NCBI GenBank assembly: GCA_030636765.1
Contig: DAOVWI010000001.1
Span: forward strand, 3,951-67,950
From: Gemmatimonadales bacterium
GTDB taxonomy: Bacteria; Gemmatimonadota; Gemmatimonadetes; Palauibacterales; Palauibacteraceae
Reading direction: 5' to 3'
DNA: 64,000 bases
Shown: piece after piece, positions 1 to 64,000 of the stretch
How the letters are laid out: each line of letters begins with the position of its first letter
How positions within the stretch are numbered: position 1 is the stretch's first letter
Made by a program: the position numbers and the translations under genes
Notes under the pieces: model-generated
Seen by the model: only the letters and a program-made list of their open reading frames with translations
Told to the model about the DNA's origin: nothing
Databases searched by the model: none

Positions 1-591
1 CAGCTTGCCGAGGCGGAGGTGTCCGGCGAGCGAGGCGGCCTCGTGCGAGGCCCCTTCCATGAGGTCCCCGTCACTGCAGATCGCGTACGTGTGGTGGTCG
101 ACGATGTCGTGGCCCGGCCGGTTGAACACGGCCGCCAGATGCGCTTCGGCGATCGCCATCCCGACCGAGTTCATCAGGCCCTGGCCGAGGGGTCCGGTGG
201 TCGTCTCCACGCCGGGAGTGTGGAAGTTCTCGGGGTGGCCGGGCGTCTTGCTCCCCCACTGCCGAAAGGCCCGGATGTCGTCCAGCGACAGGTCGAACCC
301 GGTCAGATGAAGCATGGCGTACAGGAGCATCGATGCGTGGCCGGCCGAGAGCACGAAACGGTCCCTGTTGAACCACTTCGGGTTGCCCGGGTTGTAGCGC
401 ATGTGGCGGATCCACAGGACGTAGGCTAGGGGAGCCAGCGCCATCGGCGCGCCGGGATGGCCCGAGTTGGCGCGCTGCACCGCGTCGATCGCCAGCGTGC
501 GGATCGTGTTGATCGAGAGATCCTCGATCGCGACGCTCGCGAGGCCAGTCTCGCCGGCCGGCCCTTCGAGCACCTCCCGGTGCGTCATTCC
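1..591 (-). CDS. tkt: Transketolase, N-terminal TPP-binding part (partial; continues beyond window start)
   Basis: Reverse-strand translation from ATG at 589-591 gives [59 protein letters not shown]...[19 protein letters not shown], a hallmark transketolase N-terminus. No stop inside the window, so it is absent from the ORF track. Confidence 0.9.
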
Positions 592-1034
592 TTCTCGCTC
601 AGCATCCCGGCCACGATGCGGTTGGTGGCATCCAGGGTCGCGGTGGCCGCGGTCTTCACGAGGTCGCCCGTCGCCGGGACCGCGCCGACCACCTGGATGG
701 AGGGCTCTTCGAGGGTCCTCACGCACACCAGCACGATCCGCGTGTCGAACGCCGGGACGATCTTGATGCCGACGAGCTTGAAGTAGTCTGTGCGGCCCGT
801 GGCCTCGGCGATCGCGTCGAGCGTGGCCTGGACGGCGAGCCTGGCCTCGAGCAACTCCGCGGCTACGCCGCTTGCCTCGACGGTGAAGAGCTGCTCCGAC
901 TCCTTCTCCGGGTCGGAGGATGGGAGAGCGAGCGTAACCTTGACGTCAGCGTGAGATCCCCGAGCCCGCCTCGTCTCTGCGGAAACGAACCTGAGCCGCG
1001 GCGCCGGGGTGGAAGCTTCTTTTGGATCCGTCAT
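585..1034 (-). CDS. Hypothetical protein (149 aa) of unknown family
   Basis: C-terminal 149 aa of track ORF 585..2381(-) read protein-like ([10 protein letters not shown]...[64 protein letters not shown]...), whereas the upstream 450 aa are low-complexity R/P/S/A antisense translation. ATG at 1032-1034; its stop overlaps the tkt start. Confidence 0.6.
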
Positions 1035-1182
1035 GGGGTCATGTGTCGGTGTCTCATTCCTCATCGAGCCCGGTCGATCGGCCGCCGCCGACAGCCGCTC
1101 GTGACGCGGGTGCGATATTGTATGATGTCGACAACCGGGCCGGAAGTGGTCTAGCTTGCAGGATGCTCCGGAGCACTGACGC

Positions 1183-1929
1183 TTGAGCGTTCTGACCCTC
1201 CACGCGGAGGCGATGGACGGGGCTGGCCCTGGCGCCCTCGTCGTCCTGAATGGGGAAGGGGTTCGCCACGTCCGGGCCGTACGGCTTCGTCCGGGCTCGC
1301 TGGTCCGAATCACCGACGGCAGGGGCGGGATGTGGCGGGCCCGGCTCGAGTCGGTGGGCAGAGAGGGAGTCCGCTGTGTGTTGCTCGAGCGGGCGGCGGC
1401 CGCCGCGGTTCTGGATCTGGAACTGGCGTTCGGCGTGGCGGCCAGGGGGCGAACGCTCTGGCTGGTCGAAAAGGCCGTCGAGCTGGGCGTGGCGGCGCTC
1501 CAGCCCGTCGATCTGGCTCGCTCCGTTTCGGTGGCCGATGCCGCGCGGTCGCCGGCGTTCTGGCGCAAGGCGGAGCGACGGGCCGCCGCTGCCCTCACCC
1601 AAAGCGGAGGAGCCAACCTGCCCGAGCTGCTGCCCACGTGCATGCTGGAGGAGTACCTCCATCGGACGGAGAGGGAGCCTGGCGAGTACCGCGTCGCGCT
1701 GGAGCGGGATGCCGGTGTGCCGCTGCTCGATGTGCTCACGGAGTGGAACGGTCGAGGGCGCATCCGGCTGCTGGTCGGACCCGAGGGAGGGATCACGGCG
1801 GAGGAGCGGGAGGCATGCGGCGAGGCCGGCTTCCGTTTCGCGTCGCTGGGCGACAGGACGCTTCGCTTCGAGACGGCGGCGGTGGCGGCCGTCTCGGCCG
1901 TCAGCCTGATCGTGCACGCCGGGGGCTGA
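1183..1929 (+). CDS. rsmE: 16S rRNA (uracil1498-N3)-methyltransferase RsmE
   Basis: PUA-like N-terminus plus SPOUT C-terminus (LLVGPEGGITAEEREA...GFRFASLGDRTLRFETAAVAAVSAV). Start is uncertain; an alternative ATG lies at about 1213. Confidence 0.85.
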   Translation: MSVLTLHAEAMDGAGPGALVVLNGEGVRHVRAVRLRPGSLVRITDGRGGMWRARLESVGREGVRCVLLERAAAAAVLDLELAFGVAARGRTLWLVEKAVELGVAALQPVDLARSVSVADAARSPAFWRKAERRAAAALTQSGGANLPELLPTCMLEEYLHRTEREPGEYRVALERDAGVPLLDVLTEWNGRGRIRLLVGPEGGITAEEREACGEAGFRFASLGDRTLRFETAAVAAVSAVSLIVHAGG

Positions 1930-1979
1930 CGCATCGGACCTGCCGGGATCTGATGCTTGCGCACGCCGGGCGCTGACGT

Positions 1980-2336
1980 TTGATAGAGGGGGAGCCAGTG
2001 GACTGCCTGTTCTGCAGGATCGTGAGCGGAAAGGTGCCGGCCGATCTCATCGCCGAGGGCGATCGCTGGATCGCCTTTCGCGACATCAACCCGCAGGCGC
2101 CGACGCACGTGCTGATCGTGCCCCGGGAGCACGTGGAGAGCCTCTCGAGCCTGGATGAGTCGAGGGCGGGGCTCGGGGGAGAGCTCCTGCGGGCCGCCGC
2201 GGCCGTGGCCCGCATGGACGGGTTGGAGGACGGCTACCGAGTGGTCGCCAACACCGGAGCGGACGGCGGCCAGAGCGTTCCGCACCTGCATCTGCACGTT
2301 CTCGGCGGTCGCCCCATGCGCTGGCCACCGGGGTGA
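1980..2336 (+). CDS. HIT family (histidine triad) protein
   Basis: CLFCRIV...PQAPTHVLIVPREH...HLHLHVLGG histidine-triad motif. Confidence 0.9.
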   Translation: MIEGEPVDCLFCRIVSGKVPADLIAEGDRWIAFRDINPQAPTHVLIVPREHVESLSSLDESRAGLGGELLRAAAAVARMDGLEDGYRVVANTGADGGQSVPHLHLHVLGGRPMRWPPG

Positions 2337-2358
2337 TGTGACCGCCGTACCCGCCGGC

Positions 2359-4812
2359 ATGGCCCCCGCGGAGACCGGCATGAGCCCGGAAAGCCCCCAC
2401 GATCACGCCCTCAGGCTGATCGAGTTCCCCCGGATCCTCGAGCTCGTAGCGCGCCTGGCCACCAGCCCGCTCGGCGCGGAGTGGGTGAGGGCCCTTCGCC
2501 CGCACCTCGAGCGCGAGGCAGCGACCAGGGCGCTCGCGGCGACCGACGACATGGTCACCTTCCTCCTTCGAACGCCAGACTGGGCTCCGCCTCCCGTTCC
2601 CGATGTGCGAGCCGCGCTGGGCCGTCTGGAGATCGATGGGTCGGTGCTGGACGAAGAGGCGCTGGCCGGCATCGCCACCCTGCTGCGCTCCTCCCGCCGG
2701 GCCAGAGGCGAGATCCGGAGGCGCTCGGAGGCGTTCGGCTACGTCGGCGAGCTGGCGGACGGGCTCGTGAAGAGGACCGACGTGGAGGAGCGGCTTGATC
2801 GCTCCCTGGACAGCGCCGGGGAGGTGGCGGACGGGGCCTCTCCGGCCCTCGCGAGGCTGCGGCGGCAGATGCGCTCCGAGCGGAGCACGCTGGTCGCACG
2901 GCTCGAGCGCTTCGCCGGGGCGCTACCCGAGCGCTTCGGGGTGGCGGACGCCTCGATCACGATACGCTCCGGCAGATACTGCGTACCGATCCGCCGTGAA
3001 GGTCGGTCGCACGTGGGTGGTCTCGTGCACGACGAATCCGCCAGCAGTCGGACGCTCTTCGTCGAGCCGCCCCTTGCCATCGAGCCGATGAACCGGGTTC
3101 GGGAGCTGGAGCTTTCCGAGCGCCGTGAGGTGCGCCGAATTCTGAGCGAACTCACCGAGCTTCTGCGTCCGCTTGTGGATGCGTTGAGAGGGTGCTTGAA
3201 AGCTCTCACGGAGATCGACGCCCTGTTCGCCAGGGCGACGTACGCGCTTGCGCACGGCGGGACGCGGCCCGAGCTCGGTGCGGATGGCGATCGCGGTATC
3301 TACCGCATCAGAGGGGGCTACCACCCGATCCTCCTGGCGGTGGACGAGCGTGCGGTTCCGTTCGATCTGGAGCTTGCCCTGCCGGAGACGGTGGTTCTCG
3401 TCAGCGGGCCGAATGCCGGCGGAAAGACGGTGCTCCTGAAGGCGATCGGGCTGGTGTCGGCGATGGCACAGAGCGGCATCGTCCCGCCCGTCGGGGAGGG
3501 AACCGCTCTGCCGACCTTTCGCAGCTTCTTCGCGATCATCGGGGACGAGCAGTCCATCGATGCGTCTCTCTCGACGTTCAGCGCTCAGATCGCGAACCTG
3601 CGCGAGATCGTGGAGAGAAGTGACCGTTCGTCGCTAGTGCTGATCGATGAGATCGGCGGCAACACGGATCCGGCAGAGGGTTCGGCGCTCGCCGCCGCCA
3701 CGCTGCTTCGGCTGGCGGGCCAGGCGGCTCTTTCGGTGGTGACCACGCACCTGGGAGATCTGAAGACGCTGGCAGGTGAGGACGAGAGGGTCGTGAACGC
3801 CTCGCTCCAGTTCGATCCCGGGACGCTTCGGCCCACCTACCGACTGGTTCGGGATCGGCCCGGCCGCAGCTACGCGCTCGAGATCTCCGAGAGGCTCGGG
3901 CTGCCCGACGACCTGCTTGCCGCCGCCCGTGGCCGGCTGTCGACCGGTACGCGGGCGCTGGACGCAGTGCTCTCGGAGCTGGAGGTCCGGGAGGAGGAGC
4001 TTGGACGGCTCCGGGCCCGTCTGGATCTCGACCATCGGGAGCTGGAGAGGGTGCGCGAGGGGCTCGAGAAGGCGCTGGCGGAGGCGGAGCACCGGGAGAC
4101 GGAGCTCGCGGATCGCGAGAGGGCGCTGGAGACCGACGGCCGCCGGCGGGCCGAGCGATACCTGCTGGATGCGAGGCGTGAGGTGGAGCAGGCGATCGAG
4201 CGGCTGGAGGCGCGTTACGGCGATGCCATGAGCACATCCGCCGGGGCGACCGCCCGGGATCCGGCGACGATCGCCAAGGAGGCGCGCTCGACGGTGGAGC
4301 GGTCGCTCCAGGAGCTGCGCAGGGGGACGGCCGAGGCACGCCCGGTCGCGAAGGACGCCACGGAGGTGGGAGCCGGGGACTTCGTTCGTGTCGCCTCTCT
4401 CGGGAGGGGAGGCCGCGTGCTCGAGCTGCGGGGCGGCCGCGCGATCATAGACGCCGGCGGCGTCAGGCTCACCGTCCCGGTGGAGGAGCTGGAGGCGGAT
4501 GAGGAGCCTTCTCCGCCGCGGATGAGGGGGCATGGGACCCTCCGGATGCCCTTGCTGGAGGCCCGTCCGGAGGTGGACCTCCGGGGCTTGCGTGCCGACG
4601 AGGTCGAGGCGCTTCTCGTGCCGGCGATCGACGCGGCGATCCAGGCGGATCTTCCCTCGCTGCGTATCATACATGGGAAGGGTACCGGGGCGCTGCGCGA
4701 GGTGGTTCGGGAGCTGCTCGCCGGAGATGGGCGGATCCCGAGCTTCAGGCTCGGCAGCCACGAGGAGGGCGGAAGCGGCGTCACGCTGGTCGAGCTGGTA
4801 AAGGGCACATGA
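2359..4812 (+). CDS. mutS2: Endonuclease MutS2
   Basis: MutS ATPase Walker A (VVLVSGPNAGGKTVLLKAIG), long coiled-coil region, C-terminal Smr domain (LRIIHGKGTGALREVV...). Start is ATG 2359 (MAPAETG); an alternative GTG lies at 2338. Confidence 0.9.
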   Translation: MAPAETGMSPESPHDHALRLIEFPRILELVARLATSPLGAEWVRALRPHLEREAATRALAATDDMVTFLLRTPDWAPPPVPDVRAALGRLEIDGSVLDEEALAGIATLLRSSRRARGEIRRRSEAFGYVGELADGLVKRTDVEERLDRSLDSAGEVADGASPALARLRRQMRSERSTLVARLERFAGALPERFGVADASITIRSGRYCVPIRREGRSHVGGLVHDESASSRTLFVEPPLAIEPMNRVRELELSERREVRRILSELTELLRPLVDALRGCLKALTEIDALFARATYALAHGGTRPELGADGDRGIYRIRGGYHPILLAVDERAVPFDLELALPETVVLVSGPNAGGKTVLLKAIGLVSAMAQSGIVPPVGEGTALPTFRSFFAIIGDEQSIDASLSTFSAQIANLREIVERSDRSSLVLIDEIGGNTDPAEGSALAAATLLRLAGQAALSVVTTHLGDLKTLAGEDERVVNASLQFDPGTLRPTYRLVRDRPGRSYALEISERLGLPDDLLAAARGRLSTGTRALDAVLSELEVREEELGRLRARLDLDHRELERVREGLEKALAEAEHRETELADRERALETDGRRRAERYLLDARREVEQAIERLEARYGDAMSTSAGATARDPATIAKEARSTVERSLQELRRGTAEARPVAKDATEVGAGDFVRVASLGRGGRVLELRGGRAIIDAGGVRLTVPVEELEADEEPSPPRMRGHGTLRMPLLEARPEVDLRGLRADEVEALLVPAIDAAIQADLPSLRIIHGKGTGALREVVRELLAGDGRIPSFRLGSHEEGGSGVTLVELVKGT

Positions 4813-4820
4813 AGGCTCAG

Positions 4821-5008
4821 CAGGTCGCTGAAAAACCCTGGTGGGTCGCGCGCATGGGTTACGGCGGCGTGGGGGCATCTCCTGCGTTATCGCTCCTCCC
4901 CGATACGCACGGTATCGCCTTCGTCGCGCCGCCTTGGATCTGCGGGGCACCCGCCGCAGGTGGGTCCGGCGCTCATAACGCGACCCACCAGGGTTTTTCA
5001 GCGACCTG
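4821..5008. repeat. TIR-bounded repeat element, copy 1 (188 bp)
   Basis: Left arm CAGGTCGCTGAAAAACCCTGGTGGGTCGCG (4821-4850) and right arm CGCGACCCACCAGGGTTTTTCAGCGACCTG (4979-5008) form a perfect 30-bp inverted repeat. The ~85-nt internal core is 81/85 identical to copy 2. It begins 9 nt after the mutS2 stop. Confidence 0.85.
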
Positions 5009-5044
5009 TCATGGGCAGCCGAGGTCGTTCGCGGCCGGGGTTCG

Positions 5045-6910
5045 GTGGTAAGCGACGCTCTCGTAGAGGAGATTCGGGCGCGCGCGGATCTCGTGGAGAT
5101 CTGCAGCGAGCACATGGCGCTGAAGCGCGTCGGAAAGAGCTACCGCGGTCCGTGCCCCCTCCACGGTGGTGAGGGGAGGAACTTCTCGGTCGATCCGGAT
5201 CGGGGAATCTATAAGTGCTTCGTGTGCGGCGAGGGGGGAGATGCCTTCGCCTTCGTGATGCAGCTTCTCGGCTTGGATTTTCCCGGTGCGGTGCGGTACG
5301 TGGCCGACCGGGTGGGTGTCGAGATCCCGGATGCCGAGGATCGGCGACCCGATCCGTACGCGGGCCTCCGCGAGGTGACGGCCTTCGCCGAGGAGTGGTT
5401 CGTAGGGCGCCGGAAGAGCGAGGAGGGCCTCGCGACCCGGGAATACCTGAAGGGGCGTGGCTTCGACGAGGAGACGGCCGACCGATACGCCCTGGGATTC
5501 GCCCCTGACTCCTGGCGCGGACTTCGCGACGCGGCGCGCGAGCGGGGCATCGGCGATGAGGTGCTGCTGGAGGTAGGGTTGCTCGCTGCCAGCGAGCGGG
5601 CCGCCGAGCCGTATGATCGATTCCGCAACCGCCTGATCTTCTCCATCCAGGACACGCGGGATCGGCCGATCGCGTTCGGGGGCCGCTGGCTGGGCCCGGG
5701 CGACCGCGACACGCCGAAGTACATCAACTCGCCGGACTCTCCGATCTTCGAAAAGGGACGCACCCTCTACCTGCTGAACGCTTCCCGTCACGCCATGAGA
5801 CGCGCGAAGGCTGCGCTGGTGGTCGAGGGGTACATGGATGCGCTGACGCTGCACATCCAGGGCTTCGAGAACGCGGTCGCGCCCCTCGGCACTGCGCTGG
5901 GCGGCGCGCAGGCGGCCCTGATCGCCCGCTACGCATCCCGTGCCTACCTGATATACGATTCCGACGACCCGGGCCGACGGGCCAGCTTCCGGGCCGCCGA
6001 CACCCTGCTTCGAGAGGGCACTCACCCGCTGATCGTCACGCTGCCGCCCGGGGAGGATCCGGATTCTTTCGTCCGCGGGCAGGGGGCGGAGCGCTTCGCC
6101 GGACTCCTCGAAGACGCGATGGATGTGCTGGAGCTGAAGCTGAAGATCCTTGGCGAGCGGGGATACCTGGATTCGGCCGAGGGGCGGCGGCGGGCTCTCG
6201 ATGGGTTGCTCAGCACCCTGCGCGCCGTGCGCGATCCCGCCCTGAGCGACATCTATATCGGCCGGGTCGCCGAGACCACCGGCGTTCGCAGGGAGACGAT
6301 CGTCCACGAGGTCGCGCGGATGGCGTCGGCGCGGAGGGAGCGGCCGAGGCGCCGAGAGGCGGCACCCTCCGGGGCGAGCCAGGGGCGTCCGGACGGCGAG
6401 GTGGCGGCGGAGCGCAACCTCCTCCTCTTGCTTCTCAGAGACTCGCTGGTTACCGAGGGCTCGGCCTCGGCGCGATCGTGGGTGCGGCGCACCCTGGATG
6501 CAGGCGTGGGGCCCGAGCACTTTGAGGATGCGGGGTATCGCGCTCTGTATGGGGCCCTGACGGAGGCGCAAGTAGAGCCCGGCGCGGGCGAGCTGTTGGA
6601 GGCGTTTCCGAAGGAGCTGCGCCCGCTCGTAGATGGCCTGCTACGGGATGCCACCGAGCTGACGCATCCGGAAGAGATCTACGAGGCGTCCGTGGAGCGG
6701 CTCCTGTATCGTCCCGCCGAGCGACGCCTCCGGGAGATCCGGCGCGAGATGAAGATGGCCGACGAGGCGCAGAAGAGGGAGCTCTTGCGGGAGCAGATGC
6801 GTATCCGGGCGCGGCTTCCCGAAACGGAGAAGACTCGTCTGGCTCTGGTCCTTCCGTGGCTCGAGCGATACGAACCTTCCAGACTCGAAGAATGGCAGGG
6901 CGATGGATGA
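5045..6910 (+). CDS. dnaG: DNA primase DnaG
   Basis: Zinc-finger CPLHGGEGRNFSV...YKCFVCGEGGDAFAF, Toprim domain (VVEGYMDALTL...YLIYDSDDPG); GTG start. Confidence 0.95.
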   Translation: MVSDALVEEIRARADLVEICSEHMALKRVGKSYRGPCPLHGGEGRNFSVDPDRGIYKCFVCGEGGDAFAFVMQLLGLDFPGAVRYVADRVGVEIPDAEDRRPDPYAGLREVTAFAEEWFVGRRKSEEGLATREYLKGRGFDEETADRYALGFAPDSWRGLRDAARERGIGDEVLLEVGLLAASERAAEPYDRFRNRLIFSIQDTRDRPIAFGGRWLGPGDRDTPKYINSPDSPIFEKGRTLYLLNASRHAMRRAKAALVVEGYMDALTLHIQGFENAVAPLGTALGGAQAALIARYASRAYLIYDSDDPGRRASFRAADTLLREGTHPLIVTLPPGEDPDSFVRGQGAERFAGLLEDAMDVLELKLKILGERGYLDSAEGRRRALDGLLSTLRAVRDPALSDIYIGRVAETTGVRRETIVHEVARMASARRERPRRREAAPSGASQGRPDGEVAAERNLLLLLLRDSLVTEGSASARSWVRRTLDAGVGPEHFEDAGYRALYGALTEAQVEPGAGELLEAFPKELRPLVDGLLRDATELTHPEEIYEASVERLLYRPAERRLREIRREMKMADEAQKRELLREQMRIRARLPETEKTRLALVLPWLERYEPSRLEEWQGDG

Positions 6911-7628
6911 ACAGTTGACGGCCAACGAGACCTTTGAAGCGCTCCGTGCCCTGGAGCAGTTCGACCGCGAGATCGCGGGCTTCATGCAGCGGCTCGCTGC
7001 GCTGGAGCCGGAAGTGATGGAGGCCGAGGGGAGGTTGAGCGAGCTGGGGTCGCAGGCCAAGGCGGCTCGGGCGCGGATCGAGAAGATCGACGCCCGGCTC
7101 CGGAAGTTCGAGCGGGCCTCCCAGGCAGGTCGGGAGACGCTCAAACGACTCCAGCAGCGGGCGAAGGAGGTACAGAACCTGAAGCAGCATACGGCCGTCC
7201 GCCTGGAGACGGATGCGGCCCGCCGCAATCTGGAGGCGGCCGAGGACGAGCTTCTCGAGAGCATGCAGGACGCGGAGGAGGCGGGCGGCGCGCTCGCGGC
7301 GATCGAACACGAGCTGGAGGAGCAGCGGACGGCGTACGAGGCGCTGAAGGCCGAGACAGGCGCGCGGCGCGCCGAGCTGGAGGCCGAGATCTCGGTGCAG
7401 CGAGATCGGCGACAGAACCGCGAGCTCCGGCTGGATCGTGCCGCCCTCCGTCTGTACGAGTCCGTTCGAGGTGGGCGAACCCGGCAGGCGCTGGCACCCG
7501 TGACGCCCGACGGCGTTTGCGGCCACTGTTACACGTTCGTTCCCCTGCAGCGGCAGGCGGAGATTCGCATGGGTCGGCGCCTCTTCCTGTGCGAGGGCTG
7601 CGGCATCATCCTCTATCCCGGGGACTGA
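6903..7628 (+). CDS. Coiled-coil zinc-ribbon protein (COG1579-like)
   Basis: Long coiled-coil N-terminus with C-terminal CGHC...CEGCG zinc ribbon; start overlaps the dnaG stop (ATGGATGA). Confidence 0.8.
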   Translation: MDEQLTANETFEALRALEQFDREIAGFMQRLAALEPEVMEAEGRLSELGSQAKAARARIEKIDARLRKFERASQAGRETLKRLQQRAKEVQNLKQHTAVRLETDAARRNLEAAEDELLESMQDAEEAGGALAAIEHELEEQRTAYEALKAETGARRAELEAEISVQRDRRQNRELRLDRAALRLYESVRGGRTRQALAPVTPDGVCGHCYTFVPLQRQAEIRMGRRLFLCEGCGIILYPGD

Positions 7629-7635
7629 CCGGAGG

Positions 7636-9399
7636 GTGACCGGGGCCATCCGTCCGGAGCCTCGCTGGGTCGACCCGGAGCCGGTTTCCGAAGCCGACGT
7701 CGCGGCTCTGCACGGAGCGCTTGGCTTACCGCTTCTCGTCTGTCGCATTCTGGTGCGCCGCGGGTACGCCGATGAGGAATCCGTCCGCTCCTACCTCCGC
7801 CCGCACCTGGAATCCCTGCCTCCACCCGGGCTGCTTCCCGATATGATGGCGGCCGTCGGGCGAATCGAACGGGCGCTCGAGACCGGCGAGACCATCCTGG
7901 TGCACGGGGATTTCGACGTCGACGGCATGGCCGGCGCGGCGCTCCTGGCGCGCGGTCTCCGGGCGCTGGGAGGGGAGGTGGAAGCCTTCGTCCCTGACCG
8001 GTTGGTGGACGGGTACGACCTCGGTCCGGCCGGCCTTCGTCGAGCCCGCGAGGTCCGGGCGGGTCTGATCGTCACGGTCGACTGTGGGATGACGGCCGTG
8101 GAGGCGGTCGAGGAGGCGACCCGGGATGGATTCGACGTCATCGTCACCGACCACCATCGGCCGGCCGTCCGCCAGCCGCCCGCCCTGGCCGTCGTCAATC
8201 CCCAGCGGGCCGACAGCGAGTATCCGTTCGATGGGCTCAGTGGTGTTGGCGTGGCGTTCAAGCTGCTGGCGGCGCTCTACACCCACGTCGGTCGTCCTTC
8301 GGCCGACCTGAATCCGCATCTCGACCTGGTGGCCCTCGGGACGATCGCCGATCGGGCGCCGCTCATCGGAGAGAACCGCGTCCTGGTGAAGGCCGGGCTC
8401 CGGGTTCTGGCTCATACTCGTAACGCCGGCTTACGCGCCCTGATGGCGAGCGCGCGTCTCCAACCGCTGGGTGGCCGTGTGTCGGAGGAGGACGCGGCGT
8501 TTCAGCTCGCGCCCCGACTGAACGCGGCGGGACGGATGGGTGCCGCGAAAGAAGGGCTGCTGCTCCTGGTCACCGAGAACCCATCGGAAGCGGAGGCGCT
8601 TGCCCGGCGACTGGACTCGCTCAACCGCCAGCGCCGCTTGACGGATCAGCGGGTGCTTGCCGAGGCGGAGGCTCAGCTGGACGAGCCCAGGCATGCCGAG
8701 GGGCACGCGGCCGTCGTCCTGTCCAGCGATGCCTGGCATCCCGGGGTGATCGGCATCGTCGCTTCCAGGCTTGCCGAGCGGCTCGGTCGGCCGGCCGTGC
8801 TGATCGCGTTCGACGACGATCGGGGGAGAGGCTCCGCCCGCTCGGCGGGCGGAGTGAACCTGATCCGCGCTCTCGACGAGTGCGCTCCGCTGCTGGAGCG
8901 CTACGGAGGCCACCGTCAGGCGGCCGGGTTCGACGTCCGTCGCGAGAACCTCGCCGAGTTCTCCGCGCGATTCGTGCAGACCGTCGCACGGATAAATGAG
9001 GAGCGAAGCGCGGGCGACGCGGCGAGCGAAGGCGGCGACGCGGTGGATGGTGGGGACATCGTGATCGACCTGTCTCTCACGATCCGGGAGGCCGCCGAGG
9101 CGATGCCCCGCTGGATGCGATACCTGGAACCGTTCGGCGATGCGAACCCGAGGCCCATTTTCCGTGCGGGCAACGTCGAGCTGGCTGGCGTCTCGCGCGT
9201 GGGGGCCGACGGAGGGCACCTGCGAGCGGTGGTCGTCGGAGAGGAGGGAGGCCGGCTGGATGCGATCGGTTTCGGCATGGGGGGGCGCGCGGACGACATG
9301 GGGAGGGGTAGATGGGAGGTGGCCTTCGAGCTCGTGGAGGACACCTGGCGGAACCGTAATCGGGTGCAGGCCCGGTTGCTGGACGCGCGGCCGACTTGA
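7636..9399 (+). CDS. recJ: Single-stranded-DNA-specific exonuclease RecJ
   Basis: DHH motifs (ILVHGDFDVDGMAG, VTDHH), DHHA1 domain, C-terminal OB-fold region; GTG start at 7636. Confidence 0.95.
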   Translation: MTGAIRPEPRWVDPEPVSEADVAALHGALGLPLLVCRILVRRGYADEESVRSYLRPHLESLPPPGLLPDMMAAVGRIERALETGETILVHGDFDVDGMAGAALLARGLRALGGEVEAFVPDRLVDGYDLGPAGLRRAREVRAGLIVTVDCGMTAVEAVEEATRDGFDVIVTDHHRPAVRQPPALAVVNPQRADSEYPFDGLSGVGVAFKLLAALYTHVGRPSADLNPHLDLVALGTIADRAPLIGENRVLVKAGLRVLAHTRNAGLRALMASARLQPLGGRVSEEDAAFQLAPRLNAAGRMGAAKEGLLLLVTENPSEAEALARRLDSLNRQRRLTDQRVLAEAEAQLDEPRHAEGHAAVVLSSDAWHPGVIGIVASRLAERLGRPAVLIAFDDDRGRGSARSAGGVNLIRALDECAPLLERYGGHRQAAGFDVRRENLAEFSARFVQTVARINEERSAGDAASEGGDAVDGGDIVIDLSLTIREAAEAMPRWMRYLEPFGDANPRPIFRAGNVELAGVSRVGADGGHLRAVVVGEEGGRLDAIGFGMGGRADDMGRGRWEVAFELVEDTWRNRNRVQARLLDARPT

Positions 9400-9932
9400 G
9401 GCTTCGGATCGTCGCGGGCGAGCTCGGCGGTCGTAGGATCTCCGTGCCGGCCCGGCCGGGGCTGCGGGTGACGAGCGAGCGAGTGCGTGAGGCCTGGTTC
9501 AGCGCTCTCGGAGATAGCATCCGGGACGCCATCGTGGTGGACCTCTTCGCGGGATCGGGCGCGCTGGGAATGGAGGCTCTGTCGCGAGGCGCCGCGCGTG
9601 TCGACTTCGTGGAGGCCGACGCTCGGCTAGTCTCGGTGCTCCGCTCCAACCTCGAGAAGCTGGGGCTCGGCGAGCGAGGAGACGTGTTCCGGACCGAAGC
9701 TCTGGCCTTTCTCGAGCGCAGTGAGGCGTGCCGATGGGATGTGGCGCTCGCCGACCCCCCGTATCGTAAGGGGGAGGCGGCCCGGCTGGCGCTCCGGTTC
9801 CGGGACGAACCGTTCGCCTGGATCCTCTGCATCGAGCACGAGCCGGAGGCGCTGGCTTCGGAGGAGGAAGCGTGGTGGGTGCGACGGTATGGGGACACCG
9901 AGCTCACCTTCCTGCGGAGCGGCGCCGATTGA
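9396..9932 (+). CDS. rsmD: 16S rRNA (guanine966-N2)-methyltransferase RsmD
   Basis: VVDLFAGSGALGMEALSRGA...ADPPY motifs; TTG start overlapping the recJ stop. Confidence 0.9.
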   Translation: MRLRIVAGELGGRRISVPARPGLRVTSERVREAWFSALGDSIRDAIVVDLFAGSGALGMEALSRGAARVDFVEADARLVSVLRSNLEKLGLGERGDVFRTEALAFLERSEACRWDVALADPPYRKGEAARLALRFRDEPFAWILCIEHEPEALASEEEAWWVRRYGDTELTFLRSGAD

Positions 9933-9954
9933 CTCAGAAAGCGAGGCGGATCAG

Positions 9955-10467
9955 GTGACCAGATCGGAGAGGACCGCGGTGTATCCGGGCTCGTTCGACC
10001 CCCTCACGCTGGGGCACGATGACATCGTGCGCCGGAGCCTCAAGCTGGTGGATCGGCTCATCGTGACGGTGGCCTACACGGCAACCCAGGTGAAGCAGCC
10101 TCTCTTCGAGGTGAAAGAGCGGGTCGAGTTGCTGGAGCGCGTGTACGCGGACGAGCCGCGGGTGGAGGTGTCGTCCTTCCAGGGTCTCCTGGTGGACTTC
10201 GCCCGGTCGATGAGCGCGCCGATCATCATCCGCGGCCTCCGTGCGGTCAGCGACTTCGAGTACGAGTTCCAGATGGCGCTGATGAACCGCTCGTTGTGGC
10301 CGGAGATCGAGGTGATCTTCATGGCGCCGGCCAGCCAGTACACCTTCCTCAGCTCCTCGCTCGTCCGGGAGGTCGCGCGCCTCGGAGGCCGGGTGGCGGA
10401 CTTCGTCCCTCCGGTCGTGCTGGATGCCCTCATCGAGCGGGTGGGACCGAGCGTCGCCGGCGAGTGA
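9955..10467 (+). CDS. coaD: Phosphopantetheine adenylyltransferase
   Basis: [18 protein letters not shown] nucleotidyltransferase motif; GTG at 9955, in frame with the longer track ORF 9721..10467. Confidence 0.95.
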
Positions 10468-11459
10468 CCGCCCGGGACGGCTTTCTCCGCTCCCTGGAGG
10501 AACGGGCGCGTGCCGCGCCTCGTCGTATCGGTTTTCCGGAAGCGGGCGACGGCCGCACGATCGAAGCGATGGCCCGGTTGTCGGAGTGCGGCCTCGTGCG
10601 TCCGGTGGCGGTGGGAAACGAGGCCGAGCTTCGGCTGCTGCGGGCGCGTCTTCCCGGGGTCGAGTGTGTGGACGTGCAGCGTCCTCCCTCCGTGGTCGCG
10701 TCGGCCGCCGGTGAGCAGTCGGACGCCGGTGAGCAGTCGGCCGCCGGCGAGCAGTCGGAGGGATGCGATCCGGGCTCTCCCGTGCACCTGACGGCGCGCC
10801 TCCTGCGCGCCGGATGGCTGGACGGAGCCGTGGCGGGCGCGGGCACGCCGACCGCGCAGGTGATTCGGGCGGGCCTCCGCTGCGTCGGCCTGGCGCCCGG
10901 CACCGCTACGGTGTCCAGCGCGTTCTACATGCTGCTGCGGGAGCCCTCCCCATCCGGGTCCGCGGTGCTGACGTTCGCGGACGCCGGGGTGGTGCCGGAT
11001 CCCACGCCCGCTCAGCTGGCGGAGATCGCCGAGGGGGCGGGCCGGGCGCGCCGGTTGATCGTCGGGGACGAGCCCCGCGTCGCCTTTCTCTCCTTCTCGA
11101 CTCACGGATCGGCGGAGGGCCCGGCCGTCGATCGCGTGCGTGAAGGGTTCCGGCTCTTCCGGGAGCGCTGCCCGGAGATCGCCGCGGATGGAGAGCTTCA
11201 GCCGGACGCCGCTCTCGTCCCGGCGGTGGCAGCGATGAAGGCACCGGATTCACCGGTTTCCGGGAGGGCGAACGTGCTGATCTTCCCGGATCTCGATGCC
11301 GGGAACATCGCGTATAAGCTCGTGCAGCGGCTCGCGGGGGCAGAGGCGCTGGGACCGATCCTCCAGGGCCTCGCCCGGCCGCTGAACGACCTGTCGCGAG
11401 GGGCCAGCGTCGACGACATCGTTCATGTCGCCTGCATCACGGCCCTGATGGCGGAGTGA
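10464..11459 (+). CDS. pta: Phosphate acetyltransferase/butyryltransferase (short-form Pta)
   Basis: [16 protein letters not shown]...[21 protein letters not shown] is characteristic of the Pta/Ptb family; GTG start overlaps the coaD stop (GTGA). Confidence 0.8.
10704..10757 (+). repeat. In-frame 18-nt x3 tandem repeat inside pta ([18 protein letters not shown])
   Basis: gccgccggtgagcagtcg / gacgccggtgagcagtcg / gccgccggcgagcagtcg, read directly from the sequence. Confidence 0.85.
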
Positions 11460-11472
11460 GCGATCCACGACC

Positions 11473-12300
11473 GTGCGCGCCAAGCGATCCCTCAGCCAGA
11501 ACTTCCTGACCGATCCCAATCTGCGACGCAAGGTCGTGAAGGAGTTGGAGGCCTCCCCGGAGGACGCCGTGCTCGAGATCGGGGCGGGCCACGGGGAGCT
11601 CGGGTCGCTCCTGGTAGACCGCGTGGCCGAACTGGTGCTGGTCGAGAAGGACGACGGTCTCGTCTCCGGCCTCGAGTCCCGCTTCGCCGGCTGCGCCGGC
11701 GTGCGGGTCGTTCACGGGGACGCCCTCGAGCTGGATCTGACCTCCCTCGTGCCGACAGGGCGGACGTACCGGGTGCTCTCCAACCTGCCGTATGCCATCA
11801 CGACGCCGCTGCTCTTCCGGATTCTCGAGCTCCGGCCGTCGCCCGCGCGGGTTGTCGTCACGGTGCAGATCGAGGTGGCCGAGCGGATCGTCGCGGCCTC
11901 GGGAACGAAGGTGTACGGAGCCTTGAGCGTCGGCGTCCAGGTCCGCGGAACGGCGCGCGTCGCGTTCCGCATCGGCCGGATGGCGTTTCGGCCGGTGCCG
12001 GCCGTGGATTCGGCGGTCGTCGTCATCGAGCCGGCCCTGAAGGCGCTCCCGGCGGAGGAGGAGATGGCGCTCCGGCAGCTCACACGGGTGGCGTTTGGCT
12101 GGCGTCGTAAGCAGCTGCAGAAGATCCTCCGCTCGGCGCCCGAGTATCGTCTGAGGCCGGAGGAAGTGGCCGAGGTGGCCGTCGCCGTGGGGTTCGATCC
12201 GCACACCCGTCCCGAGACGCTCGATCCCGCGACGTTCCTGAGTCTCGCACGCGCCCTCGATCGGATGGGGCGGGAGCGGAGCGGCGATCCGAGTTGTTGA
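11473..12300 (+). CDS. rsmA: 16S rRNA (adenine1518/1519-N6)-dimethyltransferase RsmA/KsgA
   Basis: QNFL..., LEIGAGHGELG and SNLPY motifs. Confidence 0.95.
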   Translation: MRAKRSLSQNFLTDPNLRRKVVKELEASPEDAVLEIGAGHGELGSLLVDRVAELVLVEKDDGLVSGLESRFAGCAGVRVVHGDALELDLTSLVPTGRTYRVLSNLPYAITTPLLFRILELRPSPARVVVTVQIEVAERIVAASGTKVYGALSVGVQVRGTARVAFRIGRMAFRPVPAVDSAVVVIEPALKALPAEEEMALRQLTRVAFGWRRKQLQKILRSAPEYRLRPEEVAEVAVAVGFDPHTRPETLDPATFLSLARALDRMGRERSGDPSC

Positions 12301-12327
12301 GAAGAGCCGTGCTCCCGGATAGGTTGC

Positions 12328-12345
12328 TTGTGAAGGTTTTCACAA
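12328..12345. promoter_or_regulatory. Rex operator TTGTGAAGGTTTTCACAA
   Basis: Exact match to the Rex consensus TTGTGAAnnnnTTCACAA, 14 bp upstream of the rex start codon. Confidence 0.8.
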
Positions 12346-12358
12346 GCCGCCAGGGAGC

Positions 12359-13012
12359 ATGAACAAGATCTCGGAATCGGCCGTTCGCCGCCTTTCGCTG
12401 TACCTGCGTCTGCTTAAAGGGATCTCGGGGGAGCGGGAGCTCATCTCCAGCCAGGAGCTGGCCGAACAAAGCGGGTCCACGTCTGCGCAGGTTCGGAAGG
12501 ATCTGAGTCTCTTCGGCTCGTTCGGGCAACGTGGCAGGGGGTACAGCGTCCCCGAGCTGATCGATACGCTCGAGCGCATCCTTGGTCTCGAGCGGCGCTG
12601 GCGGGTGGCGGTCGTAGGCGTCGGGAAGCTCGGCTCCGCGCTTCTCGGCTACCGGGGGCTCAGCGAGAGAGGCTTCGACGTCGTGGCGGCCTTCGACGTG
12701 GACGCGGGCAAAGTGGGCACCGAGCTCAACGGTATCGATATCCGATCGATCGACTCGCTTCCCGGCGTCGTCCGGGAACGAGGGGTGGAGATCGGCATCA
12801 TCGCTACGCCGCCCGAGGAGGCGGAGCGGATCGCGAGCTGCCTGGCGGACGCCGGCGTCTCGGCCGTTCTCAGCTTCGCTCCGATCGAGCTTGGAGACCG
12901 AGACCCGATGGTCGTACGGACGATGGATCTCGCGCTCGAGTTGGAGAGGCTCACGTTCGCGCTCACCTCCGCTCGTAACGCGGCTCGCCCCATTACTCGG
13001 ACAGGCTCCTAG
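12359..13012 (+). CDS. rex: Redox-sensing transcriptional repressor Rex
   Basis: N-terminal wHTH (SSQELAEQSGSTSAQVRKDLSLFGSFGQRGRGYSV) plus Rossmann NADH-binding domain (VAVVGVGKLGSALL). Confidence 0.9.
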   Translation: MNKISESAVRRLSLYLRLLKGISGERELISSQELAEQSGSTSAQVRKDLSLFGSFGQRGRGYSVPELIDTLERILGLERRWRVAVVGVGKLGSALLGYRGLSERGFDVVAAFDVDAGKVGTELNGIDIRSIDSLPGVVRERGVEIGIIATPPEEAERIASCLADAGVSAVLSFAPIELGDRDPMVVRTMDLALELERLTFALTSARNAARPITRTGS

Positions 13013-13051
13013 AGCTCGCATGACCGGCGGCTCTGTCGGACGGAATCGGGC

Positions 13052-13921
13052 ATGACCGGCGCGGGCGTGCGGTTCTCGGAGAGCTCATCGCTCCTTTCCC
13101 GGGCCATGGACCTCATCGAGGAAGGGCCGCAGTCGACGTCCCGGATCGCCGGTCGCGTGTTCGGGGTCCGAAGCGGTCCCCCGGGGCTGGCCGCCCGCAT
13201 GGTTTTCGAGCTCCTGGCGGAGGACCACCGGGTCCGCGTGGACGCCGATGGCGTATGGCGCCTGGCTGCCGACGCCGGCCGGGAGGACCGGCCTCTCGAT
13301 TCGCTCAGCTACGTCGTGGTCGACGTCGAGACCACGGGCATGCCCGTCTCGCAGGGAGGCCGGATCATCGAGATCGCTGCCGTCCAGGTGAGGGAGGGAG
13401 CCCTTCGGGACGAGTTTGCCACGCTCATCAACCCGGGCGGCCCGATCCCACGCTGGGTGTCCGGCCTGACCGGTATCTCCCAGGAGATGGTCGCATCGGC
13501 GCCCCGCTTCGAGGAGGTCTGCGACGAGCTGCGACGCAGGTTGGAGGGCAGGGTGTTCGTGGCCCACAACGCCGCCTACGACTGGGCGTACGTGAGCGCC
13601 GAGATGCGACGGGCCCGCCGGATCGTCCCCAGCGGGCCGCGGCTCTGCACCGTCCGCATGGCCCGCAAGGCCCTCCCCGGCGTCCGGCGGCGGGGCCTCG
13701 ACTCTCTGGCGGCTTTCTACGGGATCGAGATCGAGGGCCGCCACCGGGCGGAGGGCGACGCCCGCGCCACCGCGTTGCTCCTGCTGCGTCTCCTGCAGGA
13801 GGCCGACCGTCAGGGCGTCGGGCGGTGGGGGGAGCTGCAGAGCTGGCTGGGTCGCCGCGGGTCAAGGGGTCGCCGCGGGCCGAAGCGGCGTCACGGGCGT
13901 GGCGGGAAGGTGGCGCCATGA
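13052..13921 (+). CDS. DnaQ-like 3'-5' exonuclease (DNA Pol III epsilon family) with ~90-aa N-terminal extension
   Basis: DEDDh motifs YVVVDVETTG ... FVAHNAAYDWAYV ... HRAEGDARAT. Confidence 0.85.
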   Translation: MTGAGVRFSESSSLLSRAMDLIEEGPQSTSRIAGRVFGVRSGPPGLAARMVFELLAEDHRVRVDADGVWRLAADAGREDRPLDSLSYVVVDVETTGMPVSQGGRIIEIAAVQVREGALRDEFATLINPGGPIPRWVSGLTGISQEMVASAPRFEEVCDELRRRLEGRVFVAHNAAYDWAYVSAEMRRARRIVPSGPRLCTVRMARKALPGVRRRGLDSLAAFYGIEIEGRHRAEGDARATALLLLRLLQEADRQGVGRWGELQSWLGRRGSRGRRGPKRRHGRGGKVAP

Positions 13922-14859
13922 TCGTCTGCGAGGCGAGCGGAATCCGCGTGCGGACGATCGACGCCGGTCGCCTGTGGCTCGATGGCGGCGCCATGTTCGG
14001 CGTCGTGCCGAAACCGCTGTGGAGTCGACGCATTCCGGCCGACGAGCGGAACCGCATCCAGCTCTCCATGCGTTGCCTGCTGGTCGAGACCGGGGGGCTG
14101 CGTGTGCTCGTCGACACCGGCCTCGGGAACAAGGAAGACGACAAGTTCCTGGACATCTACGGGGTGGAGAACGACGGCCGGCCCACGAGGCTCGAGGACT
14201 CCCTGCGCGCGGCCGGCGTGGAACCGGGGGAGGTGGACGTCGTGGTCTGCACGCACCTCCACTTCGACCACGCGGGCGGCAGCACGACCCTGGGCGAGGA
14301 CGGGCTGATTCGGCCCTCGTTTCCAAACGCCCGCTACGTGATCCGGCGCGGGGAGTGGGACTTCGCTCATGAGAGGAACGAACGGGTTCGGGCCAGCTAC
14401 ATGAGCAAGCACTTCGATCCGCTCGCCGAGGCAGGTCAGGTTGAGCTGGTGGACGAGGATGTCGAGGTCGTGCCCGGGATCCGAGTCGTCCGCACCGCGG
14501 GCCACACGCCGTATCATCAGTCGGTGCTCGTGGAGGCAGGGGATCAGACGGTCTTCTTTCCCGTGGATCTGGCCCCGACGAGCGCCCACCTGCCCCTGCC
14601 CTGGATCATGGGCTACGACGTCGAGCCGCTGGTCACGCTGGAGAGCAAGCGAGAGTGGCTGACGCGCGCTGGATCCGAAGGCTGGCTCATGGTGTTCAGT
14701 CACGATCCGGTGGTCGCGGCGGGCGTGGCCCGGCCGCGGGACGGTCGTGACGGATGCGAGCTGGCGGAGCCGCGATCCGACGGTGCGGACGCTCCCGACG
14801 GAGAGGCCGTCGGCGAGCCGAGAAAGGACAGCGATAATGACGGACAAGATGAAGGATAA
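13918..14859 (+). CDS. MBL-fold metallo-hydrolase
   Basis: HLHFDHAGG metallo-beta-lactamase motif; ATG overlaps the upstream stop (ATGA). It is the C-terminal portion of track ORF 13255..14859. Confidence 0.8.
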   Translation: MIVCEASGIRVRTIDAGRLWLDGGAMFGVVPKPLWSRRIPADERNRIQLSMRCLLVETGGLRVLVDTGLGNKEDDKFLDIYGVENDGRPTRLEDSLRAAGVEPGEVDVVVCTHLHFDHAGGSTTLGEDGLIRPSFPNARYVIRRGEWDFAHERNERVRASYMSKHFDPLAEAGQVELVDEDVEVVPGIRVVRTAGHTPYHQSVLVEAGDQTVFFPVDLAPTSAHLPLPWIMGYDVEPLVTLESKREWLTRAGSEGWLMVFSHDPVVAAGVARPRDGRDGCELAEPRSDGADAPDGEAVGEPRKDSDNDGQDEG

Positions 14860-14872
14860 GGAACGCACGGCG

Positions 14873-16060
<1,188 letters not shown>

Positions 16061-16068
16061 GATTACTT

Positions 16069-16650
16069 ATGCTATCATTTGACAAGACAATACGATATGG
16101 CGCTGGCCCGGTGGCGACCGTGCGGCGCCGAGGTTTGGTGTGGGCGGCCGGCGCGGTTCTGTTTGCGGTCCTGACGGCAGCCGGCGCGCGGCTCGCCGTG
16201 CCGCTCCCGGGCACGGCGGTGCCCTTCACGCTCCAGGTGCTCGCGGTGCTTCTCTCGGGCTTCGTTCTCGGCCCGTACGTGGGCGCGGCGAGCCAGATCC
16301 TCTATCTGGCCGCCGGGCTCGCGGGCGTTCCGGTCTTTTACGCCGGAGGCGGCTTTGCGTACCTCCTGGGCCCGACGGGCGGTTACCTTCTCGCGTTCCC
16401 GGCCGCGGCGGCGATCGCCGGGGCGTTCGCGTGGAGGTCGCCGCGTGTCGGGTCGATGCTGCTCGGGGCGGGGCTTGCCGTGGCGATGATCCACCTGGGC
16501 GGCGCTGCCTGGCTGGCGCTGGTGGTGGGTGGCGACGCCGCTCTTCGCGCGGGCGTGCTTCCCTTCCTTCCAGGAGACCTGCTGAAGGTGGCTCTCGCGG
16601 TCCTCATCGGCAGCCGCTTCCAGGGTCGCTTTCGCCGGACGTTCGGATAG
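16069..16650 (+). CDS. bioY: Biotin transporter BioY
   Basis: Multi-TM protein with the BioY signature VPFTLQVLAVLLSGFVLGP; the first 15 codons are unusually AT-rich. Confidence 0.85.
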   Translation: MLSFDKTIRYGAGPVATVRRRGLVWAAGAVLFAVLTAAGARLAVPLPGTAVPFTLQVLAVLLSGFVLGPYVGAASQILYLAAGLAGVPVFYAGGGFAYLLGPTGGYLLAFPAAAAIAGAFAWRSPRVGSMLLGAGLAVAMIHLGGAAWLALVVGGDAALRAGVLPFLPGDLLKVALAVLIGSRFQGRFRRTFG

Positions 16651-16711
16651 CCCGGCCGGTCCTGAGAATGGCGGGGCTCTCTTCGGAGCCGCCCTTCAGC
16701 GCCGACTCGTC

Positions 16712-17650
16712 GTGATCCTGCGAGGGTCGGAAGGCCGCCTTCGCGCCGGTTGGCGGCTGGCGCTGTTCGTGGCCATCTTCCTGGCGGCGCTCCTCGTCTT
16801 GAGCCTGCTGGCGGTCTGGCTGAACGCCCCGTGGGTCAGCGGTGCCTGGCCGGAGCGCTGGGGCTTCGTCTCGCCGCTCCTGGCCGTCGTTTTCGCGAGC
16901 TGGATCATGATGGAGCGGGTGGAGCGGATGCCGCTGGCGGCGTTGGGCTTGCCGGTCGACCGACTCCTCCCGGGCTCGTTCGGCCGCGGGGCCGCGTTCG
17001 GCACGATCCTGATGGGTGCCGTAGTGCTGGCGATGGCCGCCGCCGGTGTCGTCGTATGGGTGCGGACACCCGCTCCGGTTGGCCAGGGCGTGATGGTGTT
17101 CTTGGAGCTCAGCGCCTTCATGGTCCTCGCGGCGTTTGCCGAGGAACTGCTGCTGCGGGGCTACTTGCTCCAGGTGATGGCCGAGGCACTGGGCGGTCCT
17201 CCCGCCATCCTGGTGACGGCGGTCGTGTTCGCCGCCCTGCACGGCTTGAACCCGCATATCTCGCTCCTGGCGCTGACGAACATCGCCCTGGCGGGAGTTC
17301 TCCTTGGCGCGGCTCTCTGGCGGACGATGAGCCTGTGGTTTGCGACCGGGCTCCACTTCGGCTGGAACTGGATGATGGGCGTGCTTGCGGACCTGCCTGT
17401 CAGCGGCCTGGACGACTCCACGCCGGGATTCTCGTTCGACACGCCCGGCTTCGACGCCGTCGTGGACAGGGCCAGCCCTCTGACGGGTGGCGCGTTCGGG
17501 CCGGAGGGCAGCCTGCTGGTGACTGCGGCCACCCTGGCCGGCATCGTGTGGGTAGTCCGGAGTCGGCGAACCCAGCCGGCGCTTCGGGTGTTGGCCCTCC
17601 GGCCGCCGGCCGTCCGGCGCAGAGGCCCGGCGCAAAGAGCTAGAGAGTAG
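16712..17650 (+). CDS. CPBP-family intramembrane metalloprotease (CAAX protease-like)
   Basis: EELLLRG ... FAALH ... HFGWN motifs in a multi-TM protein. Confidence 0.8.
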
Positions 17651-17661
17651 AGGAGAGAAGC

Positions 17662-18561
<900 letters not shown>

Positions 18562-18564
18562 AGG

Positions 18565-19752
18565 ATGCTACGAGCACACCTCGGCATCACGCCGACGGAA
18601 GAGCAGCGACAGATCTGCGGGCTCGCGCGTTCCTTCGCGGAGTCGGAGCTGCGGCCCCATGCGGAGTGACGAGATCGGGAGGAGGCGAGCTTCGATCGAG
18701 CCGTCGTGGACCAACTCGGCGAGCTGGGCTTCCTCGGCATGCTCATCCCGGAGGAGTACGACGGGCTAGGGCTGGACATGCTCACGTACCTTTACTCGCT
18801 CGTGGAGATCGCCTGGGGAGATCCATCGGTCTCCGTCTCGATCAGCGTGCACAACTCGCTTCCGACGCAGATCCTCCTGCGGCACGGCACGGAGGCGCAG
18901 AAACAGAGATGGCTCAGGCCGATGGCGCGCGGCGAGCTGCTGGGTGCTTTCTCGCTCTCCGAGGCGGGGGCGGGCAGCGACGCGGCCGGCTTGACGGCAC
19001 AGGCTCGCCGCGACGGGGATGGGTGGGTGCTGGACGGGGCGAAGGCGTGGGTGACGAACGGGGCGTCGGCGGATCTCGTGCTTCTGTTCGCCCGCACCGA
19101 TACGCCGGACGATCGACGCGGGTCGCGCGGTATCGGTGCCTTTCTCGTTCCGACGGATGCCCCCGGTTACTGCCCGGGCAAGAAGGAACGCAAGATGGGC
19201 ATTCGCGGTTCGGAGACGGTGGAAGTGTCCCTCAACGATCTCCGCCTCGGCCCCGAGCACCTGATCGGCGAGCCGAACCGCGGCTTCCGCTACGCGCTGG
19301 CGGCGCTGGAGGGTGGGCGGCTCGGGATCGCCGCTCAGGCGGTCGGCATCGCCCGGGCGGCTCTCGAGCACGCGCTGCGGTACGCGGAGGAGCGAAGTCA
19401 GTTCGGAGCACCGATTCGCGACTTCCAGGGGATCCAGTTCAAGCTGGCGGAGATGGGCCGGCGCTACGAGACGGCTCTGGCCATTCTGGAGCGAGCCGGC
19501 CGGGCGCATGAGGCCGGGGATCCGCGTAGCCGTCGCCTGTCCTCCACCGCCAAGCTGACGGCGAGCGAGTCCGCGGTCTGGATCGCGCGGCAGGCGGTGC
19601 AGGTGTTCGGTGGGTACGGATACAGCCGGGAGTACCCGGTCGAGCGGCTGTTCCGCGACTCGAAGATCACGGAGATTTACGAAGGCACCAGCGAGATCCA
19701 CCGCTGGATCATCGCCGGACAGCTCTATAGGGAAAGGGACGGAGTCCAATGA
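18565..19752 (+). pseudogene. Acyl-CoA dehydrogenase interrupted by an in-frame TGA at 18667-18669 (pseudogene, sequencing error or leaky stop)
   Basis: A 34-aa N-terminal ORF (MLRAHLGITPTEEQRQICGLARSFAESELRPHAE*) continues in the same frame into a full ACAD body (RDREEASF...GELGFLGML...YEGTSEIHRWIIAGQLYR). The stop sits where ACADs have a conserved Trp (PHAAEWD). Confidence 0.8.
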
Positions 19753-20858
19753 ACCCCACGGACGTGATCGACGAGACCGTCGAGCTTACGGGGCTGGGCA
19801 AGACCCAGCTCTTCGATCTATTCGCTGAGTATGGCCACGAGCAGGTCATCTTCAGCTGCGAGCCCTCCTGCGGCTACAGAGGCATCGTGGCGATCCATGA
19901 CACGACGCTCGGTCCGGCGCTCGGCGGCACGAGGTTCTGGAGCTACGAGACCGATCTCGACGCGCTTGTCGACGTGCTCCGGCTCTCTCGTGGGATGACC
20001 TACAAGGCGGCCATCGCGGGATTGAATCTCGGGGGAGGGAAGGCGGTCATCATCGGCGACAACCAGACGCGGTATCGTGAGATGATCATGCGGGCCCACG
20101 GCCGCGTCGTGGAGAGCCTCGGCGGACGCTATATCACGGCGGAGGACGTCGGAACGAACGTCGAGGACATGGATTACGTTCACACGGAGACGGAGTACGT
20201 GGTCGGCATCCTCGGCCGCTCGGGCGATCCCTCTCCCGTCACCGCCTTCGGCGTTTACCGGGGGATCAAGGCGTGCGCGTTCAAGCGCTACGGCGACGAT
20301 GACCTCGATAAGAAGACGGTGGCGGTGCAGGGGGTGGGACACGTCGGATATCACCTTTGCCGCTACCTCGCGGAGGAGGGGGCGAAGCTCTTCGTAACCG
20401 ACATCGATCACGCGAAGGTGGGCCGCGCGGTGGACGAGCTGGGGGCCGTCGCCGTCGGTCCGGACGAGATCTACGAGGTGGAAGCCGACATCTTCGCGCC
20501 CTGCGCGCTTGGCGCGGTGCTGAACAGCCGCACGATCCCCAGCCTGCGGGCGAACATCGTGGCGGGCGCGGCGAACAACCAGCTGGAAACCGAGGAGGAC
20601 GCCGAGCGACTCCGCGAAAGCGGTATCCTGTACGCTCCGGACTACGTCATCAACGCCGGAGGGCTCATCAACGTGTACTCCGAGCTCGTCGGCTGGAGTC
20701 TCGAGCGTTCGCAGCGAAAGGCTGGCGAGATCTACAACGTGATCCTGCGCATCTTCGAGCTGGCCGAGGCGGAGGGGCTGACGAGCGCCGAGGCGGCGGA
20801 CCGGCTCGCCATGCGGCGAGTCGATCAGGTCGCGAAGCTGCACAGATCGCATGTCTGA
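19749..20858 (+). CDS. Leucine dehydrogenase (Glu/Leu/Phe/Val dehydrogenase family)
   Basis: [14 protein letters not shown] ... [17 protein letters not shown]; typical Leu dehydrogenase length and motifs. Confidence 0.85.
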
Positions 20859-20905
20859 CGGCACATCTGAAACGTTCCCGACATCGAGGCGGGTCTCTGA
20901 CCCGG

Positions 20906-22228
20906 ATGAGTGAAATGAGCGAGGTAGAATGCGGAGCCGCGGCCACGGCGCCCTCCTGGCCCACCCCGGAGGGAATGCTGGCGGAGACGGATCCGGAGGT
21001 GTACGCGGCGATCCAGGGTGAGGTGGGGCGGCAAAGGTGGGGCCTGGAGCTGATCGCCAGCGAGAACTTCGTCTCGCCGGCGGTGCTCGAGGCGATGGGC
21101 TCGGTGCTCACCAACAAGTACGCCGAGGGCTATCCCGACAAGCGGTACTACGGCGGCTGCGAGTACATGGATCAGGTCGAGAGCCTGGCCCGCCGACGAG
21201 CCATGGAGCTCTTCGGCGCCGAACACGCGAACGTGCAGCCGCACAGCGGGTCCCAGGCGAACATGGCCGGGTACTTCGCTTTCCTGGAGCCGGGCGACAC
21301 GATCCTCGGCATGGATCTCTCCCACGGGGGTCACCTCACCCACGGATCGCGCGTGAACTTCAGCGGCCAGCTCTACCGGGTCGTCGCGTACGGCGTCCGG
21401 GAGACCGATGGCCGCGTGGACATGGAGGCGGTGCGCGAGACAGCGCTTCGGGAACGCCCCGCCATGATCGTGGCGGGCGCGAGCGCTTACCCTCGCGTGT
21501 TGCCGTTCGAGGAGTTCGCGAGTGTGGCGCGCGAGGTCGGCGCGGTCTTGCTCGTGGACATGGCGCACATCGCCGGCCTGGTCGCCGCGGGAGTGCATCC
21601 GTCGCCCGTGCCCCACTCCGACGTCGTGACGACGACAACCCACAAGACGCTTCGAGGGCCCCGGGGCGGGTTGATCCTGTGTCGGGCGGAGCACGCCCGG
21701 GCGATCGACAAGTCTGTGTTCCCGGGCATGCAGGGTGGGCCCCTGATGCACGTCATCGCCGCCAAGGCGGTGGCACTCAGGGAGGCGGGGAGCGACGAGT
21801 TCCGCGCCTACGCGGCCCAAGTGGTCGAGAACGCCCGGGCGTTGGGCGAGGAGCTCGGTCGGCGCGGCTACCGGCTCGTGTCCGGCGGCACGGACACCCA
21901 CCTGCTGCTGGTGGATCTCCGAAACACCGACCTGACCGGCAAGGACGCCGAGGAGATGCTCGAGAGGGCGGGCATCACCGTGAACAAGAACACGGTTCCC
22001 TTCGAGACGCGCTCGCCCTTCGTCACGTCGGGGATCCGCATCGGAACGTCGGCCGTCACCACGCGCTGCATGACCGGGACGGAGATGCGCGCCATCGCCG
22101 GGATGATCGACCGCGTGCTTCGGTCGGGTGCAAGCGATCCGGACGTGGCGGCCGTCCAGGCCGAGGTCCGAGCTCTGTGTGAGGCATTCCCCCTGTACGA
22201 ACCGGCTGACGCCGGTTCGATCGGCTGA
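20906..22228 (+). CDS. glyA: Serine hydroxymethyltransferase
   Basis: [16 protein letters not shown]...NKYAEGYP...[15 protein letters not shown] (PLP-binding Lys); real 3' part of track ORF 20357..22228. Confidence 0.95.
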
Positions 22229-22260
22229 CTCACTCCTCCGACGGACGCCCCCACTTCGTC

Positions 22261-22869
22261 GTGCTGCCGCTCAGGGCCGGCGAAGCGGAGCATCGGGAGC
22301 GGGGCTCGCGCTTCATCGCCGTCGTCCGCCGGGCGAGCTCTGAGAGTGAGGCCCGGGAGCATCAGCGGGAGGAGCGCCGCCGGTATCACGACGCGACGCA
22401 CCACGTCCTGGCCGCTCGACTCCTCGACGGCACTGAGTTGTTTGACGACGATGGGGAGCCGGCCGGGACGGGTGGTCGCCCTGTACTGGATGCGATTGTG
22501 GACAGCGCGCTGGTGGACGCAGCCGTTGTGGTGACCCGGTACTTCGGCGGCACGAAACTCGGCACGGGACCACTCTCCCGCGCCTATGCCCAAGCCGGGC
22601 GCGCGGCCCTGGAGCGAACGCCCCGCGGACGGTTTGTTCGGGGGAAGCGGCTGGCCCTTCGTTTCGCTTACGAGGACACGGGTGCGATCATGGGTGCGCT
22701 TGCGGCGGCGCGGACGGTGCGTTTGCGTCAGGAGTTCTTCGAGCGAAGCGAGCTCGAGGTTGGTGTGGCGGAGCACGAGCTGGACTCCCTCCGCGACGTC
22801 CTTCTGACGTCCACCGGTGGGCGCATCGACATCTCCGAGCCGGAGGGAACCGTCCTCATACCGGCCTGA
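22261..22869 (+). CDS. yigZ: IMPACT/YigZ family (UPF0029) protein
   Basis: RFIAV...DDGEPAGTGGRPVLDAI...VVVTRYFGGTKLGTGPLSRAY. Confidence 0.85.
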   Translation: MLPLRAGEAEHRERGSRFIAVVRRASSESEAREHQREERRRYHDATHHVLAARLLDGTELFDDDGEPAGTGGRPVLDAIVDSALVDAAVVVTRYFGGTKLGTGPLSRAYAQAGRAALERTPRGRFVRGKRLALRFAYEDTGAIMGALAAARTVRLRQEFFERSELEVGVAEHELDSLRDVLLTSTGGRIDISEPEGTVLIPA

Positions 22870-22915
22870 GCGCCAGCCCGACGATACTTGACGCTCTCGT
22901 AGCGGCCCGTCAGAT

Positions 22916-23344
22916 TTGGCTCGAGGCGGCAAGCCGAGCCGACCGAGAGGTTTGGAAGCGAGAAGAGCGAAGATGAGTCCGACGCCCGGAACCGATGTGC
23001 TGGGTCGCCTTGCCCGGCGAAACCCGCGTTACGCGGAGGCGGCGTACATCTTCGTTCTCGAGGCGCTCCACGATCGCATCCAGCAGCTGCAGCAGCCGCG
23101 CCACCTCACAGGAGCGGAGCTGGCGGAGGCGGTTCGAGACCTCGCTCTGGTGCGCTTCGGACCGATGGCACGCAGCGTGCTCCGGCATTGGGGCGTACAC
23201 TCCACGTCCGACATGGGCAACGTCGTGTTCCTACTCGTGGAGTCGGGGATACTCATCAAGCAGCCGACGGACACGCCCGAGGATTTCGAGGACCTGTTCA
23301 GCTTCGAAGAGGCATTCGAGACAGGCTATCTGTGGGGTGGCTGA
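22916..23344 (+). CDS. Hypothetical protein (~120-140 aa)
   Basis: Protein-like composition (PRYAEAAYIFVLEALHDRIQQL...VVFLLVESGILIKQPTDTPEDFEDLFSFEEAFETGYL). Start is uncertain; an alternative ATG lies at 22973. Confidence 0.6.
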   Translation: MARGGKPSRPRGLEARRAKMSPTPGTDVLGRLARRNPRYAEAAYIFVLEALHDRIQQLQQPRHLTGAELAEAVRDLALVRFGPMARSVLRHWGVHSTSDMGNVVFLLVESGILIKQPTDTPEDFEDLFSFEEAFETGYLWGG

Positions 23345-23390
23345 GAGGTGCCAGGTTGCCTTTCGGCCGCTCGCTGAGCGGAACGTGGCG

Positions 23391-23404
23391 ACTCGTTAAC
23401 GAGT
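23391..23404. promoter_or_regulatory. Perfect 14-bp palindrome ACTCGTTAACGAGT (candidate operator)
   Basis: Read directly; lies 16-29 nt upstream of the GTG of the small zinc-ribbon ORF, adjacent to its GGGAGGGG RBS. Confidence 0.5.
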
Positions 23405-23419
23405 GGGAGGGGTGATCGA

Positions 23420-23617
23420 GTGGAGAATTCGGCCCAGTTTCCCCAGTGTCTCAAGTGCAACGGCGGCGTTCTGATCCCGCTGTCCGACTACGGTCGAGAG
23501 GGTGCCTCCATCCGGTACAAGGCCTGGGTGTGCTCGAACCCCGAGTGTGGGTACAACATTCGTATCGACAACGGCGAGATCAGCTTCGGGCGCAATATCT
23601 CTCAATCCTTCAAGTAG
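23420..23617 (+). CDS. Small zinc-ribbon protein (65 aa)
   Basis: CLKCNGG ... CSNPECGY places two CxxC pairs; strong RBS GGGAGGGG; locally lower GC than surroundings. Confidence 0.55.
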   Translation: MENSAQFPQCLKCNGGVLIPLSDYGREGASIRYKAWVCSNPECGYNIRIDNGEISFGRNISQSFK

Positions 23618-23677
23618 CGGGACCCGCCGTCCCCGGTCTGGGCGTCATGCCGCCCCGGCCCCATTGAGCTTGCGATC

Positions 23678-25258
23678 ATGAACGAGGGACCCCTGACCGG
23701 CGACACCCAACCGGTGGGGGGGCATGTCATCTGGCTCCCCACGGCCGCGGAGATGGCGGAGCTGGATCGTCGGGCCACGGAGTCCGGCGCGATTCCGGAA
23801 CGGGCCCTCATCGAATCGGCCGGCCGCGAGATCGCCCATGCCGTGCAACGACGCTTTCCCACCGGGCGCGTCCTCGTGCTGGCCGGGAGCGGTCACAACG
23901 GCGCCGATGCTCTGGTGGCAGCTCGCACCCTGATCGCCTGGGGGCGCGACGTGGGGGCTGTGCGCTGCGGTTCATCCCCGCCCGAGCCCGAAGTGCTGGG
24001 TGGCTGGGGCCTCCAGCTCCAGGAGGCCGATCTGCTGGAAGCGCGCCTGGCCGAGGCGGGCGTGGTGCTGGACGGCGTGCTGGGTACGGGCGTTCGGGGC
24101 GCGGTCCGCGAGCCTGCCGCTGCGATCATCCGTGCGGCGAACGCCGCCGGCCGGCCCATCGTCGCGGTGGATGGGCCGAGTGGGGCCGACTTCACGACGG
24201 GCGCCGTCGAGGGCGAGGGCATTCGCGCGGAGCTCACCGTGAGCCTCGGGTGGCCCAAGCTCGGCCTGCTCCGCTTTCCGGCCCGCGCCTACTGCGGCGA
24301 GCTGGTCGCAGTCGAGATCGGTTTTCCGCCTCCCGAGTCGCCCCTGGGTGCGCGGGCGATCACGGATGGGTGGGTGGCGAAGATGCTCGTGCCGAGACCG
24401 GCGGATGCCCACAAGGGCCGCGCTGGCTATCTGGCGATCGTCGCCGGGCAGGAGGGCATGGCCGGGGCCTCGGTGCTGGCCGCGCGCGCCGCGATCCGGG
24501 GTGGCGCCGGCATCGTTCGGGTGGTTGGCGATCCGGCCAACCGGGAGATCGTCCAGAAGAGCGTGCCGGAGGCGATCTTCGTGAGCTGGGAGGACGAGGC
24601 GGCCGTGGCGGACGCGGTGTCGTGGGCCCACGCGGTCGCCCTCGGCCCCGGCCTCGGGGTGGAGACGGGCAGGCGGGAGCTCGTCGCCTCGATCCTCCGG
24701 TGGGCGTGTGAGGCTGGGAGGCCGGCGCTCGTGGACGCCGACGGCCTGAACGCGTGGGCGGGCGAGGCCGCTGAGCTTGCCGGCAGCCTGCCGGAAGGGT
24801 CGCTGGTCACGCCGCACCCGGGCGAGCTCAGCCGGCTGCTGGGCCAGCCTATGGGCACCGTGCTCGAAGATCCGATGGGCGCGGCGCGAGGTGCGGCCGA
24901 GATCCTGGGATGCACCGTGCTCCTGAAGGGGGCCCCCTCGGTCGTGGCCGAGGGGAACGAGCCGCTGCGCGTGGCCACGACGGGCGACGTGGCGCTCGCG
25001 ACCGGGGGCGTGGGCGATGTTCTGACCGGACTCGCCGGAGCCTACCTCGCGGCAGGCATGCGGGCCCCCGACGCGGCGGCTGCCGCCCTCCACCTCTCCG
25101 GCCACGCAGCGCTGATGGCGCCGGAGCCTGTGGGGCACGCCGCGGGCGACCTGGCCGACCGCCTGCCCCTCGCGCGGGCCCGGGTCGAAGCGACATCGCC
25201 GGTCGCGTATCCCTACCTGTTCGTTCTGCCCGCCGCGCGCGGCTCGGCGGAGCCCTAA
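23678..25258 (+). CDS. nnr: Bifunctional NAD(P)H-hydrate repair enzyme Nnr (epimerase/dehydratase)
   Basis: YjeF-N domain (VLVLAGSGHNGADALVAAR) plus YjeF-C carbohydrate-kinase domain (GRAGYLAIVAG...LLKGAPSVVA). Confidence 0.9.
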   Translation: MNEGPLTGDTQPVGGHVIWLPTAAEMAELDRRATESGAIPERALIESAGREIAHAVQRRFPTGRVLVLAGSGHNGADALVAARTLIAWGRDVGAVRCGSSPPEPEVLGGWGLQLQEADLLEARLAEAGVVLDGVLGTGVRGAVREPAAAIIRAANAAGRPIVAVDGPSGADFTTGAVEGEGIRAELTVSLGWPKLGLLRFPARAYCGELVAVEIGFPPPESPLGARAITDGWVAKMLVPRPADAHKGRAGYLAIVAGQEGMAGASVLAARAAIRGGAGIVRVVGDPANREIVQKSVPEAIFVSWEDEAAVADAVSWAHAVALGPGLGVETGRRELVASILRWACEAGRPALVDADGLNAWAGEAAELAGSLPEGSLVTPHPGELSRLLGQPMGTVLEDPMGAARGAAEILGCTVLLKGAPSVVAEGNEPLRVATTGDVALATGGVGDVLTGLAGAYLAAGMRAPDAAAAALHLSGHAALMAPEPVGHAAGDLADRLPLARARVEATSPVAYPYLFVLPAARGSAEP

Positions 25259-25262
25259 ACAG

Positions 25263-26261
25263 ATGGGCGGGATGAAGCCGGGTCCCGAGTTCGACCGGAT
25301 CCGGACCTTCGTCGCCGCGGTCGGCGCGCCGGCGCCGGAGCTCGATCTCCCTCCGGGAGACGATGCGGCCGTGCTCCGGCCGTTGGATGGAGAGCGGATC
25401 GTTCTGAGCTCCGACGTTTCGGTGGAGGGCGTGCACTTTCGCCGCGCCTGGCTGCGCTGGGAGGCGATCGGCTACCGGGCGGCGGCAGCGGCGCTCAGCG
25501 ATCTGGCGGCGATGGCCGCGCGTCCGATCGGCGTCCTCGTCTCACTGATGGTCCCCCCGGAAACCGACCAGGGTACGCTCGCGTCCCTCGGCGAGGGCTT
25601 AGGCGTTTGCCTGAGGAGGCACGAGGCGGGGCTGCTCGGCGGTGATCTGGCCCTTGCTCCTGCCGGAGTGGCGATCGACGTGATGGCGGTTGGAGCGTGC
25701 CGTTCCCCGGTGACGCGCGCGGGGGCGAGAGCGGGAGACGAGGTGTGGGTGAGCGGCGCCGTGGGCGGAGCCGCGTCGGCGGTTCGGGCGTGGGAGCGCT
25801 CCATGGAGCCGGATCCGCGGGCACGCGCCGCGTTCGAGCGTCCGCCGGCCAGGCTGGCCGAAGCTGTGTGGCTGAGGGAGCGGGTGCGGCTCACGGCCCT
25901 GATCGACCTTTCCGATGGCGTGGCGGGTGACGCGCGCCAGATCGCGGCGGCCTCGGAGATGCGGCTCGTCATCGACCTGGACCAGGTTCCGCTCGCCCCG
26001 GTCCTGGTCGAGTACGCCGACAGGGATGCGGCACTTCGCCTGGCTCTCGCGGGCGGCGACGACTACGAACTGCTTCTCTGCTGCGAGCCGGGAGGCATCG
26101 AAGCCGTACGCCCGGAGTTCGGGACGGAGTTCGGGCTGCCCCTCACCAGGGTCGGCCGCGTCGAGGACGGCGCAGGTGTCGTGTGGGTCTCCGCGCGGGG
26201 AGCGACCCTGCCGCCGGAGCTGGACGGCTACGACCACTTCACGTCCGGGAGTGCCCGGTGA
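25263..26261 (+). CDS. thiL: Thiamine-monophosphate kinase
   Basis: AIR-synthase-related fold: DDAAVL...SSDVSVEGVHF...GGDDYELLLC. Confidence 0.9.
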   Translation: MGGMKPGPEFDRIRTFVAAVGAPAPELDLPPGDDAAVLRPLDGERIVLSSDVSVEGVHFRRAWLRWEAIGYRAAAAALSDLAAMAARPIGVLVSLMVPPETDQGTLASLGEGLGVCLRRHEAGLLGGDLALAPAGVAIDVMAVGACRSPVTRAGARAGDEVWVSGAVGGAASAVRAWERSMEPDPRARAAFERPPARLAEAVWLRERVRLTALIDLSDGVAGDARQIAAASEMRLVIDLDQVPLAPVLVEYADRDAALRLALAGGDDYELLLCCEPGGIEAVRPEFGTEFGLPLTRVGRVEDGAGVVWVSARGATLPPELDGYDHFTSGSAR

Positions 26262-26992
26262 TCCGCATGCTGGTGTTCGGCGTCGTGGCGGTCCCCTCCA
26301 CGATCTTCTTCTCGCTGGTGGCGATCGTGGCCGGGTTGCTGCGCGCGCCCAAGAGCACGTTCGACTGGGTGCACCGCAACTGGTCGAGGAGCGTCCTCCG
26401 TGCCGCCGGCGTCGAGGTTCGCGTCACCGGCCTCGAGCATGTCGTGCCGGACGGTGCGCAGATCTTCGTCAGCAACCATCAGTCGATGTTCGACATCTGG
26501 GCGCTGTTCGCGACGCTACCGGTCTCGCTCCGATTCGTCGCAAAGAAGGAGATGTCCCGGATCCCGATTCTCTCTCAGGCCATGCGGGCGGCTGGTCACG
26601 TGTTCATCGATCGCCAGGACCGGGTGCAGGCGGCCGAGGCGATGCGGCGCGCCGGGAAGCGCATGCTCCGGGAGGGTCTCTCGCTCGGACTCTTTCCGGA
26701 GGGGACACGGGCGCGCGACAGGAGGCTGAAGCCGTTCAAGAAAGGAACCTTCGTCCTCGCCATCGAGACTCAGACGACCCTCGTTCCGGTCGCCGTGGAC
26801 GGCGGGGGCGACATCATTGTGGACGACGGCGGCGGCCGGCTGAAGTTCAGGCTCCGCCCTAAGCCCATCGAGATCCGCTGTGCCGGGCCGATCCCTCTCT
26901 CCGGTCTGACGACAGCGGATCGCGACGAGCTGCTCGCCCGCACCCGGGCGGAGATCGTCCGGTTGCTCTCGGCGGCTACTGGCCCGGAGTGA
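26258..26992 (+). CDS. plsC: 1-acyl-sn-glycerol-3-phosphate acyltransferase
   Basis: VSNHQSMFD (HX4D) and FPEGTR motifs; GTG start overlaps the thiL stop. Confidence 0.85.
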   Translation: MIRMLVFGVVAVPSTIFFSLVAIVAGLLRAPKSTFDWVHRNWSRSVLRAAGVEVRVTGLEHVVPDGAQIFVSNHQSMFDIWALFATLPVSLRFVAKKEMSRIPILSQAMRAAGHVFIDRQDRVQAAEAMRRAGKRMLREGLSLGLFPEGTRARDRRLKPFKKGTFVLAIETQTTLVPVAVDGGGDIIVDDGGGRLKFRLRPKPIEIRCAGPIPLSGLTTADRDELLARTRAEIVRLLSAATGPE

Positions 26993-27848
26993 AGAAGAGC
27001 GGGATGCCGCCTTCCGTCGGTGCGATCACCAGGTTGTTGGTGCCTGCGGCGACCTCACCGAGCATCTCCAGGTAACGCCAGTACAGGTAGCGCTGGCCGG
27101 ACACGCCGGTCAGGCTCGCCGCGATGACCGCCTGGGCGTCCCGGATTCCTGCGGCTTCGGCTCGCTTCTGGTTGGCCTGCTCCTCGACCACCTGCGTCTG
27201 GAAAGCCTCGGCCTGCACCTGCTGCTCCCGCGCCAGCTTCGCCTCGATGGCCTCTCGAAGCGCGTTCGGGGGCTCGATCTCGCGCACGAAGAACTCCGTG
27301 ATCTGGATCCCGCGCGGCGTGAGCTTGTCGTCCATCAGCTCTCGAATTCGCCCGCTGATGCCGGTCCGCTCAACGGAGAGGATGTTTGCCGCGACGACCT
27401 CGGCGACGGCGTCTCGTACGGCCGAGCGATACGTGTTGTAGACGAAATTATGGATCGCCCGCGTGTCGCCAACCGTGAGGAACAGGCGGACGACGGAGTC
27501 CGGATTGAGCCGGTACCGGTACGCCGCGTCCACCTGAATCGACAGCTGGTCGGACGTCAGGGCCGCCAGCCGCTCGCTCTGGCCGGAGGGCGGGAAGGAA
27601 ATCTCGCGGAGGTTGTAGTTCGTCCACGATCGCACGATCGAATGGTAGAGGCCCTGCGGGTACGGCCGCGAGTCCACGGACCCGGTGAGCGGATTGCGCT
27701 TGACCCCCACCTCGAAGTCGTCGATGCGATTGAACCCGAACAGCAGCACGACAGCGACGACGAGCACCAGGACGCCGGCCCCGATCGCACCGGCGCTGCG
27801 GAAGGTCTTGCTCAGGTCCAGCGGCGGTCTCCTTATCGGCGTGTTCAT
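26976..27848 (-). CDS. SPFH/band-7 domain protein (prohibitin/HflC-like)
   Basis: N-terminal TM segment, SPFH domain and C-terminal coiled coil (EAKLAREQQVQAEAFQTQVVEEQ). Confidence 0.85.
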   Translation of the reverse strand: MNTPIRRPPLDLSKTFRSAGAIGAGVLVLVVAVVLLFGFNRIDDFEVGVKRNPLTGSVDSRPYPQGLYHSIVRSWTNYNLREISFPPSGQSERLAALTSDQLSIQVDAAYRYRLNPDSVVRLFLTVGDTRAIHNFVYNTYRSAVRDAVAEVVAANILSVERTGISGRIRELMDDKLTPRGIQITEFFVREIEPPNALREAIEAKLAREQQVQAEAFQTQVVEEQANQKRAEAAGIRDAQAVIAASLTGVSGQRYLYWRYLEMLGEVAAGTNNLVIAPTEGGIPLFFTPGQ

Positions 27849-27862
27849 TTCTTCCTCCGTGA

Positions 27863-29284
<1,422 letters not shown>

Positions 29285-29335
29285 CGATCGTGGAAAAGGT
29301 GACGCGCTTTCTGATGCTTACCGGTTCCGAGGCGC

Positions 29336-29674
29336 ATGTCTGAGAGACTCCGGCGGATCGGCCTACGCTTGCTGGTGGCGACCCTCTGGCTCGCTGGAGG
29401 ATACTACCTCCTGCTCGGCGGCGAGTACTCGGCTCTCGATCTGCGCGACCTCGGGACCGACAGGGGCCGGATCGAGCTCCGGATTGACTCGCTTGGCGTG
29501 GTGACGGACTCGCTCCAGGCGTGGTCCGACAGCCTGGAGGCGAGCCCCGTAGCCATCGAGCGGGTGGCACGTGAGAGATACGGATTCATCCGTGACGGGG
29601 AGCGCCTGTACCGCTTTATTCCCGTGGACAGAAGCGATCAAGAACGGATTGACCGACCGGCAAACCGCGACTAG
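29336..29674 (+). CDS. ftsB: Cell division protein FtsB/DivIC (septum formation initiator)
   Basis: Single N-terminal TM plus coiled coil; C-terminal ERVARERYGFIRDGERLYRF is typical of FtsB. Confidence 0.8.
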   Translation: MSERLRRIGLRLLVATLWLAGGYYLLLGGEYSALDLRDLGTDRGRIELRIDSLGVVTDSLQAWSDSLEASPVAIERVARERYGFIRDGERLYRFIPVDRSDQERIDRPANRD

Positions 29675-29726
29675 ATTTGGCCTTGCATGGCGTGGTGGAG
29701 TAGCTCCGCGCGTGGGTTTCAAAGCA

Positions 29727-29754
29727 GGCCGGGGGGTTCTCCGGCCGCTTTTTT
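29727..29754 (+). terminator. Rho-independent terminator after ftsB
   Basis: GGCCGG-ggggttct-CCGGCC-gc followed by TTTTTT. Confidence 0.75.
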
Positions 29755-29763
29755 GGTGGACCC

Positions 29764-29837
29764 GGCAGGGTAGCTCAGCCTGGTAGAGCAAGGGACTCAT
29801 AAGCCCTAGGTCGCGGGTTCAAATCCCGCCCCTGCCA
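29764..29837 (+). tRNA. tRNA-Met (anticodon CAU; elongator type, could alternatively be a tRNA-Ile2 lysidine substrate)
   Basis: Cloverleaf: acceptor GGCAGGG/CCCTGCC+A, D-arm GCTC/GAGC, anticodon loop CUCAUAA, T-arm GCGGG-TTCAAAT-CCCGC. G1-C72 pair argues against initiator; CCA not encoded. Confidence 0.85.
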
Positions 29838-29879
29838 CTCGACGTTTCCCCAACCGGAGCCCTGTCGCCCCCCTGCCTC

Positions 29880-31376
29880 GTGCGATGTGCGATGCCCTAC
29901 CGAGATAGCGAGAGCCTCGAGGTCCTCATCCGGCTCGCCGGGGAGGTGAGCACGAAGGCTCGCCCCACCCGCAGCCGCTTCCAGCGCCGCCTGGAGCGGA
30001 ATCTCCTGGATGCCTGCAGGGCGCATGGCCTCCGATGCCAGACGACTCGCCAATGGAGCCGGCTCTTCGTGAGATCGCCGGAGGAGGCGGTCCTTGACGT
30101 CGTCGGGCGGGTGTTCGGGATTAGCTCCTACTCCGTGATCGAGAGCCGCTGCGACGCCTCGCTGCCTGCGATCGTCGAGCTCGGGACCAAGCTGTACGCG
30201 GACGTGGTTCGTGGCCGGAGCTTTGCCGTGCGCGCCCGCCGCAGCGGGCGGCACGACTTCAGCTCCCACGACGTGCAGGTGGAGCTAGGGGCGGCGCTTA
30301 ATCCGGGGGCCACGGTGGACCTTTCGAGCCCGGACGTGGAGGTCCGCGTCGAGATACGGGACGATGACGTCTACTTCTTCGGGACGCCCGTGCGAGGTGC
30401 GGGTGGGCTCCCCCTCGGTGTGCAGGGGAAGGCGGTCGCTCTGATCTCCGGCGGCTACGATTCGGCCGTGGCGGCCTGGATGGCCCTGCGCCGGGGCGTC
30501 GAGCTGGAGTACGTCTTCTGTAACCTCGGAGGCGCCGCGTACAGGCGACTCACCCTCGAGGTCGTGAAGGTGCTGGCCGATCTGTGGAGCTACGGGACAC
30601 GGCCCCGGCTCCACGTCGTCGAGTTCGAGGCCGTGATGGACGATTTCCGGAGGAGCGTAAAGCCTTCCTACTGGCAGGTGACCCTCAAGCGACTCATGTA
30701 CCTCGCCGCCGGTCGGGTGGCTGCCGCAACGGGTGCGGACGCCATCGTGACGGGTGAGGCTGTCGGCCAGGTGTCGTCTCAAACGCTGGCGAACCTGAGG
30801 GCGATCGACGCGGTGTCGTCGCTACCGGTGCTCCGGCCGCTGGCAGGCTTCGACAAGGAAGAGATCATCGATCGCGCCCGGGAGATCGGCACCTATGACC
30901 TCTCGTCGCGCGTACGGGAGTACTGCGCGATCGTCCCCGAACGACCCGTGACCGCCGCCCGTCCCGAGGTCGTCGATGCGCAGGAACGGGAGATCGATCG
31001 GACCGTCCTGGAGCGTGCGGTCGACGACCGGCAGGTTTTCGAGCTGCGAGGCCTGGACATGACGCAGCTCGTCGGATCGCACCTGTTCGTGAGCGACGTG
31101 CCCGAGGATGCGGTGGTCATCGACTCGCGCGACGCCGCCTCGTACCTGGAGTGGCATTGGCCGGGAGCTCTACACCGGGAGTACGAGGAGCTGACCGGCG
31201 CCTTCCGAAAGCTCGACCGGGACCGGACGTATGTCCTCTACTGCGGCGAAGGCATTCTCACCGCCCACCTCGCCGAGCGGATGCAGGGTCGAGGGTACGA
31301 GGCGTACAGTTTCCGGGGTGGTGTCCGGGGCCTTCGCAGGTATCAGAAGGCGCGGGCATCTGCCGGCTCGGGATGA
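29880..31376 (+). CDS. thiI: tRNA 4-thiouridine(8) synthase ThiI with C-terminal rhodanese domain
   Basis: THUMP region, PP-loop ALISGGYDSAVAAW, C-terminal rhodanese (YVLYCGEGILTAHLA with catalytic Cys). Confidence 0.9.
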   Translation: MRCAMPYRDSESLEVLIRLAGEVSTKARPTRSRFQRRLERNLLDACRAHGLRCQTTRQWSRLFVRSPEEAVLDVVGRVFGISSYSVIESRCDASLPAIVELGTKLYADVVRGRSFAVRARRSGRHDFSSHDVQVELGAALNPGATVDLSSPDVEVRVEIRDDDVYFFGTPVRGAGGLPLGVQGKAVALISGGYDSAVAAWMALRRGVELEYVFCNLGGAAYRRLTLEVVKVLADLWSYGTRPRLHVVEFEAVMDDFRRSVKPSYWQVTLKRLMYLAAGRVAAATGADAIVTGEAVGQVSSQTLANLRAIDAVSSLPVLRPLAGFDKEEIIDRAREIGTYDLSSRVREYCAIVPERPVTAARPEVVDAQEREIDRTVLERAVDDRQVFELRGLDMTQLVGSHLFVSDVPEDAVVIDSRDAASYLEWHWPGALHREYEELTGAFRKLDRDRTYVLYCGEGILTAHLAERMQGRGYEAYSFRGGVRGLRRYQKARASAGSG

Positions 31377-31447
31377 CGGGCCTTCGGATACCTCAGGCTT
31401 TCGGGCGGCTTTGACACGTCAGGCCGCGCGTGGCAGGTTGCGGCGCC

Positions 31448-32209
31448 ATGTCTGAGAGCGAACAAGTGAAGGTCCGAGAGCGCCTCCTGGCGCAGGCCCT
31501 ACAGGGCGAGATCCCCACTCACGTTGCCGTCATCATGGACGGGAACGGAAGGTGGGCGGAGGCCCGGGGGCTTCCGCGGTCGCAGGGGCACCACCAGGGG
31601 ATCAAGTCCGTTCGTGAGGCTGTGATCGGCTCCGTCGAGCTCGGGATCCGTTACCTGACGCTCTACGCCTTCTCCGAGGAGAATTGGCTCCGGCCGGCCT
31701 CCGAGGTTGCCGCGTTGATGGATGTTCTCGTCACGTATGCGGCGAGCGAGGAGGAAGAGCTGCACGAGCGCGGCGTTCGGGTCACGGCGTTCGGCGATCT
31801 GGATCGGATCTCGCCGGAGGCCCGGTCGGCCGTCGAGGTCCTGGAGGCAGCGACCCGGGGTGGCGAGGCCCTTCGCGTCAACCTCGCCATCAGCTACGGG
31901 TCGCGCTCCGAGATCGCGCGGGCTGCCCAGCGGCTGGTCGTGGAGGCTCTCGCCGGACGGCTCTCCCCGGAGGACGTGGATGTGGATCGCTTCGCGCGGG
32001 AGTTGTACATGGCGGACGTGCCGGATCCGGATCTCCTCATTCGGACCTCGGGCGAGCGGCGGCTGTCCAACTTCCTGCTCTGGCAGATCGCCTATGCGGA
32101 ACTCTTCGTCACGCCCGTCCTATGGCCGGATTTCGATCGCACGCACCTGTTCGAGGCCATCCGGGACTACCAGCGCCGGGAGCGTCGGTACGGTCGAGTC
32201 GAGGCCTGA
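31448..32209 (+). CDS. uppS: Undecaprenyl diphosphate synthase (isoprenyl transferase)
   Basis: HVAVIMDGNGRWA ... RTSGERRLSNFLLWQ motifs. Confidence 0.9.
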   Translation: MSESEQVKVRERLLAQALQGEIPTHVAVIMDGNGRWAEARGLPRSQGHHQGIKSVREAVIGSVELGIRYLTLYAFSEENWLRPASEVAALMDVLVTYAASEEEELHERGVRVTAFGDLDRISPEARSAVEVLEAATRGGEALRVNLAISYGSRSEIARAAQRLVVEALAGRLSPEDVDVDRFARELYMADVPDPDLLIRTSGERRLSNFLLWQIAYAELFVTPVLWPDFDRTHLFEAIRDYQRRERRYGRVEA

Positions 32210-32218
32210 GCGCCGCCG

Positions 32219-33052
32219 GTGAAGGAGGACCTACGCCGCCGGTTGGTCGTCGCGGCCGTCGGCATTCCCGCTTCGCTCGTAGTCGTCTACCGAGGCGATG
32301 TCATCCTCGCCCTCGGGCTGAGCTTCCTCGCCGCCGTCGGCTTCTGGGAGTACGCCGTCATGATGCGCGAGGCGGGTCACCGGCCGTTCATCGGACTTGG
32401 CCTCCTGGCGGCTCTCACTTTTCCGCTCGCCGTCCGAACCCTCGGTTTTGGTGTGGCGTGGGCGGCGTGCGTGGCGTTCCTCGCGCTCGGCTCGGCGGTG
32501 GCGACGCTTCGTTTGCCGCCGTCCGAGCGCCCGATCTCGAACGCCGCGATCACGCTGTTCGGGGCCTTCTACTTGGGTGGCCTGCTCAGTTTCGGGGTTC
32601 CGCTGCGGGAGTGGTTCCTGCCGGGGAGAGTCGAGGGCACGCTACTGTTTTTCTACCCCGTCGTTGTGACCTGGATCACCGACACGGCCGCCTACGCAGG
32701 CGGCAGGACGTTCGGGCGTCGGCAGCTATCGCCGACCATCAGCCCGAACAAGACGATCGAGGGCGCCGTGAGCGCCTTGATTGCCGGACCCCTCGGAGCC
32801 CTGCTGTACGGGCTCTTGGTTCCCGTACCGGTGATCCAGGGGCTCGGCCCGACAACGCTTCTGGTTTTCGGGTTCTTCGTGGCTCTTCTCGCGATCATCG
32901 GAGATCTGGTGGAGTCCGCGCTCAAGCGGGAGTGTGGGCAGAAGGATGCCTCCGGGCTCCTGCCGGGTCACGGAGGCTTCCTGGACCGGCTGGACTCGCT
33001 CCTGTGGACAATCCCGGGCGCGTACCTGTTCTTCATGGCGATCGGCCTGTGA
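32219..33052 (+). CDS. cdsA: Phosphatidate cytidylyltransferase
   Basis: Multi-TM protein with C-terminal signature SALKRECGQKDASGLLPGHGGFLDRLDS. Confidence 0.9.
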   Translation: MKEDLRRRLVVAAVGIPASLVVVYRGDVILALGLSFLAAVGFWEYAVMMREAGHRPFIGLGLLAALTFPLAVRTLGFGVAWAACVAFLALGSAVATLRLPPSERPISNAAITLFGAFYLGGLLSFGVPLREWFLPGRVEGTLLFFYPVVVTWITDTAAYAGGRTFGRRQLSPTISPNKTIEGAVSALIAGPLGALLYGLLVPVPVIQGLGPTTLLVFGFFVALLAIIGDLVESALKRECGQKDASGLLPGHGGFLDRLDSLLWTIPGAYLFFMAIGL

Positions 33053-33060
33053 GCGTCTTG

Positions 33061-33392
33061 CAGGTCGCTGAAGAACCCTGGTGGGTCGCGCGCGACAGTC
33101 GCTGTCGCGCCTGTTACCGTCTTGTGAGTCGAGGACAAGGAACGAAGAGGAGTCGATGCCTTGTGCATCGTCGACGACGAGTGACGCCGTATTCGGCCAC
33201 AACCGGAGCGAGCGAAGCGAGAGGAGGTCGGCGCCAGCCAATCCCCATGCGCCCTGCGGGTTACGGCGGCGTGGGGGCGTCTCCGGCGTTGCCGCTCCTC
33301 CCCGATACGCACGGTATCGCCTTCGTCGCGCCGCCTTGGATCTGTCCCCACGGTGCTCGTAACGCGACCCGCCAGGGTTTTTCAGCGACCTG
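33061..33392. repeat. TIR-bounded repeat element, copy 2 (332 bp; ~165-bp internal insertion)
   Basis: Left arm CAGGTCGCTGAAGAACCCTGGTGGGTCGCGCG (33061-33092), right arm CGCGACCCGCCAGGGTTTTTCAGCGACCTG (33363-33392; 1 mismatch). Core at 33258-33344 is 81/85 identical to copy 1. It starts 9 nt after the cdsA stop. Confidence 0.85.
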
Positions 33393-33539
33393 CTTGGCCA
33401 GCGTCGGCACCGGCGGGCCGCCGGGGCACCGATCGTGCAAGCAGGGCGGCGGGGTTCCGGCTCGAATCGGGCCCTCCGCGTGCCGTGTGGGTGGAGACAC
33501 GGCGGAACCGAAGGCCGTCAGCTGGGGTGATAGCAGCCT

Positions 33540-34625
33540 ATGATCATAACGATTCTGGCCACCATCTTGGTGCTCGGCGTTCTCATCTTCGTGCACGAGC
33601 TCGGTCATTTCGCGGCGGCGAAGGCCGTGGATATCGAGGTTCCGCGCTTCTCGCTCGGCCTGGGCCCGAAGCTGATCGGGTTCAAGAAGGGGGAGACCGA
33701 GTATGTGATCTCGTGGTTCCCGCTCGGCGGCTACGTGAAGATGGCGGGGATGATCGAGGAGGAGGGGATCGGCGTGCTGGAGGGCGGGAAATCGGAGGGC
33801 CGGACGCCCTCTCCTCGTGACTTCGACGCCAAGTCGCTGCCGGCCCGGACACTCGTGATCTCCGCCGGCGTCCTGATGAACTTTCTCTTCGCTGTCGTCG
33901 CTTTCATCGTCGTGGCCCGCGCCCAGGGCATGCAGCTTCCGCTGATTCAAGATGTCGTGGAGGACTCGCCGGCGGCGACGGCCGGCTTCCGGCCCGGAGA
34001 CCTGATTCTCACGGTGGAAGGCAACCGCATCCGGAGCTTCAACGAGCTCTCGCTGATGGTGAAGCAGAACCCGGAAAAACGGATCCGCATCGGCGTCGAT
34101 CGCGCCGGCGAGCGCCTCACGCTCCAGGCCGTTCCCCGGAGCGTCCGGATCTGGAGCGACGTGATCAGAGATTCGGTCGAGATCGGGCAGCTGGGCGTGA
34201 GATCGGACCCAGGTGGCGGGTACCGGTCTCTCGGCTGGGGTGAAGCGATCGAGGAGGGCTCGTACCGCACCTGGTACTGGGTGCGCACGACCTTCGAGTT
34301 CCTGGGCCAGCTCGTGAGCGGGCAGAGCAGCGCCAAGGAGGTGGGCGGCCCGATCCTCATCGGCCAGCTGTCCGGCCAGGCGGCCCGCGCGGGCATCTGG
34401 CCGCTGCTGAGCTTCATGGCGATCATCAGCATCAACCTGGCGATCCTGAACCTGCTTCCCGTTCCCGTGCTCGATGGCGGCCACCTCACCTTCCTCGCTT
34501 TTGAGGCGGTGCGTGGCAGGGCGCTGAGCGCGGGTCAGCGTATCCGGCTGACCCAGGTGGGGATGGTGCTGATAGTCGGCCTGATGGTGTGGGTGATCAC
34601 GAACGACGTCCTGAGGCTCTTATAG
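33540..34625 (+). CDS. rseP: RIP metalloprotease RseP (site-2 protease)
   Basis: HELGHF zinc motif, PDZ domain, LDGGH motif. Confidence 0.9.
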   Translation: MIITILATILVLGVLIFVHELGHFAAAKAVDIEVPRFSLGLGPKLIGFKKGETEYVISWFPLGGYVKMAGMIEEEGIGVLEGGKSEGRTPSPRDFDAKSLPARTLVISAGVLMNFLFAVVAFIVVARAQGMQLPLIQDVVEDSPAATAGFRPGDLILTVEGNRIRSFNELSLMVKQNPEKRIRIGVDRAGERLTLQAVPRSVRIWSDVIRDSVEIGQLGVRSDPGGGYRSLGWGEAIEEGSYRTWYWVRTTFEFLGQLVSGQSSAKEVGGPILIGQLSGQAARAGIWPLLSFMAIISINLAILNLLPVPVLDGGHLTFLAFEAVRGRALSAGQRIRLTQVGMVLIVGLMVWVITNDVLRLL

Positions 34626-35456
34626 CAGGTCGCTGAAGAGCTCGAACTGGCGACCGCCAGTGGCTCGATGCCGTAGAGCGCTCACGTCGTATAGCGGCGT
34701 CGGGCGCTCCTGCGTGGCCACGTCGATCAGCCCCCGGTATCCGGTGTCTGCCAGGGCGCCGACCACCGCCTCGCGCGCCAACCGTCCCTCGTTGCACTCC
34801 TCGCTCACGTGCGCCAGCAGGATTCCGCCCAACTCGGGGTGCAGCAGCTCGGCCGCGAGCTCCGCCGCCATCCGGTTCGAGAGGTGGCCGCGGCTGCCGC
34901 CGATGCGCTCCTTCACTGGCCACGGGTAGGGTCCATCGCGCAGGAGCAGGTCGTCGTGGTTGGCCTCGAGGACCAGGAAGTGGCAGCCGCGAAGGGCGTC
35001 TCGCACCGTTCCCGTCGGTCTGCCGAGATCCGTGGCGACGCCGACCTTGAGTCCTGTGGCGGAGTCGGTGAGCGTTACGGCCAACGGATCGGCGGCGTCG
35101 TGGCTCGTGAGAAACGCCCGGATCTCCAGGTTCCCGACGCTGAACGTCGTCTCGCGCTCGAAAGTTCGGATCTCCTCCTCGCCGGAGAGCAGGGCGCTGC
35201 AAACCGTCGCCGTCCGGCGACTCATGTAGATCGGCCAGCCCCACCGGCGGGCGGCGACCCCGATGCCACGCGTGTGGTCCCGGTGCTCGTGCGTGACGAC
35301 GATGGCCGCGATGCCCTCGGTCGCCACGTCGAGCATCGCCAGGCGCCGCCCGATCTGACGAGCGCTGAGACCGGCGTCCACGAGCACCCGCGTGCCGCCG
35401 CCTTCCACGAGGAGCGAGTTGCCCCGGCTGCCACTCCCGAGCGCGGCTACGCGCAC
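34620..35456 (-). CDS. MBL-fold metallo-hydrolase (YycJ/PhnP-like)
   Basis: VVTHEHRDHTRG motif; GTG start at 35454-35456 preceded by GGAAG, trimmed from track ORF 34620..35558. Confidence 0.8.
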   Translation of the reverse strand: MRVAALGSGSRGNSLLVEGGGTRVLVDAGLSARQIGRRLAMLDVATEGIAAIVVTHEHRDHTRGIGVAARRWGWPIYMSRRTATVCSALLSGEEEIRTFERETTFSVGNLEIRAFLTSHDAADPLAVTLTDSATGLKVGVATDLGRPTGTVRDALRGCHFLVLEANHDDLLLRDGPYPWPVKERIGGSRGHLSNRMAAELAAELLHPELGGILLAHVSEECNEGRLAREAVVGALADTGYRGLIDVATQERPTPLYDVSALRHRATGGRQFELFSDLL

Positions 35457-35481
35457 GCTTCCTCGGCTCGCCCGCCCCGGC

Positions 35482-36684
35482 TCATCCTCGCTGGGCCCGG
35501 CCGGCCTCCCAGACGGCCGACAACCAGGTGCGCTCGGCCTCGCCGAACCGGAGCCCACGGCGCTCTGCGGCCACGGCCGCCGTTCGCAGAAAGCCCTCCA
35601 GGCGGTGTTCGGTGGCCGAATCGCCCCAGCTGAAGGGCGGCATGAATCGCGGTGGGGATCCCCCGAACACGTTGGCGCCGCAGCCGAGCACGCTTCCGGT
35701 GCCGATCAGCGTTCCGATCGCCGTCTTTACGTGGTCGCCGATCAGGCACCCGAGCTTCATCAGGCCGGTGTCGATCTCGCCGTTGGGTCCGGCAAGGCGG
35801 ATCGATCCGTACGTGTTCTTGAGGTCGCTGTTCGTGGTGAGCGCCCCGAGGTTCACCCACCGCCCGACGTAGGCGTGGCCGAGGAAGCCGTCGTGTGCCT
35901 TGTTCGTGTAGCCGAGCACCACGGTACCCTCGATCTCGCCGCGCAGGTAGCTGAAGGGACCGGCCGAGAGACCGGCGATCGAGCCCCCCAGAAGCCGGCT
36001 CGAGGGCCCTGCATACAGGGGTCCCGCGAGCCGGGCACCGGCCCTGACCTCGACGCCGCGATCGAGGCAGATCGGGCCGCTGCGCAGGTCGAACACGACC
36101 CCGGGCTCGATCTGGACGTCCGCGGCCAGAAGAAGCTCGGCGCTGCCTAGCCGCTGTCCGCGGGGCGAGCTGAGAGGTGGTCCGACTTCGACGGCGCCGG
36201 CTTCCAGATCCGCCCTCGTTCGCTCCGGAGACCGAACGATCAGATCCCACACGTGCTGCAGCACATCGCCCTCGATCTCCTGGGTCGCGCCCGGGATCGG
36301 AGCCGGCGCACTGAACCAGGAGGCATCCGGCCCATCCTCGCCTCCCGGGACGTACGCTCCGATCACGTCTTCGCCGATCCGGATCGTGGCGGCCGTCGGT
36401 GGTGGCTCGAAACGCTCGCCGGCTTCTGGGATCGCCCGGGCGCACAGGAAGAGGCGGTCTTCGGCTTTGTCGATCTCCTCGGCGGAAGCCGCGGGCGGCA
36501 CGCCGGGCTCGCTGTAGGACGAGAGCCAGGGACGGGTGATCAGGCCGACGGCGGCGGCGCCTGCGAAGCGCTCCAGACGCTGGCGAAGCAGGAGCGCGCC
36601 GAAGAGCAGCTCGGAGCAGGGTCGCGAGAGGGCGAAGGGCTGCCAGGCGTCCGCCTGGCGGTCGTCGAAGATGTAAAGCCTCAC
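35482..36684 (-). CDS. Left-handed beta-helix (hexapeptide-repeat) protein, GlmU C-terminal-like putative sugar nucleotidyl/acyl transferase
   Basis: Hexapeptide repeats in the C-terminal half (LGYTNKAHDGFLGHAYVGRWVNLGALTTNSDLK...IGTGSVLGCGANV). GTG start at 36682-36684 preceded by GGAGGAGG; real portion of track ORF 35482..37014. Confidence 0.75.
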   Translation of the reverse strand: MRLYIFDDRQADAWQPFALSRPCSELLFGALLLRQRLERFAGAAAVGLITRPWLSSYSEPGVPPAASAEEIDKAEDRLFLCARAIPEAGERFEPPPTAATIRIGEDVIGAYVPGGEDGPDASWFSAPAPIPGATQEIEGDVLQHVWDLIVRSPERTRADLEAGAVEVGPPLSSPRGQRLGSAELLLAADVQIEPGVVFDLRSGPICLDRGVEVRAGARLAGPLYAGPSSRLLGGSIAGLSAGPFSYLRGEIEGTVVLGYTNKAHDGFLGHAYVGRWVNLGALTTNSDLKNTYGSIRLAGPNGEIDTGLMKLGCLIGDHVKTAIGTLIGTGSVLGCGANVFGGSPPRFMPPFSWGDSATEHRLEGFLRTAAVAAERRGLRFGEAERTWLSAVWEAGRAQRG

Positions 36685-37712
36685 GCCTCCTCCGGTGAGT
36701 CGGTGGCCTCGAAAATCCGTTTCATGTCGGCCGCAGCCTCGCGCGTCGTGACGAACGTGTGGTCGCCGGAACGGACGACCACCAGGTCGTGCACGCCGAA
36801 CAGCGTGACGCTCCCGTCCTCCGACCAGACGATGTTGTCGCCGCTGTCGACGAGGTCGACCGGGCCGAACACGATGTTCCCATCCCGGTCGGCCGGCCAG
36901 GTGCGGCGGAGCGCATTCCAGCCGCCGACATCGTCCCAGTCGAAGGAGGCGGTCACGACGCCGACCCGGCTCGCACGCTCCATCACCGCCACGTCGATCG
37001 TCACATGAGCGCATGCCTCGAAGAACCCGGCGGCTCCGTTCTCCAGGCGTTCGAGCGGGATCTCGGGGGCGAGCGTGCGGATCGCCGTGAGCAGGTCCGC
37101 AGCCCGCCAGATGAAGATTCCGCTGTTCCAGAGGTACTCCCCGGAATCGACGTACGCACGGGCCGTTTCCGGCGGAGGCTTCTCCACGAACTCGCCGGCG
37201 GCAAACACACCCGGCGCCATCTCGGCCCCGAGCCGGACGTACCCGTAGCCGGTCTCGGGTCGGTCGGGCTCGATTCCCAGGCAGAAGAGACGCCCGCCTC
37301 CGGTCGCGGCTACCCCGCGAGCGATCGTGTCGAGGAACTCATCGAGCGGCTCGATCACGTGATCGGCGTGTAACGAGACCATGACCCCTTCGGGATCCCG
37401 CCCGGCGATGATGTGAGCCGCCCAGGCGAGTGCCGGTCCGGTGCCTCTCGCCTCGGGCTCCACTAGAAGGTTGGCCGGCTCGAGGTCGGGGAGCGCCTCC
37501 AGGACGGGATCGACCAGGTGCGTCCCGAGGACAACGAGGACGCGCTCGGGCCCCGCGAGCGCCACCGCACGTGCGACGGCGTCGACGATGAGCGGGCGGT
37601 CGGTGCCGAGGGGGAGAAGCTGCTTCGGTCGCTCCGGACGCGAAGCGGGCCAGAAGCGCGATCCCACGCCGCCTGCCAGAACGACGGCGAACGGACGCTC
37701 GAGCTGGCTCAC
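36681..37712 (-). CDS. Sugar-phosphate nucleotidyltransferase (mannose-1-phosphate guanylyltransferase-like)
   Basis: AVVLAGGVGSRFWPASR...PKQLLPL NTP-transferase motif; GTG start at 37710-37712; its stop overlaps the downstream LbH gene start. Confidence 0.8.
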   Translation of the reverse strand: MSQLERPFAVVLAGGVGSRFWPASRPERPKQLLPLGTDRPLIVDAVARAVALAGPERVLVVLGTHLVDPVLEALPDLEPANLLVEPEARGTGPALAWAAHIIAGRDPEGVMVSLHADHVIEPLDEFLDTIARGVAATGGGRLFCLGIEPDRPETGYGYVRLGAEMAPGVFAAGEFVEKPPPETARAYVDSGEYLWNSGIFIWRAADLLTAIRTLAPEIPLERLENGAAGFFEACAHVTIDVAVMERASRVGVVTASFDWDDVGGWNALRRTWPADRDGNIVFGPVDLVDSGDNIVWSEDGSVTLFGVHDLVVVRSGDHTFVTTREAAADMKRIFEATDSPEEA

Positions 37713-37913
37713 TGGCTGTTCGTCTTCACGAGGCTCCTGTCGGCGGCGTCGGGAACGTACCGGCTCCGAGCATGGAGAGTCAACCAACTCGCCCGGAAAT
37801 CGCAAGCGAGGCAGCGACTTAGCTTGCTTGACCCGACGCTCGCCGCCGGGCATTTTCGAGCGAGTGGGCGTCATCAAAGAGCGATCGAGCTATCGGCAGC
37901 TTCGGGAGGATAC

Positions 37914-38465
37914 TTGAGACGTACATTTCGGCTGGTTACCGTTGGTGCGATCGCGTGGACGCTGTCCGGTTGCGGCAGCTCACCGATCGGCCTTCCCGTC
38001 CCGGATGAACCGTCGGAATCCACCCTGGCGGACTTCTTCGTCGGGCCGCTGACGGGGCCCTCGGCCTTCAGCCTCATACTCCTGCGAGCGGTTCGAACCG
38101 ACCAGACTCAGGACTGGGACTACGTTTTCGCGCTGGACGAGCAGGGCGTCGCCGAGCTGTTTCCGCGCGGCGCTGTTCTGGAGCCGCCATCCACGGCAGG
38201 CCTCCAGATCGTAGACGAGTCGTTCGACGATCTTACCGAGGCGCCCGAGTTCGGGTACGTGACCGACGCGCCCGTCCCGGTTCAGGTCGGGGACGTTCTC
38301 GCCGCGGTGAGCCAACGCCGGTGCGGCTCGTTCAACCTGCGTCGCTTCGGCAAGCTCGAGATTCTCGCGATCGATCGGGAGAGGGGCGAGGTAACGTTCA
38401 AGTGGTTGGCCAATCCGAACTGCGAGATCCGCTCTCTGGTGCCCGGAGAGGTGGGAGAACTCTGA
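37914..38465 (+). CDS. Hypothetical lipoprotein
   Basis: TTG start; signal peptide with lipobox LRRTFRLVTVGAIAWTLSGC|GSS. Confidence 0.6.
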   Translation: MRRTFRLVTVGAIAWTLSGCGSSPIGLPVPDEPSESTLADFFVGPLTGPSAFSLILLRAVRTDQTQDWDYVFALDEQGVAELFPRGAVLEPPSTAGLQIVDESFDDLTEAPEFGYVTDAPVPVQVGDVLAAVSQRRCGSFNLRRFGKLEILAIDRERGEVTFKWLANPNCEIRSLVPGEVGEL

Positions 38466-38496
38466 CCGCGTCGGCTCCTGGACGTCCGTTCGCCAC

Positions 38497-39774
38497 ATGC
38501 TAGACATCCGATACATCCGCGAGAAATCGGCGGAATGCCGGGAGCGACTCGCTGTCCGGGGCGATCCGGAGCTTGGGAGCCTTCTCGACGGCGCGCTGGC
38601 CCTCGATGTCAGGCGAAGGGAGCTGATCGGCCAGGTCGAGGTCCTGAAGGCGGAGCGGAACGAGCGCTCACGCGAGATCGGCGAGCGCAAGCGCCTCGGC
38701 GAGGACGCGTCCGATCTGCTCGAGCCCATGCAGAAGGTGGCGGCTCGGATACGCGGACTGGATTCGGATCTCGCGGAGGTGGAAGCCGAGCTCGAGTCTC
38801 TCCTTCTCACGATCCCGAACGTGCCGCACGAGCGGGTCCCGCCGGGCGGCGAGGGAGAGGGGCAGGTCCTTCGCGAGTGGGGTGAGCCGCCCTCCTTCGA
38901 TTTCGAGCCTCGTCCACACTGGGAGATCGGAAGCGCGCTCGGCATACTCGACATGGAACGTGGGGCGAAGCTGTCCGGATCCGGCTTTCCGCTGCTCGCC
39001 GGTGCCGGTGCCCGACTCCAGCGCGCTCTCGTGCAGCTGATGCTCGATACGCACGTGGAGGAGCACGGGTACACGGAGATAGCGCCGCCGTACCTCGTGA
39101 ATCGCGAGTCCATGATGGCGACGGGCCATCTCCCGAAGTTCGAGGAGGACGCGTACCGCACCGATCCGGATGACCTGTTTCTCGTTCCGACGGCCGAGGT
39201 GCCCATCACGAATCTGCATCGCGATGAGATCCTCGATGGAGAGTCGCTGCCGCGCGCGTACGTGGCCTACACGCCTTGTTTCCGCCGTGAGGCCGGGGCT
39301 GCCGGGCGCGAGACGAGAGGTCTTCTCCGGGTTCACCAGTTCGACAAGGTGGAGCTCGTCCGGCTCGTGGCTCCGGAGAGCTCGGATGACGCGCTCGAGG
39401 CTCTGACGGGACATGCCGAGCGGATCCTCGAGAGGCTCGAGCTCCCGTACCGACGTGTGTTGCTGCCGGGCGGCGATCTCGGCTTCGCCAACTACCTGAC
39501 GTACGATCTGGAGGTGTGGGCGGCGGGCGTTGGGGAGTGGCTCGAAGTGTCCAGCTGTTCGAGCTACGGCGATTATCAGGCGCGGCGTGCGAGCATCCGG
39601 TTTCGGCCGGGACCACGCGAGAAACCGGCCTTCGTGCACACCCTGAACGGGTCCGGACTGGCGCTCGCGCGCACGATCGTGGCTCTGTTGGAGAACGGCC
39701 AGCAGGGGGATGGCAGCGTCATCGTGCCGGCCGCGCTGCACTCTTACCTGGGAGCGGATCGGCTGGAATCGTGA
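38497..39774 (+). CDS. serS: Serine--tRNA ligase
   Basis: N-terminal coiled-coil arm plus class II core (FRREAGAAGRETRGLLRVHQFDKVE ... GSGLALARTIVALLEN). Confidence 0.95.
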   Translation: MLDIRYIREKSAECRERLAVRGDPELGSLLDGALALDVRRRELIGQVEVLKAERNERSREIGERKRLGEDASDLLEPMQKVAARIRGLDSDLAEVEAELESLLLTIPNVPHERVPPGGEGEGQVLREWGEPPSFDFEPRPHWEIGSALGILDMERGAKLSGSGFPLLAGAGARLQRALVQLMLDTHVEEHGYTEIAPPYLVNRESMMATGHLPKFEEDAYRTDPDDLFLVPTAEVPITNLHRDEILDGESLPRAYVAYTPCFRREAGAAGRETRGLLRVHQFDKVELVRLVAPESSDDALEALTGHAERILERLELPYRRVLLPGGDLGFANYLTYDLEVWAAGVGEWLEVSSCSSYGDYQARRASIRFRPGPREKPAFVHTLNGSGLALARTIVALLENGQQGDGSVIVPAALHSYLGADRLES

Positions 39775-40982
39775 CCAGACGGATACTCCCGTACGCCATT
39801 GCGGTCGCCTTCGCGGCCGTGATCGTCTCCTTCCTCGTCTACACGCAGCAGATGGCACGCGCCATCCGAATGGACGCGACCGTGTTCAGCCGGATCTACG
39901 CCCTCACCTTCCAGGCCACGAGCGCACCCGACACGAAGGAGCAGCAGCGGCTCACCGACGAGATCCTCTTCGAGGTGCTGGGCGAGGTTGACCGTCTGGC
40001 GATCCCGGTCGTGGTGACGGACCTGGAGGGCACGCCCAGCTCCGTCGCGAACCTCCCGTTCGATGCGGACCTGCGGGATCCGGAAGGGATGGAACGGATT
40101 CGGCGCTACGTGGAGGAGCTGGATGCGCGCACGCCGGCGGTCACGGCGGCGGAGTACAACCTCCGGATCCACTTCGGAGAACCGATTTTCCTGCGGCGCC
40201 TGAGATGGATCCCCTGGCTGCAGGCGTCGATCCTCTTCGTTCTCGTGGCGGGCGGTGCCTGGCTCGTCCTCGCATCGCTGCGAGGAGAGCGCGAACGCAT
40301 CTGGTCGGCGATGGCGAGGGAGTCCGCTCACCAGATGGGGACGCCACTCAGCTCCCTCGTGGGGTGGCTCGAGCAGCTGGAGTTGGAGATCGAGCCGGGA
40401 GGCGCCTCTGTGGCTCCGGCGGTCCCTCCCGATCTCGTGGAGGAGATGAAGGCGGATACGGACCGACTGCTCAAGGTGTCGCGTCGTTTCGAGCTCATCG
40501 GACAGCACCCGAGGCTCGATGTCGTGGATGTCGGCGAGATCGCCCAGCGCCTTCGCCGCTACTTTCAGGCGCGCCTTCCGAGCCTCGGCAGCCGGGTGTC
40601 TCTGGAGGTCGATGTTGCTGCCGATGCTCCCGCAGTGTTGGGAAACGAGACGCTTCTGGAGTGGGCGCTGGAGAACCTCATCAAGAACGCGCTCGATGCT
40701 CTTGCCGGCCGGGAAGGCAAGGTCGTCGTGGAGTATGACGGCGTCCACTTCGAGCGCGCGGCCTTCCGGGTCCACGACACCGGTCCCGGGATCGCGGCGG
40801 GCGTCCGCAAGCGGATCTTCGAGATCGGTTTCACGACCAAGGAACGCGGGTGGGGCGTGGGACTCTCATTGGCGCGCCGCATCATCGAGGACATGCACGA
40901 CGGCTCGATCGTGCTGGAGCACAGCGACTCGGGCGCCAGCTTCCGCATCGAGCTCCCGGTCGCGCAGCAGGGAGACGCGTGA
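39771..40982 (+). CDS. Sensor histidine kinase (two TM segments, ~150-aa extracytoplasmic sensor domain)
   Basis: DHp H-box ESAHQMGTPLSSL and HATPase_c (LIKNALDAL...VHDTGPGIA...GWGVGLSLARRII). GTG overlaps the serS stop; no response regulator is adjacent. Confidence 0.85.
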   Translation: MTRRILPYAIAVAFAAVIVSFLVYTQQMARAIRMDATVFSRIYALTFQATSAPDTKEQQRLTDEILFEVLGEVDRLAIPVVVTDLEGTPSSVANLPFDADLRDPEGMERIRRYVEELDARTPAVTAAEYNLRIHFGEPIFLRRLRWIPWLQASILFVLVAGGAWLVLASLRGERERIWSAMARESAHQMGTPLSSLVGWLEQLELEIEPGGASVAPAVPPDLVEEMKADTDRLLKVSRRFELIGQHPRLDVVDVGEIAQRLRRYFQARLPSLGSRVSLEVDVAADAPAVLGNETLLEWALENLIKNALDALAGREGKVVVEYDGVHFERAAFRVHDTGPGIAAGVRKRIFEIGFTTKERGWGVGLSLARRIIEDMHDGSIVLEHSDSGASFRIELPVAQQGDA

Positions 40983-43312
40983 GGATCTCTCTCAATCCGG
41001 AACAGCAGGCGGCGGTCGAGCACGGGGATGGTCCTCTGCTCGTGCTCGCGGGGGCGGGCTCCGGGAAGACGCGCGTGCTCACCGCCCGGATCGCTCGGCT
41101 GCTGGAGACCGGGGTGCGGCCTCACCGGATCCTCGCCGTGACGTTCACGAACAAGGCCGCCGAGGTCATGCGGCATCGGATAGCCGGCCTGGTCGGACAC
41201 GAGCCCGCGGGGCTGTGGGCGGGCACGTTCCACTCCGTGTGCGCCCGGCTCCTGCGCCTCGAGGCCGACCGGACCGACCGTACCCGGTCGTTCACGATCT
41301 ACGACGAGAGCGATTCCGAACGCGCGGTGAAGCGTGCGATGGAAGAGGTCGACGTGGACCCGCGTCGCTGGGCCGCGGCTGCCCTGCGGGCCCGAATCTC
41401 CGATGCGAAGAACACTCTCGTGGGGCCGGATGATTACGCCGTTACCGCGTTCGATCCGCTCTCTCGCGTCACGGCCGAGGTGTATCCTGCGTACGAGCGA
41501 ACCCTGGCCAGCTGCAACGCCTACGACTTCGACGATCTGCTCGTTCGCGCCGTTCGCCTCCTCGAGGGGGATCCTCTCGTGTGCGAGAAGTACGGGGGAC
41601 GCTTCGCGTACATCCTCGTTGACGAGTACCAGGACACGAACCAGGCTCAGTACCGTCTCGTCCGTGCGCTCGCCAAGGTCCACGGCAACCTCTGCGTGGT
41701 CGGAGACGACGACCAGTCGATTTACGGATGGCGGGGAGCGGACATCCGCAACATCCTGGACTTCGAGCGGGACTTTCCGGGAACGACGGTCGTTCGTCTC
41801 GAGCAGAACTATCGCTCGACCGGATCCATTCTGGAGGTGGCCAACGCGATCATCGCCCGCAACCGGTCGAGGGTGGAGAAGCGGCTGCGCACGGACCGAC
41901 CCGACGGCCGTCGGGTGGTGGTTTCCGCGCTTCGAGATGAGCGGGCGGAGGCGGTGTGGACCATCCGTCGGATCGAGTCGCTCCGGGACAGCTACACGCT
42001 AGGAGATGTCGGCATCCTCTACCGGACGAACTCCCAGTCCCGCGCCTACGAGGATGCTCTGAGAGGGGCCCGATTGCCGTACCGCGTGGTGGGCGGCATT
42101 CGCTTCTACGAGCGCCGGGAGGTCAAGGACTTGCTTGCCTACCTCCGGCTCGTCGTCAACCCGGCCGACGACACAGCCTTCCTTCGGGCCGTGGGATGGC
42201 CTCGGCGTGGCGTGGGCGCCGTGTCCTTGGAACGGCTGGCGGCGGCCCGCTCGAGGGCCGCTCCCGGTACGGCGGCTGGCGGAAGCCTGCTCGCCGCAGC
42301 GGAGCGTGCGGACCAGGTGGAGGGTCTGTCGGGCGCGGCCGCGAAGGCCTTGAAAAGGTTCGCGGCAGGCATGGAGTCGCTTCGATCCCTTCTGCCGGAG
42401 GCCTCGGCCGTCGACGTGGCAGAGGAGTGCCTCCGGGCGTTCGGGCTTCGTAGCGCCCTCGAGGCCGAGGAGGACGGCGAGGACCGACTCGACATCGTGG
42501 ATGAGCTGATCGCCGGGATGGTCTCGTTTTCGGGGGAGCCGCTGGAGGAGGAGGCAGCGACGGAGGGTGGAGGTCTGGAGCTCTTTCTCCAACACGTGTC
42601 TCTCCTGAGCGATGTCGACGAGTACGATCCCGAGGAAGGTGTCGTCTCGCTGATGACGCTCCACAACGCTAAGGGCATGGAGTTTCCCGTGGTCTTCGTC
42701 GGCGGCGTGGAGGAGGGTCTCTTGCCGTTGGGCCGCTCCGCCGAGACTGCCGAGGGAGTAGAGGAAGAACGGCGCCTGTTCTACGTGGGCCTCACGCGCG
42801 CGATGGACCGGCTGTTGGTCACACACGTTGCCCGGCGATGGAGGGCCGGAAGCTCGATGCCGTGCGCTCCGTCCAGCTTCCTGGAGGACCTGCCGGAGCA
42901 TGCCGTCGAGCGCCGGATGTCCGGGACGACGGTGGGACGTCCGGGGCGACGGGGCTCCTCGAGTTTTCGCTCGTCGCCGCGTGCGACCTGGGCGACCGGG
43001 GCAGGTTGGTCCGGTGGTCTCGACGCGACGGCGGACGGCGGAGACTTCGGCTGGCGTTACGATCCCTCGATGGGGAGGATCGACAGCTCCGCGGCGGGAG
43101 CCGATACCGAGCCCGTCTACGACTACTCGGAGAGCCAGGAGCCCTTCGAGCTCACGGTAGGCGGCCGCATCGTCCACCCGCGCTTCGGCCACGGAACCGT
43201 AGTCACGCTGAGCGGTGACGGCATGGGCGCCAAGGCTCGCATCGACTTCGACGGGGGTGGGGTGAAGACGCTGCTGGTGGCTCACGCCGGCCTGCGTCCA
43301 GCGCCGGGGTAG
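40979..43312 (+). CDS. pcrA: ATP-dependent DNA helicase PcrA/UvrD
   Basis: Walker A AGAGSGKTRVLT, motifs VDEYQDTNQAQY and TLHNAKGMEFPVVFV, C-terminal Tudor-like tail; GTG overlaps the histidine kinase stop. Confidence 0.9.
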   Translation: MRISLNPEQQAAVEHGDGPLLVLAGAGSGKTRVLTARIARLLETGVRPHRILAVTFTNKAAEVMRHRIAGLVGHEPAGLWAGTFHSVCARLLRLEADRTDRTRSFTIYDESDSERAVKRAMEEVDVDPRRWAAAALRARISDAKNTLVGPDDYAVTAFDPLSRVTAEVYPAYERTLASCNAYDFDDLLVRAVRLLEGDPLVCEKYGGRFAYILVDEYQDTNQAQYRLVRALAKVHGNLCVVGDDDQSIYGWRGADIRNILDFERDFPGTTVVRLEQNYRSTGSILEVANAIIARNRSRVEKRLRTDRPDGRRVVVSALRDERAEAVWTIRRIESLRDSYTLGDVGILYRTNSQSRAYEDALRGARLPYRVVGGIRFYERREVKDLLAYLRLVVNPADDTAFLRAVGWPRRGVGAVSLERLAAARSRAAPGTAAGGSLLAAAERADQVEGLSGAAAKALKRFAAGMESLRSLLPEASAVDVAEECLRAFGLRSALEAEEDGEDRLDIVDELIAGMVSFSGEPLEEEAATEGGGLELFLQHVSLLSDVDEYDPEEGVVSLMTLHNAKGMEFPVVFVGGVEEGLLPLGRSAETAEGVEEERRLFYVGLTRAMDRLLVTHVARRWRAGSSMPCAPSSFLEDLPEHAVERRMSGTTVGRPGRRGSSSFRSSPRATWATGAGWSGGLDATADGGDFGWRYDPSMGRIDSSAAGADTEPVYDYSESQEPFELTVGGRIVHPRFGHGTVVTLSGDGMGAKARIDFDGGGVKTLLVAHAGLRPAPG

Positions 43313-43314
43313 CC

Positions 43315-43683
43315 GTGAGCCCAGGACGGCGGCGGAAGGATGACGCTGGGCGCGTCGATCCCGAGGAGCTTCGGCACCTCGCCGACCTTGCTGGCCTGGA
43401 ATTGCCGGAAGCGGAGATCGGGCGCCTGGCCGCCGAATTGGGGGTCGTTCTCGGAGACTTCGCACGGATCGAGGCTCTTCAGGCGTCCGCTGAGGCTCTG
43501 CACCGGCCCGCTGAGCCCTCCCCCGGTGACCGCGGCCTCGAGCCGCGCCTGCGCCCCGATGCGGTCGCCCCGGATTCCCTCAGCGGACCCCTGTCGGGCA
43601 TCGCTCCCGACTGGCGGAATGGCTTCTTCGTAGTGCCCCGGTGCCGGGTCTTCGGCGAACGGGCAGGGCAGGGTGACGAGTGA
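43315..43683 (+). CDS. gatC: Asp/Glu-tRNA amidotransferase subunit C (with N-terminal extension)
   Basis: VDPEELRHLADLAGLELPEAEI resembles the GatC N-terminus; followed directly by gatA. Confidence 0.8.
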   Translation: MSPGRRRKDDAGRVDPEELRHLADLAGLELPEAEIGRLAAELGVVLGDFARIEALQASAEALHRPAEPSPGDRGLEPRLRPDAVAPDSLSGPLSGIAPDWRNGFFVVPRCRVFGERAGQGDE

Positions 43684-45128
43684 CCGATCCGCTCTGCTCG
43701 CTGCGCGCGGCGCATGAGTTCGCCGGCCAGGCTCCCGAGGTGGGGGGGCAGCTCCTGGAGCTGGCGCTCGAGCGCGCCCGAAACCAGGAGAGTGGACGTC
43801 GTCCCATCCACGCCTTCCTGAGCCTCGCGGAGCCGCCGCCCGACGCCTGGCGTGCTGCCTCCAGGTCTCCAGCGGGCTCTCCCCTGGCAGGGATTCCCGT
43901 CGCCGTCAAGGACAACATCTGCACACTTGGACTGCCGACCACGTGCGGCTCCCGGATTCTGGAGGCCTATGTGTCGCCCTTCGCGGCTACGGCTGTGCGG
44001 CGGCTTGAGCGAGCCGGTGCCTGGATTGTCGGTAAGACGAACCTGGACGAATTCGCTATGGGCTCGTCCACCGAGACGAGCGCGTACGGTCCGACACGCA
44101 ACCCGGTAGATCTGGATCGCGTTCCGGGCGGCAGCTCGGGTGGCTCGGCGGCCGCTGTGGCCGCGGGTGTCGTCCCGGTCGCCCTCGGTTCGTCCACGGG
44201 CGGTTCGGTACGGCAGCCGGCGGCTATGTGTGGTGTGGTCGGCGTAAAGCCGACCTACGGTCGCGTGAGCCGCTACGGTCTGGTCGCGTTCGCGTCCAGC
44301 TTGGATCACATAGGCGTGTTCGCCCGGTCCGTGCGGGATGCCGCCCACGTGCTGGAGGCGATCGCCGGCTGCGACGAACATGACGCCACGAGCGGCCGGC
44401 AGGAGGTTCCTCGGGCGGCCGCGCTCGACGACGTTGATCTGAGTGGAGCGGTGATCGGTGTGCCGGGCGAGTACCTCGGGGCAGGTCTCGATGGCCGAAG
44501 TCGTCGCCTCTTCAAGCGAGCCGTCGAGACGGCGGAGCGAGGGGGCGCCAGGGTGGTTCCTATCTCCCTTCCGACCACGAGCGCCGCCATCGCCTGCTAC
44601 TACGTGGTCGCGCCGGCGGAGGCATCGGCCAACCTCGCGCGCTACGACGGAAGTCGCTACGGCCTGCGCAGCTCAGGTGCGGTGGCCTACTCGGAGGCGG
44701 TACGGCGCACCCGAGGCGAGGGGTTCGGCGATGAGGTGAGGCGGAGGATTCTCCTGGGCACGTACGTGCTGTCGGCTGGTTACAGTGAGGCGTACTACCG
44801 GCGGGCGCGCGACATGCGCGGCGCGATCCTCGAGGATTTCGGGCGCGCCTTCGCCCGGGTCGATGCCGTCTTCGCTCCCACCACCCCGACACACGCGTTT
44901 CGATTCGGCGAGAAGGCGGATCCGTATGACATGTACCGGTCCGACGTATACACGGTGGCCGCGAACCTCGCCGGGATCCCGGCGGTCTCTATACCGATCG
45001 GCAATGTGGATGGCCTTCCGGTCGGAGCGCAGCTTATGTGCGGTCGGTGGAGGGAGGAGCAGATGCTTGGGATCGCCGCGGCGCTCGAGGAGCTTCTCGA
45101 GTACCGTCACCCTCTGACACGTCGCTGA
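43680..45128 (+). CDS. gatA: Glutamyl-tRNA(Gln) amidotransferase subunit A
   Basis: Amidase signature GGSSGGSAAAVAAG plus catalytic Ser-cisSer-Lys region. Confidence 0.95.
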   Translation: MTDPLCSLRAAHEFAGQAPEVGGQLLELALERARNQESGRRPIHAFLSLAEPPPDAWRAASRSPAGSPLAGIPVAVKDNICTLGLPTTCGSRILEAYVSPFAATAVRRLERAGAWIVGKTNLDEFAMGSSTETSAYGPTRNPVDLDRVPGGSSGGSAAAVAAGVVPVALGSSTGGSVRQPAAMCGVVGVKPTYGRVSRYGLVAFASSLDHIGVFARSVRDAAHVLEAIAGCDEHDATSGRQEVPRAAALDDVDLSGAVIGVPGEYLGAGLDGRSRRLFKRAVETAERGGARVVPISLPTTSAAIACYYVVAPAEASANLARYDGSRYGLRSSGAVAYSEAVRRTRGEGFGDEVRRRILLGTYVLSAGYSEAYYRRARDMRGAILEDFGRAFARVDAVFAPTTPTHAFRFGEKADPYDMYRSDVYTVAANLAGIPAVSIPIGNVDGLPVGAQLMCGRWREEQMLGIAAALEELLEYRHPLTRR

Positions 45129-45188
45129 GACACCCTGGTGGGTCGCGCGAGACAGTCGCTTTCGCACCTGTTACCGTCTCGTGAGCCG
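45121..45188. repeat. Repeat-element remnant, copy 3 (left TIR plus ~40 nt of the copy-2-type insert)
   Basis: GTCGCTGAgacACCCTGGTGGGTCGCGCG followed by agacagtcgctttcgcacctgttaccgtctcgtgag, which matches the copy-2 segment gacagtcgctgtcgcgcctgttaccgtcttgtgag. The gatA stop TGA lies inside the TIR. Confidence 0.75.
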
Positions 45189-45193
45189 CAGCC

Positions 45194-46663
45194 GTGAACG
45201 GGCTCGAAACCGTCATCGGACTCGAGGTCCACGTACAGCTGCGGACGGTGTCGAAGATGTTCTGCGGATGCGCGGTGCGATTCGGCGCGCCGCCCAATTC
45301 GCTTGTATGTCCGGTGTGTCTGGGACTTCCCGGCGCGCTCCCGGTGGCGAACGAGGAGGCCGTGAGGCTCGCCGTGCGCGCGGCCCATGTGCTGGGATGC
45401 ACCGTGAACGCGACGTCGGAATTCGTCCGCAAGCAGTACTTCTATCCAGATCTTCCGAAGGGGTATCAGATCACCCAGCGTGCCGATCCCCTTGCACGAG
45501 GCGGTGCGATCGACCTGCCGTCCACGCGGGGTGGGCACCGCGTCCGGCTGCATGGGCTCCACCTCGAGGAGGACGCCGGGAAGTCGATTCATGACCGGTT
45601 CGAGGGTGCGACGGCCGTCGACCTGAACCGCGCCGGCGTTCCCCTCATCGAGATCGTTACCGAGCCCGATCTGCGCTCGCCGGAGGAGGCACGATTCGCT
45701 CTCTCCAGACTAAAGCAGCTCCTCGAGCACTACGCGAAGGTGAGCCACTGCAACATGGAGGAGGGAAGCCTCCGGGTGGACGCCAACGTCTCCGTACGAC
45801 CGGCCGGAGCAGGAAATCTCGGCACCCGGGTGGAGATCAAGAACCTGAACTCTTTCGGCAGCGTACAGCGCGCCCTCGCCTTCGAGGGACGGCGGATGAC
45901 GCAGCGGCTGGCGGCCGGCCGGCCGGTCGAAGCGGAGACGCGCCTCTACGATGCTGCCCAGGGGAGAACGCGGACCCTGCGTGGCAAGGAGGAGGAGCGC
46001 GACTACCGTTACTTTCCGGAGCCCGATCTCCCGCTGGTCGAGCTGTCAGCGTCGGAGGTGGAGGGGTTCCGCCGCGGGCTCCCGGCGAGCCCGCGGGAGA
46101 TCGAAGAGAGGCTCGTCAGGCAGTTCGGGTTTAGCGAGGATCGGGCGTGCCAGATCGCGGCGACCCCGGAACGGGCCGAGTACCTGGATGCGGCCGTGGG
46201 TGCTCGCGATTCGAGGTTCGCCGTGATCGCCGCGAACATGATCATCGGAGAGGTGGCGGCGGTCCTGAACCGTCGCGGTGGCGGGTCGGAGGCGGACGTC
46301 GTGGAGTCGGCGGAACTCGCCCGGCTCGTCGAGCTTCGGCTGCAGGGAGCGCTGAGCTCCCGCACGGCGGCGCTGGCCCTGCGGCTGCTCTTCGAGCAGG
46401 CCGCTCGCGGGGGCCGACGGCTCGACGTCGATGAGCTCGTGCGGCGGCGCCAGCTGTCACAGGTGGAGGACGCGGGCCGGCTTTCGGAGTGGGTCGACCG
46501 GGTTCTGGGAGGGTCTCCGGAGGAAGTTCGGAGATACCGGTCCGGCGACCGGAAGCTGCTTGGCTACTTCATGGGAGAGGTGATGCGGGCGTCCAGCGGG
46601 CGGGCCGATCCCGAGGCGGTCCGGCGGCGGCTCGAACGTGCCCTCGAGGAGAGGGAGGGTTAG
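45194..46663 (+). CDS. gatB: Aspartyl/glutamyl-tRNA amidotransferase subunit B
   Basis: VIGLEVHVQL..., CPVCLGLPGALPV... and C-terminal YqeY-like domain; GTG start. Confidence 0.95.
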   Translation: MNGLETVIGLEVHVQLRTVSKMFCGCAVRFGAPPNSLVCPVCLGLPGALPVANEEAVRLAVRAAHVLGCTVNATSEFVRKQYFYPDLPKGYQITQRADPLARGGAIDLPSTRGGHRVRLHGLHLEEDAGKSIHDRFEGATAVDLNRAGVPLIEIVTEPDLRSPEEARFALSRLKQLLEHYAKVSHCNMEEGSLRVDANVSVRPAGAGNLGTRVEIKNLNSFGSVQRALAFEGRRMTQRLAAGRPVEAETRLYDAAQGRTRTLRGKEEERDYRYFPEPDLPLVELSASEVEGFRRGLPASPREIEERLVRQFGFSEDRACQIAATPERAEYLDAAVGARDSRFAVIAANMIIGEVAAVLNRRGGGSEADVVESAELARLVELRLQGALSSRTAALALRLLFEQAARGGRRLDVDELVRRRQLSQVEDAGRLSEWVDRVLGGSPEEVRRYRSGDRKLLGYFMGEVMRASSGRADPEAVRRRLERALEEREG

Positions 46664-46681
46664 AGGGAGGGTTGAGGTGGG

Positions 46682-47137
46682 TCAGCCCAGCCGGCGTCGC
46701 TTGGACGATTCCTCCTCGCTTTTCTCGCCTCTGGGGCGCCGGAGCCGCACGCCGCGGAGTAGGGAAGCCGTGTTCAGGAAGGTCGTCTCCGCCTCTTCCT
46801 GAACCACATCCAGGAACCCGTGAACCTCCGCTGCCCGCTCGCGCGTCGCGTCGATGATCTGGTTGGCCGAGTCCGTGGCGTTGCGGATCGTGCGACCCAC
46901 CTCGTCGGCGTCGCTGCGGAAGGCGGCTGTGAGGTAGTTGATGTTGTCGGCGGCCTTCGTCAGGGTCTCGGCGCCCGGCTTCAGCGCTCGCGCCACCTCG
47001 CCGAGCTCCGCGGAACCCTTGAGCCATCTGTTCAGCTCGCGCAGCGCCGGAACCGCCACCAGCACCACGGTGATCAGGCAGAGGCCGACCAAGATCCAGA
47101 GAACGAGGCCGATCGTCTGCAGAGTTTGGAAGCTCAC
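46682..47137 (-). CDS. DUF948-like membrane-anchored protein
   Basis: N-terminal TM ([21 protein letters not shown]) followed by a helical region. Confidence 0.7.
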
Positions 47138-47268
47138 CGGTACACTCTCAGCGAAGGTGGGAAGGTCGCGGCTCCCGCTTGGCCGCTGGAACGAATCTAG
47201 GGGCGCTCCGAGCCCGCCTCAACCCGGGCCTCGTTGCCGGTCGGAGCGGTGAAACTTTAGGTTTCCCC

Positions 47269-48549
47269 ATGAGCTACTTCCGCATCCAGGGTCGGTCCGG
47301 GCTTGCGGGGACGTTTACGCCCTCCGGCAACAAGAACGCGGCGCTGCCGATCCTGGCCGGCTGCCTGCTTACCGATCAGCCCGTTCGCCTCTCGAACGTG
47401 CCGGACATCGTGGACGTCCGAACGATGGCCGAGCTCTTGGCCTCGCTGGGGGTGGAGGTCCGTTGGGAGGGATCGAACGAGCTCGCCGTGCACGCCCGGG
47501 AGCTGACGGAGCACCGGGTGGACGAGCAGCTCGCGTCCCGCATCCGGGCCTCCGTCCTCCTTGCAGGGCCGCTGCTGGCCCGATTGGGCGAGATCGAGCT
47601 TCCGCCGCCCGGCGGGGACGTGATCGGCCGTCGTCGTTTGGACACGCACTTTCTGGCGTTGCAGAGCCTCGGCGCCGAGATCGAGTCGAACGGATCGTAC
47701 TATCTGAGATCGAAGGGGCTCGGGGGGGTCGAGCTCTTTCTGGATGAGCCCTCGGTCACCGGGACCGAAAACGCCATCCTCGCCGCGGTAACCGCGGAGG
47801 GGACCACCCGACTCCGAAACGCCGCCGCCGAGCCGCACGTCCAGGACCTCTGCCGGTTTCTCGTGACACTCGGTGCCCGGATCTCCGGGATCGGCACGCA
47901 CGTTCTGGAGATCGAGGGTGTGGAGACGCTGGGAGGCGGCGAGTACCGGATCGGACCCGATCATGTGGAAGCGGGCAGCGTGATCGGACTGGCTGCCGCC
48001 ACCGGCTCGGCCCTGACGGTGCAGGATGTCAGCCTCGAGGTTCAGGACACACTGAGCGTGGGCTTCGCTCGCCTCGGCCTGGAGTGGGAGCCGGTCGAAG
48101 GGGGGATCCATGTGCCGGCCGAACAGTCGCTGGAGATCGAGGCCGACTTCGGGGCTCAGATCCCGAAGATCGCCGACGGGCCCTGGCCGGCTTTCCCGGC
48201 CGATTTGATCAGCATTGCGCTCGTCCTGGCCACCCAGTGCAGGGGGACGGTGCTGATTCACGAGAAGATGTTCGAGTCGCGCATGTTCTTCGTGGATAAG
48301 GTGATATCGATGGGTGGCCGGATCGTGCTGTGCGATCCGCACCGTGCCGTAGTGGTGGGGCCGGCGCGGCTACGGGGCGCCAGGCTGCAGAGCCCGGACA
48401 TCCGGGCGGGCATGGCCCTGCTGATCGCGGCGCTCGCGGCGGACGGGGAGAGCGAGATTCACAATATCGAGCAGATCGAGCGGGGGTACGAGCGGATCGA
48501 CGAGAGGTTGCGAGCTCTCGGTGCCGAGATCGAACGGGTGTCGGAGTGA
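47269..48549 (+). CDS. murA: UDP-N-acetylglucosamine 1-carboxyvinyltransferase
   Basis: EPSP-synthase fold with [13 protein letters not shown] near the N-terminus; real portion of track ORF 47179..48549. Confidence 0.95.
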
Positions 48550-48574
48550 CTGGGATCGGGCCGGCGCCCATCTC

Positions 48575-49351
48575 ATGATCGGGCCCACGCCCATCTCTCT
48601 AGTCCTCGAGTCGGAGCGGCGGACGGCCGGAGAGCCGTTCCCCGTGTATCTGCTCGAGAGCTGGGGGACGGAGTTTCCCGGCGTCGTGGCCGGAGTCACC
48701 GAGGCGGCTCCCGGCGCCGACTTCTCCGACGCCCGGACGGAGACCTGGTCCTTCCACGGGCGCCTCGAGCAGCTAGCGGCCCAGCTCGGCTTTCAGTCGG
48801 TGGCGTGGACTAGGCAGGTCCACGGCGGCGAGGTTCGGCCGGTCGATCCGTCGGCCGTGGGCCTGTTCTGTCCGGGCGAGGGGGACGGTCTCTACCTATG
48901 CCGCCGGGGCATCCTTCTCCTCGTCATGGTGGCCGATTGCGTGCCGGTCTACCTGCTCGATTCGGAGGGGGACGGTAGGGCGCTCCTCCACGCGGGGTGG
49001 CGGGGGGCCTCGACGGGCATACTGGCGCGAGGCATTGCGGCGTTGGGGGAGGCGTACGGAACCAGCCCCCGCGAGCTGAGAGTGCATCTTGGCCCTGCGA
49101 TCTGTGGCGAGTGCTACGAAGTCGGAGGAGAGGTGCTCCAGGCGTTTGGCCACGCAAGGCAACCGGGTGGGAAGGTGGATCTGCGAGAGGAGCTTGCCGG
49201 GCAGGCTTTGTCGCTAGGGGTGCCGGCCGACGCGGTGACGCGGTCCTCCTGGTGCACCCGCTGTCACCGGGACCGTTTTCACTCGCACCGGGGTAGTCAG
49301 GGTTCGGCGGGTCGGATGGCTGCTTTCTTGGGCTCGCGAGAGGCGAACTGA
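48575..49351 (+). CDS. pgeF: Peptidoglycan editing factor PgeF (YfiH/DUF152 laccase-domain protein)
   Basis: QVHGGEV ... ADCVPVYL ... HAGWRG ... CTRCH motifs. Confidence 0.85.
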   Translation: MIGPTPISLVLESERRTAGEPFPVYLLESWGTEFPGVVAGVTEAAPGADFSDARTETWSFHGRLEQLAAQLGFQSVAWTRQVHGGEVRPVDPSAVGLFCPGEGDGLYLCRRGILLLVMVADCVPVYLLDSEGDGRALLHAGWRGASTGILARGIAALGEAYGTSPRELRVHLGPAICGECYEVGGEVLQAFGHARQPGGKVDLREELAGQALSLGVPADAVTRSSWCTRCHRDRFHSHRGSQGSAGRMAAFLGSREAN

Positions 49352-49522
49352 GCGTTTTTTCGCTGTGGGCTGAGCGGTTTTGCCGCTGTTGGAGGCGACG
49401 TAGAGCCCCGTCGGAGACGAGGAGATCTGGTTGCCGTAGCAACGGCTGACCGTTAGTCTATCGGGGACAGAGGACGGGCTGGCGGTCTGCCGGCCTGCTC
49501 GCGGTCATCAGACCGTGTTTGA

Positions 49523-49557
49523 AGTGGGGAAGCAGTACCGGCCCCACTTTTTTGTTT
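49523..49557 (+). terminator. Rho-independent terminator-like hairpin
   Basis: AGTGGGG-aagcagtaccgg-CCCCACT followed by TTTTTTGTTT. Confidence 0.7.
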
Positions 49558-49596
49558 GGGGTACTGTAGTTGAAGGAGGTTCGGGACGAGGTCCGG

Positions 49597-50088
49597 ATGG
49601 GCAGAATCGAGCAGGACGTCGAGCGCCTGGTGGAGGATCTCGGCTTCGAGCTGATCAGCTTCGAGCGGGCGGGTGGAAGAAGGCGCCCTCTCGTGAGGGT
49701 CCGGATCGACGTGCCCGGTGGGTCTCCGGGTCGCTCGGCCCTAACGGTAGAGGACTGCGTTCGGGTCAGCCGTCAGCTGGAGCGGTATCTGGAAGAGCGT
49801 TCAGAGCTGCCGGACCGGAGCATCGTGGAGGTGTCATCGCCGGGTGTCGAGAGACCGCTCGTGCGCCGGGCGGACTACGCACGGTTCGCCGGAAAGCGGG
49901 TGTTCGTTCAGGGCTACGCCCCGGTGGTGGGGCAGCTTCGCAGCGTCGAGGGCGTTCTGTTGGGCCTGGCGGAGGACGACCGGGATCAGGTGGAGATGGA
50001 GGTCGCCGGCGAACGGGTGCGTATCCCCGTGGCCGCGATCGCGAAGGCCAACCTGGTTCACGACTGGGAGGCGGACTTAAGGGGCTGA
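49597..50088 (+). CDS. rimP: Ribosome maturation factor RimP
   Basis: Immediately upstream of nusA; family-like sequence (VEDLGFELISFE...RSIVEVSSPGVERPL); ATG within track ORF 49570..50088. Confidence 0.85.
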   Translation: MGRIEQDVERLVEDLGFELISFERAGGRRRPLVRVRIDVPGGSPGRSALTVEDCVRVSRQLERYLEERSELPDRSIVEVSSPGVERPLVRRADYARFAGKRVFVQGYAPVVGQLRSVEGVLLGLAEDDRDQVEMEVAGERVRIPVAAIAKANLVHDWEADLRG

Positions 50089-50113
50089 CGACCGCGAGGG
50101 AATCGGATCGAGT

Positions 50114-51655
50114 ATGAGCGAACAGATACCTGTCGTTGAGGCGTTTCGGGTGATGACGGCGAACAAGTCGTTGTCGGAAGAGGAGTTGTACGACCTCATC
50201 CGCGACGGCATTCACGCCGCGCTCGCCCGACGCTTTGGTGGGCCGGTCGAAGCTGAGATCCAGATCATGCCGGACGGAGACATCCAGATCGTCGTCCTGA
50301 AGGAAGTCGTCGAGGAAGTGGAGGATCCGGCTCGTCAGATTCTTCTCGAAGAGGCGCGCTGGGACGATCCCGATTTCCAGGTCGGGGACCTCCAGGAGAT
50401 CCCGGTCGACTTCAGGGAGTTCGGCCGCGGCGCCGTCATGGCTGCCAAGCAGAGGATCATCCAGCGTGTGCGTGAGGGCGAGCGTGAGCACATCCGCGAG
50501 GAGTTCAACGACCGAGTCGGTGAGCTGGTGTCCGGCGAGGTGCAGTCGATCCAACGGGGGACACTGGTCGTTCTGCTGAATCGGGCCCGGGAAGCCGAGG
50601 CCATTATCCCGTGGCGCGAGCAGAATCCGCGCGAGCGATTCCGGCAGGGAGAGTCAATCCGTGCCGTCCTCAAGAAGCTGGAGGAGACGCCGAGAGGACC
50701 TCGGCTGATCCTTTCGCGCGCGGATCCCGGCTTCGTGGCGGCCCTCTTTTCGCTGGAGGTGCCGGAGATGTATGAGGGGCTGGTGGAGATCAAGGAGATC
50801 GTGCGGGAGGCGGGTGGCCGCACGAAGGTTGCGGTTTCCTCGCGCGACGAGTCGGTAGATCCGGTCGGCGCTTGCGTCGGCGTGAAGGGATCGCGGGTCC
50901 AGGCTGTCGTCTCGGAGATGGGCGGGGAGCGCATCGACATCGTGCCATGGCATCCGGATCCGGAGATCTTCGCGCGCCGGGCGCTTGCTCCGGCGCGAGT
51001 GGCCAAAGTGATATCGGATCAGTCGAGGAAGGTCATCACGGCGATCGTGGACGAGGATCAGCTGTCTCTGGCGATCGGCCGAAACGGCCAGAACGTGCGT
51101 CTCGCTTCACAGCTGATTGGATGGCAGCTCGACCTCTACTCCAGCCGGGATTGGATGGAGCGCGGCGCCGAATCGATTTTCTTCGGCGGCGACGATGAGT
51201 ATGAGGTGGCGGACTTCCCCCTCTCGGAGCTCTCCGGCATCACGCCGGCCTCTCTGGCGGCGCTCGAGGCGGCGGGCATCCACTCCTTCTTCAACGTGCT
51301 CGACAAGGACAAGCAGGACTTCATACAGGTGCCGGGCATCAGCGAGGAGGAGGCTGAGTCGCTGATGGCCCTCATCGATGAGCTTACCGTGGTCGAGGAG
51401 ACGGACGTAGAGGCGGCGGAAGTGGAAACCGATGCTGCTGCGGAAGCCGACGCCGTCGTGGACGCCACGGAGGGCGCGGAAGCCACGGAAGTCGAGGCCG
51501 CCGTGGAAGCCACGGAAGCCGACGCCGTCGTGGACGTCGCGGAAGAGACCGACCCGGAAGCGGACGCTGTCGTGGACGCCACGGAGGGCGCGGAGTCAGA
51601 CGTCGAGGTGGAGGTCGTGGCGGAGGAGCTCGTTGCCGAGGAAAAGGGATCGTGA
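50114..51655 (+). CDS. nusA: Transcription termination/antitermination protein NusA (acidic repeat tail)
   Basis: N-terminal domain, S1 domain, KH1/KH2 (GACVGVKGSRVQAV, LAIGRNGQNVRLAS), HhH AR region, acidic C-terminus. Confidence 0.95.
   Translation: MSEQIPVVEAFRVMTANKSLSEEELYDLIRDGIHAALARRFGGPVEAEIQIMPDGDIQIVVLKEVVEEVEDPARQILLEEARWDDPDFQVGDLQEIPVDFREFGRGAVMAAKQRIIQRVREGEREHIREEFNDRVGELVSGEVQSIQRGTLVVLLNRAREAEAIIPWREQNPRERFRQGESIRAVLKKLEETPRGPRLILSRADPGFVAALFSLEVPEMYEGLVEIKEIVREAGGRTKVAVSSRDESVDPVGACVGVKGSRVQAVVSEMGGERIDIVPWHPDPEIFARRALAPARVAKVISDQSRKVITAIVDEDQLSLAIGRNGQNVRLASQLIGWQLDLYSSRDWMERGAESIFFGGDDEYEVADFPLSELSGITPASLAALEAAGIHSFFNVLDKDKQDFIQVPGISEEEAESLMALIDELTVVEETDVEAAEVETDAAAEADAVVDATEGAEATEVEAAVEATEADAVVDVAEETDPEADAVVDATEGAESDVEVEVVAEELVAEEKGS
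51443..51600 (+). repeat. Imperfect ~40-nt tandem repeats encoding (E/A)ADAVVDATEGAE in the NusA C-terminus
   Basis: gaagccgacgccgtcgtggacgccacggagggcgcgga recurs three times with minor changes. Confidence 0.8.
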
Positions 51656-52011
51656 GCTTGTCGCGCGAGGCGGAGGCATTGCGGGCCGTGGGCATGGCGC
51701 GCCGGGCCGGATGCGTCGCGGTCGGGACGCGGGCCGTGCGTGAAGCGGCGCGCGGCGGAAAGCTGGCGGCGATCTTGATCGCCAGGGACGCGAGCGAGAA
51801 CGCGCGTGGCCGCCTCGAGGGCGTCCGTCGGCGCAGCGGCACTTCGCTCACCCCGTGTGCGGATCGTCGGGCGCTGGGTGCGGCCGTCGGCCGTGGACCC
51901 GTGGCTGTCCTGGGCGTCACGGAGCGCGGCCTGGCCGATCTGGTGCTCGGGCCACTCGGCAGGAGCGGGGATGACGAAATCCTGCGAAGAACTCCGAGTT
52001 CGAAGGAGTGA
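51652..52011 (+). CDS. L7Ae/L30e-family RNA-binding protein (YlxQ-like)
   Basis: Lies between nusA and infB; RAGCVAVGTRAVREAARGGKLAAILIARDASEN resembles the L7Ae fold. GTG overlaps the nusA stop. Confidence 0.7.
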   Translation: MSLSREAEALRAVGMARRAGCVAVGTRAVREAARGGKLAAILIARDASENARGRLEGVRRRSGTSLTPCADRRALGAAVGRGPVAVLGVTERGLADLVLGPLGRSGDDEILRRTPSSKE

Positions 52012-54734
52012 GTTTGTCCACGTATCGCGTCTATGAGGTTGCCGAAGAGCTCGGCGTTGGGTCGGCTCAGCTGATCCAGATCCTTCGGGAGATGGATGTG
52101 CCCGTTCGCAGCCACATGTCGGTCGTGAACGAGGGTCAGATCGCGCGGCTGCATGCGCGACTGGAGAGAGAGCGTCGTACGGGCTCGGCGGCGCCGGCCA
52201 GGAGCTCCGGCTCGGCACGTCGGCGCCGACGTCGGGTGAAGCCCGAACCGCAAGAGATCCAGGCGAGTGAGGGATTGGAAGGGCTCTCGATCCTAGAGGA
52301 GAGCCCCTTCGAAGAGATCGTGGCGAAGGGTGGGGGCGAGGACGTCGGAATCCTGACCGCGGAGGCCCTGGCCGAGGAGGCCGAAGCGCAGCGGCCTGAC
52401 GTCGAAGAGCAGGAACAGCTGGTAGCGGCCGACGAGGTGGTGGAGGCAATCGACAGGGCCGAGGAGGTGGACGTTTCGGACGAGGCCGCAGCCGACGTCG
52501 AGACTCCGGAGGTCGTGGTCAAAGAGGAGACCGCGAGGGCGGTCGAGGAGGGAGCGGCACCGGAGGAGACTCCCGCGGAGCCCGAGGAAGCTGTGGAGCC
52601 CGCCACGACAGCCCCCGGGAGACCGAGGCGAAAGCCGAAGCCGGTGCGCCGCGGGATGCCCGCTGCCTCTGCAGCGCCCGCTGCCCCCGCGGCTTCCGCC
52701 GCGCCGAGCGGTACCGTGCGCATCCAGGCCGAGGGGTACACGATCGACGGCCGGCGCCAGCCGCGGGCCGAGAAGCGCCGTCAGCGGAACGTCGATCAGG
52801 GCGCGGTCCAGGAGAACGTCAGACGGACTCTCGCGGCTCTCGAGGGGAGTGGTGGTGCAGGTCGCAAGCGAAGGCGGGAGGCGCCGTCGGCCCAGCAAGA
52901 GGCGGAGCTGGAGCGCGAGGCCCTCGAGGTCGAGGCCGAAAAGAAGCGTGTGAGAGTGAACGAGTTCCTGACGGTAGCGGAGCTCGCGGATCTCATCGCC
53001 GTCTCCGCGGGGCAGATCATCACCTCCGCGTTCAAGAACCTCGGCCTCATGGTCACGATCAACCAGCGCCTGGATTTCGACCAAATCGAGCTGATCTGTG
53101 AAGAGTTCGGTTACGAGGCGGCGCGCGAGGAGGCGTACGAGGCGGAGATTCACGAGCTGACCGACGAGGCGGAGGAGGCCGAAGATCTGAACCCTCGGGC
53201 GCCCGTGGTCACCGTCATGGGCCACGTGGATCACGGCAAGACTTCGCTCCTGGACCACATCCGGCAGACCAACGTCATCGCCGGGGAAGCCGGCGGTATC
53301 ACGCAGCACATCGGGGCCTACCGAGTGGAGCTCGGCGACGAGCACACGGTAACGTTCCTGGACACGCCCGGGCACGAAGCGTTCACGGCGATGCGCGCCC
53401 GGGGGGCGGAGATCACGGATGTCGTCGTGCTGGTCGTGGCGGCGGATGACGCCGTGATGCCGCAGACGGTGGAGGCGATCAGCCACGCCAAGAACGCGGG
53501 CGTGCCGATCATCGTGGCGATCAACAAGATCGATCTTCCCGCGGCCGACGTGTCCAAGGTCCAGCAGGATTTGCTCACTCATGGCGTGGTGCTGGAGGAG
53601 TTCGGTGGAGATGTCCTCGCCGCGCCCGTCTCGGCCAAGACGGGCGAGGGCGTCGACGAGCTGCTCGAGAAGATCCTTCTCCAGGCGGAGCTGCTGGAGC
53701 TGAAGGCCAATCCGGAGCGACGGGGGCGTGGCACCGTGGTCGAGGCCCAGCTGGATCGAGGCATGGGGCCTGTGGCGACGGTTCTCGTGCAGAACGGAAC
53801 GTTCAGGGTCGGAGACGACTTCATCTGCGGCCTGTTCGGAGGCCGCGTGCGGGCGATGCTCGACGAGCGAGGCCAGAACGTGGAGTCGGCCGGACCGTCG
53901 ATCCCGGTTCGGATCCTCGGGCTCGAGGGCGTCCCGCAGGCAGGTGACTCCATCGTAGGTGTCGAGGCCGAGCGGGTGCGGGAGATTGCCAATCGTCGCC
54001 AGCAGCTGGAGCGCGAGAAGGACATACGCCGGCGTCAGAGCGGTGCGCGCCTCGAGGAGCTGTTCGACACCGTACAGGCCGGACAGGTGTCGCGCCTCAA
54101 CCTCGTCATCAAGGCGGACACGGATGGCTCGGTTCAGGCGCTCTCCGATGCTCTGGAGCGACTGAGCACGGACGAGGTCAGAGTGGAGGTGATCCACCGT
54201 GGCGTCGGTGCGGTCAACGAGTCCGATGTGCTCCTTGCGTCAACGAGCTCGGCGGCCATCATCGGGTTCCACGTACGACCCGACGTGAAGGCTCGCGACC
54301 TGGCTCAGCGAGAGGGCATCGAGATCCGCAACTACGACGTGATCTACGAGGTGGTCGAAGACATACGGATGGCGCTCGAAGGCCTCCTGCGGCCGGAAGA
54401 GGTCGAGCGGATCGTCGGCACGGCGGAGGTCCGACAACTCTTCCGCATACCGAAGGTGGGTACGGTGGCGGGTTGCTACGTCAGCGATGGCGTCATGCAG
54501 CGAAACCTCCCCGTGCATCTCGTGCGCGACCAGGTTCGCATCTTCAGTGGAAAGATCGACAGCCTGAAGCGCTTCAAGGACGACGCACGCGAGGTGCGCG
54601 AGGGATACGAGTGCGGCATCAGCATCGAGGGGTACAACGACATCAAGGAGGGCGACCTGATCGAGTGCTATCGGATCGACGAGGTCGCGCGCACTCTGGC
54701 GGAGAGCGCAGCGGCGTCGGAGAGCGCCTCCTGA
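52008..54734 (+). CDS. infB: Translation initiation factor IF-2
   Basis: N-terminal [10 protein letters not shown], acidic/Ala-Pro-rich linker, G-domain ([26 protein letters not shown]) and C-terminal beta-barrels. Confidence 0.95.
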
Positions 54735-54741
54735 GGCTGAG

Positions 54742-55029
54742 ATGGCCGTGGTCGTGGGCGTCGGCCGCTGGGTCCTTCACCTGCCTGGTTGCACATCACT
54801 GAAGGCGAAGCGTCGGATCGTGCGGAGCCTGCGCGACCGACTCCGTGCGCGATACCGGGTCTCCGCCGCGGAAACGGACTTCCAGGACAAGTGGCAGAAG
54901 GCCGAGATCTGCGTGGCTGTCGTGACATCGAAACGTTCCACGGCCGAGTCGTTGCTGGCTCGCCTCGATGAGCACGTGGGTTCCGATCCCCGGGCCCTCG
55001 TGATCGAGCGGGAGACTGTCCTCTACTGA
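54742..55029 (+). CDS. DUF503 protein (YlxP-like)
   Basis: Occupies the conserved infB-rbfA position; ~95 aa with ferredoxin-like pattern. Confidence 0.75.
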   Translation: MAVVVGVGRWVLHLPGCTSLKAKRRIVRSLRDRLRARYRVSAAETDFQDKWQKAEICVAVVTSKRSTAESLLARLDEHVGSDPRALVIERETVLY

Positions 55030-55056
55030 ATCAAGCCTCTTTCCGGGCCACCCATT

Positions 55057-55410
55057 ATGACGCCGAGAAGAATCGAGCGGGTCAACCACGTCCTTCGGGA
55101 AGAGCTGGCCCGCCTCATCGCGCGATCGGTGAAGGATCCCCGCGTCGCTCCGGTCACGATCATGGAGGTGAGGACGAGCCGCGACCTGAAGGTCGCCAAG
55201 GTGTTCGTCCGGGCGGGCAGCGACGAGGAGACCTTGGCAGACGCACTCAGGGGCCTGGAGAGCGCCGAGGGCTACCTTCGGCGCGAGCTCGGGCGGCGGC
55301 TGCGGTTGCGCCGTATCCCCGAGTTCCGCTTCGAGGCCGATCGCACGATGGAGCAGGCCATGCGGATCGAGTCGCTTCTTCGGGAAGTGCGCTCGGAGGG
55401 GGGCGACTAA
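55057..55410 (+). CDS. rbfA: Ribosome-binding factor A
   Basis: RIERVNHVLREELARLI...KDPR...VTIMEVRTSRDLKVAKVFV. Confidence 0.9.
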   Translation: MTPRRIERVNHVLREELARLIARSVKDPRVAPVTIMEVRTSRDLKVAKVFVRAGSDEETLADALRGLESAEGYLRRELGRRLRLRRIPEFRFEADRTMEQAMRIESLLREVRSEGGD

Positions 55411-55418
55411 GGGTCGGC

Positions 55419-55466
55419 ATGAGCCCGAGTCACCGGCCCACCATGAGCCCGAGTCATCGGCCCACC
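55419..55466 (+). repeat. 24-nt x2 tandem duplication ATGAGCCCGAGTCA(C/T)CGGCCCACC at the truB 5' end
   Basis: Read directly; encodes MSPSHRPT twice before MSGILLVDK. Confidence 0.9.
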
Positions 55467-56402
55467 ATGAGCGGCATTCTCCTTGTCGACAAGACGGAGG
55501 GTCCCACCTCCCACGACGTGGTCCAGCAGGCGCGTCGCGTTCTGGGCATCCGCCGGATCGGCCATACCGGCACGCTCGATCCGTTCGCCAGCGGTCTCCT
55601 GATCCTGTGCGTTGGTAGGGCCACCCGCCTGGCGGAGTACTTCCACATCCCGGCCAAGCGGTACGAGGCGCACCTACGTCTGGGCATGGAGACGTCGACG
55701 CACGACCGCAGCGGCGAAATCGTGGCCGAGTCGGAGGAGTGGCGAAACGTCAGCAGGGAGCGGCTCGAAGAGTCCCTGGGCAAGATGGTGGGCGCCATCG
55801 CGCAGCGGCCTCCAGCCGTTTCGGCGAAGAGGGTAGAGGGTCGGCGGGCCCACGCTCTCGTCCGCTCGGGAAGTTTCGTCGCGCTTCCGGACGTGCAGGT
55901 CACCGTGCACGAGCTTCGAGTGCTGGAGTTTCGTCCGCCGATGCTTCGCCTCGCCGCGCATGTCTCGACGGGCACGTTCGTCCGGGCGATCGCTCGCGAC
56001 CTGGGGCGGGATCTCGGGTGCGGCGCCCACCTTACGGCGCTCCGGCGAGTGGCGATCGGTCATCTCCGAGCGAGTGATGGCCTCCCCGACCGCATGCTCA
56101 TTCAGGGCGTGGCACGTGAGGAGGTTCTGGGTTCGGCCGCCTGGCGAGAGCCCGGCGTGGAGATGACCTGGCTGCCGTCCCGCGAGTTGACCAAGGAAGA
56201 GCTCGGCCTCGCTCGTAGCGGGCGGCCGCTGATGATGTCCGGGTCGGCGGATCGCCGCGGAGAGACCGGCGAGGGCGGAGAGACGGGTGAGGAGGGTCCG
56301 GGAGTGGATCGTCCGGTACGATTGTTACATGACGGGCGCCTCGTGGCCATCGCCGAGCCGAACGGCCGAGTTCTACGGCCGCGCAAGGTGCTCGTTGACT
56401 GA
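55419..56402 (+). CDS. truB: tRNA pseudouridine(55) synthase TruB (N-terminus carries a duplicated 8-codon unit)
   Basis: GILLVDKTEGPTSHDVV...GHTGTLDPFASGLL (catalytic Asp) plus PUA-like C-terminus. ATGs at 55419, 55443 and 55467; only the first has any upstream purine-rich stretch. Confidence 0.9.
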   Translation: MSPSHRPTMSPSHRPTMSGILLVDKTEGPTSHDVVQQARRVLGIRRIGHTGTLDPFASGLLILCVGRATRLAEYFHIPAKRYEAHLRLGMETSTHDRSGEIVAESEEWRNVSRERLEESLGKMVGAIAQRPPAVSAKRVEGRRAHALVRSGSFVALPDVQVTVHELRVLEFRPPMLRLAAHVSTGTFVRAIARDLGRDLGCGAHLTALRRVAIGHLRASDGLPDRMLIQGVAREEVLGSAAWREPGVEMTWLPSRELTKEELGLARSGRPLMMSGSADRRGETGEGGETGEEGPGVDRPVRLLHDGRLVAIAEPNGRVLRPRKVLVD

Positions 56403-57405
56403 GTCCGAGCCCGAGGGAGGCCGACCGCGCCCTACCGGGCCTCGATCGGGCGGCCTGCCTCCGGACGTTCCGGGGACCGTGGTCACGGTGGGCGCGTTCG
56501 ACGGGGGGCACCGGGGCCACTGGGCCGTGCTCGATGAGATCGGCGCGCGCGCGCGCCGCCGCCGCCTGACGAGCGTCCTGGTGACCTTCGACCGTCATCC
56601 GCTCACCGTCCTGCGGCCGGAGGCCGCACCTCCCGTGCTTACGTCGCCGGACGAGAAGAAGGAGATTCTGGCCCTCTCCTCCGTGGACTACGTGGCGTTC
56701 CTGTCCTTCACGCGCGCTCTTTCCCTCTATCAACCGGAGGAGTTCGTGCGCCTCGTTCTCGTCCCACGCTTCCGGGTCAAGGAGTTGGTCATCGGTTACG
56801 ACCACGGCTTCGGCCGCGATCGGACCGGGGATCATCAGACGCTGCGGAGGCTCGGAAAGGAGCTCGACTTCGAGGTCGACGTGGTCTCGCCGGTGACGTC
56901 AAACGGCGAATCGATCTCTTCGACGAAGATTCGTGGATTGGTGCGAAGGGGGGAGGTGGAGCGTGCGGCCCGGGCCCTTGGACGGCCGTACTCGCTTCGT
57001 GGAGTCGTCGTACACGGCCTCGGCCGCGGCCGGCAGCTCGGCTTCCCCACGGCCAACCTGCAGGTGCCGGAGGGCGGGAAACTGATCCCTGGCTCGGGGA
57101 TCTACGCCGTGCGGGCCGGCCTTGGCTCCCTGATCCGCGACGGACTCCTCCACCTGGGTCCGCGGCCGACTTTCGCCGGATCCCCGCCCTCGATCGAGCT
57201 CTATCTGCTGGATTTTGACGAGGAGATCTACGGAGAGAGCGTGCGGGTGGACTTTCTTTCTAGGCTTCGGGGAATCCGGCCGTTCTCGTCCGCCGAGGAG
57301 CTGATTGCCCAGATGAGGCGAGATCGGGAGCGAGCCATCCGCTTCTTCGCGGCGCAGGCAGGTCAGGTGGGCGGGAAGGACTCGGCGGCCGCCGTGTTTA
57401 CATGA
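56395..57405 (+). CDS. ribF: Bifunctional riboflavin kinase/FAD synthetase
   Basis: VVTVGAFDGGHRGH nucleotidyltransferase motif; riboflavin kinase C-terminus (GFPTANL, LGPRPTF, ELYLLDFD). TTG start overlaps the truB stop. Confidence 0.85.
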   Translation: MTESEPEGGRPRPTGPRSGGLPPDVPGTVVTVGAFDGGHRGHWAVLDEIGARARRRRLTSVLVTFDRHPLTVLRPEAAPPVLTSPDEKKEILALSSVDYVAFLSFTRALSLYQPEEFVRLVLVPRFRVKELVIGYDHGFGRDRTGDHQTLRRLGKELDFEVDVVSPVTSNGESISSTKIRGLVRRGEVERAARALGRPYSLRGVVVHGLGRGRQLGFPTANLQVPEGGKLIPGSGIYAVRAGLGSLIRDGLLHLGPRPTFAGSPPSIELYLLDFDEEIYGESVRVDFLSRLRGIRPFSSAEELIAQMRRDRERAIRFFAAQAGQVGGKDSAAAVFT

Positions 57406-57479
57406 GCGCCCGATATCGGTAAACTCTTAGGCTTTGTTTCTTCGAGACACGAGATGAGAACAAGAGGACGAAAGCGAAC

Positions 57480-57749
57480 ATGACGGCTCGCAAAACCGAC
57501 ACGGGGAGCATCGTAGAGAGATTCGGCGGTCACGAGAACGACTGCGGATCGACTTCTGTTCAGATCGCGCTGGTGACGGCACGCATTGAGGAGCTTACCG
57601 GACACTTCCAGCAGCATCCAAAGGACCATCACAGCCGACGCGGGCTCCTGAAGCTGGTGGGCCGGCGGAGGCGCCTGTTGAATTACCTCAGGCGGACGGA
57701 CCTTGACAGGTACCGCAGCCTGATCCAGGAGCTCGGGCTTCGCCACTAG
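57480..57749 (+). CDS. rpsO: 30S ribosomal protein S15
   Basis: [48 protein letters not shown]. Confidence 0.95.
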
Positions 57750-57769
57750 ACAAAGAAAAGAGAGAACCA

Positions 57770-59860
57770 GTGCACAGAATCGAAAAGGAATTCGCCGGCC
57801 GCACGCTCGTCATGGAGACGGGCCGGATGGCAAGGCAAGCAGACGGCGCCGTCTTCATTCAGTTCGGGGATACGGCGGTACTCGTGACGGCGGTGGCGCA
57901 GCGAAAGCGCTCCCACCTTCCTTTCTTCCCGCTCACCATCGAGTACCGGGAGAAGACCTACGCCGCCGGCAAGTTCCCGGGCAGCTTCATCAAGCGCGAG
58001 GGACGCCCGGGCGACAAGGCCACGGTTTCGGCTCGCCAGATTGATCGTCCGCTCCGCCCACTCTTCCCGGAGGACTACCGCAACGAGACGCAGGTTGCGT
58101 GCTTCGTGATCTCGGCGGATCAGGAGAACGACGCCGACGTGTGGGGCATGCTCGGCGCGTCCACGGCGATCATGCTCTCGTCCATCCCGTGGGAGGGACC
58201 GATCGCCGGAGTCCGGATCGGCCGGGTTGAAGACGAGTGGATCATCAACCCCACCTTCGAGGAGCTCGAGTTCTCCGACATGGACATCGTCGTGGCCGGC
58301 ACCGAGGAATCGATCGTGATGGTCGAGGGTGCCGCGCTCGAGATCTCCGAGGAGGAGTTCGTCGAAGGGTTGAACCTGGCCCACGACGCCGTGCGCCAGC
58401 TGATCGGTTTCCAGCGTGAGCTCGTCGAGATGGCCGGGGGTCCCTTCGAGAAGTTCGAGTACGACGTGATCGAGCTGCCGGAGGGCCTGGAGCCGGCAGT
58501 CGAGAGTCTTGCGGCGTCCCGGATCGAAGAGGCTCTCCGGATCGCCGACAAGGCCGAACGGGAGACGATGCTCCGGGGCCTACGTGTTGAGATCAAGGAG
58601 GCGCTCGAAGAGGAGTACGGCGAGGAGGTGTCGCACGTGGGCGGCGTGCTGCGAGAGATCGAGAAGAAGGCGATGCGCCGTCAGATCCTCGATGAGGACG
58701 TCAGGGTAGACGGTCGTGGCCTCGACGAGATCCGGGAGATCAGCTGCGAGACCAGCATACTGCCGCGGACGCACGGCTCGGCGCTCTTCACACGCGGCCA
58801 GACGCAGGCGCTGTGTGTCACGACGCTCGGCACGATCGCCGATGAGCAGCGGATGGACTCGATCGACATCCGCGACGAGACGTCCAAGTCGTTCATGCTT
58901 CACTACAACTTCCCGCCTTTCTCGGTTGGGGAGGTACGGATGTTCCGCGGGCCTGGCCGGCGTGAGATCGGCCACGGGATGTTGGCCGAACGGGCGCTCC
59001 AGTCCCTGCTCCCACCGTACGATGAGTTCCCCTACACGCTCCGAGTCGTCTCGGACATTCTCGAGTCGAACGGATCGAGCTCGATGGCCTCGGTCTGCGG
59101 CGGATCCCTGTCGCTGATGGATGCGGGAGTCCCGATGCGTGCCGCGTGCGCGGGCATCGCGATGGGCCTCATCAAAGAGGGGGAGCAGGTCGCCGTTCTC
59201 ACCGACATCCTCGGGGTCGAGGATGCTCTCGGAGACATGGACTTCAAGGTGGCGGGCACGGAGCGCGGGATCACGTCGATACAGATGGACATCAAGGCGA
59301 AGGGGCTTAGCGTCGAGACGATGCGGGAGGCGTTGGAGAGGGGCCGAAAGGCGCGTCTGAGCATCCTGGAGAGCATGAGCAAGGCGCTTGCCGCTCCGCG
59401 GGAACAGATGTCGGAGTACGCGCCGCGCATCATTACCGTCCAGATCAATCCCGAGAAGATCGGCGAGATCATCGGCCCCAAGGGCAAGACGATCCGTGGC
59501 ATCGAGGAGAGAACCGGGGCGAAGCTCAACATCGAGGACACCGGAATCGTCACGATCTCCGCGCTCTCCGGCGAGGCCAGCCAAGCGGCCCGCGAGATGG
59601 TGGAGGCGATCGTCGAAGAGCCGGAGGTGGGTCGCATATACGAGGGCGTCGTGAAGAACACGACCACGTTCGGTGCCTTTGTCGAGATCATCCCGGGCGT
59701 CGAGGGTCTGTGCCATATCTCGGAGCTGGAGGAGGGTCGAACCGAGAACACCGAGGACGTCGTCAAGCCGGGCGATGTGGTCCAGGTGAAGCTCCTCTCG
59801 GTCGACGACCGCGGGCGGCTCAAGCTCTCGCGGCGAGCCGCGATGAACAGCGACAACTAG
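57770..59860 (+). CDS. pnp: Polynucleotide phosphorylase
   Basis: Two RNase PH domains, KH (IGEIIGPKGKTIRGI) and S1 (GRIYEGVVKNTTTFGAFVEI); GTG start. Confidence 0.95.
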   Translation: MHRIEKEFAGRTLVMETGRMARQADGAVFIQFGDTAVLVTAVAQRKRSHLPFFPLTIEYREKTYAAGKFPGSFIKREGRPGDKATVSARQIDRPLRPLFPEDYRNETQVACFVISADQENDADVWGMLGASTAIMLSSIPWEGPIAGVRIGRVEDEWIINPTFEELEFSDMDIVVAGTEESIVMVEGAALEISEEEFVEGLNLAHDAVRQLIGFQRELVEMAGGPFEKFEYDVIELPEGLEPAVESLAASRIEEALRIADKAERETMLRGLRVEIKEALEEEYGEEVSHVGGVLREIEKKAMRRQILDEDVRVDGRGLDEIREISCETSILPRTHGSALFTRGQTQALCVTTLGTIADEQRMDSIDIRDETSKSFMLHYNFPPFSVGEVRMFRGPGRREIGHGMLAERALQSLLPPYDEFPYTLRVVSDILESNGSSSMASVCGGSLSLMDAGVPMRAACAGIAMGLIKEGEQVAVLTDILGVEDALGDMDFKVAGTERGITSIQMDIKAKGLSVETMREALERGRKARLSILESMSKALAAPREQMSEYAPRIITVQINPEKIGEIIGPKGKTIRGIEERTGAKLNIEDTGIVTISALSGEASQAAREMVEAIVEEPEVGRIYEGVVKNTTTFGAFVEIIPGVEGLCHISELEEGRTENTEDVVKPGDVVQVKLLSVDDRGRLKLSRRAAMNSDN

Positions 59861-59957
59861 TCGCCTGGCCGGGCGAAGCGCGACACGGGAGACCGTCGAG
59901 CTGGGATACCGGCTCGACGATGACGTCTGGTCGTGGAAGCGGGCCGACGGTCTGCGT

Positions 59958-61142
59958 GTGGCGTGGGAGCGGATCGAGACGGTCCGCTCCGTGGCCCTCG
60001 GCATCTGGGTCGAGCACGGAGGAGCCCACGACGCCGATGATCGAAAAGGGCTGGCCCACCTCCTCGAGCACATGGTGTTCAAGGGCACGCGCACCCGTAC
60101 CGCCCGCCGGATCGCAGTCGAGATCGAGCAGGTCGGAGGGTCGCTGGACGCCTACACGAGCCACGACCACACGGGCTACGTCGCTCGGGTGCCCGAGGAG
60201 CACCTGGAGATCGCGGTCGACGTGCTCGCGGATCTCGTGTTTCATCCAGCGCTCCGGCGGGACGATCTGCGGCTCGAGCGTGAGGTCATCCTCGAGGAGT
60301 TGGCCGGCCTGGAGGACTCCCCCGATCAACTCGTCTTCGAGCTTCACGGCGAGCAGCTTTATGGCAGCCACCCATACGGGCGCTCGATTCTGGGTACGGC
60401 CCGGACGGTCGCCTCGATTGGCACGGAAGATCTCGAGCGCCTCCAAGCATCGGCGTACGTGCCCGGCAACTGCGTCATTGCCGCAGCCGGGCGTCTGACG
60501 AGCGAACGCCTCCTGGAGGCTGTCGATCGGCGAGTGCCCAAAGCCGGTGAGCCTGCCCGCCGCGACCTCCCGCCTCTCGGTCCCGGATCGGCCGGCTTTC
60601 GCCTGGTCGAGCGGCCCGGCGGCCGCCAGTCGCATGTCGTGGTGGGCGCCCTGGCCGTGCCGCACTCCAGCCCGCTTCGCTACGCGGTGATCCTGGTGGA
60701 GGCCGCGCTGGGTGGTGGGATGAGCTCTCGGCTCTTTCAGCACATCCGCGAGGACCTGGGCCTTGCCTACAGCGTCTACAGCTATCACGCGTTCTATCGG
60801 GCCGCTGGGCACGTGGGTGCCTATCTGGGCACGCGGCCCGAGACGGCGGAGCGGGCCCGGGAGGCGCTGATCTCGGAGCTGCGGGCGGTCGCCGAGGAGG
60901 GCCTGACTTCCGAGGAAGTGGAGCAGATGAAACGGCAACTGAAGGGACAGCTGCTCGTCGGCCTGGAGTCCACCGTGTCGCGGATGCAGCGTCTGGCTGG
61001 TCTGTCGCTCTACCGCGAGCCGTACATTACCCTCGACGAGCTGGCGGACCGCATCGACGGCATCACGCCCGAGCAGATCGCGGAAGCGGCCGCGTTCTTT
61101 CATCCGGATCGCCTCTCCGTGTTGGAGTTGCGGCCGGCCTAG
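59958..61142 (+). CDS. M16-family zinc peptidase (insulinase-like); true start probably upstream
   Basis: Inverted zinc motif [11 protein letters not shown] ... EE. The conserved N-terminal NGLRV-like motif (ADGLRV) is encoded in frame upstream of the first canonical start codon. Confidence 0.85.
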
Positions 61143-61192
61143 CCTGCCAGAGAGCCGTCGAAGGGGTACGGTGGGCCACCAAGGAGGACTTC

Positions 61193-62305
61193 ATGATCGT
61201 CGGCGTGCCGAAGGAGATCAAAGCCAACGAGAACCGGGTCGCCCTCGTTCCGGCTGGAGCGGAGACGCTGTCGAGCCGCGGACACACGGTGCTCGTGGAG
61301 TCTGGGGCCGGCGATGGAAGCGGCTTCTCCGACGGAGCCTATGAGAGGGTCGGGGCGCGCGTTGTCGACGCAGCGGCGGCCGTGTGGTCCGAGGCCGAGA
61401 TGATCCTGAAGGTCAAGGAGCCGGTGCCCGAGGAGCACGAGCGAATCCGCGAGGATCAGGTCGTGTTCACGTACTTCCATTTTGCGGCTGATGAGGGGCT
61501 TACGCGCGGCCTGATGGAGAGCGGTGGCGTGGCGATCGCTTACGAGACGGTCCAACTGCCGGATGGCGAGCTCCCGCTGCTCACGCCGATGTCCGAGGTC
61601 GCGGGACGCATGGCGGTGCAGGAGGGGGCCAAGTACCTGGAGAAGTCGAGCGGCGGCAACGGGATCCTGCTGGGAGGGGTTCCGGGCGTGTTGCCCGCCA
61701 AGGTGGTGATCCTCGGGGGTGGGGTCGTGGGCAGCAACGCGGCCCGGATCGCCGCGGGCTTCGGCGCTCACGTCACGATCCTGGACGTCAACCTGGAAAG
61801 GCTGCGCTACCTGGCCGACGTCATGCCCGCCAACGTCGACACTCTCTTCTCCAACCGTCACACGATTCTCGAGCAGCTCGAAGGGGCCGACCTGCTGGTG
61901 GGCGCCGTTCTCGTCCCGGGGGCCAAGGCGCCGAGCCTGGTGCGGCGGGAGGATCTGAAGCGGATGAAGGATGGCTCGGTGATCGTGGACGTCGCGGTGG
62001 ATCAAGGAGGGTGCGTGGAAACCGTCCACCCGACCACGCACTCGGATCCCGTGTACGTGATCGACGGTGTCGTGCACTATGGTGTGTCGAACATGCCGGG
62101 AGCCGTTCCGCGAACGTCTACACTGGCCCTGACGAATGCGACCTTCCCGTATGTCCTCGAGCTGGCCGACAACGGATGGCGCACCGCCTGCCGGGAGAAC
62201 CCGCCGCTTGCGCTCGGAGTCAACGTGGCGTACGGGCAGTGCACGTACGCAGCGGTCGCGGAGGCGTTTGGCCTGGAGCACTCGTCCCTCGAAGACATCA
62301 TCTGA
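61193..62305 (+). CDS. ald: Alanine dehydrogenase
   Basis: [23 protein letters not shown]-binding [22 protein letters not shown]. Confidence 0.9.
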
Positions 62306-62395
62306 AGAGTGCGCGAGCCGCTTTCGTCTCGAGTGGTCCGACTTTACATTGCCCGCGATTGCCCGCGGCCGTCTCTCATCTGACCGGAATTCTGC

Positions 62396-63430
62396 ATGTT
62401 CAAGTGGCTGAGTAGGGGCAGCCTGCTGCCGATCAACGACATCGGTGTCGACCTCGGCACTGCGAACACGCTCGTCTATGTAAAGGGCGAAGGGATCGTC
62501 CTGAACGAGCCGTCCGTGGTCGCCGTCGACAAGAGCACGGGCAAGCCGAAGGAGTACGGTCTCGAGGCGAAGCGCATGCTGGGGCGGACACCCAGTGGGA
62601 TCGAAGCGGTCCGTCCGTTGAAGGATGGCGTGATCGCGGACGTCGACGTTACGGAGGATATGCTTCGGCACTTCCTCAAAGCGGTCACCTCGAACCGGTT
62701 CTTCAGGATCCGGCCCCGGGTGGTTGTCGGAGTGCCTTCCGGAATCACCGAGCTCGAGCGAAGGGCCGTCCGGTCCAGCGCCCACGCGGCCGGCGCCAAG
62801 GAGGTGTACATGGTCTCCGAGCCGATGGCCGCCGCGATCGGGGTCGGCCTGCCCGTTGAGACGCCCACCGGGAACATGATCATCGATGTCGGCGGTGGGA
62901 CTACGGAGATCGCGGTCATCGCGCTTTCGGGATCGGTGGCCGACACGGCGATCCGGGTGGGCGGCGACGAGCTGGATTTGGCGATCGTGACCTTCCTGCG
63001 AAAGAACTACAATCTTCTGATCGGTGAGCCCACGGCGGAGGGGATCAAGATCCAGATCGGTTCGGCGTATCCGACCGACGAGGAACGCGAGATGGTGGTG
63101 AAGGGCCGTGACCTCGTATCCGGGATCCCGAAGACGGTCCGGGTGCACTCGGCTGAGATCCGGGAGTGCATACAGGAGCCTATTCAGGCGATCGTGGCTG
63201 CCGTGCGGCGCGCTCTCGAGATGACGCCGCCGGAGCTGTCCTCGGACATCGTCGATCGCGGGATCGTGATGACGGGAGGCGGGGCGCTGGTGCGCGGCCT
63301 GGACATGTTGCTTCGCGAGGAGACCGGTCTGCCGATCCATGTCGACGAAGAGCCCCTCACCTGCGTGGTGCGCGGCACGGGGCGCATCCTGGATGACCTT
63401 CAGCGCTATCGGAGCGTGCTTGTCCACTGA
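62396..63430 (+). CDS. mreB: Rod shape-determining protein MreB
   Basis: Actin-like ATPase: [14 protein letters not shown] ... [12 protein letters not shown] ... [15 protein letters not shown]. Confidence 0.95.
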
Positions 63431-63449
63431 CCTCATCGGCTGAAGCGAA

Positions 63450-64000
63450 ATGTCCAGCCCCCTGCGGTATGTGCCGATCGACCGCCCTGCGCGGGGTCGG
63501 GATCTCTCGGTTCTGGCGGTTCTCGTGGCTCTTTCCCTGGGATTTGTTGCGCTGAGCCCGGAGCGGCAGGTATTTGTTTCACAACGGCTTCAGTCCACTG
63601 TCCTCTACCCGTTTATCAAACTGCACGAGGCCTTCACGGAACACGCGGTCACGATGGGTCGGGTAGCGCGCCTGACCGAGGAGCGAAATTCGCTGGCGGC
63701 CGAGCTGGCCGCGATGCGGCGTGCCGCCTCCCAGGTCGGAGACCTCCGCGGCCTTCTCGCGCTGGACGCTCTGCAGACGGGCGATTTCCTGCTGGCGGAC
63801 CTCGTCCCGGGCCGGCCGCACATCGGTGAGTCGCACAGCTTCCTGGTGACGAAGGGCCGTCGAGACGGCGTCGATCCCCCCGTGGGCGTGATCGCCGGCA
63901 GCGGCCTCGTCGGCATCGTTCGCTCGGCTCGGTCGGGAGCGGCCGCCGGTGACTTCTGGACCCACCCCGAGTTTCGGGTCAGCGTGCGAACCGAGTCCGG
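63450..64000 (+). CDS. mreC: Rod shape-determining protein MreC (partial; continues beyond window end)
   Basis: Lies directly after mreB; N-terminal TM (VLAVLVALSLGFVAL) plus coiled-coil region. No stop before the window end, hence absent from the ORF track. Confidence 0.75.
   Translation, partial: MSSPLRYVPIDRPARGRDLSVLAVLVALSLGFVALSPERQVFVSQRLQSTVLYPFIKLHEAFTEHAVTMGRVARLTEERNSLAAELAAMRRAASQVGDLRGLLALDALQTGDFLLADLVPGRPHIGESHSFLVTKGRRDGVDPPVGVIAGSGLVGIVRSARSGAAAGDFWTHPEFRVSVRTES

Follow-up and report, generated by a model that had tools for sequence, protein, structure and literature searches.

A repeat with inverted arms at three gene boundaries

The window analysed here is a stretch of 64,000 nucleotides from a Gemmatimonadales bacterium, in which a repeated element occurs at three sites between neighbouring genes, identified by Pfam as MutS2/DnaG, CdsA/RseP and GatA/GatB. 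Since the approximately 58 open reading frames (ORFs) scanned with Pfam all proved to be housekeeping genes, the window is core chromosome, and no transposase is encoded in it, as the sequence-only reading of this DNA had already stated. The window DnaG is 100% identical to a protein of a Gemmatimonadota MAG at NCBI.

Copy 1 (4821-5008, 188 bp) and copy 2 (33061-33392, 332 bp) are complete. In copy 1 the left terminal inverted repeat, CAGGTCGCTGAAAAACCCTGGTGGGTCGCG, occupies positions 4821-4850 on the plus strand (the A side) and its exact reverse complement occupies positions 4979-5008 (the B side, minus strand), with 30 of 30 positions complementary and 128 nt between the two arms. This interior (4851-4978, plus strand) consists of a conserved right-hand domain with a core at 4856-4942, the left domain being wholly deleted; it carries a hairpin, CGATAC-GCACG-GTATCG (4901-4917), and an optional mini-hairpin, ACCCGCC-GCA-GGTGGGT (4949-4965). 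The arms of copy 2 (33061-33090, A side, plus strand; 33363-33392, B side, minus strand) each differ from the copy 1 arm at one position, which leaves 28 of 30 positions complementary to each other. Its interior (33091-33362, plus strand), whose parts were delimited using a 33-copy alignment and the consensus fold of that alignment, comprises an optional hairpin (CGCGACAG-TCG-CTGTCGCG), a left domain with the hairpin CGATGC-CTTGT-GCATCG, an optional module of about 40 nt, and a right domain whose core (33258-33344) is 95% identical over 87 nt to that of copy 1. The inverted arms bounding copy 1, the second copy with like arms and the common core had all been proposed previously, and all three were confirmed.

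Copy 3 is a left end only. A degenerate left terminal inverted repeat (CACGTCGCTGAGACACCC...) at 45118-45147 on the plus strand matches the arm at 27 of 30 positions and is followed by a remnant of the left interior module (45148-45188, plus strand), about 40 nt that are common to the left part of copy 2. Compared with positions 33049-33131 of copy 2, the identity is 83% over 83 nt, and nhmmer matched the family at 45121-45193; the remainder of the element has been lost, with gatB beginning at 45194. A metagenome contig of 92% identity (L044) carries this remnant as well. A left-arm remnant had indeed been placed here, at 45121-45188, but the arm begins at 45118. The three copies had also been described as starting just after stop codons. 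This is the case for copies 1 and 2, which begin 8 nt past the TGA stops of mutS2 and cdsA, but in copy 3 the arm itself contains the in-frame gatA stop (45126-45128), and the last codons and the stop of gatA are now provided by the remnant. In total, the window contains five arm matches versus 0.00 expected from 100 shuffles, and neither nhmmer nor blastn, run with the family profile, detected any further copies in it.

The family in other genomes and metagenomes

A search with the arm pattern GCTGANNNACCCTGGNGGGTCGCG of one-genome-per-species contigs and of metagenome contigs returned 105 further loci (42 from genomes and 63 from metagenomes) and a total of 124 distinct arm flanks, showing that the window copies are not the only ones. 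No duplication taking in the flanking genes was found, so the local segmental duplication that had been raised as an alternative source of the similarity does not apply. At least 18 of the genome loci come from the Gemmatimonadota MAG KW1-S21_123 and 13 from M8-62_Bin_309, and three other Gemmatimonadota MAGs contribute one locus each. A Thermoanaerobaculia MAG has five loci on long contigs (88-842 kb), and another Acidobacteriota MAG has one. A single arm match in a Cyanobium MAG looks like chance. Many of the matches lie at contig ends, which is expected for a repeat that breaks assemblies.

Complete copies number 35, each of 171-390 bp, and other loci have solo arms or arms with internal deletions. 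The outermost six bases of the arms define subfamilies (CAGGTC, GAGGCT, GAGGTC and GAGCTT). The tip is always identical at both ends of a copy, the tips thus co-varying between subfamilies, and the inner 24 nt of the arm are almost invariant, even across phyla. The presence of near-identical arms in two phyla points to horizontal transfer of the element and of its putative partner.

Target-site duplications and empty sites

Two of the checks suggested by the sequence-only reading, for target-site duplications and for empty sites, gave positive results. Of the 35 complete copies, 11 are flanked by a perfect (4/4) direct repeat of 4 bp and about 11 more by a 3/4 match, while about a third have no recognisable duplication. 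The pair CTAG/CTAG flanks the copies at L017, L027, L036, L040, L041, L057 and L061. Other perfect pairs are not palindromic: TTAG/TTAG (L042), CTAA/CTAA (L087), CGAG/CGAG (L054), and CTTG/CTTG at window copy 2 (33057-33060 and 33393-33396). Since these pairs are perfect and non-palindromic, the flank is a duplication and not an extension of the inverted repeat, and its length is 4 bp and not that of a TA dinucleotide. At window copy 1 the left duplication is TCAG (4817-4820) and the right one TCAT (5009-5012), a 3/4 match.

The limits of the window duplications were set by comparison with alleles lacking the element, and clean empty alleles were found in close relatives for both complete copies. 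For copy 2 the empty allele is in a Logan contig, L106, whose CdsA is 97% identical to that of the window. L106 reads GCGT-CTCG-GTGAGCGTCGG where the window reads GCGT-CTTG-[332 nt]-CTTG-GCCAGCGTCGG; seen more widely, the two read CTGTGAGCGT-CTCG-GTGAGCGTCGGCAC and CTGTGAGCGT-CTTG-[332 nt]-CTTG-GCCAGCGTCGGCAC, respectively. More distant relatives likewise lack the copy 2 element. The copy 1 site is an allelic series across strains with DnaG proteins from a single 90% cluster. In L113-L123, L127 and L128 there is an overlap between the stop of mutS2 and the start of dnaG; in L126 there is an element-free spacer of 50 nt that includes GAAGGC-TTAT-GGGCAG; and in the window and L125 the corresponding sequence is GAAGGC-TCAG-[188 nt]-TCAT-GGGCAG, which is 192 nt longer than L126, that is, 188 + 4. 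Longer versions are present at the same point in L112 (293 nt) and L124 (329 nt), and what separates window copy 1 from the L124 version is the loss of 141 nt flanked by TGGGT microhomologies. At both complete window sites the size difference between filled and empty alleles is therefore the element plus 4 bp. Taken together, the allelic series and the empty sites demonstrate that the element is an insertion, that it has been active recently in natural populations, and that it then erodes by internal deletion. The MITE-like option, one of the three left open by the sequence-only reading, is thus favoured by the more than 100 further arm loci, the 4-bp duplications and the empty alleles of both complete copies.

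Internal structure and strand asymmetry

The alignment of 33 complete copies, folded with RNAalifold, revealed a modular interior: a left domain with a hairpin CGATGC-loop-GCATCG, a right domain, corresponding to the core noted earlier, with the hairpin CGATAC-GCACG-GTATCG, a helix (GTTACGGCG/CGCTCGTAAC) prolonging the right arm, and optional modules. One of these, the mini-hairpin ACCCRCC-loop-GGYGGGT, occupies three different positions in different subfamilies; it is present in window copy 1 and missing from L112 at the same locus. As a single strand, the element gave folding energies of -125.6 kcal/mol (z-score -9.5) and -193.1 kcal/mol (z-score -7.4). RNAalifold predicted 62 pairs, 26 of them with compensatory changes. 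When only internal pairs were considered, 97.1% of cells were paired, compared with 26-46% in slid controls, and 18 of the 33 pairs were changed on both sides; 0 of 500 shuffles attained these values.

The third option of the sequence-only reading was a structured RNA, and in its fullest form this would make the repeat primarily a host-selected, cis-acting RNA module, namely an intercistronic or 3'-UTR stabiliser or processing site, which was spread by transposition and whose operon copies are functional. The compensatory changes in the internal helices are what such a module would leave, although most of them separate two or three subfamilies and thus trace back to few independent events. Defining the A side as the arm followed by CGCGC, and hence an A-to-B strand, the consensus energy was -81.4 kcal/mol for the A-to-B strand versus -55.1 kcal/mol for its complement, with the A-to-B strand favoured in 26 of the 33 copies. 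G.U cells outnumber A.C cells by 129 to 27, with the G.U count biased by the use of the A-to-B strand for structure prediction. Between co-directional genes the element has the sense orientation 10 times versus 2, but the bias shrinks to about 2:1 when every arm is counted. Counts of the element end that lies beside an incoming stop gave about 13:2 initially and about 2:1 once the metagenome loci were added. Against a host function, moreover, sister strains do without the element at both window sites with no replacement evident, copies decay by deletion, copies 1 and 2 contain no promoter or terminator consensus, and Rfam offered no match, a scan of the window at the gathering threshold reporting only a tRNA-Met and a scan of copy 2 nothing up to E = 10. 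We consider it improbable that an RNA module is what the repeat primarily is, but a structured RNA may be a secondary property of the element, given the interior covariation and strand bias. The latter are hints of a constraint on a single strand, which may be RNA in operon transcripts or DNA during transposition, and do not prove a host function. The covariation and the strand asymmetry suggest constraints beyond simple selfish spread and, as such, were counted against the MITE/IS5 reading.

A MITE probably mobilised by an IS5-type transposase

MITEs typically measure less than 500 bp, end in inverted repeats, lie between direct repeats, code for nothing and give a stem-loop transcript (PMC10969869). 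The elements described here are below 500 bp and too short to encode a transposase, have terminal inverted repeats and flanking direct repeats, lack coding capacity, would likewise yield a stem-loop transcript, and are present as dispersed, polymorphic copies. Our preferred interpretation, to which we assign a probability of roughly 0.8, is that the window repeats are non-autonomous DNA transposons, MITEs of 171-390 bp, which are likely moved in trans by an IS5-type transposase. No description of MITEs in Gemmatimonadota was found in the literature searched, and the repeat is a previously undescribed family of non-coding MITEs in this phylum.

In the proposed mechanism, a DDE transposase encoded elsewhere would bind both arms, make a staggered cut of 4 nt at a CTAG-like target (YTAR, CWAG) and join the element in. 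The most likely source of this enzyme would be an IS5-type insertion sequence, since both the length and the sequence spectrum of the duplications match those of IS5. Among the 124 flanks, the tetranucleotides were CTAG (44), CCAG (9), GTAG (6), CTAA (6), TTAG (6), CTGG (5) and TCAG (5), with others, including CTTG (2) and CAAG (1), being rarer. IS5 duplicates 5'-YTAR-3' (PMC5009759), and its recorded targets are CTAG 15, CTAA 3, TTAG 3, CAAG 1, CTTA 1 and CTTT 1 (PMC5493358; see also PMC10379815). As read from the flanks, therefore, the target spectrum of the family, with CTAG far ahead of CTAA, TTAG and CAAG, agrees with what has been published for IS5. The arm tips resembled the IS5 repeat no more than shuffled sequences did (p 0.1-0.5; IS5 itself, from plasmid Rts1, was the sole comparison), so it is the target choice that points to IS5. 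GA/GAG ends are found in IS5 subgroups and were not counted as evidence here. The atypical targets of the window copies, the 4-bp duplications made by IS701 elements and the third of the copies with no duplication were all counted against the MITE/IS5 reading.

An autonomous partner would carry the family ends GAGGCTGCTGAAGAACCCTGG or CAGGTCGCTGAAGAACCCTGG. Inverted pairs of arm tips 600-4000 bp apart occurred only at chance level in 702 kb of loci plus the window, and the 702 kb had no whole arms paired in inverted orientation at an IS-like distance; blastn of plasmids with the arm and subterminal sequence gave only chance matches, and viral contigs gave none. Note that MAG assemblies break at repeats, so the absence of the partner carries little weight.

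A different mover has also to be considered. If the MITE were mobilised by a transposase of the IS630/Tc1-mariner or IS427/IS711 type, only the TA within CTAG would be duplicated, the outer C and G being part of the target. CTAG is the commonest flank, and IS711 duplicates TA within YTAR (PMC2266754), both as this account would have it. The perfect pairs CTTG/CTTG and CGAG/CGAG, however, have no central TA; for these, and also for CTAA/CTAA and TTAG/TTAG, extra mutations at the element tips would be needed, and the empty-site arithmetic gives the element plus 4 bp. We regard a duplication of TA only as very unlikely. In the case of a TA-duplicating MITE derived from IS630/Tc1-mariner, the candidate was rejected because of the non-palindromic 4-bp repeats.

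Target choice and position after stop codons

For a MITE with this target preference, the composition of the genome becomes relevant. The window has 67.9% GC, and CTAG occurs 26 times versus 188 expected from base composition, an approximately seven-fold depletion. Of the 115 arm flanks that could be typed, 27 have a long, high-GC3 ORF that comes in towards the element and terminates at the TAG or TAA of the duplication. At L038 the flanks are TTAG and CTAG-ATG, which places the element on one gene's stop with the next gene's start immediately behind it. Duplication of the target, together with the palindromic nature of CTAG, means that the upstream gene does not lose its stop codon. The window copies are at off-consensus targets (CTTG; TCAG/TCAT) in short spacers, 8 nt past TGA stops and not on TAG.

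The position after stop codons is thus linked to two facts, that in these 27 flanks the incoming gene has its stop in the TAG or TAA of the duplication and that CTAG is depleted, and we infer that target preference together with purifying selection against intragenic insertions is enough to explain it. In a CTAG-poor genome of 68% GC, the usable, harmless targets would largely be TAG and TAA stops and short intergenic spacers, and insertions on stop codons would survive since the duplicated, palindromic CTAG would leave the upstream stop intact. A simple preference for CTAG in a GC-rich genome would in this way steer insertions to stop codons and operon spacers. Inside operons the element would be co-transcribed, and could then fold into a long hairpin made of the arms and the internal helices, with the sense A-to-B strand folding better. 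On a more far-reaching reading, prompted by the strand-specific, covarying interior and the sense orientation in operons, inserted copies may act as structured intercistronic RNA modules, with effects on processing, stability or translational uncoupling, and the CTAG specificity may amount to homing to TAG stops between packed or overlapping genes without damage, the mover perhaps being a transposase not yet linked to such ends. We put this forward as a speculation with a small but appreciable chance of being right.

The sequence-only reading had also left open a REP/BIME-like terminator or insulator family. Spelled out, the repeats would then be extragenic palindromes whose upkeep depends either on a tyrosine transposase of the RAYT type or on the host. 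They do share with REPs an intergenic position after stop codons and between operon genes, and the form of a GC-rich palindrome. REPs, however, are RAYT-linked units of 20-40 nt, often in tandem, that lack terminal inverted repeats and target duplications, while the units here are single copies of 171-390 bp bounded by 30-bp terminal inverted repeats and 4-bp duplications; no tandem, BIME-like arrangement was seen and no terminator-like stem with a T-run was detected. We therefore give the REP/BIME suggestion hardly any credence.

The least credible possibility, with practically no chance of being correct, is that the repeat is a small protein-coding gene whose translation is coupled to that of the gene before it: ATGA or GTGA overlaps with the upstream stop exist in both copies 1 and 2, and the ORFs 4809-5051 and 33049-33543 run open in the same frame relative to arm and core, yet the combined length of element and duplication is divisible by 3 in just 6 of 17 copies, both orientations relative to the neighbours occur, the ORFs that run through have no Pfam match, and long spurious ORFs are expected at 68% GC. 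The earlier statement that the reading frame differs between copies was mistaken for copies 1 and 2, whose arm-to-core distances differ by 162 nt, or 54 codons; the statement that there is no conserved ORF was correct. The coding hypothesis was rejected in view of the lack of a length periodicity of 3 and the absence of domains.

Implications and comparison with known systems

The MITE family described here is genuine and has been mobile recently, although elements of its kind are well known. It adds a documented MITE family to two poorly studied and mostly uncultured phyla, the Gemmatimonadota and the Acidobacteriota (Thermoanaerobaculia). Such repeats interrupt MAG assemblies, give rise to spurious ORFs and can provide genes with their ends, as with the gatA stop inside an arm, and recognising them would for these reasons improve annotation. 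The presence/absence variants and internal-deletion variants found among near-identical strains make the element usable as a strain marker.

With the MITEs derived from IS5, the family shares a length below 500 bp, terminal inverted repeats, the lack of coding capacity, many dispersed intergenic copies, and a 4-bp duplication with the spectrum CTAG >> CTAA, TTAG, CAAG (PMC5493358, PMC5009759, PMC10969869). It differs from them in having no matching autonomous IS among the loci, plasmids and viral contigs searched, in arm tips that are not significantly similar to the IS5 repeat, in 30-bp arms that are almost invariant across two phyla, and in a modular interior with covarying helices. Its GC-richness is a further difference, since the usual description of MITEs is that they are AT-rich (PMC10969869). 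Elements of the IS701 family likewise make an exact target duplication of 4 bp, but their terminal consensus, ---YACT-Y--YR (PMC2266710), mismatches the GAGGCTGCTGAAGAAC or CAGGTCGCTGAAGAAC of the elements described here, and the literature searched yielded no record of IS701 elements preferring CTAG.

A further likeness is to the Correia (NEMIS) elements of Neisseria and the ERIC/IRU elements of enterobacteria. Correia elements duplicate TA, whereas the elements here have a 4-bp duplication at CTAG-like sites, reach 390 bp and show no sequence relationship to either group. Correia and ERIC are inverted-repeat elements of 100-160 bp that lie in transcribed operon spacers, are co-transcribed, form long hairpins and can affect mRNA processing and stability (PMC3184786). 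By analogy, once transcribed, the elements of the new family would behave like Correia and ERIC.

Subfamilies of the element and an optional hairpin insert

The Thermoanaerobaculia MAG CAMYNM01 carries, at loci L002, L012, L017, L020 and L027, a distinct subfamily of the element, in which the tip (the outermost six bases of the arm) reads GAGCTT. The inner arm sequence is unchanged in this subfamily and the right-hand core is missing. These copies lie on long contigs (88-842 kb) of another phylum, and this presence implies that the element, together with its partner, the putative autonomous source of the transposase, was transferred horizontally between Gemmatimonadota and Acidobacteriota.

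The copies also differ by a mini-hairpin, ACCCRCC-loop-GGYGGGT, some 20 nt long, which resembles the inner parts of both arms joined head to head. As seen in alignment A1, which holds 33 complete copies, this hairpin is an optional insert that occupies three different positions in the element (columns 35-54, 279-299 and 397-419), varying by subfamily. It is even polymorphic between alleles at one locus, being present in the window (4949-4965, in the copy between mutS2 and dnaG) and not in L112, the 293-nt copy found at the same site. Gene conversion between copies may have produced the mini-hairpin; alternatively, it may move as a unit of its own.

Spacers and gene order around the copies

Element aside, the mutS2-dnaG spacer in the lineage of the window measures about 50 nt (GGCACATGAAGGC...GGGCAGCCGAGGTCGTTCGCGGCCGGGGTTCG; window 4813-4816 plus 5013-5044), as seen in comparison with the empty allele L126 and with the sister strain L113. 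In many sister strains mutS2 and dnaG overlap, without any spacer (AAGTGGTAAGC), and through the spacer the C-terminus of MutS2 changes from ...VKW to ...VKGT. The cdsA-rseP spacer in turn includes a 45-nt segment (window ~33448-33492; AGGGCGGCGGGGTTCCGGCTCGAATCGGGCCCTCCGCGTGCCGTGT) that is missing in the close relative L106, an empty allele of this site, and that is independent of the element.

At the third site, a block covering window 43313-46677, which contains gatA (43680-45128) and gatB (45194-46663), is missing from the syntenic position in L037, from the MAG KW1-S21_123, both flanks being 92% identical. The block is limited on the left by the stop codon of a uvrD-like gene (43310-43312) and on the right at ~46677, and at its junctions in the window stand CCGTGAGCCCAGGACGGCG and GGTGGGTCAGCCCAGCCGGCG, which form an imperfect direct repeat. 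The metagenome contig L044 has the window-like arrangement. Absence of the block from L037 might reflect a deletion, gatCAB having moved elsewhere, or an artefact of MAG assembly.

L037 also carries a copy of the element (6423-6713) directly after ...GGGGTACTGTAG, and the corresponding point of the window (~49565), in sequence 92% identical, is without it. Synteny between L037 and the window stops at this copy, which suggests that the repeat is where a rearrangement took place or contigs were joined.

Other features of the window and possible decay of the target flanks

Window 49352-49566, flanked by a Cu-oxidase_4 (PgeF-like) gene on one side and by rimP-nusA-infB on the other, is non-coding and has a nearly identical counterpart in L037. 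Its folding z-score is -3.3, a terminator-like GUGGGG...CCCCAC-UUUUUU closes the stretch, and Rfam gave no credible match to it; the region may serve as a leader or encode a small RNA. Two in-frame tandem repeats were also observed: five degenerate units of ~36-42 nt (CGGAAGCCGACGCCGTCGTGGACGCC...; 51441-51594), which lie in the NusA ORF close to its 3' end, and three 18-nt units (GTCGGCCGCCGGTGAGCA; 10700-10759) inside ORF 10296-11459, which has a PTA_PTB domain.

Among loci L001-L105, the off-consensus arm flanks were mainly CCAG, CTGG and GTAG, each of them CTAG changed by one transition. Such a flank pattern is expected if CTAG decays through a bias like that of very-short-patch repair. 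In flank pairs matching at 3/4 positions, the changed copy was often the one not used as a stop codon.
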